Shown: positions 1 through 64,000, numbered from the stretch's first letter. The stretch is DNA of 64,000 nucleotides from Bacteroidia bacterium (GCA_965279035.1 OZ257142.1:3072001-3136000); one strand, 5' to 3'. A program made the numbers and translations. The notes: generated by a model from the sequence alone, not told the origin.

Positions 1-1674
1 TTTCTTCCAGATTTTCGATAGATCAAATCGCTTTCCTTGTTTTGCCCCGTCAGTATAAATGTAAATTATTGAAATTGAGTAAGGGACAACAGCTGATCTT
101 ATCTGACCCATTGAATGCTTCCCTTGACCATAAATCTTTTCAAGCTGAGTAAACAGTATAAATTTAGATATTAAATCTTCGTAAAAATCTCTATTTACAA
201 TGATTGCTTTCTTGCCTTTTGACTCACCAGTAATTTCTTCTAAAAAATATCTAAAAACCTTTTCGCCACCCTTTTTAACAATATAAGGTTGATCACCCCA
301 TGCAGTAAAATATTTACCTAACTGCTCTTTTGAGAAACGATAATTCTTAGGGTATTCTTTTTCAATTCTTGCTTTGTTTGAACCTGCAATTCTAAGTTTG
401 GTATTGAATTCTCCTCTTGATTTTTCAAAGAACCATTTCCTTCCAGAAGGAGTTACGATACTATCGGAAAGTGCTTTTAGTTTATTTAATTGCGGACTTC
501 TTGAACTTAAATCAACATTTGAAACCTTAGTCTGAGAATTAGAGTATCTACTTATATCCGAAATCAAAGTATCTAACCCATCTTCAGATACATCGCGAGC
601 AACATTTATCTTAGCCATTATTTTGACCTTTTCAATTGAAAACCCATCTTTTTGAGTGAAGTAGATGCTGGCAGTTGTTTGACCACCGTTTACAATTTGA
701 AAATCAGTCAATGATTTTATATAAATTTTTCCATCTTTTGATTCAATTTCTTTAGCTGTTGATGTTATTGTAATTCCATTATTGAAAGCAATAAATTTCT
801 CAGGACTTACTCTTATTGTTTCTCTTATTCCTTTGTTCGCACCTTTAAATTGAAGAAATGACCTCACATTCTTTTCAAGTAATCTTGAACTATACCTTTT
901 ATAAAGGTCAGAGAGTATAGTTGCAGGTAGAACACAGAGATAAGATTCAAAGTTTTCTTCCTCTGCGGCTTTAATGGCTTCTATTTTATAATTAAACAAA
1001 TTTTCAAAATCTATAACAAGTGCTTCTCTGTTACCTTGAGAAATTAAAACATCATATAAAAAATTGAGGTCAACTAATTTTTTAATGATCAGTAATTCTT
1101 TAGTAACTCTTTCTCTATTTCTTGTATAAGTAACTGAAATATTTTCATCTTCAAACTCTATCCTTTTTGGCTGTGGGACAGAGCCTCTGGATTCAGTTGT
1201 TGCTGTTGCACTTACTAAGAATATTTCAATAACATCATATTGTTCAGCACCTGTTGAGGATGAGAGTTGAGATAACAATGGTCTAATAGGGTCAGCATCC
1301 TGGACATCTTCATTTAAATATCCTTTGATAGCTTTATTCAAAAACTTTGTTACCCTCTTAAACTGATTGTCATAAAGACTTTTAGTTGAAATTTGCAAAT
1401 CTTTTTCAGATGAAGTAAGGTCTATACTTGATTCATCAACAATAAATAACTGCAATCGTTCTGATGATTCATTAACTGTATATCCATTCAACTTTAAGTT
1501 ATCTGAAGTATTCAAGAAATATGAATCATTCCAGTCTTCTGAATCGAGCAATTTAGCATCAACCATTAAAGGAAGAATTTGACTCAGCAATTGTGTTTGC
1601 TGAACAAATCCCTCATCGTCTTTTGAGCTGTCGAGTAATTCTTTTCTATAACTAAGAAATTCTTGAATTTTCAT
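1..1674 (-). CDS. AIPR family protein (MzaE-like), 3' end runs off the window
   Basis: Not in the ORF track because it has no stop in the window. Manual translation from ATG 1674 (MKIQEFLSYRKELL...) contains the AIPR motifs EKNVRSFL, FNNGIT, QIVNGGQTT and YSNSQ, and the frame is still open at base 1. Confidence 0.9.
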   Translation of the reverse strand, partial: MKIQEFLSYRKELLDSSKDDEGFVQQTQLLSQILPLMVDAKLLDSEDWNDSYFLNTSDNLKLNGYTVNESSERLQLFIVDESSIDLTSSEKDLQISTKSLYDNQFKRVTKFLNKAIKGYLNEDVQDADPIRPLLSQLSSSTGAEQYDVIEIFLVSATATTESRGSVPQPKRIEFEDENISVTYTRNRERVTKELLIIKKLVDLNFLYDVLISQGNREALVIDFENLFNYKIEAIKAAEEENFESYLCVLPATILSDLYKRYSSRLLEKNVRSFLQFKGANKGIRETIRVSPEKFIAFNNGITITSTAKEIESKDGKIYIKSLTDFQIVNGGQTTASIYFTQKDGFSIEKVKIMAKINVARDVSEDGLDTLISDISRYSNSQTKVSNVDLSSRSPQLNKLKALSDSIVTPSGRKWFFEKSRGEFNTKLRIAGSNKARIEKEYPKNYRFSKEQLGKYFTAWGDQPYIVKKGGEKVFRYFLEEITGESKGKKAIIVNRDFYEDLISKFILFTQLEKIYGQGKHSMGQIRSAVVPYSISIIYIYTDGAKQGKRFDLSKIWKK

Positions 1675-1676
1675 AT

Positions 1677-2645
1677 TTAAAATTCATTTTGTTCAATGAT
1701 AAAAGATGTAAGCAAGTTCGTTCTCAGGGAGTATTTCAAACCATTTACTTCTTCTGGAATATTTGATTTACTAAGTTTTGGGAAATTTTCATCTGCACAG
1801 TTGTATGATGTCCAGTTGACTGGCTTAAATCTGTATTTATCATACTGTATCAAATTTTTAGCAGTTATATTCTTTTGGCTTAATGCCTTCCATAAAATTG
1901 TATTGTCACCGGAAGATTCCTGAACCAATTTCTTTATTTCTGAAATCAAATCTCTGATATGAATACCAACGTTGAAATCACTTAATAATGAGACAACAAT
2001 CAATTCAAGTCCTTTGCCTCGAGAAACTTCCAACTGAAATTCACTTGATATTTTAACATCAATGCCAGATGGAGATTTTGATTTTACTTCTATATTTTTA
2101 CTTTCTAATTCAAAGTCATTCCCTTTATCATAAAGGCCAGTCCACGCCTCCATAAGAAAATTGATTTCGGGCCTATCTTGTGCAGTTAATAATAATTTCA
2201 GAACCAATAATTCTCCTATGATGCCTTTTATAGCTTCCTCAGAGAGTAAATCTGATTTCCTTTCTTCAAAGAATTCACTCCATCTGTAAAAGGTCTGAAT
2301 GAAATAATTTGAATATTCATCAACCTGACTGATACTTTTTATGCCATGATAGAGAGAGAGGATAAGGTCATCAAAAAGGTCGTTGAAATCACTATGAGTT
2401 AATTGAAGTACGATTAGATTTTTTTCTCTGAAGTATTCAATGGATAAATTTTCTTTTTGAACTCCTTTGAAATCTAAACTCTTGTTGCTCTGCAATGCAA
2501 GTATCAAACATCTCTTCCCTTCGTTGCTAACACCAAGGTAAAGTTCACAAATACAGTCAGCGGAAATTCTTAGAGATCGAAAGCCACTTGTTAAAGTATT
2601 CTCTGAAAGCCCTGACCACTTTTGCTTTAAATCAATACTTGTCAT
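1677..2645 (-). CDS. PD-(D/E)XK motif protein, DUF4420-like (MzaD-like)
   Basis: GIIGEL...WTG...DF...IEVKS...ISSEFQL pattern; lies between Z1 and AIPR genes. Confidence 0.85.
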   Translation of the reverse strand: MTSIDLKQKWSGLSENTLTSGFRSLRISADCICELYLGVSNEGKRCLILALQSNKSLDFKGVQKENLSIEYFREKNLIVLQLTHSDFNDLFDDLILSLYHGIKSISQVDEYSNYFIQTFYRWSEFFEERKSDLLSEEAIKGIIGELLVLKLLLTAQDRPEINFLMEAWTGLYDKGNDFELESKNIEVKSKSPSGIDVKISSEFQLEVSRGKGLELIVVSLLSDFNVGIHIRDLISEIKKLVQESSGDNTILWKALSQKNITAKNLIQYDKYRFKPVNWTSYNCADENFPKLSKSNIPEEVNGLKYSLRTNLLTSFIIEQNEF

Positions 2646-2647
2646 AA

Positions 2648-5600
2648 TTATATTTCGTTTGCATCCTCTGGCAATTCAGAATCAATTAAATTAAACTCTA
2701 TTTCATCTTCCTCTTCAAATCCATAATTACCATGAACATATACTCCACCGGGATCTGGTTCAATTGGTGGAAAACCAATGGCATATCCAATCAATGGAAT
2801 GTTCAAATCAATTCTTTCGTTTTCAACAAACGTTTTCATTTCAGGATCTTCCATACCCTTTTCTTGGAGAAAAACATAGTATGAATCTAAAACATAAATT
2901 AAAAGTAATCCTTCTTGGTCTGTCATTTTTTCCCGATACACTCTTTCGGGAACGTTTATTTTTTCTACTTCTTTTTCTACCTTTTTAATAGACCAATCAG
3001 GATATTTAATTTGATATTCCCTTTTTTTAATTTCCCGATATTCCCTTTCAGCATCTTGAATTTGGGATTGTGTTAAAAGAATTGATAAGTCTTGATTTGC
3101 AGAAATAATATGGGCTGATTTGCCAGATGCACTAAAAAGTTTATTGTGAATAAATTGGTTTCTATAGTGTTTTGCAGCAACAGTTTCTCCTGGTCCTCTT
3201 CTGATTGTCATTCCAATATTGATTACCAAATTCGATTCTTCCTTTTTCAAGATACCTTTGCCTTTTACATCATCTGCTCTTCCTGTGGCTTTAATTGCTA
3301 TTGTCCAGTTTTGAAGTTTTTTGTCAGATTGACATCTTTGTAAAAACTTTATCATGCTATCGCATCTGTCTTTACCGAAATTATTTTCTTGTTCAAGTAT
3401 GGTAATCATTCCAACTATATCTGTTTGGGCTACAAGAAAACTGACATCTTTTTCACCATGCTTTATGTATGGTTCAAAATTTAACTTAGTGACAATATTA
3501 TTTTTAAAACTCGAAAAAACACTTTCTATTTTTTCTTTTATTAACTCAAATTTTGTTGTTTCTTCAAGTTCATCCTGATATGACCAATTGACTTCTAAAG
3601 TATCCCTGAGAATGGATGGACGAGTAATTTTAAGAGCTCCGGGATGTTTCTTTACCCGAAGTATAAAATTAGCAGGTGTTTTATCTTTCTCTTCCATTTT
3701 CCTGAACTCAGTTTCAAGTTCTTCTATGGTTCTTGTAACCAAATCATATTTCTCCATTGAATCTCGGGTAATGAAAAGTTTACAACAATCCAGATATCCT
3801 GGTCTGTAACCAAACCATCTTCCCATTTGTAGCAAAGCATCAGAATAATCGGTTGATCGGACAAAATAGTTTATGCTTAATCCCTCAAGAGTAAATCCAC
3901 GGGATAATCTATTTCCACCAATGGCAATATATTTCTTCGGCGTGTTCTTCGGATAAACAAGTTTGTCGCCAGTAGAACTATTGACTGCTTTAACTTCAAT
4001 CCCTTTAATTGAATCGGTGAGAAAATTATTTTTTATAGTTTCAAAACTAATAGGTTTTAGAAATTCATCGTCGTATCCTTTCGGCAAATAGTCAGAAACA
4101 TGTTCAATAATTGTTGAGTAGTATTTGAACCAGATTCTCTCAAAGGTTGCAAAGATGGAACTAGGATTACTCGGGTCATCTAGTTGTAAACTACTTTGCA
4201 TGTCTCTTAAATACCCATCAATTAAATCTTTCAGACTGTTTTGCCATAGAGTGTATCTCGAAATGTGAATCAACATTGAATTATGCGGATTGAACATTGT
4301 AGAATTTACCATAGCAGGTTTCCTGCTTTCACGAATTGCAATTGAGAGAATAAAACAGAGAATACTTTCTTTTATTGAATCTGGCAATCTTTTTGGGAAT
4401 CCATCTCCAGTTCTGGAAGACCTTGTTTGTCTTCTGTATTCGCTGTAATCAGCAAAATCAAGATAAGAATTAAACTGTCCAATCTTTTCGTTCCAGTCAT
4501 TTTGATTTTTGATTTTCAACACACCTACCAATTCACTTTCGTTAGAAAAATAAACCTTGTCTGGGAAATGTTCAATGTTATCATCCACAAGTTCAACCAA
4601 AGGAATTTTTAATTCAGCTTTGTTATCTATTGGTTTTGTTGTCTCAAAAATTTGCTTTGCTCCAACATAATTTGTTGGTGGATTTAGCAGCACAATAAAA
4701 TCATCTGGAAATAAATTATCAACTCGTTGCAAGGCTTTTTCCTCCGTCTGTCTTCTAACCTTATATTTTACAATCCAGTTATTTTCAGGTGCATCATTTC
4801 TGTCAGCAAGAATATTTGCAAATGGTGTTGCTGTATAGCCCAAATATGTTTTGCGTTTAAACAATGCAAGTAAAGCCCTAATGTGTCCATTTGTTTTTGA
4901 TGCATATTCTCTTCCTAATTTGCCTTCATTGTTCAATGATGCGTTGTCTGCTTCATCATCCAAAATAAGCAATGGAATATCGTGTTGGTCTTTGTTTTCT
5001 TCAAGGTAGTCATGCAGCCATACAATCAGGTTACGCAACACACTCACATTGTTCTTACATACAAGTATGTTCGTATGATTAAGTGAGAAGTCTGCATCAA
5101 GTAAGTTCTTTTTAAAATCCGATTTTGCTGATGTAATAGAAATGACTTGAGTGACGCTGCTATCACCCATATTTCCAAACCTTCTTATTGCGCCAACTCC
5201 TTTTTTTACCAAAGTATCAGTATCAATATCAAGCCCTTCTCCCACCACATCACTTTCAATTCTTAATTGTGTTTGATTTCTCAAATCCTCCATTAAACCT
5301 GCAAGAACAATTATTAATCCGTAACCAGAATCAATTGCACGGTTGATTACAGCATTAAAGTTTTGGGTTTTCCCTGCTTGAACACTACCGACTACTAAAC
5401 CCTTGACATAAAACTCCTCTCTTGATTTTGGATCTCCCATCTTTCCCAAAATTTCAAGGCTTGTTGTTTTTGTTTCGTCAATTACTTTTTCAGAACGCCC
5501 GGCTTTTTCAAGTAAAGTGAAATATCTGTCGCTATAATTCCAAGAGTTTTTCATCTCCTCTTTTCTTTCTGCTGTCAGCCAAGTTTTGAATCCTTTTTTT

Positions 5601-5854
5601 GTTAATGAATTACTTGGGTCAATATCAATTGGATTAACAGACAAATACTGATTCTTGGCAGTCTCAAAATAATTTTTCAAAGTTACCTCATCAATTTCAG
5701 GATAACTCAAATGTTTAATGATTATGTTAATTGAATCTTTAATCTCGGGTAATAGGTTCAAAAAATAATTAGGGGATAAAGAATTATTTTTTGAGTATTC
5801 CTTTGCTTTTCCTTCGATAATTTTGATTATGATGTCAATGTATCTATTCTTCAT
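2648..5854 (-). CDS. Z1-domain SF2 helicase-like/endonuclease protein (MzaC-like)
   Basis: GLVVGSVQAGKT, ILDDEAD, YTATPFAN, GGNRLSRGFTLEGL and LLQMGRWFGYR motifs. Confidence 0.9.
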   Translation of the reverse strand: MKNRYIDIIIKIIEGKAKEYSKNNSLSPNYFLNLLPEIKDSINIIIKHLSYPEIDEVTLKNYFETAKNQYLSVNPIDIDPSNSLTKKGFKTWLTAERKEEMKNSWNYSDRYFTLLEKAGRSEKVIDETKTTSLEILGKMGDPKSREEFYVKGLVVGSVQAGKTQNFNAVINRAIDSGYGLIIVLAGLMEDLRNQTQLRIESDVVGEGLDIDTDTLVKKGVGAIRRFGNMGDSSVTQVISITSAKSDFKKNLLDADFSLNHTNILVCKNNVSVLRNLIVWLHDYLEENKDQHDIPLLILDDEADNASLNNEGKLGREYASKTNGHIRALLALFKRKTYLGYTATPFANILADRNDAPENNWIVKYKVRRQTEEKALQRVDNLFPDDFIVLLNPPTNYVGAKQIFETTKPIDNKAELKIPLVELVDDNIEHFPDKVYFSNESELVGVLKIKNQNDWNEKIGQFNSYLDFADYSEYRRQTRSSRTGDGFPKRLPDSIKESILCFILSIAIRESRKPAMVNSTMFNPHNSMLIHISRYTLWQNSLKDLIDGYLRDMQSSLQLDDPSNPSSIFATFERIWFKYYSTIIEHVSDYLPKGYDDEFLKPISFETIKNNFLTDSIKGIEVKAVNSSTGDKLVYPKNTPKKYIAIGGNRLSRGFTLEGLSINYFVRSTDYSDALLQMGRWFGYRPGYLDCCKLFITRDSMEKYDLVTRTIEELETEFRKMEEKDKTPANFILRVKKHPGALKITRPSILRDTLEVNWSYQDELEETTKFELIKEKIESVFSSFKNNIVTKLNFEPYIKHGEKDVSFLVAQTDIVGMITILEQENNFGKDRCDSMIKFLQRCQSDKKLQNWTIAIKATGRADDVKGKGILKKEESNLVINIGMTIRRGPGETVAAKHYRNQFIHNKLFSASGKSAHIISANQDLSILLTQSQIQDAEREYREIKKREYQIKYPDWSIKKVEKEVEKINVPERVYREKMTDQEGLLLIYVLDSYYVFLQEKGMEDPEMKTFVENERIDLNIPLIGYAIGFPPIEPDPGGVYVHGNYGFEEEDEIEFNLIDSELPEDANEI

Positions 5855-5859
5855 AAAAT

Positions 5860-7377
5860 TTATTTTAATAGTTGAATGACTTCTTGAGGTAATGAACTTT
5901 CAGTAAACCCGAGATTTGGAAGAATATCTTTTTTTATCAGTTCAGATGACAGCCCGCTTTCTATGAGTTGGTTGACACATGTAATTAAATCTTTCAAAGA
6001 CAATCCATCTTTCTCTTCAATGCCTACAAATTCTTTCTCCTCATGAGTTTGTCTGATTTCATTAATCCTTGTATTTATCATCCGAATGATCAAATTCAAT
6101 TTTACTAATTGATCTTTTTCCAATTCACTCATCAATGATTTTAGTAAAGGAAAACTATTGTTTACTTCCAACAAAGTCCCTTTACTGCTTGCTTTTCTCT
6201 CAAAGAGTTGCACATTATCCTCTTTGCGATTTGCTGAAAACTTTCTGATTCCTTTATTGAAAAATTCTCTTTCAGCCTGAATTTTCAATTCATCAATATA
6301 TTTTTCAAAAGCAACTGTTAAATCATGTGGTATTTCAATTTGTGATTTTGCTACATTCAAATGCAATAAATGGTCAACACTGTTGCCTATATCAACACGT
6401 AATCTTGCTAATTGAAGTCGAGGTGCTTTTTTAATTAAGCCATTCCATCCTCCAAAGTGAATTAACCTGTCTGCTCTGTATATATATATTCCTTCCATAT
6501 CCATTAAACTTCGGTTTTTTGTTGTCCATTTGGATATACTTTGGCTTTCATCAATACTTCTGGAAGGAAGAACAAAACCTTCAATTTTAATTGTATCTGT
6601 GCTGAATTGTTTTTGCTTGAATTCTATAGGCCTAAAATCTGTTTCCTGTGTTGGGAAAGGATTAAAAGATGCTATGAGATTGTTGTTAATTCTAATTAGT
6701 AACGGATTGTCTTTTCTCTCCATATATCTATGAAATACTAATGATAAATAATCCGAGGTAACTTCTGTTATTTGTTTCTTTAATGCTGATTGCCTTTTCT
6801 CTTCTTCTAAATAATTTTCAAACTTGTAGAGCCCTTGCCAGACTACAATTGTATTTGCCTCAAAATTTTCAAAGCGATTTAAATGTCCTTCACTGAGGAT
6901 TCGATATTGTTTAATGAGGTTTTCTATTTCTATTTGATTATTTACAATCAGACGCCATTTACCAACTTGCTTCAGATAGTTGACATCCCAAGTTCTACCA
7001 TAAAATTCCTTAGTTCCCTTTTTCCTAGACAAAACGGTAAAGCATCTAGTTTGTGAAAAGGAGGCCGTCTTCATACCTAATCCAAATCTTCCTAAATCAA
7101 GAGCATTTCTCTCTTCTTCTGGTGAGTTACTTGGAAACTGCATACTTGCTTTAAGTGCTTCCTCATTCATTCCATCACCATTATCAGCAATGAACAAGGC
7201 AAATGGCTCTTGTTCCATCTTAATAAGCACTTCAATTTTGTTAGCGTTTGCTGAAACAGAATTGTCCATCAAATCAGCTAATGATGATTCCAAACTATAT
7301 CCCTGTTCAGCAATTGATTTTATGAGATACTCAGGATTGGGATCTGCAATCTCTGAAAGTGGATTTCTATTTTCCAT
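5860..7377 (-). CDS. MORC/MutL-type GHKL ATPase (MzaB-like)
   Basis: LADLMDNSVSA, DNGDGM and LGRFGLGMKTAS GHKL motifs; ATG 7377 overlaps the dcm stop. Confidence 0.9.
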   Translation of the reverse strand: MENRNPLSEIADPNPEYLIKSIAEQGYSLESSLADLMDNSVSANANKIEVLIKMEQEPFALFIADNGDGMNEEALKASMQFPSNSPEEERNALDLGRFGLGMKTASFSQTRCFTVLSRKKGTKEFYGRTWDVNYLKQVGKWRLIVNNQIEIENLIKQYRILSEGHLNRFENFEANTIVVWQGLYKFENYLEEEKRQSALKKQITEVTSDYLSLVFHRYMERKDNPLLIRINNNLIASFNPFPTQETDFRPIEFKQKQFSTDTIKIEGFVLPSRSIDESQSISKWTTKNRSLMDMEGIYIYRADRLIHFGGWNGLIKKAPRLQLARLRVDIGNSVDHLLHLNVAKSQIEIPHDLTVAFEKYIDELKIQAEREFFNKGIRKFSANRKEDNVQLFERKASSKGTLLEVNNSFPLLKSLMSELEKDQLVKLNLIIRMINTRINEIRQTHEEKEFVGIEEKDGLSLKDLITCVNQLIESGLSSELIKKDILPNLGFTESSLPQEVIQLLK

Positions 7378-8626
7378 CAAAAAGTTGACTAATTGTATTT
7401 GCTATTGTTTTAGCCATTAATGGCGGTACTGCATTTCCAATTTGTTTGAATGCTGCAGTTCTATTAGCACTTTCTTTTTCGCCTTCAAAATAATAATCAT
7501 CTGGAAATGATTGAAGACGTGCAGCTTCTCTTACGCTAATTGATCTATTTTGCTTTATATCTGGATGAATATAATAATGCCCGTCTTTGGAAATATGAGC
7601 AACAACAGTTTGAGAATAGGGTAAATCAGAGGCGACTACTTTAAACCTATCAAAAAATGAAGTTCGATTTTGATGAGTCTTTAAATTTTCTGGTAAATCA
7701 TTATAATTCAACCGTTCTTTTTTCTTTTCCCATTTTTTAACTGCAATCTTATATATTTCTTTATCCTGATCACGATGAGGACGTGAAATATGTTGAGTTA
7801 AAACATTTAGACCATTTCTAAATGCATGCCTTTTTAAATAATCTGAAGCTTCTGATTTATATTTAACAAATTTATCTATACCATCTCCTGCATTTATTGC
7901 TGGCAAGTCCATTAATAAGTCGTTTACTTTAAAGTTGCTTTCACAATTTATATCTTCAAGATTAGGAATATTTATATTTAACTTTTTTTGCCAACCAAGA
8001 ATAACAATACGTTTTCTATTTTGTAAAACTTCGAAATTTTTTGCCTCTAGTGTGAAAAGCTTAATCAGATATCCTTTGCTTTGAAACAACCTTTCCATTT
8101 CTGCAAGATAGTGACCCTGTTTTGCAGATTTAAGTCCAAGAACATTTTCGAAAACAAACATTTTGGGTTTATATTTTTGTAAATAACCAGCATATTGAAT
8201 AAATAAATAATTCCTAGGATCACCCTCCATTTTGGTCTTTGATCTAGACCTTCCAACTAAAGAATACGCTTGACAAGGTGGTCCACCAATTATTAAATCA
8301 ACTTTTCTATTTCCTAATATTCCTTTAATTTTTTTATGAATTAATTGATTATTATCATCACCTATTGGCAAGTTAATAATAGAATCCAAAATTTGATTTG
8401 GAACATTCGCATAAAGCTGCTCACGTGTAATTTCACCTTTGAGGTAAGATGTATATTTATCATACTTCTTAATTCCTTTTAAATAATGAAATACAGCCCG
8501 TGTTCGAAGTGTATTACAGGCTGATTTTTCAATTTCAACATGAGCTATTGGTTCAAAACCAGCTTGAATAAAACCTTCTGAAAGTCCACCTGCACCAGCA
8601 AATAAGTCTATGAAATTGTAAGCCAT
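7367..8626 (-). CDS. dcm: DNA (cytosine-5)-methyltransferase
   Basis: DLFAGAGG, GGPPCQ, FENV, QNRKR, REAARLQSFPD and QIGNAVPP motifs. Confidence 0.95.
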   Translation of the reverse strand: MAYNFIDLFAGAGGLSEGFIQAGFEPIAHVEIEKSACNTLRTRAVFHYLKGIKKYDKYTSYLKGEITREQLYANVPNQILDSIINLPIGDDNNQLIHKKIKGILGNRKVDLIIGGPPCQAYSLVGRSRSKTKMEGDPRNYLFIQYAGYLQKYKPKMFVFENVLGLKSAKQGHYLAEMERLFQSKGYLIKLFTLEAKNFEVLQNRKRIVILGWQKKLNINIPNLEDINCESNFKVNDLLMDLPAINAGDGIDKFVKYKSEASDYLKRHAFRNGLNVLTQHISRPHRDQDKEIYKIAVKKWEKKKERLNYNDLPENLKTHQNRTSFFDRFKVVASDLPYSQTVVAHISKDGHYYIHPDIKQNRSISVREAARLQSFPDDYYFEGEKESANRTAAFKQIGNAVPPLMAKTIANTISQLFDGK

Positions 8627-8950
8627 TATATCTTTTTGAATTTGCCTAAATTAACCATTTTTCAAATCCAAGTACAGTTAAGAACACTTTAAAGCTAAGG
8701 AGTTTTTAACTGAACTTTATTACTTTTAAATGACAACTTGATACTTTCTCTTTCTTTATCATAAGTTAATTTGATACTGAATTCTTTTCGTTTTAATAAT
8801 CGAATTCAATTCATCCAAAGTTAATAATGCATACTTAGTTGATTTTGGGTGTAACAAAACAGAATTAATATTACAATATGCTAAAACATAAAATTTATCA
8901 ATTATGAAATCTCCAAACATCCCCCACAAAAAAACACCAGCCGATTAACT

Positions 8951-9058
8951 AGTATCAAGTAAAGAGTATTAAGTACAAAGGTTGTATAATGTATAGATTA
9001 CCAAGCACTTAGACCGCTTAATACACTAACCTCATTACTCTTTATTAACAACCAAACT
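8951..9058. repeat. Degenerate third copy of the paaZ-tail/heptamer hairpin repeat
   Basis: AGTATCAAGTAAAGAGTATTAAGTACAAAG...CTTAATACACTAACCTCATTACTCTTTATTAACAACCAAACT aligns with 12302-12377 and 11610-11652. Confidence 0.65.
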
Positions 9059-9077
9059 AAGCCATCAGATTCAAGTT

Positions 9078-9536
9078 CTATTTAAAAATCCGCTTGTCAA
9101 ATGGGAACTTTTGAATGTTCTGGATACGTATTCTACTAAAATCTTTATGGTTTGGATTGATTAGCACATTGAAATCGCCTTGAGTGACAACCGAAGGGAT
9201 AAATGCCACACAGTACTTATTTTCTGTTACAAAGTCATTTCCTATTTTCTGAGTGCTGAATGGATGTGGAAATTCTTTCCAATTAATGGGTAATTCCCTT
9301 TCTTGAATGTGCTTTACTTCGATATCATCGGGAATGTAAATGCTAATCATCACATAATCGTCGGGTAAAGTGGCCAAGGTAAAATGTACTGCCACTTCGG
9401 CCATAGCAAGTGAGCGGTTATTGGCGGTGTAAATGAGTTCTATCCCCACCGAATTCCATCTTGCTCCTTTTAAAGCAGCTCCTAATCCAGATAATGGTGT
9501 AGCATATTGCTCTCTTGCAAGACGATATACTTCCAT
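9078..9536 (-). CDS. RES-domain toxin (NAD+-targeting, MbcT/ParT-like)
   Basis: VYRL...SGLGA...GARWN...Y...SLAMAE...IPS...NVLINPNH. Confidence 0.9.
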   Translation of the reverse strand: MEVYRLAREQYATPLSGLGAALKGARWNSVGIELIYTANNRSLAMAEVAVHFTLATLPDDYVMISIYIPDDIEVKHIQERELPINWKEFPHPFSTQKIGNDFVTENKYCVAFIPSVVTQGDFNVLINPNHKDFSRIRIQNIQKFPFDKRIFK

Positions 9537-10040
9537 TTAAACCAATATTCCGTAGTTAATGCGGGTTAATTCACTCATGACCATTTCTTTGCCATAGGAA
9601 TCTTTGAGCAGTTCAATAGGCTTTAATGAACCCAAAGCATAACTAGGAGTATTGAGCCACAAGCGGAGTTTGTCACTACTTCCAAACACTTCTATACCCA
9701 ATTTCGTTACTTCGGCCATTTCAATAATCTTTTCTGAATGAATAGACTTGAATTGATAGGCAGTTGCCACTCTGTAGCGTTGAAGTGATTTGGTAGAAAT
9801 ATCAAGAAAACTAGCCCAATCATTTTCCGAGAATGGCGTGTATTCTTGTATTAAATCGAATAATGAATAGGGTATACCTGCACGAATGGCAAGTATGATG
9901 AGCATCTTATCTTTTAAGAATTCCTCGTAACTAATTGTTCCTTTTACTGCAGCAGCATATCCGCTAAAGCGATGCGTTTTAAAATAGCTTGAAATTTCCT
10001 TGTTTAGCCTACCTTCTAGCTTTGTTGTTGCGCTTGCCAT
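9537..10040 (-). CDS. Xre/MbcA/ParS-type antitoxin (DUF2384)
   Basis: HTH plus C-terminal VFGS...WLNTP..ALG..KPIELL; abuts the RES gene. Likely start is ATG 10040, because the longer ORF runs into the repeat and IS end. Confidence 0.88.
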   Translation of the reverse strand: MASATTKLEGRLNKEISSYFKTHRFSGYAAAVKGTISYEEFLKDKMLIILAIRAGIPYSLFDLIQEYTPFSENDWASFLDISTKSLQRYRVATAYQFKSIHSEKIIEMAEVTKLGIEVFGSSDKLRLWLNTPSYALGSLKPIELLKDSYGKEMVMSELTRINYGILV

Positions 10041-10269
10041 AACCGCTCGTTTTAGACACTTGTCTGCAAGTATAAGACAAATATCCAAACGAAACAACAC
10101 GGATATTGTTTCAGTGTGAGTGTAAAAAGTATTAAGTAAAAAGTACCAAGTATCAAGTACAAAGATGTCCTTGCCTAAAATAGGTTGACTTTTTATTATC
10201 ACTTTCTACTTTGTTAAAGTAGTTTATTGTTTGTTGTTTTAAGTTTCTTTTTTGGTTCTTTTTTCTTTG

Positions 10270-11136
10270 TTAAGAAGTTGTATTTCTGTTGATATTTCCT
10301 GAATTCCAGTTATATATGGTCATAGAAGGATTTTGATTTCTTTGGTTATTCACTTTTTCATATTCAGTAGGTGTTAGCATGCCTAATTCACTGTGTGGTC
10401 GTTCATTATTGTAAAGATCCATTGCCTTTTTTGCCATCTCATTGAGATTGCTTTTGGTTAGATTCCATTGAAGTAAGTACTCGTTTTTTATGATGCCATT
10501 TATTCGTTCAACATAAGCATTTTCTTGTGCTATTGACGCCATACTGATTCGTATTCCTTTGCTTTTTAGCATCTCTTTATGCATCGTGCTGATGTATTGT
10601 GAACCTCGATCAGAATGAAAAATGCAATTATCTAAATCGTGCCCTTTCCTTATTTTAAAGGCTTTTCTAAGTGCTTTGATATTTTCCTCCGCTCTTAAGC
10701 TTGGAGACAGATGTAGAGCTAATAAGCGCCTTGAATAGACATCTTCAATACAGATTCCATAATGATGTGCATGCTCTACATCGAGATAAAATATGTCAGA
10801 TTGCCAAAGCATATTCACATCATTAATCGTTATTCCATTTATCAGATTGTCATATATCTCAACGCGTTGAGACCAAGTCGTTCGTATTGGATTTCTCTTC
10901 TTCTTAACCTTATATCCGTACCTAAAACCAATCCGCTCAAAAGCATCCCTACCTATTGGATGGCGTTGTGGATCCATAAAATAGATCTTTCTACAACCCA
11001 TTTGGCGATGATTATGACGCACTTTTGATATGTAACGAACGATACTTTCTTCCACCTTTAATTGGTCGCGACTTCGTCTTTCACTCTTCCAAAGTGCTTG
11101 CTTACTAAGGCCTGCCACTTCTAACAGACTCTTCAT
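10270..11136 (-). CDS. IS3 transposase OrfB (DDE/rve domain)
   Basis: WQSDI, HSDRGSQY, ENAYVERINGIIKNE and YNNERPHSELG motifs. Confidence 0.95.
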   Translation of the reverse strand: MKSLLEVAGLSKQALWKSERRSRDQLKVEESIVRYISKVRHNHRQMGCRKIYFMDPQRHPIGRDAFERIGFRYGYKVKKKRNPIRTTWSQRVEIYDNLINGITINDVNMLWQSDIFYLDVEHAHHYGICIEDVYSRRLLALHLSPSLRAEENIKALRKAFKIRKGHDLDNCIFHSDRGSQYISTMHKEMLKSKGIRISMASIAQENAYVERINGIIKNEYLLQWNLTKSNLNEMAKKAMDLYNNERPHSELGMLTPTEYEKVNNQRNQNPSMTIYNWNSGNINRNTTS

Positions 11137-11555
11137 TTTGTACCCGTGCTTTTGTCCTTTTGTGGATCGGAACCAGAGTAAGGCTGGTTTAATAAATTTT
11201 TTTTTAAATCAGTTTGGAACTCCTCATTTGCTAACTCAATGACCTTGCTCAATAAATCAAGTTCCATCTGTTTTCGGCCCAATGCGGCTTCCAATTCACG
11301 GATGCGCTGCTCAAGCTCTTTGCTTTTGTATGATTCGCTTTGCTCTTCCACTACTAAGATTTTTCCTCTCTTCAAATATCGACTATATTGATAAATCCAT
11401 CGATAAACTGAAGTTATTGTTACTCCTAGTTCCTGGGCTACTTTAGATACTGAAGCCACTCCGGATTCAATATCCTTAACTGTTTGACGCTTTAATTCTT
11501 CACTAAAAACTCTTCGTGGCCGAATTACTTCTTTGCGATTTAAATGCTTTTTCAT
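11133..11555 (-). CDS. IS3 transposase OrfA (HTH)
   Basis: FSEELKRQTV...VAQELGV...VYRW HTH plus coiled coil; ATGA overlap with orfB. Confidence 0.9.
   Translation of the reverse strand: MKKHLNRKEVIRPRRVFSEELKRQTVKDIESGVASVSKVAQELGVTITSVYRWIYQYSRYLKRGKILVVEEQSESYKSKELEQRIRELEAALGRKQMELDLLSKVIELANEEFQTDLKKNLLNQPYSGSDPQKDKSTGTK
11170..11205 (-). promoter_or_regulatory. Probable -1 programmed frameshift signal of the IS3
   Basis: A9 run (T9 on + strand, 11197-11205) followed by the stem AACCAG/CTGGTT; the -1 frame stays open into orfB. Confidence 0.7.
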
Positions 11556-11603
11556 GTCCCGTTTTTTAAGTTGATTTTGGTCAACCTATTTCAGTCACGG
11601 ACA

Positions 11604-11683
11604 AGAGGTCTTATTACTCTATACTCAGTACTCTATACTAACAACCCAAACTGCTCAATATGATGGTTGAAATGTTTGATGTT
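11604..11683. repeat. Second copy of the paaZ 3' end plus hairpin arm (other arm at 10129-10165, split off by IS3)
   Basis: 11606-11683 matches 12331-12408 with 4 mismatches in 78 nt and encodes [16 protein letters not shown]. Confidence 0.92.
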
Positions 11684-11707
11684 GTCAACAACTATAAAGT
11701 GAATACC

Positions 11708-12050
11708 TCAACTAATCTCTAAACACGCAAGGTCCTTACATTCCATGTTTTCAATAAATTTCCTCACTCCTTCGGCGAAGTCATTTAGTTTCTTAGCGAT
11801 ATTCTGGGAAGAAGTGTTACCTAAGCGAAGCCATATTACTTTAGGAGGATGTCCGTATAATGTGACTAAATCATAGAAGTCAATATCCTATGTTACTATT
11901 ATGAAAGTCATTTTCTTTCGCAAAATTCCATATTTGCCGATCACTTGAATGATGTAATCCAAAGTCTTTCACATGCTTTGATTCTGGAAACTTTTCAGCA
12001 ATCAAGTTTTAAACACGAAAAGAAATGTTTTGATCAAAAAGCAATTTCAC
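11708..12050 (-). pseudogene. DUF5615/PIN-like toxin pseudogene
   Basis: The GTG start overlaps the DUF433 stop. It reads MKLLFDQNISFRV*...DRQIWNFAKEND(frameshift)IIVT*DIDFYD...GHPPKVIWLRLGN, with two stops and a frameshift. Confidence 0.85.
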
Positions 12051-12271
12051 GATGCAATTCTAATTTTATGCTCTCTGTCGGCAGCATATTCAAGAGCTGC
12101 TTTAATATCCTCATCTGTAAGATCAGGGTAGTCTTGTAGTATTTCACTTGAAGACATTCCTGATGCTAACCAACTTAAGATATCATATACAGAAATCCTC
12201 ATGCCTCTAATACAAGGCTTTCCAAATCGAATCTGAGGATCAATGGTAATTATTTCTGAATAATGCTTCAT
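12047..12271 (-). CDS. DUF433 antitoxin
   Basis: ITIDPQIRFGKPCIRGMRISVYDIL...DYPDLTDEDIKAALEYAA. Confidence 0.92.
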   Translation of the reverse strand: MKHYSEIITIDPQIRFGKPCIRGMRISVYDILSWLASGMSSSEILQDYPDLTDEDIKAALEYAADREHKIRIAS

Positions 12272-12301
12272 ACTGATAAAGATAGAAAAATTCAAATGAC
12301 T

Positions 12302-12408
12302 GTATTAAGTACAAAGTATCAAGTACAAAGAGGTCTTAATACTCTATACTCAGTACTCTATACTAACATCCCAAACTGCTCAAAATGATGGTTGAAATGC
12401 TTGATGTT
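12302..12408. repeat. Native copy: 7-bp-periodic imperfect inverted repeat overlapping the paaZ stop, plus the paaZ tail
   Basis: GTATTA AGTACAA AGTATCA AGTACAA AG-AGGT-CT TAATACT CTATACT CAGTACT CTATACT. Confidence 0.85.
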
Positions 12409-14856
12409 AATCAGATCCCATTCAAATTTGTCGAGCATGCCAAAGACCATGTTTTTGGTTTGGGCGTCGGGGTTGGCTTTGAAATAGGCTTCAAATGCAT
12501 CCCAGGATTCGAGGAGTTTGGCTTTAGCCGTTTTGAGGTCGGCGTGGCGGAGTGGTTCGAGGCTATCTGGAGACATAAGCGGATGCTTGAAATCGCGCGG
12601 CATGGCTCTGAAATTATACACCGAATCGTGGAATTTTTCGAGGTGTTCGGCTGGAGTAGAGAATTCAAAATCTTGGATTTCACCAGCGGCAATACGTAAG
12701 GTAAATTCCATGTGCTCTACCATGTGTTGCGGCGTTAATTGGCCCCAAGCAGCAGGTGTGTTTTCCTTTAATTTAGCGAGGAAACCTTCCACATTGGCGC
12801 GGGTAATTTGCACAAATGGCGATTTCTTTTGCACCATGGTCAAAATGGTGGCGATGGCTACAAGCTCGTCGTTTTGATCGAACACCTCTACAAACCATTT
12901 CACAATGCCACATGGAATTTCTTTGCCCACACTGTCGCGCTCAATTTTCTGTTTGCAGGTCAAACGCACGTAAATCGTGTCGTTATGGTAAATAGGGCGC
13001 ACAAAGCGACATTCTTCCAAGCCATAATTCGCAGCCACTGGACCTTTGTTCGGATAAACGAATAATCCCGCAGCAGCCGAAAGAATGAAATAGCCGTGAG
13101 CCGTACGTTTTTCGAAAATGCTGCCTTTAAGGGAAGTAATATCGGTATGCGCATAGAAATGATCCCAGCTTACGTTAGCAAAGCTGATGATATCGGAATC
13201 GGTCACCGTGCGCTTATGCGTTTTGAGCGACATGCCCGGTTGAATGTCTTCCCAATGGTATTTAAACGGATGTTCTGCCGCTTCTTTATAAGCCGCATTC
13301 GGCTGATAAATGCCCGTAATTTCGGTCAACGTAGTTGGACTACCCTGAATAGCACAGCGTTGCATGTAATGCTTAATTCCGCGCACACCGCCCATCTCTT
13401 CGCCCCCACCGGCACGACCTGGTCCGCCGTGCACCAATAATGGAAGCGGAGAACCATGTCCTGTACTTTGTTTCGCATTTTCGCGATTGAGCACGAGGAT
13501 ACGTCCGTGATGCGTAGCCGATTGAATCACATAGTCTTTCGCCAAGTGATCATCATTGGTTACAATAGAAGAAACCAAGGAACCTTTTCCTAAGCGCGCT
13601 AAATCAACGGCTTCGTCGATGGTGCTGTATGGCATCAAGGTAGAAACAGGACCAAAGGCTTCGGTTTCGTGCACACGCATGTTCTCGAACGGCTTTTCTT
13701 CACGCAGTAAAATAGGCGCAATGAAAGCTCCTTTTTCGGCATCGGCACCAATCAATTCGAGGGTATCTACATTTCCATAAACGATAGAAGCGGTTTCGGC
13801 AATTTCGGCTACGCGTTCTTTCACTTCACGCACTTGATCTTTGCTCACCAAAGAACCCATGCGCACTTCTTTCAAGCGTGGATCACCCAAGCTCACTTTA
13901 TCGAGTGCCTTACTGAGTGCTACCTGCACATCGTCCATGTAATTAGCAGGCACAATCAAGCGGCGAATGGCAGTACATTTCTGTCCAGCTTTCACGGTAA
14001 TTTCGGAACGTGCCTGACTGATAAACAAATCGAATTCAGGTGTTCCTGGAGCAGCATCTAGCCCTAAAACAGAGCTATTGAGTGAGTCGGCCTCCATGTT
14101 AAATGGGACAGATTCGGCAATAATGCGTGGATGCGCTTTAAGTTTTCTTCCGGTGGATGCAGAGCCGGTGAAGGTCACTACATCTTGGTCGTTTAGGTGA
14201 TTGAGCATATCGCCCGCTGAACCACAAATAAGTTGCAAAGCACCTTCGGGAAGAATGTTCGACGCAATGATTTCGCGCACGACCGCTTCTGTCAAATAGG
14301 ACGTTGAAGTAGCAGGTTTCACTACTGCAGGCACGCCCGCCATCCAGTTCACCGCACATTTTTCGAGCATCCCCCAAATAGGGAAATTGAAGGCATTGAT
14401 GTGCACCGCCACTCCGCGTTTAGGAACGAGGATATGATGAGCCATAAAGCGTCCACCACGCGAAAGGTCAATCGGATCACCTTCCACATGATAAGGCTGA
14501 TTGGGAAATAATTTACGCAAGGAAGCATTGGCAAACAGGTTCCCAAAACCACCTTCAATATCAATCCAACTATCGACACGCGTTGCCCCGGTACGATAGG
14601 AAATTTCGTAGAACTGTTCCTTGCGTTTGCTCAGGTACAGCGCGAGTTTCTTAATCATGTTCCCACGTTCCTGAAAGGTCATTCGGCGCAGTTTCTCCCC
14701 GCCCTTAGTGCGACCATAATGGAGGATTTCGCCAAAATTCAATCCTTCGGCAGTAGCGTGGCAAATCACTTCACCCGTCACCGAATCGATGAGCGGAACA
14801 CCTTCGCCTTGTCCGTCGGTCCAGTGGCCGTTTACATAATTTTGAAGCTTAGTCAT
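12358..14856 (-). CDS. paaZ: Oxepin-CoA hydrolase/3-oxo-5,6-dehydrosuberyl-CoA semialdehyde dehydrogenase with a C-terminal DinB/DUF1569-like domain
   Basis: ALDH domain (INAFNFP, EADSLN, GQKCTA), MaoC domain (WDHFYAH) and an extra ~150 aa containing QHMVEH...[11 protein letters not shown]. Confidence 0.93.
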
Positions 14857-14927
14857 GGTATCTTTATGCTGTTAAAACCTATTCAAAGAAATGGGTTTAT
14901 TTTATTGTTGACGATTGAACTGTAGGA

Positions 14928-15233
14928 TTAAAAATCAACGTTGAATTTCAATTGACCACCAAAGCCTTCACGAATGATGCGCATAAGTGTTGACAATCGA
15001 ATATCGCTTGCATTGTTTTCAATTCTTGAAATGTAATTTTTTGTAGTGCCACATTTCAGCGCTATTTCTTCCTGTGTAAGGCCTTTTTCTTTCCGTAATT
15101 CTTGAAGTAAAACACCTAATTTAAATACCTCGAATCCCTCTTCTAATTCCTCACGAAGAGCCGTCCCGCGCTTACCATATTGACTCTCAAGATGATCTTC
15201 AAACGAGGTCAAATTATTATTGGCTTTTTTCAT
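14928..15233 (-). CDS. XRE-family HTH protein (HigA-like antitoxin, orphan)
   Basis: LRKEKGLTQEEIALKCGTTKNYISRIEN; no toxin ORF upstream. Confidence 0.8.
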   Translation of the reverse strand: MKKANNNLTSFEDHLESQYGKRGTALREELEEGFEVFKLGVLLQELRKEKGLTQEEIALKCGTTKNYISRIENNASDIRLSTLMRIIREGFGGQLKFNVDF

Positions 15234-15332
15234 GATTGCATTTATTTGAAGGTACAAGCGAAGCAATTTCTAATTTAAATTCAAGGTTTGAAAGCTTTTA
15301 CCGATTGAAACAACATCAAATAGGAAAATTCA

Positions 15333-16538
15333 TCAAGCGCGTTCTATAATGGCCGCGAAGCCTTGTCCAACACCAATACACATGGTGATAAGGGCATAGC
15401 GTTTACCAGTCAATTGTAATTCGAGGGCAGCAGAATAGGCAATGCGCGCACCGGTCACTCCGAGTGGATGTCCAATGGCGATGCTTCCACCGTTTGGATT
15501 TAAGCGAGGATCATTATCGGCAAATCCCCATGCACGTGTACAGGCCAATGCTTGAGCAGCAAAGGCTTCGTTGAGTTCGATGATGTCCATATCGGCCATA
15601 GTCAAACCAGCTTTTGCCAAAGCACGGTTGCTGGCTTCTACCGGACCAATGCCCATGATGCGCGGCTCAACACCTACCACCGCAGAGCTAACAATGCGTG
15701 CTAAGGGTTTTAAACCGTATCGTTTTACGGCTTCTTCGGATGCGATGATGGTCGCTGCAGCGCCATCGTTCAAACCGGAAGCATTACCAGCAGTCACGGT
15801 TCCACCCTCCTTACGAAAGGCTGGACGTAATTTCGCCAAACCTTCGAGGCTTGTAGTAGGTTTTACAAATTCGTCTTTTTCAAAGGATAAAGGATCACCT
15901 TTTCGTTGCGGAATAAGCACAGGAACAATCTCTTTTGCCAAGCGTCCAGAAGACTGAGCAGCAGCGGCTTTTAGTTGACTATTCAATGCAAAAGTATCTT
16001 GGTCTTCGCGTGAGATATGGTATTGATCGACCAAGTTTTCGGCTGTTTCGCCCATGGCATCGGTACCATACAAGTTGTGCATTTTCGGGTTGATGAAACG
16101 CCATCCGAAGCTGGAATCGTACATTTTAGAATCGGTTCCAAAAGCGCTAGAAGGCTTGGAAATAACGAGCGGACCGCGGGTCATGTTTTCTACACCACCA
16201 GCAATAAACACGTGACCATCGCCTGCTTTAATAGCGCGGTTCGCCCCAATGATGGCAGCTAATCCAGAACTACACAAACGATTTACGGTTTCGCCCGGAA
16301 CGGTTACAGGTAAACCCGCTAACAATGCCGCCATTCGCGCCACGTTTCTGTTGTCTTCACCCGCCTGATTGGCACAGCCTAAAATCACATCGTCGTAATC
16401 GGCAGCAGGAATAGCAGGATTGCGTTCCACCACGGTTTTAATCACCAATGCCGCAAGATCGTCGGTACGAACAGCCGATAAGGTTCCTTGATAACTTCCA
16501 ATCGGAGTGCGCACCCCGTCAATGATATATGCTTCCAT
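15333..16538 (-). CDS. paaJ: 3-oxoadipyl-CoA thiolase (PaaJ/PcaF)
   Basis: NRLCSSG, NEAFA, GHPLG and MCIGVGQG thiolase motifs; paa context. Confidence 0.9.
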   Translation of the reverse strand: MEAYIIDGVRTPIGSYQGTLSAVRTDDLAALVIKTVVERNPAIPAADYDDVILGCANQAGEDNRNVARMAALLAGLPVTVPGETVNRLCSSGLAAIIGANRAIKAGDGHVFIAGGVENMTRGPLVISKPSSAFGTDSKMYDSSFGWRFINPKMHNLYGTDAMGETAENLVDQYHISREDQDTFALNSQLKAAAAQSSGRLAKEIVPVLIPQRKGDPLSFEKDEFVKPTTSLEGLAKLRPAFRKEGGTVTAGNASGLNDGAAATIIASEEAVKRYGLKPLARIVSSAVVGVEPRIMGIGPVEASNRALAKAGLTMADMDIIELNEAFAAQALACTRAWGFADNDPRLNPNGGSIAIGHPLGVTGARIAYSAALELQLTGKRYALITMCIGVGQGFAAIIERA

Positions 16539-16569
16539 TTGAATCGCTTGAAATGCCGTTTAGGCGGGG

Positions 16570-16577
16570 CAAAATTA
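16570..16577 (-). promoter_or_regulatory. Bacteroidota -7 promoter element (TAATTTTG) for paaJ
   Basis: Matches TAnnTTTG about 30 nt upstream of the start. Confidence 0.6.
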
Positions 16578-16595
16578 GCAAGATTCCCTTATGGT

Positions 16596-16944
16596 TGATG
16601 TGCTGATTTGAGGATGTTTTGATTTGAAAATTTGAAGATTTGAAAATGTTTTAGGTCTCGTTATAAAAGAACATTGCGTTTTAATAAGTATGTCCTTTTA
16701 GGAATACTAATCATTCAATGAGTATTTAGTAATGGACTATTTTCAAATTAAAAAAAAACTTTTCGTTTACTCAGCCTACGACTAATGCTCAGGCCTCGAA
16801 AAAACTCCAACTTCCCACCTAATAGGTGGGCAAGGAAATTTTCAAATTATATAACCAGCACATTGCTCAATATGCCCTCGATAATTGCTAAGTAAACGAA
16901 ATGAAATCCATCTTCAAATTTTCAAATTCCCTAATTTTCAAATT
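16596..16944. repeat. Degenerate octamer repeats in inverted arrangement (ATTTGAAA-like ... TTTCAAAT-like)
   Basis: GATTTGAAAATTTGAAGATTTGAAAATG at 16621-16648 versus TCTTCAAATTTTCAAATT...TTTTCAAATT at 16911-16944. Confidence 0.6.
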
Positions 16945-17632
16945 AAAAATCCATCTTCTTACCATTCCAAACACCTTCACAACCCATTACCTGAAATCGA
17001 GTAAACAATTCTTCGCTATACCAATTTCGCTGGCGTGATTTGCTAATGACTTTGGCGTGTTCGGGCGATTTATAGGCATATTGTTGCATGGCTTCGAGAT
17101 TACGCCAAATACTGAATGTTGCTTGATAGATTAAGGGTTTTTCACCTAGACCGATACTGAGTAATAAATCTGGTTGATTTTTTAAAATACTTTTTGCGAC
17201 AGATGTATTGAGTAGGAATTCGGGCAATCGTTTGATGCGGATTTTAGCTCGTGTAATAACTGCAATGGGAGAATCGGCATTTGTTTTTAAGGGTGAAATG
17301 GGTTCGAATGGATTGGCACCATTCCATAATCCATGAGTCCGAATGGGCTGGAGAAAGCTGTTCATTTGCTCACTACAACGTTCATTAGCTTCAAGCGCAA
17401 AGGAATTTTCTGTTTGAAACAGCGACCATGCTTCGGTTGATTCCCAAATACCCAAGAATGCATACACACTCCAATTAGGCCAAAGTCCGAATCCTCCATT
17501 ACCGCCGCTACCCATGAGTTTGTAGAATTTCAAGCCTGGGATATTCTTCAGTTTCGCATGCGCTAATTGCATTTGAGCAAATGCCCAGAATTGATTTTTA
17601 GGAGGATATCGAAATAAAGTTAGTGTAGTCAA
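16943..17632 (-). CDS. CrtA-like (spheroidene monooxygenase/carotenoid hydroxylase) protein
   Basis: GLKFYKLMGSG..GF...PNW, HGLWNG, GLGEKP..QATFSIW and WYSEELFTRF. Confidence 0.75.
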   Translation of the reverse strand: MTTLTLFRYPPKNQFWAFAQMQLAHAKLKNIPGLKFYKLMGSGGNGGFGLWPNWSVYAFLGIWESTEAWSLFQTENSFALEANERCSEQMNSFLQPIRTHGLWNGANPFEPISPLKTNADSPIAVITRAKIRIKRLPEFLLNTSVAKSILKNQPDLLLSIGLGEKPLIYQATFSIWRNLEAMQQYAYKSPEHAKVISKSRQRNWYSEELFTRFQVMGCEGVWNGKKMDF

Positions 17633-17839
17633 AAGTTGGGAATTCGACTCCTAAGGAAAATCGTTTATTGTCGAATTATATAGTCAAACCCATGACTGGG
17701 ATGAATGTTTTACTAATCTAAATATTTCAAATAAATATTAATGAATTTTAGATTTATTGGGAAATGTTTTTCAAATAGATTATTGGATTTTACGAGAAAT
17801 AAAATTTAAAGAAGGTTGGTTAATGATAGCAGTGAAATT

Positions 17840-17970
17840 GCGTGAGGGATTGCCTACCTGCAGCAGGCAGGCAGCGGAAATCTTTTGTGAGGCACGAACA
17901 AAAATTGCAGCGTAAAGCCCGGCCCGTCTCGCTTACCGAAGCATATTACGCAAGTAAGAAGGGGCACGCC
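17840..17970 (+). ncRNA. Structured repeat, probably the Flavo-1 RNA motif
   Basis: GCGTGAGGGAT...AGCGGAAATC...TTGCAGCGTAAAGCCCGGCCC...GGGCACGCC; second copy at 19706-19839. The family name is from recollection, not a search. Confidence 0.6.
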
Positions 17971-17991
17971 ATTAATTTTCTAATCAAAAAA

Positions 17992-18060
17992 ACAGCACAT
18001 CATCTCACTATCACACCAGCACATGAAAACAGCACACCAGCACATTAACACATCAGCACA
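17992..18060. repeat. Octamer tandem repeats (nCAGCACA-like)
   Basis: ACAGCACA CCAGCACA TTAACACA TCAGCACA; reverse complement of the 22841-22896 array. Confidence 0.75.
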
Positions 18061-18066
18061 TTGGAA

Positions 18067-18471
18067 TTATTCCCACATCTTCTCCGTACGATACACCGTT
18101 CCTTTGAACAGGGCGACTAAAGTATCTCCGCGCAGAATTTCAACTCGGTAAAAGGAGAAGCGGTTTTTTAGAGATTCTTCTTTGGCGATGGCGATGATTT
18201 TATCACCCACAACAAGCGGTTCGATATGATTGATGGACGTATCGATGCTGAGGGATTGTCGCCCATGGGAATTGGAGGCAAACGCCAAGCAACTATCGGC
18301 AATAGAATAGCTAATGCCGCCATGAGCAATGCCAAAACCGTTGAGCATTTCAGCACGAATTTCCATGGATAATTGGCACTTTCCGTTTGAAATATGATCG
18401 ACCTGAATGCCTAGCCATTGACTGAAAGCATCCTTATTCATCATTTTGGAAATAATTTCTGCTGGTGTCAT
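18067..18471 (-). CDS. paaI: Hydroxyphenylacetyl-CoA thioesterase
   Basis: Hotdog motif LNGFGIAHGGISYSIADS; paa context. Confidence 0.88.
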   Translation of the reverse strand: MTPAEIISKMMNKDAFSQWLGIQVDHISNGKCQLSMEIRAEMLNGFGIAHGGISYSIADSCLAFASNSHGRQSLSIDTSINHIEPLVVGDKIIAIAKEESLKNRFSFYRVEILRGDTLVALFKGTVYRTEKMWE

Positions 18472-18472
18472 G

Positions 18473-19636
18473 TTAGTCGAAAAATGAGGATCCTTCTCGT
18501 TTCATTCTGCGTAACAAAGCGCTGCAACGATAACGGTCTTCGTGGTATTCATTATACAATTCATCGAGTTGATCAACACACCAATCGATACCTTTTTCTT
18601 CGCCCCAGACTAGCAATCCTTTGGGATAATTCACTCCTTTAGTCATTGCCATATCGATATCGTGTGCCGACGCAACATTGAGGAAAAGGGCATCAGCTGC
18701 TTCGTTGATAAGCATAACTAAAATACGATCAGCAATCTCGTCCTGAAGCTCTTTATTGTCTTGCGCTTCGGGCTTTTCGGCACCTTCGCTATAATCGTAA
18801 TAACCACGTCCTGATTTACGCCCGAAAAATCCTGCTTCAGACAAACGTTTTTGCGTGAATGAAGGCTTATAACGTGGATCGAAATAGAAGGATGTGAAGA
18901 CCGATTCGGTGACAGCATAATTCACGTCGTTGCCAATAAAATCCATGAGTTCGAAAGGTCCCATGCGAAATCCGAGCGCTTTCATAGCCTGATCGATGGT
19001 AGCAAAATCGGCAGCTCCTTCTTCGTACAAGCGAATGGCTTCACTGTAAAACGGACGTGCCACACGGTTGACAATGAATCCAGGCGTGTCTTTACACACT
19101 GCCACAGTTTTTTTCCAAGCAGTGATAGTGGAACTTATTTGATCCCGCACTTCGGTGGAAGTTTGCACAGCAGGAATGACTTCAACCAATTGCATAAGTG
19201 GCGCTGGATTGAAGAAGTGAATCCCTATTACGCGATTCGATTTTTTGCAGGATGCTGCAATGGATGCGATGGATAATGAACTGGTATTAGATGCAAGAAT
19301 ACACTCTTCGGAAACGATGCTTTCTAATTCTGAAAATAAATTGCGTTTTACTTCCAAATTCTCCACAATGGCTTCAATTACCAATTGAGCATTTGTCAAG
19401 GCCGACACGGAACTTTCATAAAGAATATTGCCTGCAATTCTTACACTTTCTTCATGGTTAATTTTTCCTTTTTCAACCAATTTAGCAAGCGTTGTTTGCA
19501 GGTTCATTTCTGCTTTTTTCAAAGCTTCAGGAAAGGCATCTACTAATTGAACAGAACAACCGGCAGTTGCGGCTACTTGGGCAATTCCGCTACCCATTGT
19601 TCCTGCTCCTATTACGGCAATATGGTGTAAATCCAT
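18473..19636 (-). CDS. paaH: 3-hydroxyadipyl-CoA dehydrogenase
   Basis: GAGTMGSG, SNTSSLS and GIHFFNP; duplicated C-terminal domain; paa context. Confidence 0.88.
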   Translation of the reverse strand: MDLHHIAVIGAGTMGSGIAQVAATAGCSVQLVDAFPEALKKAEMNLQTTLAKLVEKGKINHEESVRIAGNILYESSVSALTNAQLVIEAIVENLEVKRNLFSELESIVSEECILASNTSSLSIASIAASCKKSNRVIGIHFFNPAPLMQLVEVIPAVQTSTEVRDQISSTITAWKKTVAVCKDTPGFIVNRVARPFYSEAIRLYEEGAADFATIDQAMKALGFRMGPFELMDFIGNDVNYAVTESVFTSFYFDPRYKPSFTQKRLSEAGFFGRKSGRGYYDYSEGAEKPEAQDNKELQDEIADRILVMLINEAADALFLNVASAHDIDMAMTKGVNYPKGLLVWGEEKGIDWCVDQLDELYNEYHEDRYRCSALLRRMKREGSSFFD

Positions 19637-19705
19637 TTTTATTTATTAAACGTCAAACTTAATTATTGAAATGCATTTATAGCATAGCAATTTTTGATTG
19701 AATTA

Positions 19706-19839
19706 GGGCGTGCCCAAAATAATTTAATCTAAAACTTCAGCCTCAAGATCGGGGCGGGCTATACGCTACAAGTCCTCGCTACTTGCCTTCGCTATTGCTT
19801 CGGCAATCGCTGTGGACTTTTCGCTACTATCCCTCACGC
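19706..19839 (-). ncRNA. Second Flavo-1-like structured element
   Basis: Reverse complement reads GCGTGAGGGATAGTAGCGAAAAGTCC...GGACTTGTAGCGTATAGCCCGCCCC...GGGCACGCCC. Confidence 0.6.
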
Positions 19840-19913
19840 AAGGTTGAAATTCTTAGTCTACTGTGTCTTTGAAAATTAATTGAGAGGTAATTATCAAGAT
19901 GTATTAATTAAAA

Positions 19914-20693
19914 TTATTCTCCTCGGAAAATCGGCTTTCGTTTTTCCACAAATGCATTTACACCTTCTTGGTAATCGTGACTTTCGCTGGCTTGAATTTG
20001 AAAATCTCCTTCTGCCTTTAGTTGAGCATACAGGTCATTTGATAAACTTTGATTGAAAAGATTTTTTGTTAATCCCAAAGCTTTTGTAGGCATTTGAGCT
20101 AGCGTAAGTGCAGTCTTTTCTACTTCAGCTTCGAATTGATCTGCAGGAATAGCTTTGTAAATCATCCCCATTTTCTCTGCATCAACAGCTGAAACTTTAT
20201 CGCCAAGTAGACATAGTGCAAGTGCTTTTTGAAAGCCTACTAATCGAGGTAAGAAGAATGTTCCAGCGCTATCGGGAATTAATCCGATTTTACTAAATGC
20301 CTGGATAAAACTAGCATTTTCACTTGCAAGTACAACATCACAAGCGAGGGCGATATTAGCTCCCGCTCCAGCAGCAACACCGTTTACAGCGGCAATTACT
20401 GGTTTTTCGATGTTCCGAATGCGTGTGATAATAGGATTATAATGCTCATCCAAAATGACTCTAAATCCTGGATTTAATTCGGGTGTAGTAACTTCTTTTA
20501 AATCTTGTCCAGCACAAAATGCCTTTCCGTTTCCTGTAATAAGAATAGCACGAACTAAATGATCATGCGCGAAGGCATCAAGTACTTTTTGAAATGACAG
20601 TGCCATTTCACGATTAAACGAATTAAATACATCGGGGCGATTGAATTGAATATATCCAATACCATTTTCTATGCGAGAAAGAATTGATTCCAT
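19914..20693 (-). CDS. paaG: 2-(1,2-epoxy-1,2-dihydrophenyl)acetyl-CoA isomerase
   Basis: Crotonase motifs AFCAGQDL, NGVAAGAGANIALACD and GLIPDSAGT; likely start ATG 20693. Confidence 0.88.
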   Translation of the reverse strand: MESILSRIENGIGYIQFNRPDVFNSFNREMALSFQKVLDAFAHDHLVRAILITGNGKAFCAGQDLKEVTTPELNPGFRVILDEHYNPIITRIRNIEKPVIAAVNGVAAGAGANIALACDVVLASENASFIQAFSKIGLIPDSAGTFFLPRLVGFQKALALCLLGDKVSAVDAEKMGMIYKAIPADQFEAEVEKTALTLAQMPTKALGLTKNLFNQSLSNDLYAQLKAEGDFQIQASESHDYQEGVNAFVEKRKPIFRGE

Positions 20694-20764
20694 GAGCTTT
20701 TTTGAGGGCTGCAAAATACACAAGCTTTGCTGATTTGAGAGGATTTATTGAAAGATATAATCGA

Positions 20765-21230
20765 TTCTTTATCAACGGACTTGTTGGTAAATCCTGCTTG
20801 GATGATGTTGAAAATTGATGTAGGGAATTCCCACGACTATCCCCTTCCCATTGGAAAATTAATACTTATTAAAATACGGAAGCTAAAAAGGTATTCACAT
20901 GACTGTTGATACTGTTTATTAACTAATCTGTTTGTAATTCCAGCTTGATAATAAATTACAAATTAATTAGGGAATTCCCACAATCATCCCCTTCCCAGTG
21001 GAAAATTAATTCGCGGAAGAATTCTCTCGACAATTAAGAATAGAAAATAATGAACCCGCCTGTTGATAAAGTTTATCAACTTCTTTGTTTGTAATTCCCG
21101 CTTGACAATTAATAGAAATTATTTTAGGGAATTCCCAGCACTATCCCCTTCCCAGTGGAAATTTACAAATGATAAGAATACGTTAAACAGGTAGCACTTT
21201 AAAGCTATCCACAGACCTGTTAATTAAGTT
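20765..21230. repeat. Three diverged ~150-bp tandem units plus a partial fourth
   Basis: Each unit has TGTTGAT..TTTAT(C/T)AAC..TGTT(T/G)GTAA.TCC.GCTTG..TAGGGAATTCCCA-n5-ATCCCCTTCCCA(G/T)TGGAAA; GGGAATTCCC starts at 20823, 20970 and 21127. Confidence 0.9.
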
Positions 21231-21246
21231 GTTATTGAGTAGTGAA

Positions 21247-21738
21247 TTACTTCAAACACTTGAAGTAATCAAAGGGCTCCAAGCAATCCTCGCATTTGAA
21301 TAATGCTTTGCAGGCGGTAGAACCAAACTGACTAATCATCACTGTATTGGTAGATCCACATTGCGGACATTTTACCAAGCGTTTATTGCCGAGTAGGACA
21401 GCTTTATCGGCTTCGGGAGATAAAGGAGCAGCAATACCATAACCTTCGAGGGCTTTACGGCCTTTTTCGGTGATCCAATCGGTGCTCCAAGCTGGAGATA
21501 GAATTAAATTAACTTTTGCTTCGTAACCAGCTACTTGGAGTGCTTTTTTAATATCGTCGCCCATCATATCCATAGCTGGACAACCGCTGTAAGTGGGCGT
21601 GATATCTACTACCACGCCCGTTCCCACAAATTGTGCTTTCCGAACTACACCCATCTGAACAACCGACAGGACGGGTATTTCAGGGTCGGCAACTTCATCT
21701 AGAATATGATAAAGAGTTGAATCAATCTCTTGTTCCAT
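21247..21738 (-). CDS. paaD: Phenylacetyl-CoA epoxidase subunit PaaD
   Basis: DPEIPVLS, TPTYSGCPA, CPQCGS, FGSTACKA and EPFDYFK. Confidence 0.93.
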   Translation of the reverse strand: MEQEIDSTLYHILDEVADPEIPVLSVVQMGVVRKAQFVGTGVVVDITPTYSGCPAMDMMGDDIKKALQVAGYEAKVNLILSPAWSTDWITEKGRKALEGYGIAAPLSPEADKAVLLGNKRLVKCPQCGSTNTVMISQFGSTACKALFKCEDCLEPFDYFKCLK

Positions 21739-21745
21739 GGTTTTA

Positions 21746-22498
21746 TTACCAAGTCATGTTAGGATAGGTACGTTGCATGTATTGCATTTCGGTTAAAATG
21801 AATCCCATATGTTCGGTATGTTTTCCGGATTTACCTCCCTGTTGGAAATACTTCGACTCGGGTGTTTGCAATGTTGCTTCGGTTAAAATTTCACTAACAC
21901 GTTTATAGTAATCTTCACGATAGTGAGTTACATCAACTCCAACACCTGCAGCAATCATTGCTTTATCGGCATCGGTTTGCTGAAATAATTCTTCCGTATA
22001 AACCCAAAGATCGTTGATAGCAGTTTGGATGCGTTGATGACTTTCGGCAGTACCATCACCTAAGCGACGAATCCAATCGGAAGAAAAACGAACATGATAG
22101 GATACTTCTTTAAATCCTTTTTTAGCTATGGCAGCTATCGTTTCGTCTTTACTGTCTTGCAAACGACTAATAAGGTGATGATGAAATACATCGAACAGAA
22201 ATTGACGAGAGATTACATAGCCAAAATCGGTATTGGGTTGCTCAACAAGCAGCACATTTTTGTATTCAAATTCTTTGCGGAGAAATGCAACAGAATCTTC
22301 GTTTGCATCTGCCCCTTGAAGTGAAGCAACATACTGATAAAAGCTTCGTACTTGCCCAAAAAGGTCGAGGCTTATATTGGTGAGTGCGATATCGGTTTCG
22401 ATGTTGGGACCATGTCCACACAATTCACCGAGACGTTGTCCGAGAATAAGGTCATTATCGGCAATGCCGTAAATGTATTCGATCAGGTTATTCGTCAT
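21746..22498 (-). CDS. paaC: Phenylacetyl-CoA epoxidase subunit PaaC
   Basis: LILGQRLGELCGHGP, KEVSYH, RLGDGT.ESH and HTEHMG. Confidence 0.93.
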   Translation of the reverse strand: MTNNLIEYIYGIADNDLILGQRLGELCGHGPNIETDIALTNISLDLFGQVRSFYQYVASLQGADANEDSVAFLRKEFEYKNVLLVEQPNTDFGYVISRQFLFDVFHHHLISRLQDSKDETIAAIAKKGFKEVSYHVRFSSDWIRRLGDGTAESHQRIQTAINDLWVYTEELFQQTDADKAMIAAGVGVDVTHYREDYYKRVSEILTEATLQTPESKYFQQGGKSGKHTEHMGFILTEMQYMQRTYPNMTW

Positions 22499-22535
22499 AG
22501 GAATTCGATTTAAAATTGATTCAGGTTAAACCTGA

Positions 22536-22817
22536 TTACATGTGTTTAACTTCTTCAGGAAGCACGTAGAATGTAGGGTGACGATAAGCTTTATCGGCTG
22601 CCGGTTCGAACAATTCTGCATTTTCCTCTGGACGAGATGCAGTTATTTGTGCAGAAGGAACTACCCAAATACTAACGCCCTCGTTGCGACGGGTATAAAC
22701 ATCGCGAGCATTTTCCATTGCCATTGCAGCATCTGCCGCGTGAAGGCTACCGCAGTGGCGGTGTTCTAGTCCGTTTTTACTTCTGATAAAAACTTCCCAT
22801 AGTGGCCAGTCTTTCAT
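22536..22817 (-). CDS. paaB: Phenylacetyl-CoA epoxidase subunit PaaB
   Basis: WPLWEVF...GSLHA.D...ARDVYTRRNEGVSIWVV...YRHPTFY. Confidence 0.95.
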   Translation of the reverse strand: MKDWPLWEVFIRSKNGLEHRHCGSLHAADAAMAMENARDVYTRRNEGVSIWVVPSAQITASRPEENAELFEPAADKAYRHPTFYVLPEEVKHM

Positions 22818-22840
22818 AATATGAAAATTTGATTAGTTAA

Positions 22841-22948
22841 TGTGCTGATATGCCAGTGTGCTAGTGTGTTAATGTGCTAGTGTGCTGATGTGCTGGTGAT
22901 TAGATTGCAAATTCGTAATTCGTAATTCGTAATTCGTAATTCGTAATT
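22841..22948. repeat. Seven octamers (TGTGCTRR-like) followed by (AATTCGT)5
   Basis: Octamers at 22841-22896; perfect heptamer tandem at 22910-22944. Confidence 0.9.
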
Positions 22949-22950
22949 AA

Positions 22951-23898
22951 TCAAACCAATTCAACAACAGCTTTTTTCTCTGCATAAGCCATGGCTGCAT
23001 CACGAACCCAAGCTCCATCTGCATGTGCTTTGCGACGAGCTTCCATACGGGTTTTGTTACATGGACCATGACCGTTTACAACTTGCCAGAATTCATCCCA
23101 ATTAAGTGGACCAAAATCATAATGATTACGGTTATCGTTCCACTTCAACTCTTTATCTGGAACAGTTAATCCAATAAGGTTCGCTTGAGGAACGGTTTGG
23201 TCGACAAATGCCTGACGAAGTTCATCATTGGTTTTGCGTTTCAATTTCCAATGCATCGATTGTTCGGTATTAGGAGATTTGTCATCGGCCGGACCAAACA
23301 TCATCAAAGCAGGCCACCACCAGCGATTCATAGCATCTTGAGCCATTTCTTTTTGTTGAGGCGTTCCGTTCATCAAGGTCATTAGGATTTCGTAGCCCTG
23401 ACGTTGGTGGAAACTTTCTTCCTTGCAAATACGAATCATTGCACGGGAATATGGTCCGTAGGATGTATTAATTAATGCCACTTGATTCATAATGGCAGCA
23501 CCATCTACTAACCAGCCAATTGCTCCGATATCGGCCCAATTCAATGCTGGATAATTAAAGATGCTTGAATATTTTGCTTTTCCACTATGCAATTGATCAA
23601 TTAATTCTTCACGCGAAATACCAAGTGTTTCGGCAGCACTGTATAAATACAAACCATGTCCGCCTTCATCTTGAATTTTAGCTAATAAAGCCACTTTACG
23701 ACGAAGTGATGGACAACGTGTAACCCAATTTCCTTCGGGCAACATTCCAACAATTTCGGAATGTGCGTGCTGAGAAATTTGACGGATATGTGTTAAACGA
23801 TACTTCTCGGGCATCCAGTCTTTGGGCTCAATTTTCTCGTCGTTAATTATGCGCAGGTTGAATGCATCTTCGAGCGCTTGATTTTCCTGTTCTGTCAT
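22951..23898 (-). CDS. paaA: Phenylacetyl-CoA epoxidase catalytic subunit PaaA
   Basis: [32 protein letters not shown] and [10 protein letters not shown] di-iron motifs. Confidence 0.96.
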
Positions 23899-23934
23899 GT
23901 TACGTGTTCTATTTATGATCCGTAAAAAAGAGAA

Positions 23935-25008
23935 TTAAACATCAAAATCGACTACCAAACGGGAAGTCGTGGGAACTGCCTGACAACTCAAAATAAACTT
24001 GCGTTTTAATTCTGATTCATCTAGGGCGTAATTAACTTTCATTTCTGCTTCACCTTCTAATACTTTACAACGACAGGTGCTACAAACACCACCTTTACAA
24101 GCAAATGGTAAATCGGCACCTGCTGCTAAAGCTCCATCGAGGATATTGTCGAACTCTTTCGACATAGTAAAATGAAACTCTTTTCCGCCATCGATAATGG
24201 TTACTTCTGTTCCTTCTACTTTTTTATCCAATACACTTTTAACTTGTGATTGTAGTTCGGTAGAATTACTAGTAGTGAAAAGTTCGAAATGGATTTTTTC
24301 TTTCGATATGCCGGCAGATTCTAATTCATCACGAATGAGGAAAATCATGGATTCTGGACCACAAATAAAACATTCGTCTATGGATTTAGGATCGAATAAT
24401 TTGCTGGATAAAATGTTGATTTTATCTGCCGTAAAACGACCGTTCATCAAAGGAACATCGCGGTGTTCTTTGGTGAGAAAATAGAATATTTCGAATCGAT
24501 TGAAATATTCATTTTTCAAGGCCTCAATATCTTCTTTGAATAGAATTGATTTTACATTTCGATTCAAATAGAAAAGCTTGAAAGTGCTTTTAGACTCGGA
24601 TGCTAAATGCGTTTTGATTATGGATAAAATAGGTGTGATTCCACTTCCGGCAGCAAAGGCGATGTAGTTTCTTTCTTGTGTTGGATTGCAGTCTTTAAAG
24701 AATGTTCCATTGGGTGGCATCACTTCAATGGTATCGCCTTTTTTCAAGGTCTCATTCGCATAGGTTGAGAAAAGTCCGCCATCGATTTTCTTAACCGCAA
24801 CTTGCCATTTCCGTTCGAGCGGACTGGAGCAAAGTGAGTAAGATCGACGTACATCCTGATTTCCTATCATGGCGCGTAGTGTGAGGTGTTGACCTTGTTT
24901 GTATTGAAATTCACGTTTTAATTGTTCGGGAACTTCAAGCGTAATTACCGAGCATTCGTCGGTGTCTTTATAAATATCGGAGATTAAAAGAGGAAAAAAT
25001 TTAGCCAT
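23935..25008 (-). CDS. paaE: Phenylacetyl-CoA epoxidase reductase PaaE
   Basis: RSYSLCS, GSGITP and CGP motifs; 2Fe-2S signature CKGGVCSTC...LSCQ. Confidence 0.93.
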   Translation of the reverse strand: MAKFFPLLISDIYKDTDECSVITLEVPEQLKREFQYKQGQHLTLRAMIGNQDVRRSYSLCSSPLERKWQVAVKKIDGGLFSTYANETLKKGDTIEVMPPNGTFFKDCNPTQERNYIAFAAGSGITPILSIIKTHLASESKSTFKLFYLNRNVKSILFKEDIEALKNEYFNRFEIFYFLTKEHRDVPLMNGRFTADKINILSSKLFDPKSIDECFICGPESMIFLIRDELESAGISKEKIHFELFTTSNSTELQSQVKSVLDKKVEGTEVTIIDGGKEFHFTMSKEFDNILDGALAAGADLPFACKGGVCSTCRCKVLEGEAEMKVNYALDESELKRKFILSCQAVPTTSRLVVDFDV

Positions 25009-25028
25009 TGTTTGGGTTGGGTGCGCAG

Positions 25029-25060
25029 ACTAACAAATGTTAGTTTGTTGAGCAAATTTA
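25029..25060 (-). promoter_or_regulatory. paa operon promoter (TAAATTTG, 25053-25060) and candidate TetR operator ACTAACA-AA-TGTTAGT (25029-25044)
   Basis: Perfect 7-bp inverted repeat between the -7 element and the paaE start. Confidence 0.7.
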
Positions 25061-25196
25061 GAAGTTTATTTCAATTCAGCAATGGCTTGAAAAAAAATAT
25101 GATGGTAATAAAAAAGAATAAGTCGGTTTGCTAAAGTATCATGAAAAGCAAATTTCCTAACTGAAATTGAAAATGAGAAAATCTTATATTTGTAAA

Positions 25197-25490
25197 ATGA
25201 CTATCGACAATCAAAAACTTGAATCTGTCAGAAAGTACTTTAGCGCTTGTCCTGTGTTAAAGGCATATCTATTTGGTTCTTATGTCAGAGGTGAAGCGGA
25301 CCATAAAAGTGATGTAGATATTCTTGTTGAATTGGATTATTCCCAGCATATAGGTCTTCGATTTGTTCAAATGCAAATAGAACTCGAGAAGTTGCTCAAT
25401 AATAAAGTTGATTTGGTTTCTTCCCAAGGTATTTCTAAGCATCTTCAAGCAATTATAGATTCGGAAAAGAAGCTGATTTATGCGAGGTAA
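25197..25490 (+). CDS. MNT nucleotidyltransferase antitoxin
   Basis: LFGSYVRGEA...SDVDILV...KVDLV; TATATTTG promoter 4 nt before the ATG. Confidence 0.9.
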   Translation: MTIDNQKLESVRKYFSACPVLKAYLFGSYVRGEADHKSDVDILVELDYSQHIGLRFVQMQIELEKLLNNKVDLVSSQGISKHLQAIIDSEKKLIYAR

Positions 25491-25827
25491 ACTAGGAGAT
25501 CGAGTTCGTTTACTGCATATCCTTGAAGCAATTAAAGAAATCGATTCGTATGTCGGGAATGTTGATTTCAACTCATTTTCAGAGCATTCTATGATGCGAT
25601 TTGCATGCATAAAACATATGGAAATCATAGGTGAAGCAAGCAATCATATATCATCAGAAATGAAATTAGAATTTTCTGAAATTGAATGGGGGCAAATTAT
25701 AGGAATGCGTAATGTATTTGTCCATGAATATTTTGGAATAGACAATCGCCTAGTTTGGGATATCATAATGCATGATTTGCCAAGACTAAGAAGCAAAATA
25801 GAATCAATATTACAATCGATTGAATAA
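25480..25827 (+). CDS. HEPN (DUF86) RNase toxin
   Basis: EIIGEAS...W..IIGMRNVFVHEYFGID, including the RxxxxH motif. Confidence 0.92.
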   Translation: MRGKLGDRVRLLHILEAIKEIDSYVGNVDFNSFSEHSMMRFACIKHMEIIGEASNHISSEMKLEFSEIEWGQIIGMRNVFVHEYFGIDNRLVWDIIMHDLPRLRSKIESILQSIE

Positions 25828-25848
25828 ACTCGAAAAGAAGATTTTTCT

Positions 25849-26418
25849 CTAGAGAATTCCCTGCAACAATACGCGCGACATGTCGGCTTTGAGCTGAGCT
25901 GGTTGCAGCGATTTTTTACGCCCGTACCAAAGATGAAGCGTTCTTAATGTAGAAAGCATGGAAAAAAGCATGAGTTCGACATTCAAATCGGAAATTTCTC
26001 CTGAACTAATACCTTTTTTTAAGATGCTACGAAATTTTTCTTCGTAGCGATCGCGCATGCGGATGAAATATTCGAGTTCTTCGGTAGCCAAATGCATCCA
26101 GTCGTTGTTTACACAGGCCATGGCATCAGGATCACGCAGTGTCAAATCAATATGCAAATCGATGAGTTGATGTAATTGTTCTTTGACTGGAATTTTTAAT
26201 CCAGAAACATCATTGATTCCAGTTGTAAAATCTTCGGCAATACGAATGATAATGAGCTCGAGGATTTCTTGTTTGGATTTGATATGATTGTAAAGACTAG
26301 CTGCTTTGATATCTAATTCCTGAGCTATATCGCGCATGGAAACCGCATTGTATCCTCTTACACGAAACAGCTTTGCTGATACTTGAAGGATTTCGGATTT
26401 GCGGTCAATTTTTTCCAT
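25849..26418 (-). CDS. TetR-family regulator, probable PaaR
   Basis: TetR HTH (VSMRDIA...AASLYNHIKSK); sits at the head of the paa cluster; TAAGTTTG 5 nt upstream. Confidence 0.85.
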   Translation of the reverse strand: MEKIDRKSEILQVSAKLFRVRGYNAVSMRDIAQELDIKAASLYNHIKSKQEILELIIIRIAEDFTTGINDVSGLKIPVKEQLHQLIDLHIDLTLRDPDAMACVNNDWMHLATEELEYFIRMRDRYEEKFRSILKKGISSGEISDLNVELMLFSMLSTLRTLHLWYGRKKSLQPAQLKADMSRVLLQGIL

Positions 26419-26786
26419 TGCTGCAAACTTAGATGAATTTAACGAATTGAAATCGATATGAATATTCCTTTGAAATTTTTCAGAGTTAATAGATTCTAAA
26501 AAATAGTAGTGAATTAGTAAAACTTAGAAAGAATAAATTAAATCGGAATGAATATTTATAAATGCGTAATTCATAATTAACGAAAATGCTGCAAAAAGGA
26601 TTGAGCCAAATGCCGTGCATGGGCGAAAGCCTGATGACGATTGGGATGAAGCAAGGCGGAATACCAATTGGCATTTGCCCAAAATTAAATTGAAATAATT
26701 CTATGAATTTTGATAGTAAATTTTGAATAAATTCATGAATCCTTATTTAATTTATCCGTAATTCGGAATTGTTAAACGTCTTTAAA

Positions 26787-27191
26787 ATGTCGCCTAATAC
26801 GATTGTTCGGGAGAAAATAAAAAAGAAGATTGTTCAAGCAGAAATGCGCGAAGAACTTGCGCGTGCGATAAAACCTCATGGTCAAGTTGTAGTTCATATT
26901 GTATTTCCACCGCAACTAGAAATGTACGTGATTCGGATTTGGCGTAGCACTTATTTAATATCAAGAAATACAAATCATCGGAGTCGATTGCTCCATGTTG
27001 AAAATATAAGTATTGCTCCCATTTGGACCGAAGTTCTTTCCAAACAAGCGTATACATTTACCTTAATTTTTGAAGGATTTCCGGCCGATGTAGAATTGTT
27101 CGATTTAGCAGAAGAAATACCCGAACCCGATGGATTTCACTACACCAATTTAGTTAGAAACGAACAAGATGTTTATTGGATTCGTGGATGA
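26787..27191 (+). CDS. Hypothetical protein
   Basis: Open ORF with normal composition (IRIWRSTYL...EEIPEPDGF...RNEQDVY). Confidence 0.7.
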   Translation: MSPNTIVREKIKKKIVQAEMREELARAIKPHGQVVVHIVFPPQLEMYVIRIWRSTYLISRNTNHRSRLLHVENISIAPIWTEVLSKQAYTFTLIFEGFPADVELFDLAEEIPEPDGFHYTNLVRNEQDVYWIRG

Positions 27192-27236
27192 CAATCTTGA
27201 TTTCAAGAAAGCGCTGCATTTCTCTATCTTTGCCCC

Positions 27237-27896
27237 ATGCTTACCTCGTTTACCGAAGAAAATTATCTGAAAGCAATATTCAAGCTTGCCGGTCAAACCG
27301 AGGGGAATGTGAGCACCAACGCCATTGCGGAAGTTTTACAAACCAAAGCTTCGTCGGTTACCGACATGATTAAAAAATTGGGGGAGAAGAATTTAGTAAA
27401 CCATCAACGCTATCAAGGAGTTCGGCTGACCGATTTAGGTCGAAAATGTGCACTCGATATTGTGCGTAAACACCGGCTTTGGGAAGTATTTCTGGTTGAA
27501 CAATTGGGTTTAGGTTGGGAAGAAGTACACGACATTGCCGAACAATTAGAACATACCAGTTCTCCTAAATTATATGAACACCTCGATCGTTACCTCAACT
27601 TTCCGCGTTTCGATCCTCATGGCGATCCTATTCCCGACAAAAGTGGAAAAATGGAACGTCGTTCTCAAGTGAGTTTGTTAGATGTGGAGTCGGGCGTTTT
27701 AAAAATTGTAGAAGGCGTTACTGATCACCTACCCGATTTTTTACAATATCTACAAGCCATCAACCTAATGCCCGGATCGAGTGTAACAGTTACACGTCGC
27801 TTTGGCTTTGATGGTTCGGCTGGAATTCGCATTGGAGATAGTAACGAAGTGATTATATCGCGGCACGTTGCTGCAAACATTTTGGTTAAATCCTGA
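27237..27896 (+). CDS. DtxR/MntR-family metal-dependent regulator
   Basis: EENYLKAI, RKHRLWEVFL, AEQLEH and DPHGDPIP; FeoA-like C-terminus; TATCTTTG 4 nt before the ATG. Confidence 0.93.
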   Translation: MLTSFTEENYLKAIFKLAGQTEGNVSTNAIAEVLQTKASSVTDMIKKLGEKNLVNHQRYQGVRLTDLGRKCALDIVRKHRLWEVFLVEQLGLGWEEVHDIAEQLEHTSSPKLYEHLDRYLNFPRFDPHGDPIPDKSGKMERRSQVSLLDVESGVLKIVEGVTDHLPDFLQYLQAINLMPGSSVTVTRRFGFDGSAGIRIGDSNEVIISRHVAANILVKS

Positions 27897-27899
27897 ATC

Positions 27900-28367
27900 A
27901 TGGCTCAACCCAATAAACAGGTTATCCAACTCAATATTAAGAACAGAAAAGCCTCGTTCGAATATCAATTGCTTATGCAGTTTAGCGCGGGCATTATGTT
28001 AACTGGAACTGAAATAAAATCGGTACGTGCCGGGAAAGTGAATATCGCCGATGCATACTGCACCTTTGTAAAAGAAGAATTGTATGTGCGCAACATGCAC
28101 ATTCAGGAATACGAAATGGGCAACATATTTAATCATGAACCCAAGCGCGATCGGAAACTGCTTTTGAATAAAACGGAGCTATCGAAACTTCGGGGGAAAA
28201 TGAAAGACAAAGGTTTGACCATAGTTCCACTTCAAATGTTCTTGAGTGAAAGTGGTTTTGCCAAATTGGATATTGCCTTAGCGAAAGGAAAGAAACTATA
28301 CGACAAACGCGAATCGCTTAAGGACAAAGTTGTAAAGCGAAATTTAGCTCGTCAAGACGCTGATTGA
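27900..28367 (+). CDS. smpB: SsrA-binding protein
   Basis: NRKASFEY, GTEIKS and GKKLYDKRE. Confidence 0.97.
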   Translation: MAQPNKQVIQLNIKNRKASFEYQLLMQFSAGIMLTGTEIKSVRAGKVNIADAYCTFVKEELYVRNMHIQEYEMGNIFNHEPKRDRKLLLNKTELSKLRGKMKDKGLTIVPLQMFLSESGFAKLDIALAKGKKLYDKRESLKDKVVKRNLARQDAD

Positions 28368-28368
28368 T

Positions 28369-29019
28369 TTAGCTTCGATGTTCTAGTAATGGAACAAAGC
28401 GAAATTCTCCATGTTCTTCACTTACGATTGAACCATCGGCTGATTTATCGAGCACATGCATCACTTGCTTTCCATCCAAACCAACCGGAATCACAAGTTT
28501 CCCTCCCGGTTTTAATTGATCAATTAATGCATCCGGAATAAATGGCGCTCCAGCTGTTACAAGAATTTTGTCGAATGGAGCAAAAGCAGGCTGACCTATA
28601 TATCCATCACCAAAAAACAAACGTGCTTGAATGTTCATGAGTTCGAGCAACTTTTTTGTACGAACATATAAAGCATGCTGACGCTCGATGCTAAAAATTT
28701 TCACTCCAAACTGAGCCAATACCGCTGTTTGATAACCACTTCCGGTTCCAATTTCTAGGATTTTTTCCCCTGCTTTCAATCCCAATAAGTGTGTTTGAAA
28801 AGCAACGGTTGAAGGATGCGAAATGGTTTGTCCAGCACCAATTTGAAAGGCGATGTCTTCGTATGCTTTTTCGACAAAGGCAATATCTTGAAAAAACTGA
28901 TGACGAGGAACAGCACGTATAGCATCCAACACAGTTTCGTTCACAATGCCCTTAGCACGTAATTCATCAACCAGCCGGTTGCGTAATCCTTTATGTCTGA
29001 ATGAATCGGGTAACAGCAT
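28369..29019 (-). CDS. pcm: Protein-L-isoaspartate O-methyltransferase
   Basis: VPRH.F, GQTISHP, LEIGTGSGYQ and FRFVPLL; likely start ATG 29019. Confidence 0.93.
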   Translation of the reverse strand: MLLPDSFRHKGLRNRLVDELRAKGIVNETVLDAIRAVPRHQFFQDIAFVEKAYEDIAFQIGAGQTISHPSTVAFQTHLLGLKAGEKILEIGTGSGYQTAVLAQFGVKIFSIERQHALYVRTKKLLELMNIQARLFFGDGYIGQPAFAPFDKILVTAGAPFIPDALIDQLKPGGKLVIPVGLDGKQVMHVLDKSADGSIVSEEHGEFRFVPLLEHRS

Positions 29020-29197
29020 CGTTCTTTCTCCTCGGAATGCACGAAAATACATGGAGGAGAAGATGGATTGTTTGTTCGATGAACCCAATCGTTCACAAAC
29101 GTTTGTTCATTTTTTTTCCTTCAGGATTTCTTCTTTCGATGCTTCAGGTTCTTTTCTTTCAATCAAAATGCGCTAGGTTTGCGCAAAATTAAAGAGT

Positions 29198-30184
29198 ATG
29201 CTTAAGATAGGCGTAGTCGGTGCCGGACACCTTGGTAAAATCCACCTTAAATTGATTGGGGAAATTGATTCTTACCACTTGGCTGGCTTTTATGATGCTG
29301 ATCCTGAAACTGCTGCTGCCGTAGCGAAAGACTTGAATATACATGCATTTGCAAGTTTCGAAGAATTGCTTGATGCGGTGGATGTGGTCGATGTTGTTAC
29401 GCCAACCATTTATCATCATCAGTATGCCAGTAAAGCGCTTCGGGCAAGTAAACATGTATTTATTGAAAAGCCTATTGCAACCACCGTTGAAGAAGCGCGC
29501 GATTTGGAACAATTGGCTGTTGAAGCAGGCAAAAAAGTTCAGGTTGGGCATGTGGAACGTTTCAATCCGGCATATACTGCTGCAATTCCATTCTGCAAAA
29601 ACCCGATGTTCATCGAAACACATCGTTTAGCATTGTTCAATCCACGAGGAACGGATGTATCGGTGGTGCTCGATTTAATGATTCACGATATCGACATCGT
29701 TCTACATAGCGTCAATTCTACCGTAAAGAAAATCAGTGCTTCGGGCGTTTCGGTGGTTAGTGAAACACCCGATATTGCGAATGCTCGTATCGAATTCGAC
29801 AATGGTTGTGTTGCTAACTTAACAGCAAGTCGTCTATCGATGAAGAACATGAGAAAGACACGTTTTTTTCAACGGGATGCCTATATAAGTGTTGATTTTT
29901 TGGACAAAGAAGTTGAAGTGATAAGAATGAATGCTGTTGAAGGTGAACCCGATCCATTGGCATTAACTATCGAATTGGGGGAAGGCAAAGGATTGAAACA
30001 GATATTTTTAGAAAAGCCCGAAATTTTACCAACAAATGCAATAAAAGCAGAATTAGAAAGTTTTGCAGAGTCGATAACGCATAATCAGATTCCTGCGGTA
30101 ACGGCAACACATGGGCTTCAGGCTCTTGATGTAGCTTACCGGATTATAGAGAAAATGAATTCAACGCCCCATTTACTTTCCTGA
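29198..30184 (+). CDS. Gfo/Idh/MocA oxidoreductase
   Basis: GAGHLG, IEKP, GHVERFNP and DLMIHDID. Confidence 0.9.
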   Translation: MLKIGVVGAGHLGKIHLKLIGEIDSYHLAGFYDADPETAAAVAKDLNIHAFASFEELLDAVDVVDVVTPTIYHHQYASKALRASKHVFIEKPIATTVEEARDLEQLAVEAGKKVQVGHVERFNPAYTAAIPFCKNPMFIETHRLALFNPRGTDVSVVLDLMIHDIDIVLHSVNSTVKKISASGVSVVSETPDIANARIEFDNGCVANLTASRLSMKNMRKTRFFQRDAYISVDFLDKEVEVIRMNAVEGEPDPLALTIELGEGKGLKQIFLEKPEILPTNAIKAELESFAESITHNQIPAVTATHGLQALDVAYRIIEKMNSTPHLLS

Positions 30185-30187
30185 AAC

Positions 30188-31054
30188 ATGAAACAAGGCT
30201 ACTTGGTTTTGCTTTCGGTTTGTTTCGCCCTTTTGTTCGGATGTAATATCATCAACCCGGATGAAAAGGAAGCGTCTTACATTTCGATCAATCAAGTTGC
30301 TTTAAGCACCGATGCTGATATCCAAGGAAGCAATTCGGCCAATATTTCGGATGCCTGGATTTATGTTGATGATAACCTAATTGGTGCATTTCCACTTCCT
30401 TGTAAAATTCCTGTATTGAAAACCGGCATTCATAAGATTTCTATCGGTGCTGGAATAAAAATCAACGGTATTTCTTCGCTTAGAACACCTTATGTATTTT
30501 ACCGTTTCTATCAGCAAGAAAATGTCGACCTCGAAGCCGGATTAACAACTCAACTAAATCCATCGGTTGTTTATTTTGATTCATTGACATTTGGTTTCAA
30601 AGCCAATTTTGATGATATATCGGGCAATAAACTTAGCTCTACAGCGGCAAGCGATACAACTGCAGATTTAACTACTAATCCTTCGAAAGTTTTTGAAGGT
30701 GCAGGATCATTTATCACACGCCTATCGCGAGATAGTGGTTATGTTGATTTTCAAATGATCGATGGAATTGCACTTCCTAAAGGTGGTAGAACTGTTTATT
30801 TAGAGATGAATTATAAAACCAATCAAGCCTTGGTTGTTGGACTTCGCTCTTATTTTACAGGATCTGCTAGCAAAGAAGATAATATCATAAAGCTATACGC
30901 CAATACAGAGTGGAATAAAATATACATCAACTTAACAAAAACTGTTAGTTCCCGAGTTGGTGCCGACAATCATCGTGTGTTCTTTTCAAGCTATAAACCA
31001 GCAGGATCTGAACCTTTGGAAATTCTTCTCGACAACCTTAAAATCGTTTATTAG
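30188..31054 (+). CDS. Lipoprotein, unknown function
   Basis: Signal peptide ending LLFGC. Confidence 0.75.
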   Translation: MKQGYLVLLSVCFALLFGCNIINPDEKEASYISINQVALSTDADIQGSNSANISDAWIYVDDNLIGAFPLPCKIPVLKTGIHKISIGAGIKINGISSLRTPYVFYRFYQQENVDLEAGLTTQLNPSVVYFDSLTFGFKANFDDISGNKLSSTAASDTTADLTTNPSKVFEGAGSFITRLSRDSGYVDFQMIDGIALPKGGRTVYLEMNYKTNQALVVGLRSYFTGSASKEDNIIKLYANTEWNKIYINLTKTVSSRVGADNHRVFFSSYKPAGSEPLEILLDNLKIVY

Positions 31055-31057
31055 CGA

Positions 31058-32485
31058 GTGATTTCTATAAAACGCGATAAAAAACAAACCCGCATTCAGA
31101 TTGCTGCTGATTATCTTTCGGCACTTCTGGTTTGGACGCTGTATTATGCGTTTCGAAAAGTCTATATCGAGCCCATCGTATTTGGACATCCAGTACGAAT
31201 GGAATTCAATACTACTTTCTATTTGGGATTGGCTGTAATTCCTGTCTTTTGGCTCATTCTCTATCACATCTCCGGTGCATACTTCGATGTGTACAGAAAA
31301 TCACGACTGGGGATTTTAGGCACAACGGTTTGGGTGAGTATTTTAGGTTCTATCATTCTTTTCTTCGCAGTTTCGCTCGACGATTTTGTGCTTTCATATC
31401 GTTACTACTATATTTCATTTTCGGCCTTGTTCGGACTGCATTTTCTGATCACAGCAATTCAGCGAATGATTTTGGCAACTTTTAACGCTCGAAAAATTCA
31501 ACATCAAAAAGTCTTCTTTAACACCCTTCTTATTGGTTCTGGCAAAAAAGCCTTAGATATCTATCGAAAAATTGAAGAACAACCCATTCGTAGTGGTAAC
31601 CGCTTTTTAGGTTATGTCCCTGTTAATGGAACGCATGAACCTGAATTGGATAAAGCCCTTTCGCGCATTGGTCATTTCGATCAAATGGTTCAACTTATTC
31701 AGGAACTCGATATTGAAGAGGTGATAGTAGCTCCCGAAAATTCGGAACATTCCTACTTAGGAAAATTCCTTACCGAATTGGAAGTCACAACCGTTGTTAT
31801 CAAAGTAATTCCTGACATCACCGATATTCTTTTGGGATCGGTTCGTATGTCGGCCATTTTTGGTGCTCCGGTCATTGAAATGAAACGCCAGTTAATGCCT
31901 CGTTGGCAGAAATCACTGAAGCGTTTATTCGATATTACAGTTTCACTTTTTGTACTCGTTTTCCTCTCTCCTATTTATCTCATCACAGCCATTCTTGTAA
32001 AAACAAGTTCCAGCGGTCCTGCTTTATACAGCCATACGCGCATTGGTTTTAACGGTAAACCATTTCGTATTTATAAGTTTCGTTCGATGTTTTGTGATGC
32101 CGAAAAACGTGGACCTCAACTCAGTAGTAAAAACGATTCGCGCATAACGCCTTTTGGGAAATTCATGCGCAAGACTCGCCTCGATGAAATTCCTCAGTTT
32201 TACAATGTACTCATTGGTACGATGTCGATTGTTGGTCCTCGACCTGAACGTCAGTTTTTCATTGATCAAATTGTAGAAGTTGCCCCTCACTATCGTTTAT
32301 TACATAAGGTTCGTCCAGGTATTACAGGTTGGGGACAAGTGAAATTTGGATATGCCGAAAACGTAGATCAAATGGTTGATCGCCTCAAATACGATATTCT
32401 TTATATAGAGAATATGACTTTAGCGCTAGACCTAAAAATATTGATTTACACATTTCTTATTGTACTTCAAGGAAGAGGAAAATAG
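31058..32485 (+). CDS. Undecaprenyl-phosphate sugar phosphotransferase (WcaJ/WbaP-like)
   Basis: KRLFDI, YKFRSM, RLDEIPQ, VGPRPE and RPGITGWGQV. Confidence 0.92.
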   Translation: MISIKRDKKQTRIQIAADYLSALLVWTLYYAFRKVYIEPIVFGHPVRMEFNTTFYLGLAVIPVFWLILYHISGAYFDVYRKSRLGILGTTVWVSILGSIILFFAVSLDDFVLSYRYYYISFSALFGLHFLITAIQRMILATFNARKIQHQKVFFNTLLIGSGKKALDIYRKIEEQPIRSGNRFLGYVPVNGTHEPELDKALSRIGHFDQMVQLIQELDIEEVIVAPENSEHSYLGKFLTELEVTTVVIKVIPDITDILLGSVRMSAIFGAPVIEMKRQLMPRWQKSLKRLFDITVSLFVLVFLSPIYLITAILVKTSSSGPALYSHTRIGFNGKPFRIYKFRSMFCDAEKRGPQLSSKNDSRITPFGKFMRKTRLDEIPQFYNVLIGTMSIVGPRPERQFFIDQIVEVAPHYRLLHKVRPGITGWGQVKFGYAENVDQMVDRLKYDILYIENMTLALDLKILIYTFLIVLQGRGK

Positions 32486-32574
32486 TCCAATTCTCGTTTG
32501 AAGTTTCGGATGTAGTTTGCGTTATTTGCAGTCCTTTCTGAAAATCACATCCTTCAGAATTAACCATCATTTCA

Positions 32575-33462
32575 ATGAAAAAAATTGCTGTTATCGGTGC
32601 TGGAACAATGGGCAATGGAATCGCTCATACGTTTGCTCAATTTGGATTTCCTGTTATTCTAGTTGATGTGAGTGAAGCTGCTCTTTCTAAAGGAATGTCG
32701 GCTATTACGAATAATCTCGATCGTCAAGTTCAAAAAGGAATTCTTACCGAAACACAAAAAACAGAAACCATTGCTCGTATAACTACATTGAATCAAATTG
32801 ACGAACGTCTTTTTGATCGTGATTTAGTAGTTGAAGCAGCATCTGAAAATTTTCAAATTAAATCCTCTGTTTTCCGTCAGCTTGATCAGTTTTGTCAAGC
32901 CTCTTGCATTTTAGCTTCGAACACTTCTTCCATTTCTATTACGCGCATTGCAGCCGAAACAAAACGTCCTGCTCAAGTAATCGGAATGCACTTTATGAAT
33001 CCCGTTCCGGTGATGAAATTGGTTGAAATTATCAATGGATATTCAACTTCATCTCAAACAAGCGCTATTACTGTTGAATTAACCGAAACTCTTTCGAAAA
33101 TTCCGGTCGTTGTGAATGATTATCCGGGCTTTGTTGCTAATAAAATTCTAATGCCTATGATCAATGAAGCCATCATTACTTTACACGAAGGCGTTGCTGG
33201 TGTTAATGAAATTGATACGGTGATGAAACTAGGAATGGCACATCCAATGGGACCATTGCAATTAGCCGATTTTATTGGTTTGGATGTTTGTTTATCTATT
33301 CTAAGAGTATTGCAAGATGGTTTTGGAAATCCTAAATATGCACCATCACCTTTATTAGTAAATATGGTGATGGCTGGTCAATTGGGTGTGAAATCGGGTG
33401 TTGGATTTTATGATTATAGTGCTGGAATCAAACAGGCGCGTGTGGCAGATCAGTTTGCTTAA
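32575..33462 (+). CDS. 3-hydroxybutyryl-CoA dehydrogenase
   Basis: GAGTMGNG, SNTSSIS, GMHFMNPVP and HPMGP. Confidence 0.9.
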   Translation: MKKIAVIGAGTMGNGIAHTFAQFGFPVILVDVSEAALSKGMSAITNNLDRQVQKGILTETQKTETIARITTLNQIDERLFDRDLVVEAASENFQIKSSVFRQLDQFCQASCILASNTSSISITRIAAETKRPAQVIGMHFMNPVPVMKLVEIINGYSTSSQTSAITVELTETLSKIPVVVNDYPGFVANKILMPMINEAIITLHEGVAGVNEIDTVMKLGMAHPMGPLQLADFIGLDVCLSILRVLQDGFGNPKYAPSPLLVNMVMAGQLGVKSGVGFYDYSAGIKQARVADQFA

Positions 33463-34091
33463 TTGACAAACGTTCCATCTTCAATCGATTCAATAATATC
33501 TTCAATCATTTTATCTTCCGCATTGGCATTGGGATCGTAGGAAGATTTTAAGTTTGTTTTGAATACGCGTGCGAGCGATTGCCAGAAAAATGCTTCAAAA
33601 GATCCACGCAAATCCTTCACTAAGCCGTAGGAAGTGTTACCTGTTTCTCGGTCGATGAGTTTTATGAGGATTCTTCCTTGATTCAAGGTCATGTTCCGAA
33701 TATCACCTTCGAATTCTTTCTTTAGATCTTCTTCGGCTAACTTCAACATGCGTTTTTGCTCTTTCTCCGATTTCCCTTTCATCTTTTCGTTGTACTCGAG
33801 GAGTTTTTTCCCGGCAACTTTAGAATAAGGATACACTTTAGCAACATCGCGTTTGAGTCGGCTCCATTTACGCTCTTCGCGTTTGCTACTAAAACTTCTT
33901 TTTTCAGAAATACTAACGGGCTGTAAAGTAACAACCGGAAGTGTATCACCATTTTCGGTTATGATATACGATACTTTAAATCCGGTTGGTTGAGGAGTTC
34001 CTACTAGTTTAATTCTTTCTTTTAAAGGAATTTGTGCCATACTGTTGAAAGACAGTAGTAGGAAGACGAAAATAGAAAGGATGATCCGCAT
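33459..34091 (-). CDS. DUF4294-like secreted protein
   Basis: GDTLP...KVYPY...QGRILIKLIDRETG..SY...FWQ. Confidence 0.75.
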   Translation of the reverse strand: MRIILSIFVFLLLSFNSMAQIPLKERIKLVGTPQPTGFKVSYIITENGDTLPVVTLQPVSISEKRSFSSKREERKWSRLKRDVAKVYPYSKVAGKKLLEYNEKMKGKSEKEQKRMLKLAEEDLKKEFEGDIRNMTLNQGRILIKLIDRETGNTSYGLVKDLRGSFEAFFWQSLARVFKTNLKSSYDPNANAEDKMIEDIIESIEDGTFVN

Positions 34092-34116
34092 GGCTTGTTT
34101 TCTGGGGCTTTCCAAT

Positions 34117-34536
34117 TTATAGGCCAGCCGAGGAGAAATAAGGAGATAAAGCTGTTAACAAAGGTAAGGGTGCTTTCACAGGTCGGTTTCGTTCTTTATC
34201 AATAAACACCAATTCGGTTTCTGCGGTGTTAAGCGCTTCGTTCATTTCATTAAACGTAGAATAATGAAAACGTATACGTATGGATGGAATTTCTTCAATA
34301 CGTGTCTCTATTCGAAGAAGTTCATCGTAACGACCCGGTTTCTTGTAATGAATGTGAAAATCGGTGACCGGCATGAGGATTCCAGATTCTTCAATGGAAC
34401 GATAACTCATTCCAAGAGCGCGCATAGCTTCTACTCGAGCCACTTCGAAGTAGGTGGCATAATGTCCATAATAGACAATTCCCATCTGATCTGTTTCTGC
34501 ATATCGCACACGCACAAGGGTTTGATGTGTAAACAA
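34117..34536 (-). CDS. Acyl-CoA thioesterase (YbgC/4HBT family)
   Basis: RVRYAETDQMGIVYYG.Y..YFE. Confidence 0.9.
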   Translation of the reverse strand: MFTHQTLVRVRYAETDQMGIVYYGHYATYFEVARVEAMRALGMSYRSIEESGILMPVTDFHIHYKKPGRYDELLRIETRIEEIPSIRIRFHYSTFNEMNEALNTAETELVFIDKERNRPVKAPLPLLTALSPYFSSAGL

Positions 34537-34608
34537 TTTTTTTTTCTAAAGGATGAATGTTATTAAATGAATTGATGTAAATTTTCGGGTTTCTTCTTCC
34601 ATCCTGTT

Positions 34609-35373
34609 TTGAATCCAACGAAAGTTATCCATACAGTTATACACTTACTGGCTCTCAGTTTATTGGCAGCCTGTACAAGCTCACTAAAACCTCAATCAGC
34701 AGGGAGAGAAAATATCGTTATTGGTAAAAATGGAAGTCTGGCGAGCAATGAGCAAATTGAACAAATGATCGTTCCTTATCGTCTTCCTTTACAAGAAACA
34801 ATGGCTGAGGTAATCATTGTGAGCGATGCACCAGCTACTAAGGCTTTACCTGAAAGCAGTTTAGGGAATTTGGTTTGCGATTTTATGATCAACCAAGCGA
34901 GTCGAATTAGCGGAAAAAAAATCGATATTGCTTTTTACAATACGGGCGGACTTCGCATCGAATTGCCTAAAGGTGATATTACTGTTTCAATGATTTATGA
35001 ATTAGCACCATTTGAAAATGAATTAGAAACCATCGATATACTGGGAAAAGATCTTCCACTTTTATTCGAACAAATTGCTAAACGAAAAGGTGGTCCTGTT
35101 GCAGGCATTCAAATGAAATTGGATTCAAAAGGAGGTTATACAGTTTTAATAGGTGGTCAAGCCATTCAAAATGAACGTGTGTATACGCTTGTTTCAAACG
35201 ATTATTTAATCAATGGAGGTGATAATTACACGATTCCTCCGTTTCAAAATAGAACATCACTTAAAATAAAGCTACGCGATGCGCTAATTGCTGAGTTGCA
35301 TGAAATGAAAAAAACAAATTCAACGTTACACCCTAAATTAGATGGAAGAATTTACCTCTCAGACACGCCGTAA
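34609..35373 (+). CDS. 5'-nucleotidase C-terminal domain lipoprotein
   Basis: LLAAC lipobox, ESSLGN, NTGGLR, PFEN and DYLINGGD. Confidence 0.88.
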   Translation: MNPTKVIHTVIHLLALSLLAACTSSLKPQSAGRENIVIGKNGSLASNEQIEQMIVPYRLPLQETMAEVIIVSDAPATKALPESSLGNLVCDFMINQASRISGKKIDIAFYNTGGLRIELPKGDITVSMIYELAPFENELETIDILGKDLPLLFEQIAKRKGGPVAGIQMKLDSKGGYTVLIGGQAIQNERVYTLVSNDYLINGGDNYTIPPFQNRTSLKIKLRDALIAELHEMKKTNSTLHPKLDGRIYLSDTP

Positions 35374-36292
35374 GTTTTTACGGAATGGACTTGGTCTGGT
35401 GGCACTTTCTGCTCTACCCGACTGGGCCAAAGCCTTGAATGCAGAAAACGGTTTAAAAAGTTTAACCGTTTTACATACCAATGATTGGCATAGTAGAATA
35501 GATCCTTTTCCTGACAATGATCCAAAATATGCGGGACAAGGTGGCGCAGCGCGACGTGCAGCATTGATTGATCAGATTCGGAAAGAACAAGACCATGTTT
35601 TATTGTTAGATGCTGGCGATATTTTTCAAGGAACACCTTATTTCAATTTTTATGGGGGCGAGCCTGAATTTAAATTGATGTCGGCTATGGGATATGATGC
35701 AGCCACTTTGGGAAATCACGATTTTGATAATGGAATTGAGGGACTTGTTAACAAAATGCCTTTTGCCGACTTCCCTTTTTTGAATTGCAACTACGATGTA
35801 AGAGACACAGCGCTTGAGGGGAAGTTAAAAAGATCCATTGTGTTGAAGAAGAATGGGTTGAAGATTGGGATTTTGGGTGTTGGGATTGATTTAAAGGGCT
35901 TAGTTCCTGATGCAAACTGGAAAGGTATTCGTTACAACAATCCCATTGTAGAAGCTGATAATGAGGCTACTTATCTAAAGAATGAACGTGCTTGTGATAT
36001 GGTTATCTGCTTATCACACCTCGGTTTGCAATACGATACTCCAAAGGTTTCTGACTACATGTTGGCAGCTGGCACTAAGGATATTGACCTCATACTAGGC
36101 GGACATACCCATACTTTCCTTGAAAAACCCATAACCATTATGAATAAAATTGGCAATCCCGTGACCATTAATCAGGTAGGTTGGGCTGGACTTAGATTAG
36201 GTCGGCTCGATTACCATTTTAGTAGTATAAACAACGTGAAAAATCAGGCATTCACCCGAATTGAAGTTTTTAAAAAGTCAATAGCAGTTTGA
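35342..36292 (+). CDS. 5'-nucleotidase metallophosphoesterase domain, Tat-exported
   Basis: RRKFL Tat motif; HTNDWH, DAGD, GNHDFD and GGHTH. Confidence 0.9.
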   Translation: MEEFTSQTRRKFLRNGLGLVALSALPDWAKALNAENGLKSLTVLHTNDWHSRIDPFPDNDPKYAGQGGAARRAALIDQIRKEQDHVLLLDAGDIFQGTPYFNFYGGEPEFKLMSAMGYDAATLGNHDFDNGIEGLVNKMPFADFPFLNCNYDVRDTALEGKLKRSIVLKKNGLKIGILGVGIDLKGLVPDANWKGIRYNNPIVEADNEATYLKNERACDMVICLSHLGLQYDTPKVSDYMLAAGTKDIDLILGGHTHTFLEKPITIMNKIGNPVTINQVGWAGLRLGRLDYHFSSINNVKNQAFTRIEVFKKSIAV

Positions 36293-36411
36293 TTTTTTTT
36301 TCATGAATTTTTAGTAAATATTTGCCCCCTACAAAATTTCCCCCTCTTAGTGTTCAGATGAATTTGAGTTTTTATTCTTAATCAACGCAGCGCTAACATA
36401 TTATACTTAGA

Positions 36412-37842
36412 ATGGAAAAAACATTTGAAAAAATCTGGCAGAATTGCCTCGACATTATTAAGGATAACGTCAATCAACAAAGCTTTAAAACTTGGTTTGA
36501 TCCAATTCGTCCCGTAAAATTGAACGGAAGTGTATTGACTATTCAAGTACCAAGTCAGTTTTTTTATGAATGGTTAGAAGAACATTATATCGATCTTCTA
36601 AAAAAGACGATTAACAAAGAGCTTGGACCAGAAGGTCGTTTGGAATATTCCATTATTATGGAAAACAATTACCGTAACGCTAATCCGTATACAGTTAATA
36701 TTCCTGCAGTTAACCATAAATCGCTGAAAAATCCGGCTGTTTCGATGCCGATTGACCTCAACAGCAACTCAATAAAAAACCCGTTCATCCTTCCTGGTCT
36801 GAAGAAAATGAATGTTGAATCTCAACTCAATCCGAATTACTCATTCGATAATTTGGTTGAAGGAGATTGTAATCGCCTAGCACGCTCTGCGGGATTTGCT
36901 GTTGCCAATAAACCAGGTGGTACAGCATTCAATCCATTGTTAATTTATGGTGGAGTTGGTTTAGGAAAAACCCATCTTTCCAATGCTATTGGGATTGAAA
37001 TCAAGAAAAACTTTCCTAATAAAACTGTTCTTTACGTTCAATCTGAAAAGTTCTGCCATCAGTTTGTTGATGCTGTGAAAAACAATTCACATAACGACTT
37101 CATTCATTTTTACCAGATGATTGATGTGTTGATTATTGATGACGTTCAGTTTTTTGCAGGCAAAGAAAAAACTCAGGACGTTTTCTTTCAAATTTTCAAT
37201 CACTTACATCAAACCGGAAAACAACTCGTTCTCACATCCGATAAATCACCCATTGAATTAATTGGATTGGAGCAACGTTTATTATCACGTTTCAAATGGG
37301 GTTTAAGTGCCGATCTTCAAGTACCTAATCTTGAAACACGCATTGCCATCCTTGAGAAAAAGATATACGCCGATGGTATTGAAATGCCACGCGACGTTAT
37401 CGAATACTTAGCATACAACATCACTACAAATGTTCGTGAGTTAGAAGGGGCACTCATCTCATTAGTAGCTCAATCAACTTTAAACCGCAAGTCGATCACA
37501 ATGGAGCTTGCGCGCCAGATGATTGATAAGTTTGTTAAGAATACAACACGTGAAATCTCTATCGATTTCATTCAGAAAGTCGTTTCTGATTATTTCAGCT
37601 TACCACTGGAATTGCTTAAATCTAAAACTCGTAAAAGAGAAGTGGTTCAAGCACGTCAGATTGCTATGTTCTTTGCGAAGAATATGACAAAATCTTCACT
37701 CGCTAGTATTGGTTTACAATGTGGAGGTAAAGATCACGCAACTGTTCTACATGCTTGCCGTACCGTAAATAATCTACTCGAGACCGACAAGAAATTCCGC
37801 GTTTACATCGATGAGATTGAAAAGAAAATCGGCAACCAATAA
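36412..37842 (+). CDS. dnaA: Chromosomal replication initiator
   Basis: NPLLIYGGVGLGKTHL, IDDVQ, SRFKWGL, NVRELEG and DHATVLHA. Confidence 0.98.
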   Translation: MEKTFEKIWQNCLDIIKDNVNQQSFKTWFDPIRPVKLNGSVLTIQVPSQFFYEWLEEHYIDLLKKTINKELGPEGRLEYSIIMENNYRNANPYTVNIPAVNHKSLKNPAVSMPIDLNSNSIKNPFILPGLKKMNVESQLNPNYSFDNLVEGDCNRLARSAGFAVANKPGGTAFNPLLIYGGVGLGKTHLSNAIGIEIKKNFPNKTVLYVQSEKFCHQFVDAVKNNSHNDFIHFYQMIDVLIIDDVQFFAGKEKTQDVFFQIFNHLHQTGKQLVLTSDKSPIELIGLEQRLLSRFKWGLSADLQVPNLETRIAILEKKIYADGIEMPRDVIEYLAYNITTNVRELEGALISLVAQSTLNRKSITMELARQMIDKFVKNTTREISIDFIQKVVSDYFSLPLELLKSKTRKREVVQARQIAMFFAKNMTKSSLASIGLQCGGKDHATVLHACRTVNNLLETDKKFRVYIDEIEKKIGNQ

Positions 37843-37860
37843 AAACAGGCACTCGCTCAA

Positions 37861-38322
37861 TTGTCTATAAATAAAGTTTTGATGGTCTGTTTGGGCAACA
37901 TTTGTCGCTCACCAATGGCCGAAGGTATCCTGCGCGCCCGTATCGAAGAAGCAGGTAAAAAAGTTATTGTCGATTCAGCCGGCACTTCCGACTATCACAC
38001 AGGTGAAAGTCCGGACTTCCGCGCTATTCGTACACTAGAGAAACGTGGTATTGATATATCAGGCCTTTCTGCTCGACAATTTACAGTCAAGGATTTTGAT
38101 GATTTTGATTTCATCTATGCGATGGATGCGTCCAATCTCATGAATATACTTTCCTTAGCTCGTAACGATGAGGATAGAAAAAAAGTGAGTTTGATTCTCA
38201 ATATTAGTCACCCCGATAGCAATCGTTCTGTTCCTGATCCCTATTATGGAGGAATGGAAGGATTTGATGAAGTGTTTAAATTATTAAATGAAGCCTCCAT
38301 TCTACTACTCAGTAAACTGTGA
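37861..38322 (+). CDS. Low-molecular-weight protein-tyrosine phosphatase
   Basis: VCLGNICRS and DPYY. Confidence 0.95.
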   Translation: MSINKVLMVCLGNICRSPMAEGILRARIEEAGKKVIVDSAGTSDYHTGESPDFRAIRTLEKRGIDISGLSARQFTVKDFDDFDFIYAMDASNLMNILSLARNDEDRKKVSLILNISHPDSNRSVPDPYYGGMEGFDEVFKLLNEASILLLSKL

Positions 38323-39038
38323 GTATGAATTCAGGAACCCTTTATTTACTTCCTTCCTATTTAGGAGATGAAGCCAAATCAGATTCTCTCTGTGGTTGGG
38401 AAACAGCTTTAATTCAAGAGCTTCGCATTTACTTTACCGAAAATGAAAAAAGTGCTCGACGCTTTCTTCGTAAAGCTGGATATAAAGATTCGTTCGACGA
38501 TATTACTTTACATCGTGTTGATAAAGACACACGCATAGAAGAACAACTCGACTTATTAAACCTCATTCTCAATGGAGCTGATGTTGGTGTTCTTTCAGAA
38601 GCAGGTGCACCCGCCATTGCCGATCCTGGAGCAAGTTTGATTTCCTTAGCTCATGATATGGGAATTCCAGTTGTGCCTATTCCTGGGCCTTCGGCGATTA
38701 TGTTGAGTATTATGGCTTCGGGCTTAAACGGACAACAATTTACTTTTCACGGATATCTACCGATTGATAAAATTGCACGTGCAAAAAAACTTCGAGAGTT
38801 AGAACAGGTTTCTTTCCAAACGGGTTATGCTCAGTTTTTTATCGAAACTCCCTATCGAAATACATCCATATTAGAAGATTGTTATTCGATACTTCACGCA
38901 GGAACTCGCTTATGTATTGGAGTAAACTTGACTGTTCCTGCGGGTTGGATTAGAACACTTCCTATTTCTAAATGGAAATTGATAAAACCCCAAATTCAGA
39001 AGTTACCTGCTGTGTTTGGAATATTAAAAACAGCATAA
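38319..39038 (+). CDS. RsmI-like SAM-dependent methyltransferase
   Basis: SEAGAPAIADPG, PGPSA, FHGYLP and IETPYRN. Confidence 0.88.
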   Translation: MSMNSGTLYLLPSYLGDEAKSDSLCGWETALIQELRIYFTENEKSARRFLRKAGYKDSFDDITLHRVDKDTRIEEQLDLLNLILNGADVGVLSEAGAPAIADPGASLISLAHDMGIPVVPIPGPSAIMLSIMASGLNGQQFTFHGYLPIDKIARAKKLRELEQVSFQTGYAQFFIETPYRNTSILEDCYSILHAGTRLCIGVNLTVPAGWIRTLPISKWKLIKPQIQKLPAVFGILKTA

Positions 39039-39100
39039 TTTTCAATCTGATTAAACGTTAGTACTTTCGCGTGGTCTGCCTCGTACTAAACTTAAAATAT

Positions 39101-39955
39101 ATGAACATGTTCAAATCTCAATTGCGCTTTACTGCTCTGATTGCCGCAACAGTGCTTGCTTCTTTCAGTTCATGTAAAAAAGATACTGAAAACGATACTG
39201 ATACAAATGCCTCTAAAAACGAAAGTGTTGCCGAACGTTATTTCAACGAAGTAAACGACCTTTCTGATCAGGCAGTGAAAACAGGCGATTTATCTTCCTT
39301 TAAATTAGCCGCTGATGAAGGAGTCCTTCTTTCAAATTGTGCTACTGTCACTTTCGACACCTCAAGTTCTGTTTCTGCAAGTAATCCCGACACCATTATC
39401 ATTGATTTTGGAACGAGCTGCGTTGGAAACGACAACAAAACCCGAAGTGGAAAAATCATTATCAGTGCTACTGGTCGCTATCGCGATCAAGGAACTGTTG
39501 TTACAATCACTCCACAGAATTATTTCGTTAACAGTAACCAAATTATTGGTTCTCGTGTTGTGACTAATTTAGGACCGAATACCTTGGGACAACCTACTTT
39601 TTCTATCCAAGTTACGGGTAGCATTATCCTAGCAAATGCAGGCGGAACGATCACTTGGAACGCAAACAGAACACGCACTTGGACCGAAGGTTACTCTACA
39701 CCTCTACTTTTCTCCGATGATGTATTTAGTGTGACTGGTTCTTCTAATGGAACAAAAGTAAATGGACAAACCTGGACATCATCCATCACAACAGCTTTGG
39801 TTCATAAACGTAGTTGTCATCAAACCGTTAGCGGAATTTTAGTAATAACACCATCCAATCGTCCACAACGAACTGTTGATTTTGGAAATGGTGATTGTGA
39901 TAATACGGCAACTGTGACTATTAACGGAAATACGTATACGATTATCGTTCAGTAA
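39101..39955 (+). CDS. Beta-rich lipoprotein, unknown function
   Basis: FSSCKK lipobox; IDFG..C.G.D...RSGKI and DFGNGDCD. Confidence 0.8.
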   Translation: MNMFKSQLRFTALIAATVLASFSSCKKDTENDTDTNASKNESVAERYFNEVNDLSDQAVKTGDLSSFKLAADEGVLLSNCATVTFDTSSSVSASNPDTIIIDFGTSCVGNDNKTRSGKIIISATGRYRDQGTVVTITPQNYFVNSNQIIGSRVVTNLGPNTLGQPTFSIQVTGSIILANAGGTITWNANRTRTWTEGYSTPLLFSDDVFSVTGSSNGTKVNGQTWTSSITTALVHKRSCHQTVSGILVITPSNRPQRTVDFGNGDCDNTATVTINGNTYTIIVQ

Positions 39956-39984
39956 CATCTTAATTTTCTTTTACTACGAGATAT

Positions 39985-40011
39985 AAAAGGGGCAGCTTCG
40001 GCTGCCTTTTT
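39985..40011 (+). terminator. Intrinsic terminator
   Basis: AAAAGGGGCAGC-TTCG-GCTGCCTTTTT. Confidence 0.85.
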
Positions 40012-40051
40012 CGTGTCTAAAGGCTAGGTATTTTGGCTATTTTTACAGCGC

Positions 40052-41653
40052 ATGAATTATCTAAAAAAGATTCGACTTCCATTTTCAATTCTACTCTTGC
40101 TCCTTAGTATTCTGAGTTCCTGTTCATCGGATAAGGAAACATCATGGGATATAGATGTATTAGCCCCTTTGGCAGAGGCGCGTTTATCTGTTCGCGATAT
40201 TTTTGTTGATTCCTTAATTATCAGTGAACCCGGAGCTCCTGTTGTTATTCGTTATACAAGTACATACGATCTCATTCCGAACGATTCGCTTTTCCAAATT
40301 CCTGATACTTCGTTCAATAATGCGTTTAGTTTACCATTAACGGTGAGCTTACCCGCTGGATTTCAAGTCCTCAATCTATCTCAAATTGTAAAGTTTGCAT
40401 TTAAAGATGCTCAACTAACCGAAGCCGTTATTGCATCAGGTGAAGCTGTTTTTAAAGTTCAAAGTACTTTGAGTGATAAAGTGTTTTTCGATTATACCAT
40501 CCCTAAAGCATTTAAAGATGGGATTCCACTTTTATTAACGAATCAAGAAATTGAAGCAGGTAGTTTGTATGCACCTTCATCCGTAGAGAAAACGATCGAT
40601 TTAAGTGGATACTATTTAGATCTTCGGGGTGATAATGGAATTCAATCCAATCAACTTCGTGTAAACCTCAATGCGAAATTAAATCCATCTGGAAACGGTG
40701 CTTCTGCCACAGGAAATCAAACCTTATTCAATTATTCTAACAAATTTATTAGTGTTAAACCCTATTTCGCTAGAGGATATTTAGGAAGTGCCGACTTTAC
40801 TGGCAACGATTATTTGAATCTTTCCGATATGCGTAAATTATCTGGAATGCTTCGATTACAAGACATTTCACTCGATTTAGATATTGAAAATTCGATTGGT
40901 GCTGATTTTTCTCTAAGCATTCAAAATATTAAGGCATCTCGCAATGGTGTTGATTTAAATTTGATACATCCAATCATAGGAAGTACGCAACAACTCAGCA
41001 GAGCGCAACACATTGCCCAAGGCGATTCACCCTATATTCCAACACATAAACACTATAGTTTCACCACTACAAACTCGAATTTAAAAGACTTAGTTGAACT
41101 TCTACCTCAACGGTTTTCATTCATTGCTAATGCGAATCTCAATCCTTTAGGGAATGTTTCAAGTGGAAATGATTTTATATACAATTCCAGCAATTTGAGA
41201 ATTAAATCGGTCTTGGAATTACCACTTAGCTTTTCTGCAAATGCCTTATATTTTGCCGATACACTTACAACCAAAGGAATTGAAGCGACTAAAACCGAAC
41301 CGTATCTTTCGGGTGCTTTAAAAATTTTAGCAAGCAATACGTTTCCGTTTGAATTGCAAGTGAAAGGGTATTTATTGGATGAAAACAAGGTTTTGATTGA
41401 TTCCTTATTGAGTAATCAAACCATTGCAGCCGCTTTGGTAAATACCGATCTACATGTTGAAAATCCTCAATATACCACACTCACAATTCCGGTGAATGAT
41501 GCATTGAAAATTCATCTAGATCAAGCTCGCTACATCGTTCTTAAAGCGATGCTAAATACGCAGCCTGAAAATACCATATTGCCGATGTATGCCGATTATG
41601 AACTTCACCTGCAGCTTATTGGCGACGGGAAATACCGGGTGAAAGTAAAATGA
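40052..41653 (+). CDS. Lipoprotein, unknown function
   Basis: LSSC lipobox; long ORF coupled to the next gene. Confidence 0.75.
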   Translation: MNYLKKIRLPFSILLLLLSILSSCSSDKETSWDIDVLAPLAEARLSVRDIFVDSLIISEPGAPVVIRYTSTYDLIPNDSLFQIPDTSFNNAFSLPLTVSLPAGFQVLNLSQIVKFAFKDAQLTEAVIASGEAVFKVQSTLSDKVFFDYTIPKAFKDGIPLLLTNQEIEAGSLYAPSSVEKTIDLSGYYLDLRGDNGIQSNQLRVNLNAKLNPSGNGASATGNQTLFNYSNKFISVKPYFARGYLGSADFTGNDYLNLSDMRKLSGMLRLQDISLDLDIENSIGADFSLSIQNIKASRNGVDLNLIHPIIGSTQQLSRAQHIAQGDSPYIPTHKHYSFTTTNSNLKDLVELLPQRFSFIANANLNPLGNVSSGNDFIYNSSNLRIKSVLELPLSFSANALYFADTLTTKGIEATKTEPYLSGALKILASNTFPFELQVKGYLLDENKVLIDSLLSNQTIAAALVNTDLHVENPQYTTLTIPVNDALKIHLDQARYIVLKAMLNTQPENTILPMYADYELHLQLIGDGKYRVKVK

Positions 41654-42960
41654 AAAAGCAGTTTTCCTTCTTCGCATTTTGTGTATTCCAGTGTATGTTT
41701 TTGATGGCGCAAAAGCCGATCAAATCGCAAGTAATACCTCAAGTTGTTACGGCCTCCCAATTGGTTCCACTCGAAAAACTTCAATGCTATTTTGATCAAC
41801 CTTTTACATTCGATAGCAATGGAACCATTCGCCTGAGTGGACAATTTTTCTCACAGAGTAATGCTATTCCAACTCAGTTTAGTAATGTATTTCTTTTTCC
41901 GACTTTCATAACTGAAGAAATGAAATCGGCTGCTTACGATCGTTTAAAAACTACAAATCATTTTGGTGCTGAGCTCAATGCCAGTGTGATTGCCTCGTTC
42001 AGTCCCGATAGTATTTGGAAATCTCAAGGTTTGCAATTCAGAATTGGTATAGAACAAAAAAGTATCATTGCTTCTCAATTCAGCAATGATTTGTTTCATG
42101 TTTTATTTAGCGGTAATGCTGCCTATGCTGGAAAGCTTGTGACTTTTGATGAGTCATCTTTCACCTCTATTGGATATCAATCATTCAAAATAGGAATTTT
42201 ACAACGTCACCTGAATAACATGTTCAGTGTTGATTTGGGATTAGTGCACGGAATTAATTATTCGCAAGTGCTATTTAATAAAGCCAGTTTATTTACTCAA
42301 TTAGATGGAAGTTACCTCGACATCAACTGGCAAGGCAACTATTCTCAAACTGGTAGAGTTTCCAATCAATTGAAAAATCAACCCTCTATGGGAGCTTCTA
42401 TCGATCTGGAAGCACGTCAAGCATTCAATGGAAGATGGATAATTCACGAACAAATTCAGGATTTGGGATTTATCAATTGGAATCAATCAAGCACCTACAT
42501 TCCTAGCGATACCTCCTTTCGATTTAGTGGTTTACAATTTTATGATTTGTTGAATTTTGATAAAAACACAACACTGAATGTGGGTGATTCTTTACTCAAC
42601 AAACTCCAAAAAAATAAAGTTCAAACACAACAGATGACGATTCTGCCTGCTTTATTTCGATTAGAAGCAAACAGGCTTTTTGCTCGAAAAATCACTGTTG
42701 GAGCTTCTGTTCAATACCGCTACATCAAAGGATTTCAGCCAATGGCTAGCATTGAACTGGGAAAAGGATTAGGTAATAATTTGGTTAAACTTGGATTTCA
42801 TTACGGTGGTTATGGCGGATTCCAAACCAGTTTACGTGCAGTGTTAATCAATAAAACGAAACAAAGTTTTTCCATTGGAACCTATTTCACCGAAGGTTTG
42901 ATCAATCCTAAAAAATGGTCTGGAGCAGGTTTCCAAATCAACTATCAGCATCGCTTATGA
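41650..42960 (+). CDS. Outer-membrane beta-barrel protein (DUF5723-like)
   Basis: Signal peptide, alternating beta pattern and DLGFINW motif. Confidence 0.65.
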   Translation: MKKQFSFFAFCVFQCMFLMAQKPIKSQVIPQVVTASQLVPLEKLQCYFDQPFTFDSNGTIRLSGQFFSQSNAIPTQFSNVFLFPTFITEEMKSAAYDRLKTTNHFGAELNASVIASFSPDSIWKSQGLQFRIGIEQKSIIASQFSNDLFHVLFSGNAAYAGKLVTFDESSFTSIGYQSFKIGILQRHLNNMFSVDLGLVHGINYSQVLFNKASLFTQLDGSYLDINWQGNYSQTGRVSNQLKNQPSMGASIDLEARQAFNGRWIIHEQIQDLGFINWNQSSTYIPSDTSFRFSGLQFYDLLNFDKNTTLNVGDSLLNKLQKNKVQTQQMTILPALFRLEANRLFARKITVGASVQYRYIKGFQPMASIELGKGLGNNLVKLGFHYGGYGGFQTSLRAVLINKTKQSFSIGTYFTEGLINPKKWSGAGFQINYQHRL

Positions 42961-44390
42961 AAAATTGCTTTCTACTTTTTGCGCTGTTGTTGAGTATTTT
43001 ATCAAATGCTCAGTCATTATTTACCCGCACGTATGGCTCGCCGGGTGAATTCAATCAAAGCAATGCTGTGGCACAGTCGGCCGATTCGAACTACGTTTTC
43101 TTTGGATCAACCAGTGGTTGGGGAGCTGTAAATGGTGATATGGTCTTAGTAAAAACCGATACGTTAGGAACTACCATTTGGGAGCATATTTATGGAAATT
43201 CTGCTTCAGAAAAAGGCATTTCGGTAAAAGCCCTCAGCGATAAAGGATTTATCTTAACAGGAATAACCAACGAGAATTCAGAAGGCGATTATGATATTCG
43301 TGTCATAAGAACCGATTCGATGGGAAATCCTGTTTGGACGAAAACCTATGGTTCGCCTTTTTGGGATATTGTGGAAGATATTACAGCACTAGCCGATGGA
43401 GGATTTGCAATTGCGGCAACTTCATACAATGAACCTTATACTACTGGAACATTTTATCTATTGAAGCTCGATACGGATGGAAATCTTGTATGGGATAATT
43501 ATTTAAATCGTGGACAATCAAATTTCGCAAGAGGAATTGCAGAGTTACCTGATGGCAGTTTGCTCATTGGTGGACAAGGAACACAAAGCAATCATAGCGA
43601 CACCGACATGTTGCTAGTAAAATATTCTTCAACGGGTGATACACTTTGGTCGAACTATTATGGTACTGATACCTTGAATGAAACAGTTGCCGACATTGCT
43701 TATTCGGCCGATTTGAGAATTTGTTTAGCTGGAAATCGTACCCAAATAGAAGGAAATACACGCGAATATTTAGTGACTGTTGATGTAGATGGATTGATAT
43801 TAAACGTGAATGATTTTGTATCACCAAGACATATTGAAGTTCAATCGGTTGATTATTTCCCGGGGAATAATTCATTCGTGTTTTCGGTTAATTATACAGA
43901 TCAAAGTATAACGCGCGCCACGTTTTACCGCTTTACTGTTTTGCTCGATTATTTATGTAATGCCTCTGCAAACGATCTCGCCAATAGTTTTGCGACTGAA
44001 GCTATAGCTACTCGAGATGGATATATGCTCATGACTGGAACATATAATTCTTTAGCACCTGGAATTAGCAGTATCTTTTTGATGAAAGCAGCCATGAATT
44101 GTACATACGACAATACAGTTCAGCTAAGCATTCAAGATCAAATCGAATGGGAACATTCTTCTATTTTCCCGAATCCGAGTGAAGGAATTTTTCACATTCA
44201 AACGGAAGCAAAACCCAAAGAAATTGAAGTGCGCGATATGCAAGGTCGCTTGATGAATGTTTTATTGACATATTCTGAAGGAATGATTACGATTGAGATT
44301 CCTGATGCTGAATCGGGAGTGTATTTAATTCGTCTAATTTCTAAGGATGGAAAATCAGTAATTAACCATCGAATTTTGATTAACCGATGA
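42957..44390 (+). CDS. T9SS-secreted beta-propeller-like protein
   Basis: Repeated KTD..G...W...YG units; C-terminal IFPNPS...GVY sorting domain; ATG 42957. Confidence 0.85.
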   Translation: MKNCFLLFALLLSILSNAQSLFTRTYGSPGEFNQSNAVAQSADSNYVFFGSTSGWGAVNGDMVLVKTDTLGTTIWEHIYGNSASEKGISVKALSDKGFILTGITNENSEGDYDIRVIRTDSMGNPVWTKTYGSPFWDIVEDITALADGGFAIAATSYNEPYTTGTFYLLKLDTDGNLVWDNYLNRGQSNFARGIAELPDGSLLIGGQGTQSNHSDTDMLLVKYSSTGDTLWSNYYGTDTLNETVADIAYSADLRICLAGNRTQIEGNTREYLVTVDVDGLILNVNDFVSPRHIEVQSVDYFPGNNSFVFSVNYTDQSITRATFYRFTVLLDYLCNASANDLANSFATEAIATRDGYMLMTGTYNSLAPGISSIFLMKAAMNCTYDNTVQLSIQDQIEWEHSSIFPNPSEGIFHIQTEAKPKEIEVRDMQGRLMNVLLTYSEGMITIEIPDAESGVYLIRLISKDGKSVINHRILINR

Positions 44391-45133
44391 GTTTAAAGTC
44401 TGCGCTCAAACGTATCTTAAAGCAAGCTTTGTGGAACTTGCATTTGGATGTCACACGCAATATGAAATATGATCGGTATACCCTTCGATTATTTCAAACG
44501 CTTTTAAAAGAGGAGAGTAATTGTGTTGATATTGGTTGCCACAAAGGAGAGATTTTAGAATGGATACTTCGTTTTTCGCCCAAAGGAGAGCACTATGCTT
44601 TTGAGCCTATTCCATTTTTATTTGAGGGATTGAAAAATAAATTTGATTTCCCCAATGTGCATTTATTCAATTTAGCCTTGAGTAAAGAAGCCGGCCGATT
44701 GAATTTTACTGTTGTCAAAAATGCACCTGCTTACAGTGGAATTAAACAACGGAAATACGCAGTAGAAAATCCCGATTTAGAAATTATAGAAGTCAATGTT
44801 GAACGTTTAGATGATATCATTCCTCCTTCAAAGAAAATTCGCTTGATTAAGCTGGATGTTGAAGGAGCCGAATTGGATGTTCTTAAAGGAACAAGCCGTA
44901 TACTCAAAGAAAGCAGACCATGTGTGTTGTTTGAATTTGGATTAGGCTCAGCTGAATTTTATCAAGCTTCACCTGAGGAAATGTTTCAATTAATGCGAGA
45001 AAATGACATGCTGCTTTTTACTTTGAAAAATTGGTTTCAAACGAAAATTGCACTCACAGAATCTGAATTTATTTCGAATTTTAAAATGAATTCGGAATAT
45101 TATTTTTTAGCTGTTCCGCAGGAAGAAGCCTGA
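44387..45133 (+). CDS. FkbM-family methyltransferase
   Basis: VDIGCHKG, AFEP and IKLDVEGAE. Confidence 0.9.
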   Translation: MSLKSALKRILKQALWNLHLDVTRNMKYDRYTLRLFQTLLKEESNCVDIGCHKGEILEWILRFSPKGEHYAFEPIPFLFEGLKNKFDFPNVHLFNLALSKEAGRLNFTVVKNAPAYSGIKQRKYAVENPDLEIIEVNVERLDDIIPPSKKIRLIKLDVEGAELDVLKGTSRILKESRPCVLFEFGLGSAEFYQASPEEMFQLMRENDMLLFTLKNWFQTKIALTESEFISNFKMNSEYYFLAVPQEEA

Positions 45134-45136
45134 AAA

Positions 45137-46738
45137 TTATTTCTGTAAATCTGCTATTCGGTAGGCGACAAGATTTTGGTATTCGCCCAGCTTTTTGGGA
45201 AAGAATTTTAGCAAGTGACGTTTATTAACGATTGCTGTATCATTCACAATTAAATATTGAACACCTTTTTGAATAAAGGATTGCACATTGCTCGAATCGA
45301 TAACACCATTTCGAATCGCATAATCGGTATAGCCTTTTAAATCGAGTTTTGATAAGCTGATATTAGGACTTTGATCAGGCAAACTCAAAACACGATCTGT
45401 TCGTTTAATTCCTAAGCTTTTCAGCCAAGGTGAAGCAGTCAACATCGCTTCTTGATGCGTGATTTCGTATGCATGTAAATAATCGTTTTGCCCCGATAAA
45501 TCAGCCGAAATAGCAGGATCATTTTTCCCTAAAAAATCGGAAGCATTGTATCGCATTCTCACCTGAGCCCCAGCATTTAACACCATAAAAAACAATAGCA
45601 AACCAGCAGCAAATCGAGCTCCTTTCGTGTTTAAGATTTCAGGGAATTTCTGCTGAACATATACAATTAGAGAAATGAATATCACCGGAACAATTGCAAG
45701 CATGTTGAGTAAATAATACTCATGCACATTAAATACTTGGAAAAAGAGTAGAATAAAGAATAAAAATCCAAGCAATATCAATCCAGTTGCCCATTGGAAA
45801 AAAGGCAAAGTGCGTTCACGCGTAATGAAAATGAGTGCACAAAAAATGAGTCCGTGTAAAACTGCCGATGGGAAAAATTGTGGAATGAGTTCATTATAGA
45901 GCAATCGCATGATGGTGTATTGCTCTGCTGATGAAAGTTCCCAAATGGGTAAAATTCCAATGAGGAAAATATTGTCGTTATGCGCTGCATTGTAATGCGC
46001 TGCAAAGCTTATCCAAGATGCCATGAGCAAGATAAGGAGCAACATAGAAATTCCTGTTTGAATGGGTTGAGGAAAGAGTTTTCCTGTTTTTTTAAAACGA
46101 ACAATTCCACTCAGTTCTAAAAAGAAAATTCCCAATAAAGTAGCAAAACCAATGAGTGCTGATGCTTTGATTAATCCTGCTAGTAAAAAGAAAAATTGGG
46201 AGATATAAAGCTGATTGATTTTCAATTTGACCGAATAGTTCCAAAAGAAAAACCAGGCTATGAGCGAAATTCCCAAAGCTGGAGCATCGGCCATAAATGT
46301 ATTGGTGTAAAATGCTAAAACAGGGGAACTAAATAAGGAAAGAACAACAAAGGCCGCCCAAAACCGACTTTTAAATAAACCCAAACACAGCTTAAACAGA
46401 CAAATTAATCCAGCAAAAACAATGAGAGTATTGAACAATCTAAAAATGAAATACTGCTTTCCTGTAATATGCCAAATGGCTGCTACAGAATAATAGATAA
46501 TAGGAAATTCAGAAATCGTTTTCCCATCACCGGTTTCATTCAGGTAATGTTGCGATGGTTCAAAGAAGTGCATGCCTTCTTCGTAATAATTTACTGTAAA
46601 AGAAAGACAATCGCTTTGTCGCCAAGCGTGGTTCGAATACGCTGCTTTATTGTAAACAGAGAAATAATTATAAAAAGCCGCCATTGCTGTAAGAAGAATG
46701 AGAACAGTAATGGACGGGTATTTTTTGAGCATTTTCAA
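45137..46738 (-). CDS. GT-C (ArnT/PMT-like) membrane glycosyltransferase
   Basis: Multiple TM segments; HAWRQSD, EFPI and HEYY motifs. Confidence 0.7.
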   Translation of the reverse strand: MKMLKKYPSITVLILLTAMAAFYNYFSVYNKAAYSNHAWRQSDCLSFTVNYYEEGMHFFEPSQHYLNETGDGKTISEFPIIYYSVAAIWHITGKQYFIFRLFNTLIVFAGLICLFKLCLGLFKSRFWAAFVVLSLFSSPVLAFYTNTFMADAPALGISLIAWFFFWNYSVKLKINQLYISQFFFLLAGLIKASALIGFATLLGIFFLELSGIVRFKKTGKLFPQPIQTGISMLLLILLMASWISFAAHYNAAHNDNIFLIGILPIWELSSAEQYTIMRLLYNELIPQFFPSAVLHGLIFCALIFITRERTLPFFQWATGLILLGFLFFILLFFQVFNVHEYYLLNMLAIVPVIFISLIVYVQQKFPEILNTKGARFAAGLLLFFMVLNAGAQVRMRYNASDFLGKNDPAISADLSGQNDYLHAYEITHQEAMLTASPWLKSLGIKRTDRVLSLPDQSPNISLSKLDLKGYTDYAIRNGVIDSSNVQSFIQKGVQYLIVNDTAIVNKRHLLKFFPKKLGEYQNLVAYRIADLQK

Positions 46739-46790
46739 TGGATTTATTTCAGCAAACTAAATGACTGAAATTCTTTGTTGAAAGAAAAAT

Positions 46791-46837
46791 AAAATGCCGG
46801 TTACATCAGAAAAATTGCTGAAAATAACCGGCATTTT
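46791..46837. terminator. Stem-loop downstream of cphA
   Basis: AAAATGCCGGTTA...TAACCGGCATTTT. Confidence 0.7.
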
Positions 46838-46849
46838 GAACTATCAATA

Positions 46850-49498
46850 TTAACTTACAGTATGAATATCACGTGGTTGAAGTTGAAAGCTATCTTCTTC
46901 TTCTTTGAATTTCATCACTTGATCTAATGCATCAGGTACAACATCGCTGCAAATAACAATGAATGAACCTTTAACTGCAGTTGTTAATGCATGAATGATG
47001 GCTTCTTTCTCCGTTGGAATCACTTTTACCTGTTTCGTTGAATCGATTGTACGAACTCCATCTAACATGAAATTGATGATCTCATCTTCGGAACGACCAC
47101 GCAAATTGCGATCTTGACGTATAATGATTTCATCGAACATCTGAGCAGCCACTTTACCCAATGAAATAATATCTTCATCGCGGCGATCACCAACACCAGC
47201 TATAATTCCAATTTTTGGTGTTGCCTCCACTTTTTCGAGGAAACGACTGATTGCTTGGAAACCTGCGGTATTATGCGCATAATCGACCATAACCTGGAAG
47301 TTGCGGAATTGGAACATGTTCATTCGTCCCGGTGTTTGGGTTGGTGATGGAATGAATGTTTCCAATGCCAAACGCATATCCTCGATTTTAAATCCTTGGA
47401 GGAATCCTGCTAATACAGCCGGAAGTATGTTATAAATATTGAATACCGCTTTTCCAGAAAATGTCAAAGGAATGTTGATCACTTTATCGACACGGATTTT
47501 CCAATTGCCTTTGCAAATAGTAACGTAACCATCTTCTACTATGGCAGCATATCCACCTTCGTTGCAATGTTTCACGATGCGTGGATTATTCGCATCTAAA
47601 CTAAACAATGCCACTTTGGAACGAAGCTCACTTTGCATTCCAAATACATAATCATCATCAGCATTTAAAATAGCATAACCGTCCGATTTCACACTTGCAG
47701 GAACAACGGCTTTTACACGCGCCATGTCTTCGAGTGTATTGATGTCTTTCAATCCTAAGTGATCGGCTGCGAGATTAGTCACTATGGCCATATCGCAGGA
47801 ATGAAATCCTAAACCAGCTCGTAAAATTCCTCCACGCGCAGTTTCAAGAACAGCAAAATCGACTGTTGGATCTTTCAATACAAACTCAGCACTTACCGGA
47901 CCGGTACAATCGCCGCTTTGAAGCATGCGGTTTTGGATGTAAATACCATCGGTAGTAGTAAAGCCTACTTTGTATCCCATTGTCTTTACTATATGGGCAA
48001 GCAGACGAGTTGTGGTGGTTTTTCCATTCGTACCTGTAACAGCAATAATAGGAATACGAGCAGAAGTTCCCGGAGGGAAAAGCATGTCGATTACCGGTTC
48101 TGCTACGTTGCGTGGTAAACCTTCGGTTGGAGCAATGTGCATACGGAAACCAGGAGCTGCATTGACTTCCAAAATTGCACCTCCATTTTCATTAATAGGC
48201 GATGTGAGATCGGGTGCCATGATGTCGATACCGCAAATGTCGAGTCCAACAATTTTAGCAATACGCTCTGCCATGAATACATTATACGGATGCACCAAAT
48301 CGGTAATATCGGTTGCGGTTCCACCAGTGCTGAGATTTGCCGTCGATTTTAGATAAACGATTTCCCCATCAGCAAGCACCGTTTCTAAACTGAGGTTTTT
48401 CTCTTTGAGTATGTTCAAAGTCATTTCGTCGACCTTGATAGCAGTGAGGACTTTTTCGTGTCCATATCCACGACGCGGATCTTTGTTGACTTCGTTGATT
48501 AATTCTTGAATGCTCTGTTTTCCATTTCCGGTAACAGCGGCAGGAGTTCGTTTAGCAGCAGCAACCAATTTGTAATTGATTACTAAGAGACGAAAATCGA
48601 ATCCAGTGATAAAGCGTTCGCAGATAACACCACGAGAAACTTTCTTAGCTGCAGCAAGTGCTTCCTGAGCATCGGCCCAATTGGTAACGTTGATGGTTGC
48701 TCCACGACCGTGATTTCCACTTACTGGTTTTAATACAATTGGATACCCGACTTTACGAACGGCATCTTCGAGATCTTCTTCGTCATATACTATGTATCCT
48801 TTAGGAACTGAAATACCAGCAGCATCTAAGAGGTTTTTGGTTTCTTCTTTATCGCAGGCAATTTCGACAGCAATATTAGAAGTGGTGCTGGCAACGGTTG
48901 CTTGAATACGTTTTTGGTTGACACCATAGCCTAATTGTACAAGCGAATGGCGATTAAGTCGAATCCACGGAATGCCGCGTGCTTCGGCTTCTTCGACGAT
49001 GGAACCAGTAGATGGACCTAGACGTTCGTCTTCGCGAATTTCGCGCATCGATTGAATGTCAGAATCGAGGTCGTACGATTCGCCATTAACGAGTGCTTGA
49101 GCAATACGCACAGCCGATTTAGCAGCATAAATTCCCACTTTTTCTTCGGCGTAGGCAAATACGACATTGTAGATTCCTTCTTCGGAAGTGCTACGAGTAC
49201 GACCAAAACCGACTTCCATGCCAGCTAAAGTTTGAATTTCGAGTGCGATGTGTTCGATCACATGCCCCATCCATGTACCGCGACGAACACGATAGAAGAA
49301 TCCACCCGCTTTGGTTTCGGAGCAGCGATGTTCGTACATGCTCGGAAATAAGGCTTCGAGACGATCGGCAAAACCATCAATTTTATCGGTTGGTCGTTCT
49401 TCAAGTTCCTCAATATCAAGCTTCATGACAATGAGTTTGCGGCGACGAATTGACCAATAATTGGGACCGCGCATGGCCCTTATTTCGAGTATTTTCAT
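46850..49498 (-). CDS. cphA: Cyanophycin synthetase CphA1
   Basis: RGPNYWS; Cx19HxxEH N-domain motif; LGPSTGSI; ATP-grasp EVNAAPGFRMH; Mur-like GTNGKTT, ETARGG and DYAHN. Confidence 0.96.
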   Translation of the reverse strand: MKILEIRAMRGPNYWSIRRRKLIVMKLDIEELEERPTDKIDGFADRLEALFPSMYEHRCSETKAGGFFYRVRRGTWMGHVIEHIALEIQTLAGMEVGFGRTRSTSEEGIYNVVFAYAEEKVGIYAAKSAVRIAQALVNGESYDLDSDIQSMREIREDERLGPSTGSIVEEAEARGIPWIRLNRHSLVQLGYGVNQKRIQATVASTTSNIAVEIACDKEETKNLLDAAGISVPKGYIVYDEEDLEDAVRKVGYPIVLKPVSGNHGRGATINVTNWADAQEALAAAKKVSRGVICERFITGFDFRLLVINYKLVAAAKRTPAAVTGNGKQSIQELINEVNKDPRRGYGHEKVLTAIKVDEMTLNILKEKNLSLETVLADGEIVYLKSTANLSTGGTATDITDLVHPYNVFMAERIAKIVGLDICGIDIMAPDLTSPINENGGAILEVNAAPGFRMHIAPTEGLPRNVAEPVIDMLFPPGTSARIPIIAVTGTNGKTTTTRLLAHIVKTMGYKVGFTTTDGIYIQNRMLQSGDCTGPVSAEFVLKDPTVDFAVLETARGGILRAGLGFHSCDMAIVTNLAADHLGLKDINTLEDMARVKAVVPASVKSDGYAILNADDDYVFGMQSELRSKVALFSLDANNPRIVKHCNEGGYAAIVEDGYVTICKGNWKIRVDKVINIPLTFSGKAVFNIYNILPAVLAGFLQGFKIEDMRLALETFIPSPTQTPGRMNMFQFRNFQVMVDYAHNTAGFQAISRFLEKVEATPKIGIIAGVGDRRDEDIISLGKVAAQMFDEIIIRQDRNLRGRSEDEIINFMLDGVRTIDSTKQVKVIPTEKEAIIHALTTAVKGSFIVICSDVVPDALDQVMKFKEEEDSFQLQPRDIHTVS

Positions 49499-49577
49499 AG
49501 AGAGTGAGTGGTACTTGCTGCCTAAAATAGGTATTTATACTGCATTGTTGAATTTTGAATGAAAATTAATCGATTGG

Positions 49578-49736
49578 AATGGATTGAAATCCATTAGTGT
49601 TGGGAAATAGGATTGAAATCCATTTATATAGGGGAAATGGATTGAAATCCATTTGTGCTGTAGGAATAATGCTGCATGTTCATATTTATGATTAGCAAAA
49701 CCAGTTGTGTTGGGGAAATAGGATTGAAATCCTATT
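49578..49736. repeat. Cluster of four REP-like palindromes AAT(A)GGATTGAAATCC(T)ATT
   Basis: Copies near 49578, 49606, 49636 and 49717. Confidence 0.85.
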
Positions 49737-49798
49737 ATGCTGTAGGACTTTAGCTGCATATTCCTTATAAATTACTCTTAAATTAAATTATTCTTTAA

Positions 49799-50819
49799 AC
49801 CCGTTGTGCGGTTGAATATGTAGATAATTAATTTAAAATAAGGTTGTGCATTAAGCTGATATACAGTATATTAGAAGAGTTCTCACACAAATCTAATATG
49901 CACAACCTCATAGCGAATATAACCAAGTTTCGTCAATTGCTAATCGAAGTATATGGCGCTGATAATCTGACAAATGGAAATTTTCGTCGATACTCGAACC
50001 AGCCTAAAGCTTCAGATATTGAGATAGTTGCATTGGCTTTTACAGCAGAAGCAATGCAAATAGATTCTGAAAACATGCTATTCTCAATTCTAAGAAATTC
50101 ATATCCACAGTATTGCAAAACACTTCCAGACAGAACTAATTTCAATCGACGCAGAAGATTCTTGCAGCCTTTTATTGATCAGCTCTCTGAAAAACTAAGT
50201 AATGAACTTTCTGAAGGAGAAGAAACTTTTATCATAGATTCAATGCCTCTTCCAATTTGTCGTTTTGTTCGTTGTAGTAATCTTAAAATTATGAAAGATG
50301 ATCTTGATTTTTTGCCTGCAAAAGGATTTTCTGCAATTGATAAAACGCATTATTTTGGTTATAAACTCAATATGGTTGTTAGCTCAAATTCAGTAATCAA
50401 TAATTTCGCTATAACGCAAGCAAATGTGCATGATGTAAAGACTTTAGATGATATGACAAAAGGGTTTTTAGAGAATGTAAATTTGCTTGGGGACAAAGGT
50501 TATATTGGGAAAAACATCCAATTAAGTTTATTCAAAGAATACTCAGTAAAATTGATTACACCATTGCGTGGAAATCAAGTTGGACCAACTCAATGGAATC
50601 CACTATATCGCAAAACAAGAAAAAGAATCGAAACAACCTTTTCTCAATTCTGTGATCAGTTCTCAATTAAAAAGAATTTTGCTAAAAGCTTTTATGGATT
50701 CTTTGCACGAATCACTAGTAAAATAGGGGCATTCACTTGTCTACAATACTTGAATATGATCAATCAAAGACCTCTAAACCAGGTCAAACATACTTTGGCT
50801 TTTTAACCGCACAACGGGT
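49799..50819 (+). mobile_element. IS982-family insertion sequence, 1021 bp
   Basis: Terminal IR ACCCGTTGTGCGGTT / AACCGCACAACGGGT; 7-bp target duplication TCTTTAA at 49792-49798 and 50820-50826. Confidence 0.93.
49898..50806 (+). CDS. IS982 transposase
   Basis: FNRRRR, IIDSMPLPIC, YFGYKL, NVHD, GDKGY and RKRIETTFSQ. Confidence 0.93.
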   Translation: MHNLIANITKFRQLLIEVYGADNLTNGNFRRYSNQPKASDIEIVALAFTAEAMQIDSENMLFSILRNSYPQYCKTLPDRTNFNRRRRFLQPFIDQLSEKLSNELSEGEETFIIDSMPLPICRFVRCSNLKIMKDDLDFLPAKGFSAIDKTHYFGYKLNMVVSSNSVINNFAITQANVHDVKTLDDMTKGFLENVNLLGDKGYIGKNIQLSLFKEYSVKLITPLRGNQVGPTQWNPLYRKTRKRIETTFSQFCDQFSIKKNFAKSFYGFFARITSKIGAFTCLQYLNMINQRPLNQVKHTLAF

Positions 50820-51601
50820 TCTTTAAGATTATATTTAAAGAAAAATGCATTCTGATTTTGATATTTAAAAATTTTACGAGTTTCTCCAAATTCTAATTTT
50901 CTTCCACAAATTGAAGTATCTACAGTCATTTCAAAAGATTGACTTTGATAATTTGAAATCTCACTAACATGGAAACTATTATCAATTTTAATTGTATCAT
51001 TTTTAGAATAAAGCGTGATAATGTTTCTCACATTAATTGGACTAGAATCTTTGATAAATAATATTTTTTTAATATTCCTCGTCCCTGGTACTTTAGGCAA
51101 ATCACAATGAATATATCTTTCATTTACAATGTTGAAATTAGAAAGTACAATCGCTGAATGATCAGGAATTGTAATTTTTTCTTTGTCTTTAATTTCATTT
51201 GAATATTCTTCTTTAATAACACTACTTGATGTTGAACTATTCCAATTATAGCGAGAATAAGGATTATAGCTTGAACTTGTATAAGTTCTTGATGAAGAAA
51301 ATGTACTTCTTATTGCTTTATTCTCGAAATATTCAGATGAAATATTATTGAGTATATAAAATGATTTTTGCAAATCAATAACCATTTCATTATCGGTTTT
51401 ATTCATGATCTCAATCGCTAAATTTCCACCTTCTGACCATAATTTATAAGTCACTTTCAACTTGCTATCTTCATAAATTAGATTGTTTTCATCTTTGAAA
51501 TTTTTATCTCCCTTTACTTCATATAACTGATAGTAATCTAATGATGTACATGAAGTTAATAATGCAATAGCTGGTAGTAATAATGTTAAAATTGTTTTCA
51601 T
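50774..51601 (-). CDS. AT-rich lipoprotein whose C-terminus is extended by the IS982 end
   Basis: MKTILTLLLPAIALLTSC lipobox; the last 14 aa are encoded inside the IS. Confidence 0.78.
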   Translation of the reverse strand: MKTILTLLLPAIALLTSCTSLDYYQLYEVKGDKNFKDENNLIYEDSKLKVTYKLWSEGGNLAIEIMNKTDNEMVIDLQKSFYILNNISSEYFENKAIRSTFSSSRTYTSSSYNPYSRYNWNSSTSSSVIKEEYSNEIKDKEKITIPDHSAIVLSNFNIVNERYIHCDLPKVPGTRNIKKILFIKDSSPINVRNIITLYSKNDTIKIDNSFHVSEISNYQSQSFEMTVDTSICGRKLEFGETRKIFKYQNQNAFFFKYNLKEPVVRLKSQSMFDLV

Positions 51602-51677
51602 GAGATTAGTTTTTTTCAAATTTAATAGAATCAAGCTCTAAATCCACTAATATATGATTAGCTGAACTTTTGGCTTA

Positions 51678-51786
51678 GCCCCGAAGGGGTTTACGGTAGA
51701 GCGGATTACCCCGGCTCCGACGAAGGAGGAACGGAGTATGAGCGATGACGCGGCACAGGCCTTTTGGGGACTGGGCAAGCCCCAAA
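51678..51786. other. GC-rich structured intergenic element (candidate ncRNA or miniature repeat)
   Basis: CCCC-GAA-GGGG, GGTA...TACC, CTCC-GACGAA-GGAG and TTTGGGG...CCCCAAA hairpins in an AT-rich context. Confidence 0.5.
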
Positions 51787-51909
51787 TTGAGTAGAAATAG
51801 GTAGATTGTTAAAATACTGTGTAAAAAACGCTGCAATTCGTATGTGTTTTTGGGTTGATTGCCTATTCATTCCTGTACTTTTGCGCTTCTATTCATCAAA
51901 ACGAAGCGC

Positions 51910-52782
51910 ATGATAGCCCCTAAAGGCATTTTAATTTCGATCGGCGGGAATGTCGATAAAGGAACAGCCGACGAGTCGGATTACGAAAAAAGCAGCAAGC
52001 TCAACTTCTTTGAAGCCGGGATTCTCAAGCGTATTTTGTCGGAAATGAAAGGTGTGGATTCGCACGTGGAAGTGATTACGACTGCATCGGAAATTCCAGA
52101 AGAAGTTGGACAAAATTACGTGGATGCTTTTAACCGATTGGGTTGTCAGAACGTGGGCGTGATTCACGTGAAGAACCGCGAAGATGCTGCGAAACCTGAG
52201 TATTTAGATCGCATTAGCAAAGCCGATGGGGTGATGATGACAGGTGGAAATCAGATGCGCCTTACGATGATCTATGGCGGAACGCATTTCTTAGAAATTC
52301 TGCACGAACGCTATATGAATGAAGCGTTTGTAATTGCTGGTACGAGCGCGGGTGCGATGGCTATGTCGAACACGATGATATATGAAGGTGCGAGCCACGA
52401 AGCGTTGTTGAAAGGGAAAGTGAAAATCACAACAGGATTGGCGTTTATTCAAAATGTGATTATCGATTCACACTTTGTGAAACGGGGGCGATTTGGACGT
52501 TTGGCTCAAGCTGTATGTAGTAATCCAGCCTGCATTGGGATTGGTTTAGGTGAAGACACGGGAGTGTTGATACGCAACGGAAACGAAATGGAAACCATTG
52601 GTTCGGGCTTGGTGCTCATCTTTGATGGACATGAGATTAAATACTCGAACATTGCTGATATTGAAGATGGTATGCCCGTTTCGATTGAACATTTGGTAGT
52701 ACACGTTTTAGCTAAAGGAAATCAATACTTTTTGAAGGAACGTAAATTCCAACACGTTCGCTCTGAATTACAGACGCGTTAA
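51910..52782 (+). CDS. cphB: Cyanophycinase
   Basis: IGG..DK, TGGNQ, GTSAGA (Ser), IDSHF..RGRFGRL (His) and GLGED (Glu); TACTTTTG promoter at 51876-51883. Confidence 0.93.
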   Translation: MIAPKGILISIGGNVDKGTADESDYEKSSKLNFFEAGILKRILSEMKGVDSHVEVITTASEIPEEVGQNYVDAFNRLGCQNVGVIHVKNREDAAKPEYLDRISKADGVMMTGGNQMRLTMIYGGTHFLEILHERYMNEAFVIAGTSAGAMAMSNTMIYEGASHEALLKGKVKITTGLAFIQNVIIDSHFVKRGRFGRLAQAVCSNPACIGIGLGEDTGVLIRNGNEMETIGSGLVLIFDGHEIKYSNIADIEDGMPVSIEHLVVHVLAKGNQYFLKERKFQHVRSELQTR

Positions 52783-52808
52783 GCCTTTTAAATAAGATTA
52801 AAATCAAT

Positions 52809-52847
52809 GCCTGCTTACTGATTCTAAATTCGGTGAGCAGGCTTTTT
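52809..52847 (+). terminator. Intrinsic terminator after cphB
   Basis: GCCTGCTTACTGA...TCGGTGAGCAGGC-TTTTT. Confidence 0.75.
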
Positions 52848-52875
52848 AGTAAATTGCCGAGATTATTGAAATACC

Positions 52876-55821
52876 ATGTTGAAACGAATTTGTCTTTTAG
52901 CCTTGATTAGTGTTTTATGCATCACACAAGCTCAAGCACAGCGAGGAAAAAATGGAAGTAAAACCTTAAGTTCAGGTAGTCCCGGGCCGAATTACATTGT
53001 TAATGAATACACTGCTTTAAGTGCCGATGCAGTAACAGGTAGCACAACGATTTCGGTTAGCAATGCGGGTTTAAATGCCAATGGTCGGTTTACTGGAAAT
53101 CTCGAAGCAGGCGATCTGCTTTTGATTATTCAAATTCAAGGTGCTTCGATTACCACTGCCGACGATAGCACTTATGGAACAATATCGAATTACAATGGCG
53201 CTGGAAATTATGAGTGGAAAGAGGTTCAGTCGGTTGATTTGAATGCTAACACCATCAGCTTTGCCTGCGGATTGGAAAAAAGCTATATCGTTTCTGGACA
53301 CACCCAAATTATCCGTGTTCCACGTTATACCACACTCAGCATTCAAAGCAATGCTAAACTTACTTGTCCAAATTGGAATGGAAGTACAGGCGGAATAGTT
53401 GTTATTGAAACGAACGGCGATTTAACTATACAGAATAATGGAAGTGTGGATGTGAGTGCGCTCGGATTTAGAGGTGGTGCAAATGGACCTTCGGACAATT
53501 TATTTGGAGGAGTTAATTTCTTATCGACCAACGATTTGGTTGGAGCTGAGAAAGGCGAAGGCATTGCCGGATCGGTTACAGATTACGATTTATTGGGAGG
53601 AAGATATTGTCGCGGTGCTGCTGCCAATGGCGGTGGTGGAGGAAATTCACATAATAGCGGCGGTGGCGGCGGCGCGAATGGTGGAAATCCAACTGCATGG
53701 AATGGGAAAGGAAATCCTTCGCTAACAACAGCTAACTGGTCGCAAGCTTGGAATTTAGAATATGCTGGATTTGCAACTTCTAGTTCGAGTGGTGGTGGAA
53801 AAGGTGGATACAGTTTTTCGAGCAACAACCTCAACGCCTTAAACATTGGTACTTTTTTATCGAGTTGGGGTGGTGATTGGAGAAGAAATAATGGTGGTTT
53901 AGGTGGTCGTCCACTTGATCATACAAACGGAGGAATTTTTATGGGTGGCGCGGGTGGCGCGGGTGAAGCCAATAATGGGTATGGTGGTCCGGGAGGAAAT
54001 GGTGCTGGAATTATTTTCGTTCGTTGTTATGGAAATGTAACAGGGACGGGGAAATTCATGGCAAACGGTGCTAATGGAACAAGTGCTAGCGGAGGAACTT
54101 TTGCCAGTGGTACTGATGGTGCAAGTGGCGGAGGTGCTGGAGGTTCGATTGTTTTGCAAGCTGCTGGGAGCATAACGAATGTGGCGATTGAAGCAAAAGG
54201 TGGAAATGGTGGTAGTCAGGATGTATTAGCATTTGTGAACGAAACTGAAGGACCAGGCGGTGGCGGCGGCGGTGGATATGTATTAGTTAGCAATACAGTT
54301 GCATCAACAACCATTACAGGCGGATTGAATGGTACAACAGATTCTAACGCCTTAAGTGAGTTCACTCCGAATGGGGCTACAAAAGGTGGAGATGGAGAAG
54401 TTTTACTAATCAACCCAATTTTGAATTTACAAGCTACAAGTGATACGTTGTGTGGACCAGGAATAGCAACATTGCAAGCAAGTAATACGGGAGGAAGTGC
54501 TTTATCATGGTCAGACGTATTTTTAGGGACAAGCTTAGAAACGGATTCATTGTTCAATCCAACAGTTTCTGCTCCAACAACCTATTATGTGAGTTCATGT
54601 GCATTGGCTCAAACTATCGCTGTTTCGGTTGATTTTTCTCCAACACCATTGGTAAATGCAGGTTCTGATTTGTTTTTGTGTGCCGGCCAAACAGGACAAC
54701 TCAATGGATCAGGTTCGGGAACACTCAGTTGGAATCCCGATCCAGAAATTAGTGATCCGAGTTTAGCTAATCCTAACGTAACGCCTGTTGATTCGAGCGA
54801 ATATGTATTAAATGTTATCGATGCTAATGGCTGTACTGCAAGCGATACCGTGCTGGTGCAAGTTGGAGATTATCTCAATTTGCAAGTGATGGCCGATACG
54901 AGTATTTGTTTAGGGAATTCGGTTACACTGAATGTTTCGGGAGCTGATAGTTATTCTTGGACAACAAATACTAGCTTGGATGTGAGCAATCCGACTGCTC
55001 CAATTGCAAATCCCGATACCACATCGATGTATTATGTGAATGCGAGTACAGCAGGTGGCTGCACAGCTCAAGATTCGGTGGAGGTGATAGTTTGGGAACC
55101 GCAAGTCTTGACAGTTTCGGGCGGAGGAATGTTTTGCGATGGTAACGGAGTAGAATTAGATGCATCGGGAGCCGGAAATATAAGTTGGGAGCCGATATCT
55201 GGTTTATTGGATCCGCTGAATGCTACAACTTTTGCATCACCAACTGATTCAACTTGGTACAAAGCAAGTGGAATGGATATCCATGGATGTTCAGTTGAAT
55301 CGAGCGATTCGGTGTTAGTTGTTCCCGGAATTGCTCCAGTGGCTGGATTTACATTCTTGCAAATTGACAATTTCAATGTAGCGTTTACTAATACGTCTAC
55401 ACATGCCAATCATAGCATTTGGACACTAGATGGTCACGAGTATACAACAACGAATTGCACATATAATTTCCCTTTCGACAATACGTATTCAATAGAATTG
55501 ATTGTAAAAAACGACTGTGGAAGTGATACGATTCAAACAACAATTGATGTAATTAAAATTGTTGGTATTGAGGACATTAACGCGAATCAACTAAAGCTCT
55601 ACCCGAACCCTGCTTCTGAGGAAATTCATGTGAAAAATCCATTTCAACAAGGAAAAGCGGTTGTGGTTCAATTGGTTGATCAACAGGGAAAATTGCTTGT
55701 TCAAGAAATGCAAAGCAGTTCAATATTCACAATGAATTTGAAAGCCTACGCAACAGGATTGTATTCAATTCGGGTTTTTCAAGGCAAGGAAATGTATTCG
55801 GCACGCATCCTTCATCTATAA
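52876..55821 (+). CDS. T9SS-secreted glycine-rich adhesin-like protein with Ig/PKD repeats
   Basis: Signal peptide, Gly-rich region, SprB-like repeats (YSW...NP...Y.V...GC), PKD domain and LYPNPA sorting domain. Confidence 0.85.
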   Translation: MLKRICLLALISVLCITQAQAQRGKNGSKTLSSGSPGPNYIVNEYTALSADAVTGSTTISVSNAGLNANGRFTGNLEAGDLLLIIQIQGASITTADDSTYGTISNYNGAGNYEWKEVQSVDLNANTISFACGLEKSYIVSGHTQIIRVPRYTTLSIQSNAKLTCPNWNGSTGGIVVIETNGDLTIQNNGSVDVSALGFRGGANGPSDNLFGGVNFLSTNDLVGAEKGEGIAGSVTDYDLLGGRYCRGAAANGGGGGNSHNSGGGGGANGGNPTAWNGKGNPSLTTANWSQAWNLEYAGFATSSSSGGGKGGYSFSSNNLNALNIGTFLSSWGGDWRRNNGGLGGRPLDHTNGGIFMGGAGGAGEANNGYGGPGGNGAGIIFVRCYGNVTGTGKFMANGANGTSASGGTFASGTDGASGGGAGGSIVLQAAGSITNVAIEAKGGNGGSQDVLAFVNETEGPGGGGGGGYVLVSNTVASTTITGGLNGTTDSNALSEFTPNGATKGGDGEVLLINPILNLQATSDTLCGPGIATLQASNTGGSALSWSDVFLGTSLETDSLFNPTVSAPTTYYVSSCALAQTIAVSVDFSPTPLVNAGSDLFLCAGQTGQLNGSGSGTLSWNPDPEISDPSLANPNVTPVDSSEYVLNVIDANGCTASDTVLVQVGDYLNLQVMADTSICLGNSVTLNVSGADSYSWTTNTSLDVSNPTAPIANPDTTSMYYVNASTAGGCTAQDSVEVIVWEPQVLTVSGGGMFCDGNGVELDASGAGNISWEPISGLLDPLNATTFASPTDSTWYKASGMDIHGCSVESSDSVLVVPGIAPVAGFTFLQIDNFNVAFTNTSTHANHSIWTLDGHEYTTTNCTYNFPFDNTYSIELIVKNDCGSDTIQTTIDVIKIVGIEDINANQLKLYPNPASEEIHVKNPFQQGKAVVVQLVDQQGKLLVQEMQSSSIFTMNLKAYATGLYSIRVFQGKEMYSARILHL

Positions 55822-55822
55822 A

Positions 55823-56197
55823 ATGAATGCCGTTGAATACTATATAGAAGATCTACCCAAATCGGCTCGTACTCTCTTTAAAGTAACACGTTCGTTGATT
55901 TTAGATTCAGGTCCAGCCATTACCGAAAAGATTTCCTACAAGATTCCATTTTTCTATTATTTCGGTCCATTGGTGTATCTCAATCAGTATAAAGGAGGTG
56001 TTGATATTGGCTTTTTCAGAGGACATGCTCTTTCGAATGAGCAACAATTGCTCGAAATACGTGAACGGAAAATTGTTGCTAGCATTCCAATTCTGAGCCT
56101 TGAAGTATTCAATCAGCATGAAAATCAAGTCCGTGAGATTCTTCAGGAAGCCTTGTTACTGAACGAAATGTTGTATAAGAATAAAAAGCTTCGTTAA
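55823..56197 (+). CDS. DUF1801 (YdhG-like) protein
   Basis: EKISYKIPFF...IGF..G..L. Confidence 0.75.
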   Translation: MNAVEYYIEDLPKSARTLFKVTRSLILDSGPAITEKISYKIPFFYYFGPLVYLNQYKGGVDIGFFRGHALSNEQQLLEIRERKIVASIPILSLEVFNQHENQVREILQEALLLNEMLYKNKKLR

Positions 56198-56254
56198 TAA
56201 TTCTAAATGACAACAGTACAACTTGCAAGTGAAATCGATTTCGGGTAAGTTTGG

Positions 56255-58033
56255 ATGCGCATGAACCATCACTTCAAGTTCTATATTAAACAGATTTTCT
56301 TTGGGTTGATCCTGCTCTATATCGGGTGTACAGAGAAGCGTGATTTATCGCAAAACACAGTGGTGGTGCACTTCTTAGCAGAACCTGGCGGATTGCATCC
56401 TACTAACGACAACAATGCATATCAGCGTTTTGTATTTCAATGCACTCAGAAGCGTTTGATGTTTATCGATTTGAAAGAGCAAAAACTGCGTCCAGATGTA
56501 TTGGCTGATTTTCCGCAAATTCAATCAGACAGTCTTTCCTATCTCTGTCGAATTCGTAAGGACATTCGCTGGGATGATGGAACAGCGCTGAGTTTAAACG
56601 ATATTCTATTCACATTTAAAGTGATTACTTGCCCTTTAGTGAATAATCCAGATGGGAAATCCTATTTCTATAATTTGTTATCGGTAGAATCGGTTAGCGA
56701 AAGCGATGATCAATTTATATTTCGATTAAACAAGCGGTATTACGACAACCTGAGTTTGTTGAGTTATGTCATTGTATTGCAGGAAAAATTCCATGATCCA
56801 AAAGGAATTCTAAGGAAATACAGTGTGACTGATTTTCAAAAAGATGGATTTATAGCTGCGTCTGATCCTACATTGAAAGAATTTGCAAGCACATTTAACG
56901 CAGCAGAAAATGGACGAGTTCCATCGAAGCTCAATGGATTAGGACCTTATAAATTAGTTGAATGGAATATTGGTTCATCCATCGTGCTCGAACGCAAGGC
57001 AAATTGGTGGGGGAAAAACAGTACTTCGCCTTATGAAAAAGCATTTCCTGAGAAAATCGTTTTTCAGATTATCAAAGACATGGAGCCTACAGTACTGGCT
57101 TTGAAAAAAGAGCAGATTGATGTAACAACCGAACTCTCCACTCCTGCCCTAGTGAAATTGCGTAAACGCGAGTATTTCAACGAAAAATACCATTCCGAAT
57201 TTTTGGGATCTTTCAGCTACACCTATTTAGGTATGAATATGCGACCCGATGGAGGAAGAATTCCTTATTTCACTGATCGACGTGTACGAAAAGCAATGGC
57301 CTATTGCGTTCCGGTGGATGAGATCATTCAAGTAATTGCCAAAGGCTATGCGACACGGATTCCTGGATTTATTTTACCAGCACAATCCGATTTCGATGCT
57401 ACTTTACCTCTGATTCCTCTCAACTTAAAGCGTTCGAAAGAATTACTCGATGAAGCTGGCTGGGTAGATACGGATGGCGATAATGTGCGCGACAAACTCA
57501 TCAATGGTGAACGTGTTCCTTTTTCCTTTGCTTTGAGTTACATGATTTCACCCGTTACCAAAGAAATTGCGCTCATGATTCGGAATGAAATGTATAAAGT
57601 TGGCATCGATGCTCGACTCGATCCGATGGATTTTTCACTCTTCTATCAGCAAGCATACAATCATAATTTTGATGCGATACTTGGTGCTTGGTCGAGTTCT
57701 GCTTTGCCCGAAGATCCGCGACAGATATGGCATTCGGAAAATTGGACGAAGAATGGAAGTAATTTCGTTGGATTTGGAAATGCTGTCACCGACAAACTCA
57801 TCGAAGAGGCCAATTTGGAAATGAATCCGATGAAACGGAAAGTCATTATGCAGACATTACAACGCGCTATCTGGGAAGAACAACCCTATGTTTTCCTATT
57901 CAATGCGACTAAAAAAGTATGCGTTCATAAACGATTTGCTCATGGTGATTTATTTCCCGAACGACCACATCTGCTTTTGAATTACCTTGAACTCCTTCCT
58001 CAAAGTACTATGTCAAGTCCCGATCAACCCTGA
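56255..58033 (+). CDS. Peptide ABC transporter substrate-binding protein (OppA/DppA-like)
   Basis: IRWDDG, GLGPYK, FTDRRVRKAM and LDEAGW.D.DGD. Confidence 0.9.
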   Translation: MRMNHHFKFYIKQIFFGLILLYIGCTEKRDLSQNTVVVHFLAEPGGLHPTNDNNAYQRFVFQCTQKRLMFIDLKEQKLRPDVLADFPQIQSDSLSYLCRIRKDIRWDDGTALSLNDILFTFKVITCPLVNNPDGKSYFYNLLSVESVSESDDQFIFRLNKRYYDNLSLLSYVIVLQEKFHDPKGILRKYSVTDFQKDGFIAASDPTLKEFASTFNAAENGRVPSKLNGLGPYKLVEWNIGSSIVLERKANWWGKNSTSPYEKAFPEKIVFQIIKDMEPTVLALKKEQIDVTTELSTPALVKLRKREYFNEKYHSEFLGSFSYTYLGMNMRPDGGRIPYFTDRRVRKAMAYCVPVDEIIQVIAKGYATRIPGFILPAQSDFDATLPLIPLNLKRSKELLDEAGWVDTDGDNVRDKLINGERVPFSFALSYMISPVTKEIALMIRNEMYKVGIDARLDPMDFSLFYQQAYNHNFDAILGAWSSSALPEDPRQIWHSENWTKNGSNFVGFGNAVTDKLIEEANLEMNPMKRKVIMQTLQRAIWEEQPYVFLFNATKKVCVHKRFAHGDLFPERPHLLLNYLELLPQSTMSSPDQP

Positions 58034-59511
58034 TGTTGCGCTATATTCTAAAACGTTTGCTCACATTCCTACCTATGATGGTAGTGATATCGCTATTGGC
58101 GTTTGTGATCAGCGTTTCTTCACCGGGCGATCCTGTTGAGCGTTTATTAGCTGGTGATCAAACTTCTTCGGGTGAAGCTCAAGTTGTGAACATGGATCGA
58201 AATGCCGAAAAAGCAAAACTCCGCCATCGCTTAGGCATCGATTTACCCGTGTTTTATTTTAGCTTTTCGGCACTGTCGGATATTGACACCATTTACAAAC
58301 TACAAGATCCCGTTCAACAAGAAACTGTACAACGCCTTGCGCGCCATAGCGGACAGCCTGAAATGTCAATCGCTTGGTATCACCAAATTTCGCATACCGA
58401 AGATTTACTGGAGCATTTAAAGGTCGACTCAGCCATGCTCAAAGACCCGCATTATGCAGAAAATCTTGCTCGAAGTCGTGCTTTATTGCATAGCGTTGGG
58501 AGAACTTCATCACCTGAAAGCTATGCAGTGCGTAAAGATTCTCTTAGCCTTCTTTTCTCCATCATTCCCGGATTAACTGAAGTGAGAAGTTCTTGGAAAA
58601 AATCAATGCAGATTCGTGAAGATATTTATCTCTATGAATCAACCTGGGAACAATGGATTCCTGTCATTCACTGGCATGGTTTAAATAATCAATATCACCG
58701 CTGGATGTTTGGTGATGGCGAAGAACGGAAAGGCATTTTACGAGGTGATTTTGGTTTATCGTTTCGCGATGGTCAACCCATTTCCGACCGAATTCTCCCT
58801 CGCTTGAAATGGTCATTTGCCTTATCATTCCTCTCCATTTTCCTTGCATACATCGTTAGCATTCCTGTTGGATTAATTGCCGGAAGTCGAAAAGATGGCT
58901 GGTTCGATAATCTTTCGGGCTTCTTTGTATTCGGCTTATATGCACTACCAGGATTTTTTGTCGCTACCGGCTTGCTCGTTTTATTTGCCAATCCCGATTT
59001 CCTCGATTGGTTTCCATCTTCCGGAGTGCGCGACATCAGTAAATTCGATCCTGAATGGCCTATTTATAAACGACTTTTCCATTATATCCCCTATTTGGTT
59101 TTACCGGTGATAAGCTATACGTATGCTTCGTTTGCATTCATCAGCCGTCAAGTACGTTCGGGTATTTTCAATCAACTGAAACAAGACTATATTCGAACAG
59201 CACGTGCGAAAGGAATTCCCGAACGTCGTGTGATTTTAGTTCATGCATTTCGAAATTCCCTGCTTCCCATCATCACTTTATTTGGACAAGCACTTCCGCT
59301 CATTTTTGGTGGATCTGTTATTATTGAAAGTATTTTTTCTATTCCTGGAATGGGCCAAGAGATTTACGAAAGTGTTCTCAATTATGATTACCCCATGATT
59401 GTTGCCATATTTACCATATTTGGTTTTTTAACCATGTTGGGATATTTGATTTCGGATATTTTGTATGCTTTTGCTGATCCACGAATACGGTTTTCAACTT
59501 CCCAAAAATGA
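58033..59511 (+). CDS. Peptide ABC permease (OppB-like)
   Basis: YILKRL, GDFGLS, DYIRTARAKG and IESIFSIPGMG. Confidence 0.92.
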   Translation: MLRYILKRLLTFLPMMVVISLLAFVISVSSPGDPVERLLAGDQTSSGEAQVVNMDRNAEKAKLRHRLGIDLPVFYFSFSALSDIDTIYKLQDPVQQETVQRLARHSGQPEMSIAWYHQISHTEDLLEHLKVDSAMLKDPHYAENLARSRALLHSVGRTSSPESYAVRKDSLSLLFSIIPGLTEVRSSWKKSMQIREDIYLYESTWEQWIPVIHWHGLNNQYHRWMFGDGEERKGILRGDFGLSFRDGQPISDRILPRLKWSFALSFLSIFLAYIVSIPVGLIAGSRKDGWFDNLSGFFVFGLYALPGFFVATGLLVLFANPDFLDWFPSSGVRDISKFDPEWPIYKRLFHYIPYLVLPVISYTYASFAFISRQVRSGIFNQLKQDYIRTARAKGIPERRVILVHAFRNSLLPIITLFGQALPLIFGGSVIIESIFSIPGMGQEIYESVLNYDYPMIVAIFTIFGFLTMLGYLISDILYAFADPRIRFSTSQK

Positions 59512-60833
59512 GCGGAGTAAGCAATTTAGTTAACGAACCCGGCATGTGGAAACGATTCAAATCGGATCGTATTGGGAAGTTCTTACTATTCTGTTTGGGA
59601 TTGATCGTGTTCACGGCTTTGTTTGCTGATATTTTAGCGACCAATCAGCCATTGTATGTTCGATATAAAGGTAATTCTTGGTTTCCGGCATTCTCGGCAT
59701 TGCTCAATCCAGAACGCTCCGAAATAGTGACAGATCCTAAAACGGGAGCAAAAGAAACTTTGCAATTCGACATACTCGATTGGAAAGAACTCAATAAAGA
59801 AAGTGTTGTTTGGGCATTGGTTCCTTGGTCGCCGGGCAAGCCAGATGCATTGAATAGAGATTATACGGGTCCATTTGATGAACAGAAAATGAAAGCGGAC
59901 GATGGAAACATTGTAGCTGCTAACTTTAAATTCCGACATCATTTTGGAACTGATCAATTAGGAAATGATTTACTGAGTGGATTGATTCACGGAAGCAGAA
60001 TTTCGCTCAAGGTTGGATTGTTTGCTGCCTTCATCGCCTCTTTCTTTGGAATTCTTCTTGGCGCCTTTTCAGGGTATTATGGTGATGATCGATTGAGCGT
60101 TTCTCAATTAGAATATTATTTAGGTTGGATAGGATTTCTTCTAGGGATTTTTTGGGGATTTATTTCCCGTGCTTTCGTCCTAGCAGATGCCTTTCAAGCT
60201 GGATTCTGGACGAGCGTTTTGCAACTTTTCTGGAGTTGTTGCATTCCTGTTATTTCACTCATAGTATTCGCTTTTTTAGGAAAAGTTCTTCGCTTTTTAC
60301 CTTTTGGAAAAGCCCAAAGAAATGTTCCGCTCGACAGTATGATTCAACGCTTTACAGAAGTCTTCAACTCGCTTCCTAAACTTTTGATCATTATCACTTT
60401 GGCAGCTGTTTTCCGGGAAAAAAGTGTTGGAATGGTGATCGGCATTATTGGATTAACGAATTGGCCATCGGTAAGTCGCTTTACCCGTGCCGAAATGCTG
60501 CGCACTCGAAACTTAAGTTATATAGAAGCTGCTCGAAGTATTGGAATGAACGATATGCGCATCATTTTCAAACATGCTCTTCCCAATGCTTTTGCCCCCG
60601 TATTTATTGAGATTGCATTTATTGTAGCTGGTAGCATTGTCGCCGAAAGCAGCCTTTCCTTCCTTGGTATTGGTGTTCCCGAAGAAGTCATAACCTGGGG
60701 TTCTATCTTAAGTACAGGTAGACAACAATTTGATGCCTGGTGGATGGTTCTTTTTCCCGGTTTGGCTATTTTCTTTACGGTTCTCCTGTTTCAATCAGTC
60801 GGTGAACGTTTGCGCGAATCGGCAAGTCGTTGA
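59508..60833 (+). CDS. Peptide ABC permease (OppC-like)
   Basis: HFGTDQLG.D, YIEAARSIG, HALPN and ESSLSFLGIG. Confidence 0.92.
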   Translation: MSGVSNLVNEPGMWKRFKSDRIGKFLLFCLGLIVFTALFADILATNQPLYVRYKGNSWFPAFSALLNPERSEIVTDPKTGAKETLQFDILDWKELNKESVVWALVPWSPGKPDALNRDYTGPFDEQKMKADDGNIVAANFKFRHHFGTDQLGNDLLSGLIHGSRISLKVGLFAAFIASFFGILLGAFSGYYGDDRLSVSQLEYYLGWIGFLLGIFWGFISRAFVLADAFQAGFWTSVLQLFWSCCIPVISLIVFAFLGKVLRFLPFGKAQRNVPLDSMIQRFTEVFNSLPKLLIIITLAAVFREKSVGMVIGIIGLTNWPSVSRFTRAEMLRTRNLSYIEAARSIGMNDMRIIFKHALPNAFAPVFIEIAFIVAGSIVAESSLSFLGIGVPEEVITWGSILSTGRQQFDAWWMVLFPGLAIFFTVLLFQSVGERLRESASR

Positions 60834-60862
60834 TCTATTTTGTAAATACGCTGGTTTTCGTT

Positions 60863-60930
60863 ATTCACCGACGAATTCATGTCATTGACCGAATAGTCGT
60901 TTTGTAGGTGATTGGGGCGATGTATGTTTG
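60863..60930 (+). promoter_or_regulatory. Candidate LytTR direct-repeat site plus -7 promoter
   Basis: ATTCACCGA (60863) and ATTGACCGA (60884) have a 21-bp period; TATGTTTG at 60923-60930. Confidence 0.65.
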
Positions 60931-60949
60931 CCTCATCAAATTAAACAAC

Positions 60950-61375
60950 ATGGAAACGAACAACACAGAATCACCCGAAAACAACGAAATACCCATTTGT
61001 AAACCGAACCGTAAAACCCGAATGGGGCGAATCCTAGGAGGATTAGTCATTATAGGCGCTGGAGCGTTTTTATTCGCCCGAAATGCAGGCGTTCCTTTTC
61101 CTGAATGGCTTTTTTCAGGACCAACATTCTTAATTACGCTCGGTCTTTTCTTCCTTGCACGAAACTCATTTCGCCGCCCAAAAGGATTGATTCTTATGAT
61201 GATTGGTGGAGTTTTACTTCTTGGAAAAATATTTCCGACACTGCTTATTAGTCAATTTTTCTGGCCAATTTTGATTATTGTCTTTGGTGCAGTAATGATT
61301 TTAAAACCCAAAAGAAATCGTGCTTGGGCTTATCAGATGCATCATCATGAAAAATGGCAACATTGCCGGAGATAA
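60950..61375 (+). CDS. LiaF-like membrane protein (TM domain only)
   Basis: Four TM segments, FWP.LII..G motif; paralogue of the next gene. Confidence 0.75.
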   Translation: METNNTESPENNEIPICKPNRKTRMGRILGGLVIIGAGAFLFARNAGVPFPEWLFSGPTFLITLGLFFLARNSFRRPKGLILMMIGGVLLLGKIFPTLLISQFFWPILIIVFGAVMILKPKRNRAWAYQMHHHEKWQHCRR

Positions 61376-61422
61376 TCATCCAAGTATTTTCAATAATCAA
61401 GTCTGATTAACAAAATTGAATC

Positions 61423-62244
61423 ATGGAAACTTCATCAACAGAAACACAAGAAAACAAGAACACACCTACTTTCGAACCATCCAACAGAAATAAAACTGGA
61501 CGCATATTAGGAGGCTTGGTGATTATTGGTGTGGGTTCTTTACTCTTTGCAAGACAAGCAGGAGTTTACTTTCCCGAATGGCTCTTTACGTTCGAAACAT
61601 TCCTCATTGGTCTAGGATTTTACATTTGGGCGCGCAGTGCATTTCATAGTACGAGTGGTTTATTACTGATGGCATTTGGTGGATTTTTGCTCATCGACAA
61701 TGTCATCCCTGATCTGTATATCGGTCAATTTTTCTGGCCAATGATCATCATTATTGGTGGTATTTGGATGATGTTTACTCCAGGTAAGCACTCTTGGTCA
61801 AACCACCGAAGACACCGAGCCGAACGTTGGAAAAATCGTCGATACAGCCAGATGGCGGGTTATACTTCTGGATTTGAAAATAGCTCAGCCGATGCTACAA
61901 GTGAATCTTATCTCGATACAACTGCCATTTTTGGTGCAGTAAAAAAGAACTTTTTCACTAAAGATTTTAAAGGTGGACAAGTAGTCAATTTTATGGGTGG
62001 AACCGAGATCAATTTGAGTCAAGCAGAAATCCAACAACCCGTTACATTGGAGATTTCTCAGGTATTTGGAGGAACCAAATTGATTCTTCCTGCACATTGG
62101 CAGGTACGCTCAGAAATTGTAGCCGTTATGGGAGGTGTAGAAGATAAACGCGCAATACATCCGGGTGTTCAAGAAGATCCGAATCGGATTTTGATATTAC
62201 GAGGCACAACTGTATTTGGAGGAATCGACATTAAAAGTTATTAA
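61423..62244 (+). CDS. LiaF-like protein (TM domain plus DUF2154-like domain)
   Basis: Four TM segments plus IFG...FKGG...MGG.E.NLSQA...FGGIDIK. Confidence 0.82.
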   Translation: METSSTETQENKNTPTFEPSNRNKTGRILGGLVIIGVGSLLFARQAGVYFPEWLFTFETFLIGLGFYIWARSAFHSTSGLLLMAFGGFLLIDNVIPDLYIGQFFWPMIIIIGGIWMMFTPGKHSWSNHRRHRAERWKNRRYSQMAGYTSGFENSSADATSESYLDTTAIFGAVKKNFFTKDFKGGQVVNFMGGTEINLSQAEIQQPVTLEISQVFGGTKLILPAHWQVRSEIVAVMGGVEDKRAIHPGVQEDPNRILILRGTTVFGGIDIKSY

Positions 62245-62246
62245 GC

Positions 62247-62615
62247 ATGAAAAGCTTTCTCGCTCGCTTGATTTTTCAAGTTCAATGGGAACCTCAACAA
62301 GCTCAACCTGTGTTTGAGGAACAATTACGTATGTTCATTGCAAAAGATAAATTGGATGCTTTCACTCAAGCCAATGCTATTGGTCACACCGAAGAAGGAA
62401 ATTTTCCTTTTTACCGCGGTGGTTCTGTAATTTGGGTGTTTGAAGGATTGACTTCACTTGATGAAATTGAACAAATTCACTCTGGACTTCTCCTCGACTC
62501 TTCCCAACGAAATTCGAATTCGTTTGAAGAAGAAAACAAACTCATTCAATCTCAAATCCGACGTTTTAATAGCCAACTTGAAGTTGAAATGATGTCGACT
62601 CAGCGAATCCTATAA
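62247..62615 (+). CDS. DUF4288-like protein
   Basis: FEEQLRM..A....AF..A..IG..EE...V.W.F.G. Confidence 0.6.
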   Translation: MKSFLARLIFQVQWEPQQAQPVFEEQLRMFIAKDKLDAFTQANAIGHTEEGNFPFYRGGSVIWVFEGLTSLDEIEQIHSGLLLDSSQRNSNSFEEENKLIQSQIRRFNSQLEVEMMSTQRIL

Positions 62616-62617
62616 AT

Positions 62618-63640
62618 ATGAAGAATTCGCCTGTTGTTTTTCCTGCGATTATTGGATGGGTTTTATGGACCAGTTTACACATGCTTTTCTTAGAGAAGCA
62701 AGACGTGGCTTTTCAACCCGCATTGAAGGATGCATTTCTGTTTGGAAGTATTCTTTTTTTGATCGCTGGTAGCAATAGCCGAATTCTTAAATACTACAAA
62801 CCTGATTGGAAAAAAGCCATTGGTTTTGTTGTATGGAATGCAGCCGTTTCGGCGGGTGTAATGTATGTGTACACCTGGAGTTCAGAACTGTTTTTAAAAT
62901 CTGGCGAACGAATTCTCGACAAACTACCCAATGCATCAGTTGTCTTGTTTACTTTAAGCTTTCTTTTTCTTTTGTGTACAGGACTAATTCATTGGTTATG
63001 GCTCACATTAAAAGAACGTGAAGAGGATACAAAACGCAAATTAGATCAAGAAGAACTGGCGCGAAATGCAGAACTCAATAGCCTACGTCAACAATTACAA
63101 CCACATTTTCTCTTCAACAGCCTCAACTCTATTCAGGCATTGATGGAACTTGATCCTGACAAAGCCCGCGAAATGCTGCGATTATTGTCGGATTTCTTGA
63201 GAGGAACAGTCAAAAAAGAACCAACGCAATTCCTTACATTCGAAGAAGAAATAAAACAAGTACGCTTGTATTTAGCCATTGAAAGCATTCGGTTTTCAGA
63301 TCGGCTAAACATCGATTGGCAATTAGATGAATCGACCTTTTCACATAAAGTTCCAGCACTTATTTTACAACCGATCATCGAAAATGCAGTGAAATTTGGC
63401 TTGTATGGAACAACTGGATCCATTCGAATTGGAATAAGTGCTCGCATGGTAAATGATTTATTGGAAATCACGACCAACAATCCGTATGATAACGACACTG
63501 GGAATTCACAAGGAACTGGGTTTGGTTTAAGTTCGGTAGCTAGAAGACTGTATTTGCTTTTTGCACGAAATGATTTGCTCATCACCCGTAAAGAAAATCA
63601 ACAATTTTACATCACCATTCGAATTCCTTCTAAAGCATGA
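62618..63640 (+). CDS. LytS-type sensor histidine kinase
   Basis: QLQPHFLFNSLNSI, E.IRF, LQPIIENAVK and GTGFGL. Confidence 0.93.
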   Translation: MKNSPVVFPAIIGWVLWTSLHMLFLEKQDVAFQPALKDAFLFGSILFLIAGSNSRILKYYKPDWKKAIGFVVWNAAVSAGVMYVYTWSSELFLKSGERILDKLPNASVVLFTLSFLFLLCTGLIHWLWLTLKEREEDTKRKLDQEELARNAELNSLRQQLQPHFLFNSLNSIQALMELDPDKAREMLRLLSDFLRGTVKKEPTQFLTFEEEIKQVRLYLAIESIRFSDRLNIDWQLDESTFSHKVPALILQPIIENAVKFGLYGTTGSIRIGISARMVNDLLEITTNNPYDNDTGNSQGTGFGLSSVARRLYLLFARNDLLITRKENQQFYITIRIPSKA

Positions 63641-64000
63641 TACGTGTCATTCTCATCGATGATGAACCACTTGCAAGGCAGTTGGTTAGAAAATATCTCC
63701 AAACACAAACTGATGTGGAAGTTGTTGCTGAATGTGGTGATGGTTTTGAGGCAGCAAAGGCCATTGCACAACACAAACCGGATTTGATTTTTCTGGATGT
63801 TCAAATGCCCAAAATTTCAGGTTTCGAATTACTTGAACTTTTAGATCCTGCACCTGCTGTTATTTTTACCACAGCCTTTGATGAATTTGCCTTGAAAGCT
63901 TTCGAAGCCAATGCGATTGATTATCTCTTAAAGCCATTTCCATCCGAACGTTTGATCAAGTCTCTAGATAAATTCCGCCTTTCTCGTGAAAACGGTTTGA
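63637..64000 (+). CDS. LytTR-family response regulator, partial
   Basis: MIRVILIDDEPLAR...FLDVQMP...FTTAFDEFALKAFEANAIDYLLKP; runs off the window. Confidence 0.92.
   Translation, partial: MIRVILIDDEPLARQLVRKYLQTQTDVEVVAECGDGFEAAKAIAQHKPDLIFLDVQMPKISGFELLELLDPAPAVIFTTAFDEFALKAFEANAIDYLLKPFPSERLIKSLDKFRLSRENGL

Follow-up and report, generated by a model that had tools for sequence, protein, structure and literature searches.

Copies of the paaZ 3′ end and its hairpin separate toxin–antitoxin and defence modules in a Flavobacteria-like bacterium

Chromosomal integrons hold cassette arrays with attC sites, in which toxin–antitoxin cassettes are also found. Another way of assembling arrays is used by the IMEX integrated at dif and by the pdif modules of Acinetobacter plasmids, which rely on the host Xer recombinase acting in trans; in these Xer-dependent modules the site is regenerated, giving rise to arrays, and the modules are small and often carry toxin–antitoxin pairs. 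Heptamer arrays of the STRR type are cyanobacterial. Heptamer repeats have been described in Bacteroidetes as well (PMC4679880). In Streptococcus, the account of the ICESt1/ICESt3-related elements describes ICEs or IMEs and CIMEs that accrete in tandem at the 3′ end of a target gene (PMC5704250).

Here we analyse a 64-kb window (the whole stretch of DNA considered, GCA_965279035.1 OZ257142.1:3072001-3136000) from a Flavobacteria-like bacterium of a Bacteroidota lineage, in which three copies of the paaZ tail and an adjoining hairpin, with graded decay, are found 3′ of paaZ (repeats A, B and C). As in the CIME accretion of PMC5704250, the modules are integrase-less and lie between direct repeats, which are A/B/C in the window and R1/R2 in the related genomes G001 and G015. 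In contrast to the cases covered there, no related integrase-bearing element was found here, the host belongs to the Bacteroidota, the modules go down to 0.6 kb (the smallest being a single toxin–antitoxin pair), the repeat is long (~113 nt, tail plus hairpin) and includes a hairpin of a dispersed family, and the paaZ case is known from sequence alone. The sequence-only reading of this DNA had stated that no such system was described, which is too strong, as integrase-less CIME tandems at a target-gene 3′ end are in print (PMC5704250); a literature search found no description of tail-duplicating cassettes at paaZ. The locus resembles integrons in its small cassettes serially stacked by a fixed site, with palindromes between them, toxin–antitoxin cargo and no recombinase within the cassettes, but differs in having no intI or attI within the window and the relatives searched, in the copying of a coding tail, in a palindrome that is not cassette-specific, and in the cargo of paaZ relatives, which reaches 8–10 kb and many genes. 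Unlike in the Xer-dependent modules, the site is the 3′ end of a gene rather than dif, and no dif-like motif was identified. The arms of the paaZ hairpin, built from 7-nt units, located at gene ends and dispersed in the genome, are similar to the heptamer repeat families, for which neither the doubling of a coding tail nor a place at the borders of stacked cargo is reported.

Repeats and modules at the paaZ terminus

The target gene paaZ (12358..14856, minus strand) codes for a protein of 832 aa with aldehyde dehydrogenase and MaoC dehydratase domains (Pfam Aldedh 6e-55, MaoC 5e-22), and the closest of the 585 relatives in the collection used is 84% identical. Along the minus strand the order is paaZ, A, DUF433/DUF5615, B, Xre/RES, C and the Dcm–MzaBCDE operon, the three modules being separated by the tail copies as the sequence-only reading had claimed. 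Repeat A (12296..12408, minus strand) comprises the last 16 codons of paaZ and its TAG (12358-12408) plus a heptamer hairpin (~12296-12363), whose initial units supply the final two codons and the stop; this is the functional copy, the live end of paaZ. Repeat B is interrupted by an insertion sequence. Its paaZ-proximal part (11604..11683, minus strand; 95% identity to A) contains the 16-codon copy, the stop and the left arm of the hairpin, and its distal part (10120..10165, minus strand), beyond the insertion sequence, contains the right arm. Over 81 nt, A (12328-12408) and the left part of B (11603-11683) are 95% identical, with 4 mismatches, and their similarity begins exactly at paaZ codon −16 (N-I-K-H...) and extends past the stop codon into the hairpin, confirming the original description of B.

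Repeat C (8951..9058, minus strand) is decayed, and consists of a tail remnant of ~13 nt (9046-9058) and a hairpin with ~31 extra nt. As a whole, C aligns to A with a score of 71 and to B with a score of 82, the top null tile among 1,800 window tiles scoring 36. The hairpin part alone scores 46/53, versus 41–60 for unrelated hairpins of the same family in other genomes, and is no closer to A or B than these are. On its own, the tail part does not reach significance when the test is unanchored (27/1,800 tiles equally good), nor does a further alignment of the upstream flank of C to paaZ (126/1,004 tiles). The 14-mer AGTTTGGGTTGTTA, with at most one edit, is present in the window, on both strands, only at A, B and C, and because of this confinement we consider C a real third copy that keeps 4–5 codons, close to the five first read; the same 14-mer has 3 occurrences in 2.7 Mb of other loci. 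Two further observations of the sequence-only reading hold up, namely that B and C start shortly past toxin stop codons (24 nt after that of DUF5615 and 19 nt after that of RES), and that divergence rises with distance from paaZ, from B, 95% identical to A, to the decayed C. Within the 64-kb window there are no tail duplicates other than those of paaZ. An assembly artefact, considered as a source of the repeats, was ruled out by two contigs of the source run, one spanning the left part of B, cassette 1, A and paaZ, and the other spanning C, cassette 2 and the right part of B.

The insertion sequence (10166..11603, minus strand; Pfam HTH_Tnp_1, rve, rve_3) lies within the loop of hairpin B and has the features of the IS3 family: two overlapping ORFs, orfA with the HTH (11133-11555, minus strand) followed by orfB with the DDE rve domain (10270-11136, minus strand), 24-nt inverted ends, and a 3-bp target duplication, the triplet AGA at 10163-10165 and 11604-11606. 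Removing the element and one AGA in silico restores a hairpin like that of A. The element has a depth of ~803 versus 104 in the source run, and is therefore present in about 8 copies.

Cassette 1 is composed of a DUF433 antitoxin gene (12047..12271, minus strand; 74 aa from an ATG at 12271; Pfam DUF433 8e-29), with 95.2% nucleotide identity to the copy in the related genome G002, and of a DUF5615 toxin gene (11708..12041, minus strand). The latter had been read as PIN, and is indeed PIN-like, but three-frame translation identifies a pseudogene with in-frame stops and a frameshift, which had been missed; the G002 DUF5615 ORF is intact (Pfam DUF5615 8e-34). Cassette 2 carries an antitoxin gene coding for an Xre-like HTH and an MbcA/ParS-type C-terminal domain (9537..10040, minus strand; PF09722 9e-11, PF20432 2e-6) and an intact RES-domain toxin gene of 152 aa (9078..9536, minus strand; Pfam RES 2.5e-23). 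DUF433 with DUF5615, and Xre/MbcA-type with RES, are known paired families, and the two cassettes are predicted type II toxin–antitoxin pairs. Module 3 (1..8626, minus strand), with methylase and Mza genes detected with Pfam and PADLOC, includes genes on the same strand for a cytosine-5 methylase (Dcm, 7367-8626; Pfam), MzaB (5860-7380; PADLOC 6e-41), MzaC/Z1 (2648-5854; 4e-88), MzaD/DUF4420 (1677-2645; 8e-17) and MzaE/AIPR (1-1674, cut by the window edge; 1e-50). With MzaB, MzaC (Z1), MzaD, MzaE (AIPR) and the cytosine methylase, it corresponds to a predicted Mza phage-defence system by the PADLOC definition. The GC content of module 3 is 31-36%, versus 40-45% to the right of the paaZ end.

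The paaZ site in related genomes

Relatives vary in the cargo of the site, as the sequence-only reading anticipated. In a metagenome relative, ~93-95% identical, one contig joins 10152 to 12333, giving the order paaZ, single repeat, Xre/RES, with a depth of zero for cassette 1; this single repeat fits either an excision or an insertion that was never present. The region of C (8872-9105) is uncovered in this relative, and other runs cover parts of it; we draw no inference from these gaps. G002, with 92.6% nucleotide identity to the window and a paaZ 98% identical across the C-terminal half, has paaZ, the repeat and DUF433–DUF5615, followed by defence-like HNH, NUDIX and PLD-type genes. Its homology to the window stops at 11687, 4 nt short of the start of B, and no second repeat was found in the 2.7 kb past cassette 1 (to the contig end) or elsewhere in this incomplete genome. 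A putative decayed repeat 3′ of the G002 cassette 1 was rejected, since it is not significant (245-421 of 3,522 tiles equally good).

In G001, a second copy of the tail and hairpin is located 10.2 kb downstream, with 99/121 nt identical, and begins at codon −14/−15, an offset of 6 nt from the boundary in the window (−16). G015 has a decayed copy of both 8.4 kb downstream, from about codon −14, such that the starts of the tail copies in the three lineages differ by about two codons at most. The enclosed segments of G001 and G015 show no relationship with each other or with the cassettes of the window, and contain regulatory and metabolic genes that look like ordinary chromosomal genes, so the cargo is not confined to defence cassettes as first proposed. 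The DNA directly 3′ of the second copy is also unrelated among the window, G001 and G015, and a few kb past this copy G001 and G015 have a common gene block. No third tail copy was found in either genome. The second copy of G001 carries G001-specific synonymous variants of its own paaZ tail, and therefore the copies were made or homogenised within each lineage.

DNA of the Xre/RES–Dcm part was not found in G002, G013, G015, G007 or G001, and RES homologues in 24 genomes of the family of G001 are at most 44% identical. The divergence of cassette 1 between the window and G002 equals that of paaZ itself. A strict age order, part of the sequence-only reading, is not upheld: cassette 1 is nearest to paaZ, yet it is as diverged from the G002 copy as paaZ is, and its toxin gene has already been inactivated. 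Within a single population, neither an excision product nor an empty site was seen, and the contigs examined showed no circle junction.

The tail duplication is specific to paaZ in the sequence surveyed. In a 785-kb sample of G001, with 603 open frames that are 150 aa or longer, a same-strand downstream match to the tail was found for two genes, namely paaZ and a gene for collagen-like repeats that is interrupted by Ns, leaving paaZ as the only real gene with a tail duplicate. Among the loci of 80 relatives outside the clade none has a tail duplicate within 10 kb (0/80), and the tail pattern matches 66 of 400 genomes of the class, with two matches on one contig only in G001. Further insertions that separate paaZ from its usual downstream neighbour, the enoyl-CoA hydratase gene, were considered and set aside, as they have no tail duplicate (L038, with IS200-like and IS66 genes, among others; L068, with CHAT and others; L056; L060). 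Viral contigs scanned for a degenerate tail gave 0 matches, and a blastn search of plasmids with cassette 2 and C returned nothing.

Hairpins and recombinase genes

In the 64 kb, clusters of AGTAYNA/TNRTACT are found only at A, B and C, and the predicted fold is a stem with one mismatch every 7 nt, but its energy is low in significance (z about −1.9, with 12-13 of the 200 shuffled sequences folding equally well). In 5/5 clade genomes the hairpin overlaps the last paaZ codons and provides the stop codon. It is, however, a member of a dispersed heptamer-armed family present beside many unrelated genes, and the same design brackets PF05635 genes, set exactly between two genes, in G002, G013, G015, G001 and G007; the reading of this hairpin as a cassette-specific, attC-like site is not supported. 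Among the 80 other relatives, at least 10 carry a heptamer hairpin directly 3′ of paaZ, none with a tail duplicate. A 19-nt hairpin word matched at least 120 stretches of metagenome contigs, all of them heptamer tandem or hairpin arrays on unrelated contigs, and the paaZ tail is absent from these stretches. An Rfam search gave nothing above noise.

No recombinase gene was detected in the 12.4-kb cassette region of the window with Pfam and PADLOC, and tblastn of the whole window against three tyrosine recombinases, a weak test, gave no match. The 21 kb of G001 from paaZ to the enoyl-CoA hydratase gene, and the G015 segment, likewise contain none, which confirms in the window and in both these segments the stated lack of an integrase in cis. 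The nearest PF00589 genes are 57 kb off in G001 and 38 kb off in G013; those of G015 are located on different contigs. Judging from Pfam, PADLOC and the PF00589 map, the modules are devoid of integration and transfer genes, and no integrase-bearing element sharing the putative att site of the paaZ tail was found in the window, G001, G015, G002, viral contigs or plasmids.

Possible origins of the repeats

Our tentative reading, to which we assign slightly less than an even chance, is that the repeats are of att type and result from repeated site-specific insertion at the paaZ 3′ end, a CIME-like accretion driven by a recombinase in trans. In a small clade the paaZ terminus would then be a dedicated insertion site, where an acquired segment would become flanked by a direct repeat of the last 14–16 paaZ codons, the stop and the adjoining hairpin, with paaZ kept intact and a displaced, non-functional tail copy left to decay. 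The array in the window may have been built in three successive steps, DUF433/DUF5615, Xre/RES and Dcm–Mza, most probably by site-specific recombination that uses an att-type site within the paaZ tail and then by accretion in tandem. The small toxin–antitoxin units would be integrase-less CIME-like modules, either minimal units or remnants of decayed islands, and the recombinase would be provided in trans or encoded past the left edge of the window. We infer that the repeats serve as recombination sites, as we do the type of enzyme, the direction in which insertion proceeded and the order of the events. To the serial, target-regenerating integration proposed in the sequence-only reading, the varying cargo and the paaZ-specific tail copies give partial support; the attC-like hairpin, the age order and the defence-only content are not supported.

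The main rival, somewhat unlikely in our view, is an old scar left by one or a few accidental events in which foreign DNA became attached to a truncated paaZ end, for instance through homology-facilitated illegitimate recombination. A spare tail and hairpin would already have been present in the clade ancestor, and gene conversion would maintain their similarity to the live copy, the content between the copies being swapped by homologous recombination, with no site-specific enzyme required. The lack of a recombinase in cis anywhere examined agrees with this, as does the window–G002 divergence of cassette 1, which, being equal to that of paaZ, fits vertical descent; given the gene block common to G001 and G015 the second copy could be orthologous, the single repeat of the metagenome relative could be an A × B deletion, and the window looks as if a unit of the G002 type had been fused to one of the metagenome type. 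However, at least two duplication events would be required in the window, conversion would have to maintain 82% identity over 10 kb in G001, and boundaries within two codons in three lineages would have to share one event. The window, G001 and G015 have unrelated DNA immediately past the second copy, and G002 has no second copy.

The position of the hairpin, overlapping the final paaZ codons and giving the stop in all five clade genomes, and its bracketing of PF05635 genes exactly between two genes would also agree, in the absence of an integrase in cis, with an undescribed tail-copying insertion tied to heptamer-armed hairpins. A spare gene end and hairpin, with or without cargo, would replace the live tail and shift the old one downstream, through a host or element factor other than a classical integrase. 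We regard this as distinctly unlikely, since hairpins are many in the 785 kb of G001 but the tail duplicate is found at paaZ only, the relatives with a heptamer hairpin after paaZ (at least 10/80) have 0 tail duplicates, and no mechanism is known. A true integron, with IntI and attI nearby and the repeats as attC sites, is highly improbable: an array of small promoterless or self-promoted cassettes, including toxin–antitoxin pairs, with imperfect palindromes between them, is what it would look like, but a tyrosine recombinase is absent from the window and from the vicinity of paaZ in G001, G015 and G013, the repeat includes a coding tail, the palindrome comes from a dispersed genomic family, and no GTTRRRY/RYYYAAC core pair was seen by eye.

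Going beyond CIME-like accretion, the paaZ tail might be the landing pad of an undescribed cassette-stacking system of Bacteroidota, in which each module brings or generates a spare tail of ~15 codons and a heptamer-armed hairpin, an idea that we find unlikely. A factor supplied in trans would insert the modules, the live gene end would be replaced and older units pushed outward, which would make the system functionally analogous to integrons or Xer-dependent modules, with widespread heptamer-hairpin elements as its basis.

Should the repeats be an old scar kept by gene conversion, the locus would be a clean example of hot-spot turnover between core genes, and a caution against taking direct repeats for att sites. 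If instead they are recombination sites, they would provide the first functional context for heptamer-armed hairpins, which are common but unexplained in several phyla, and the small site (~113 nt) and tiny modules make this directly testable by plasmid recombination assays. The island biology of Flavobacteria-like bacteria is poorly described, and the paaZ terminus would, if its repeats recombine, represent a compact collection of toxin–antitoxin and defence genes, served by a recombinase in trans, at one chromosomal address.

Copies of the paaZ terminus in the window

The paaZ gene (12358-14856, minus strand) ends within repeat A (12296-12408, minus strand), which includes the final 16 codons with their TAG stop, and then a hairpin with arms made of successive 7-nt units. 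Reading on along the minus strand, A is followed by cassette 1, a DUF433 antitoxin gene and then a DUF5615 (PIN-like) toxin gene whose reading frame is disrupted by stops and a frameshift. Repeat B begins 24 nt past the DUF5615 stop, its first 81 nt being 95% identical to A, and an IS3-family element (10166-11603), flanked by a duplicate AGA triplet and bearing 24-nt inverted termini, occupies its hairpin loop; when this element is removed, a hairpin like that of A is regained. Beyond B lies cassette 2, an intact Xre-type antitoxin and RES toxin, and 19 nt past the RES stop begins repeat C, after which a cytosine methylase and MzaB-C-D-E form an operon that exits the window at its left edge. 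The GC content is 31-36% throughout the region left of paaZ and 40-45% to its right.

The repeats are real: in the sequencing run containing the window, whose contigs hold 0.98 of its words, a single contig covers the left part of B, cassette 1, A and paaZ, and a second covers C, cassette 2 and the right part of B, so the objection of an assembly artefact fails. The depth of the IS3-family element in this run is about 8 times that of its flanks.

The sequence-only reading had counted C as a third copy, and C as a whole does align far above the null level, scoring 71 and 82 against A and B, whereas the best of 1,800 null tiles taken from the window reaches 36. This whole-repeat score overstates its status as a copy, the hairpin being one of a dispersed family: against A and B, unrelated members of that family from the clade genomes G002 and G013 reach 41-66, and the hairpin parts of C alone score 46 and 53. 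A longer alignment of C into paaZ is not significant. Immediately before the hairpin of C stands a 13-nt tail remnant, and the 14-mer AGTTTGGGTTGTTA, with one edit allowed, has no occurrence in the window other than those at A, B and C, while 2.7 Mb of other loci contain it three times. It is this remnant, rather than the hairpin, that marks C as a copy of the paaZ terminus.

The paaZ locus in relatives

An enoyl-CoA hydratase gene, absent from the whole window, follows paaZ in 77 of the 80 loci scanned in relatives, at 7-625 nt in 73 of them and after insertions of 1.4-6.5 kb in the other four; the three loci without a hydratase call are two contigs that are too short and that of G001. No coding-tail duplicate of paaZ was found within 10 kb in any of the 80. 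In 13 of these loci (L024, L026, L035, L040, L046, L049, L052, L053, L054, L063, L064, L069 and L075), small GIY-YIG genes with short GC-rich hairpins on both sides separate paaZ from the hydratase gene, and in eight of the 13 (L026, L035, L040, L053, L063, L064, L069 and L075) the reverse complement of the last 11-17 nt of paaZ stands directly past the stop, tracking species-specific changes; L050 has the same inverted tail with another ORF. In many Flavobacterium relatives (L003-L011, L019, L022, L028, L029, L031, L032, L041, L066 and L072), a conserved, structured repeat element, …GCTAATCCTGCTATCCGC…GGATTTCCACTRCTATCAGGGCTAG, comes after paaZ; it resembles a known Flavobacterium intergenic RNA or repeat motif, possibly Flavo-1.

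Closer relatives came from a whole-genome collection, the C-terminal half of their paaZ being 98% (G002), 93% (G013), 92% (G015) and 84% (G001) identical to that of the window. Among them the site varies, as the sequence-only reading had predicted. The DNA of G002 is 92.6% identical over a stretch that covers paaZ, the hairpin, DUF433 and DUF5615 (intact in G002) and ends at 11687, 4 nt ahead of B; past DUF5615 it has HNH, NUDIX and PLD-type nuclease genes up to the contig end, and no second tail copy was detectable downstream or elsewhere in this incomplete genome. In a relative from a metagenomic run (~93-95% identical), an 808-nt contig fuses 10152 to 12333, giving Xre/RES, one hairpin and paaZ, with zero depth over cassette 1. 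G001 carries a duplicate of its own paaZ tail 10.2 kb downstream (99/121 nt, from codon -14/-15, with stop and hairpin), followed by 10.6 kb more and then the hydratase gene, and G015 a decayed copy 8.4 kb downstream, which matches exactly over 11 nt, has a deletion of 7 nt and can be aligned back as far as about codon -14. The segments enclosed are unrelated, with thioredoxin, PAS/kinase, response regulator and fasciclin genes in G001, and TauE, DoxX, DUF2071, methyltransferase and beta-lactamase-like genes in G015. The Xre/RES-Dcm DNA of the window was found in none of the close-relative genomes.

Tail duplication appears restricted to paaZ. A survey of 785 kb of G001, with 603 open frames of 150 aa or longer, found a same-strand downstream tail match within 40 kb for only two genes, paaZ and a collagen-like repeat gene, interrupted by Ns, whose match is internal to its own repeats; segments taken as controls from gene interiors gave four matches, all of them internal repeats. 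A degenerate pattern for the conserved paaZ tail, with up to 3 mismatches, matches 11 of 24 genomes of the order of G001, twice only in G001 itself. In the class it matches 66 of 400 sampled genomes (including the unpublished G116, with a single match), seven of them twice, with both matches on one contig only in G001.

The hairpin as a dispersed repeat

The heptamer hairpin is a general genomic repeat, and a role as a cassette-specific site is not supported, since the same family occurs next to many unrelated genes and around PF05635 genes. In G002 the right arm of the window hairpin has matches at no fewer than six further sites, and in G013 at several, all of them intergenic heptamer hairpins or arrays, and loose ends in the source run indicate that it is also dispersed in the source genome. 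Over 120 metagenome contigs contain a 19-nt word of the hairpin; all of them are heptamer arrays, of diverse types, and the paaZ tail is present in none. Many of the 80 other relatives have their own short-period hairpins directly after paaZ, recurring elsewhere in the same locus. PF05635 genes (encoding the 23S rRNA intervening-sequence protein), 2-4 per genome in five clade genomes, lie between inverted heptamer arms, and the units are placed exactly between two genes, such as fadJ-like and thiolase, in all six loci inspected (L297-L302; G002, G015, G013, G001 and G007). One such cassette in G002 uses the heptamer word of the window, and one in G001 that of its own paaZ hairpin. In the clade, the last two codons and stop of paaZ (…LV*) come from the hairpin, in G002 the stop only (…GIL*); outside the clade, paaZ ends in …GLL* or …GIL*.

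A further copy of the IS in the source run adjoins a near-identical hairpin arm, one IS end is followed by heptamer sequence, and in G002 (locus L244, contig C100, ~527-580) the loop of another hairpin has a short sequence like the IS terminal repeat. Together with the insertion in B, this suggests that the IS3-family element targets hairpin loops, much as IS1397 targets REP/BIME elements. The window also has three tandem ~150-nt intergenic units at 20782-21165, each with a GGGAATTCCCAC…CCCCTTCCCA box and unrelated to the paaZ repeats, and a short tandem direct repeat of ~80-105 nt at 49582-49763.

Origin of the paaZ repeats

The sequence-only reading saw serial integration in an integron-like, age-ordered array. 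Repeats farther from paaZ are indeed more decayed, but cassette 1, the closest unit, carries a dead toxin and seems to have descended vertically since the window/G002 split. With only four differences from A in 81 positions, B is suggested to be younger than that split, or gene-converted. The reported lack of an integrase in cis was borne out: apart from IS DDE transposases, no recombinase was found among the ORFs examined in the window island, 21 kb of G001, the G015 segment and 2.7 kb of G002, and tblastn of the window with three G001 tyrosine recombinases gave nothing. PF00589 genes in G001, G015, G002 and G013 lie at least 38 kb from paaZ or on other contigs. A classical integron is highly improbable.

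The main rival to integration, an accidental old duplication whose similarity was held by gene conversion and whose content was exchanged by homologous recombination, fits the absence of enzymes and the divergence of cassette 1 from G002, equal to that of paaZ (DUF433 is 95.2% and DUF5615 91.8% identical, paaZ 93-94%); it requires several extra assumptions, and we regard it as rather unlikely. The G001 tail survey weakens a reading in which the process depends on the hairpin elements themselves, and we give that reading little weight. The repeat boundaries fall within about two codons across three lineages and each spare copy resembles the tail of its own genome, which, with the restriction to paaZ, points to a defined site and not to chance. 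Among described processes, the nearest is one in which elements integrate at a target gene's 3' end and accrete in tandem, leaving integrase-less CIME-type modules (PMC5704250). No integrase-bearing partner element was found for such a reading, and the G001 and G015 segments, which resemble ordinary genes, speak against it. We nevertheless favour it tentatively: segments may integrate at the 3' end of paaZ, and tandem accretion would leave CIME-type modules that lack an integrase.
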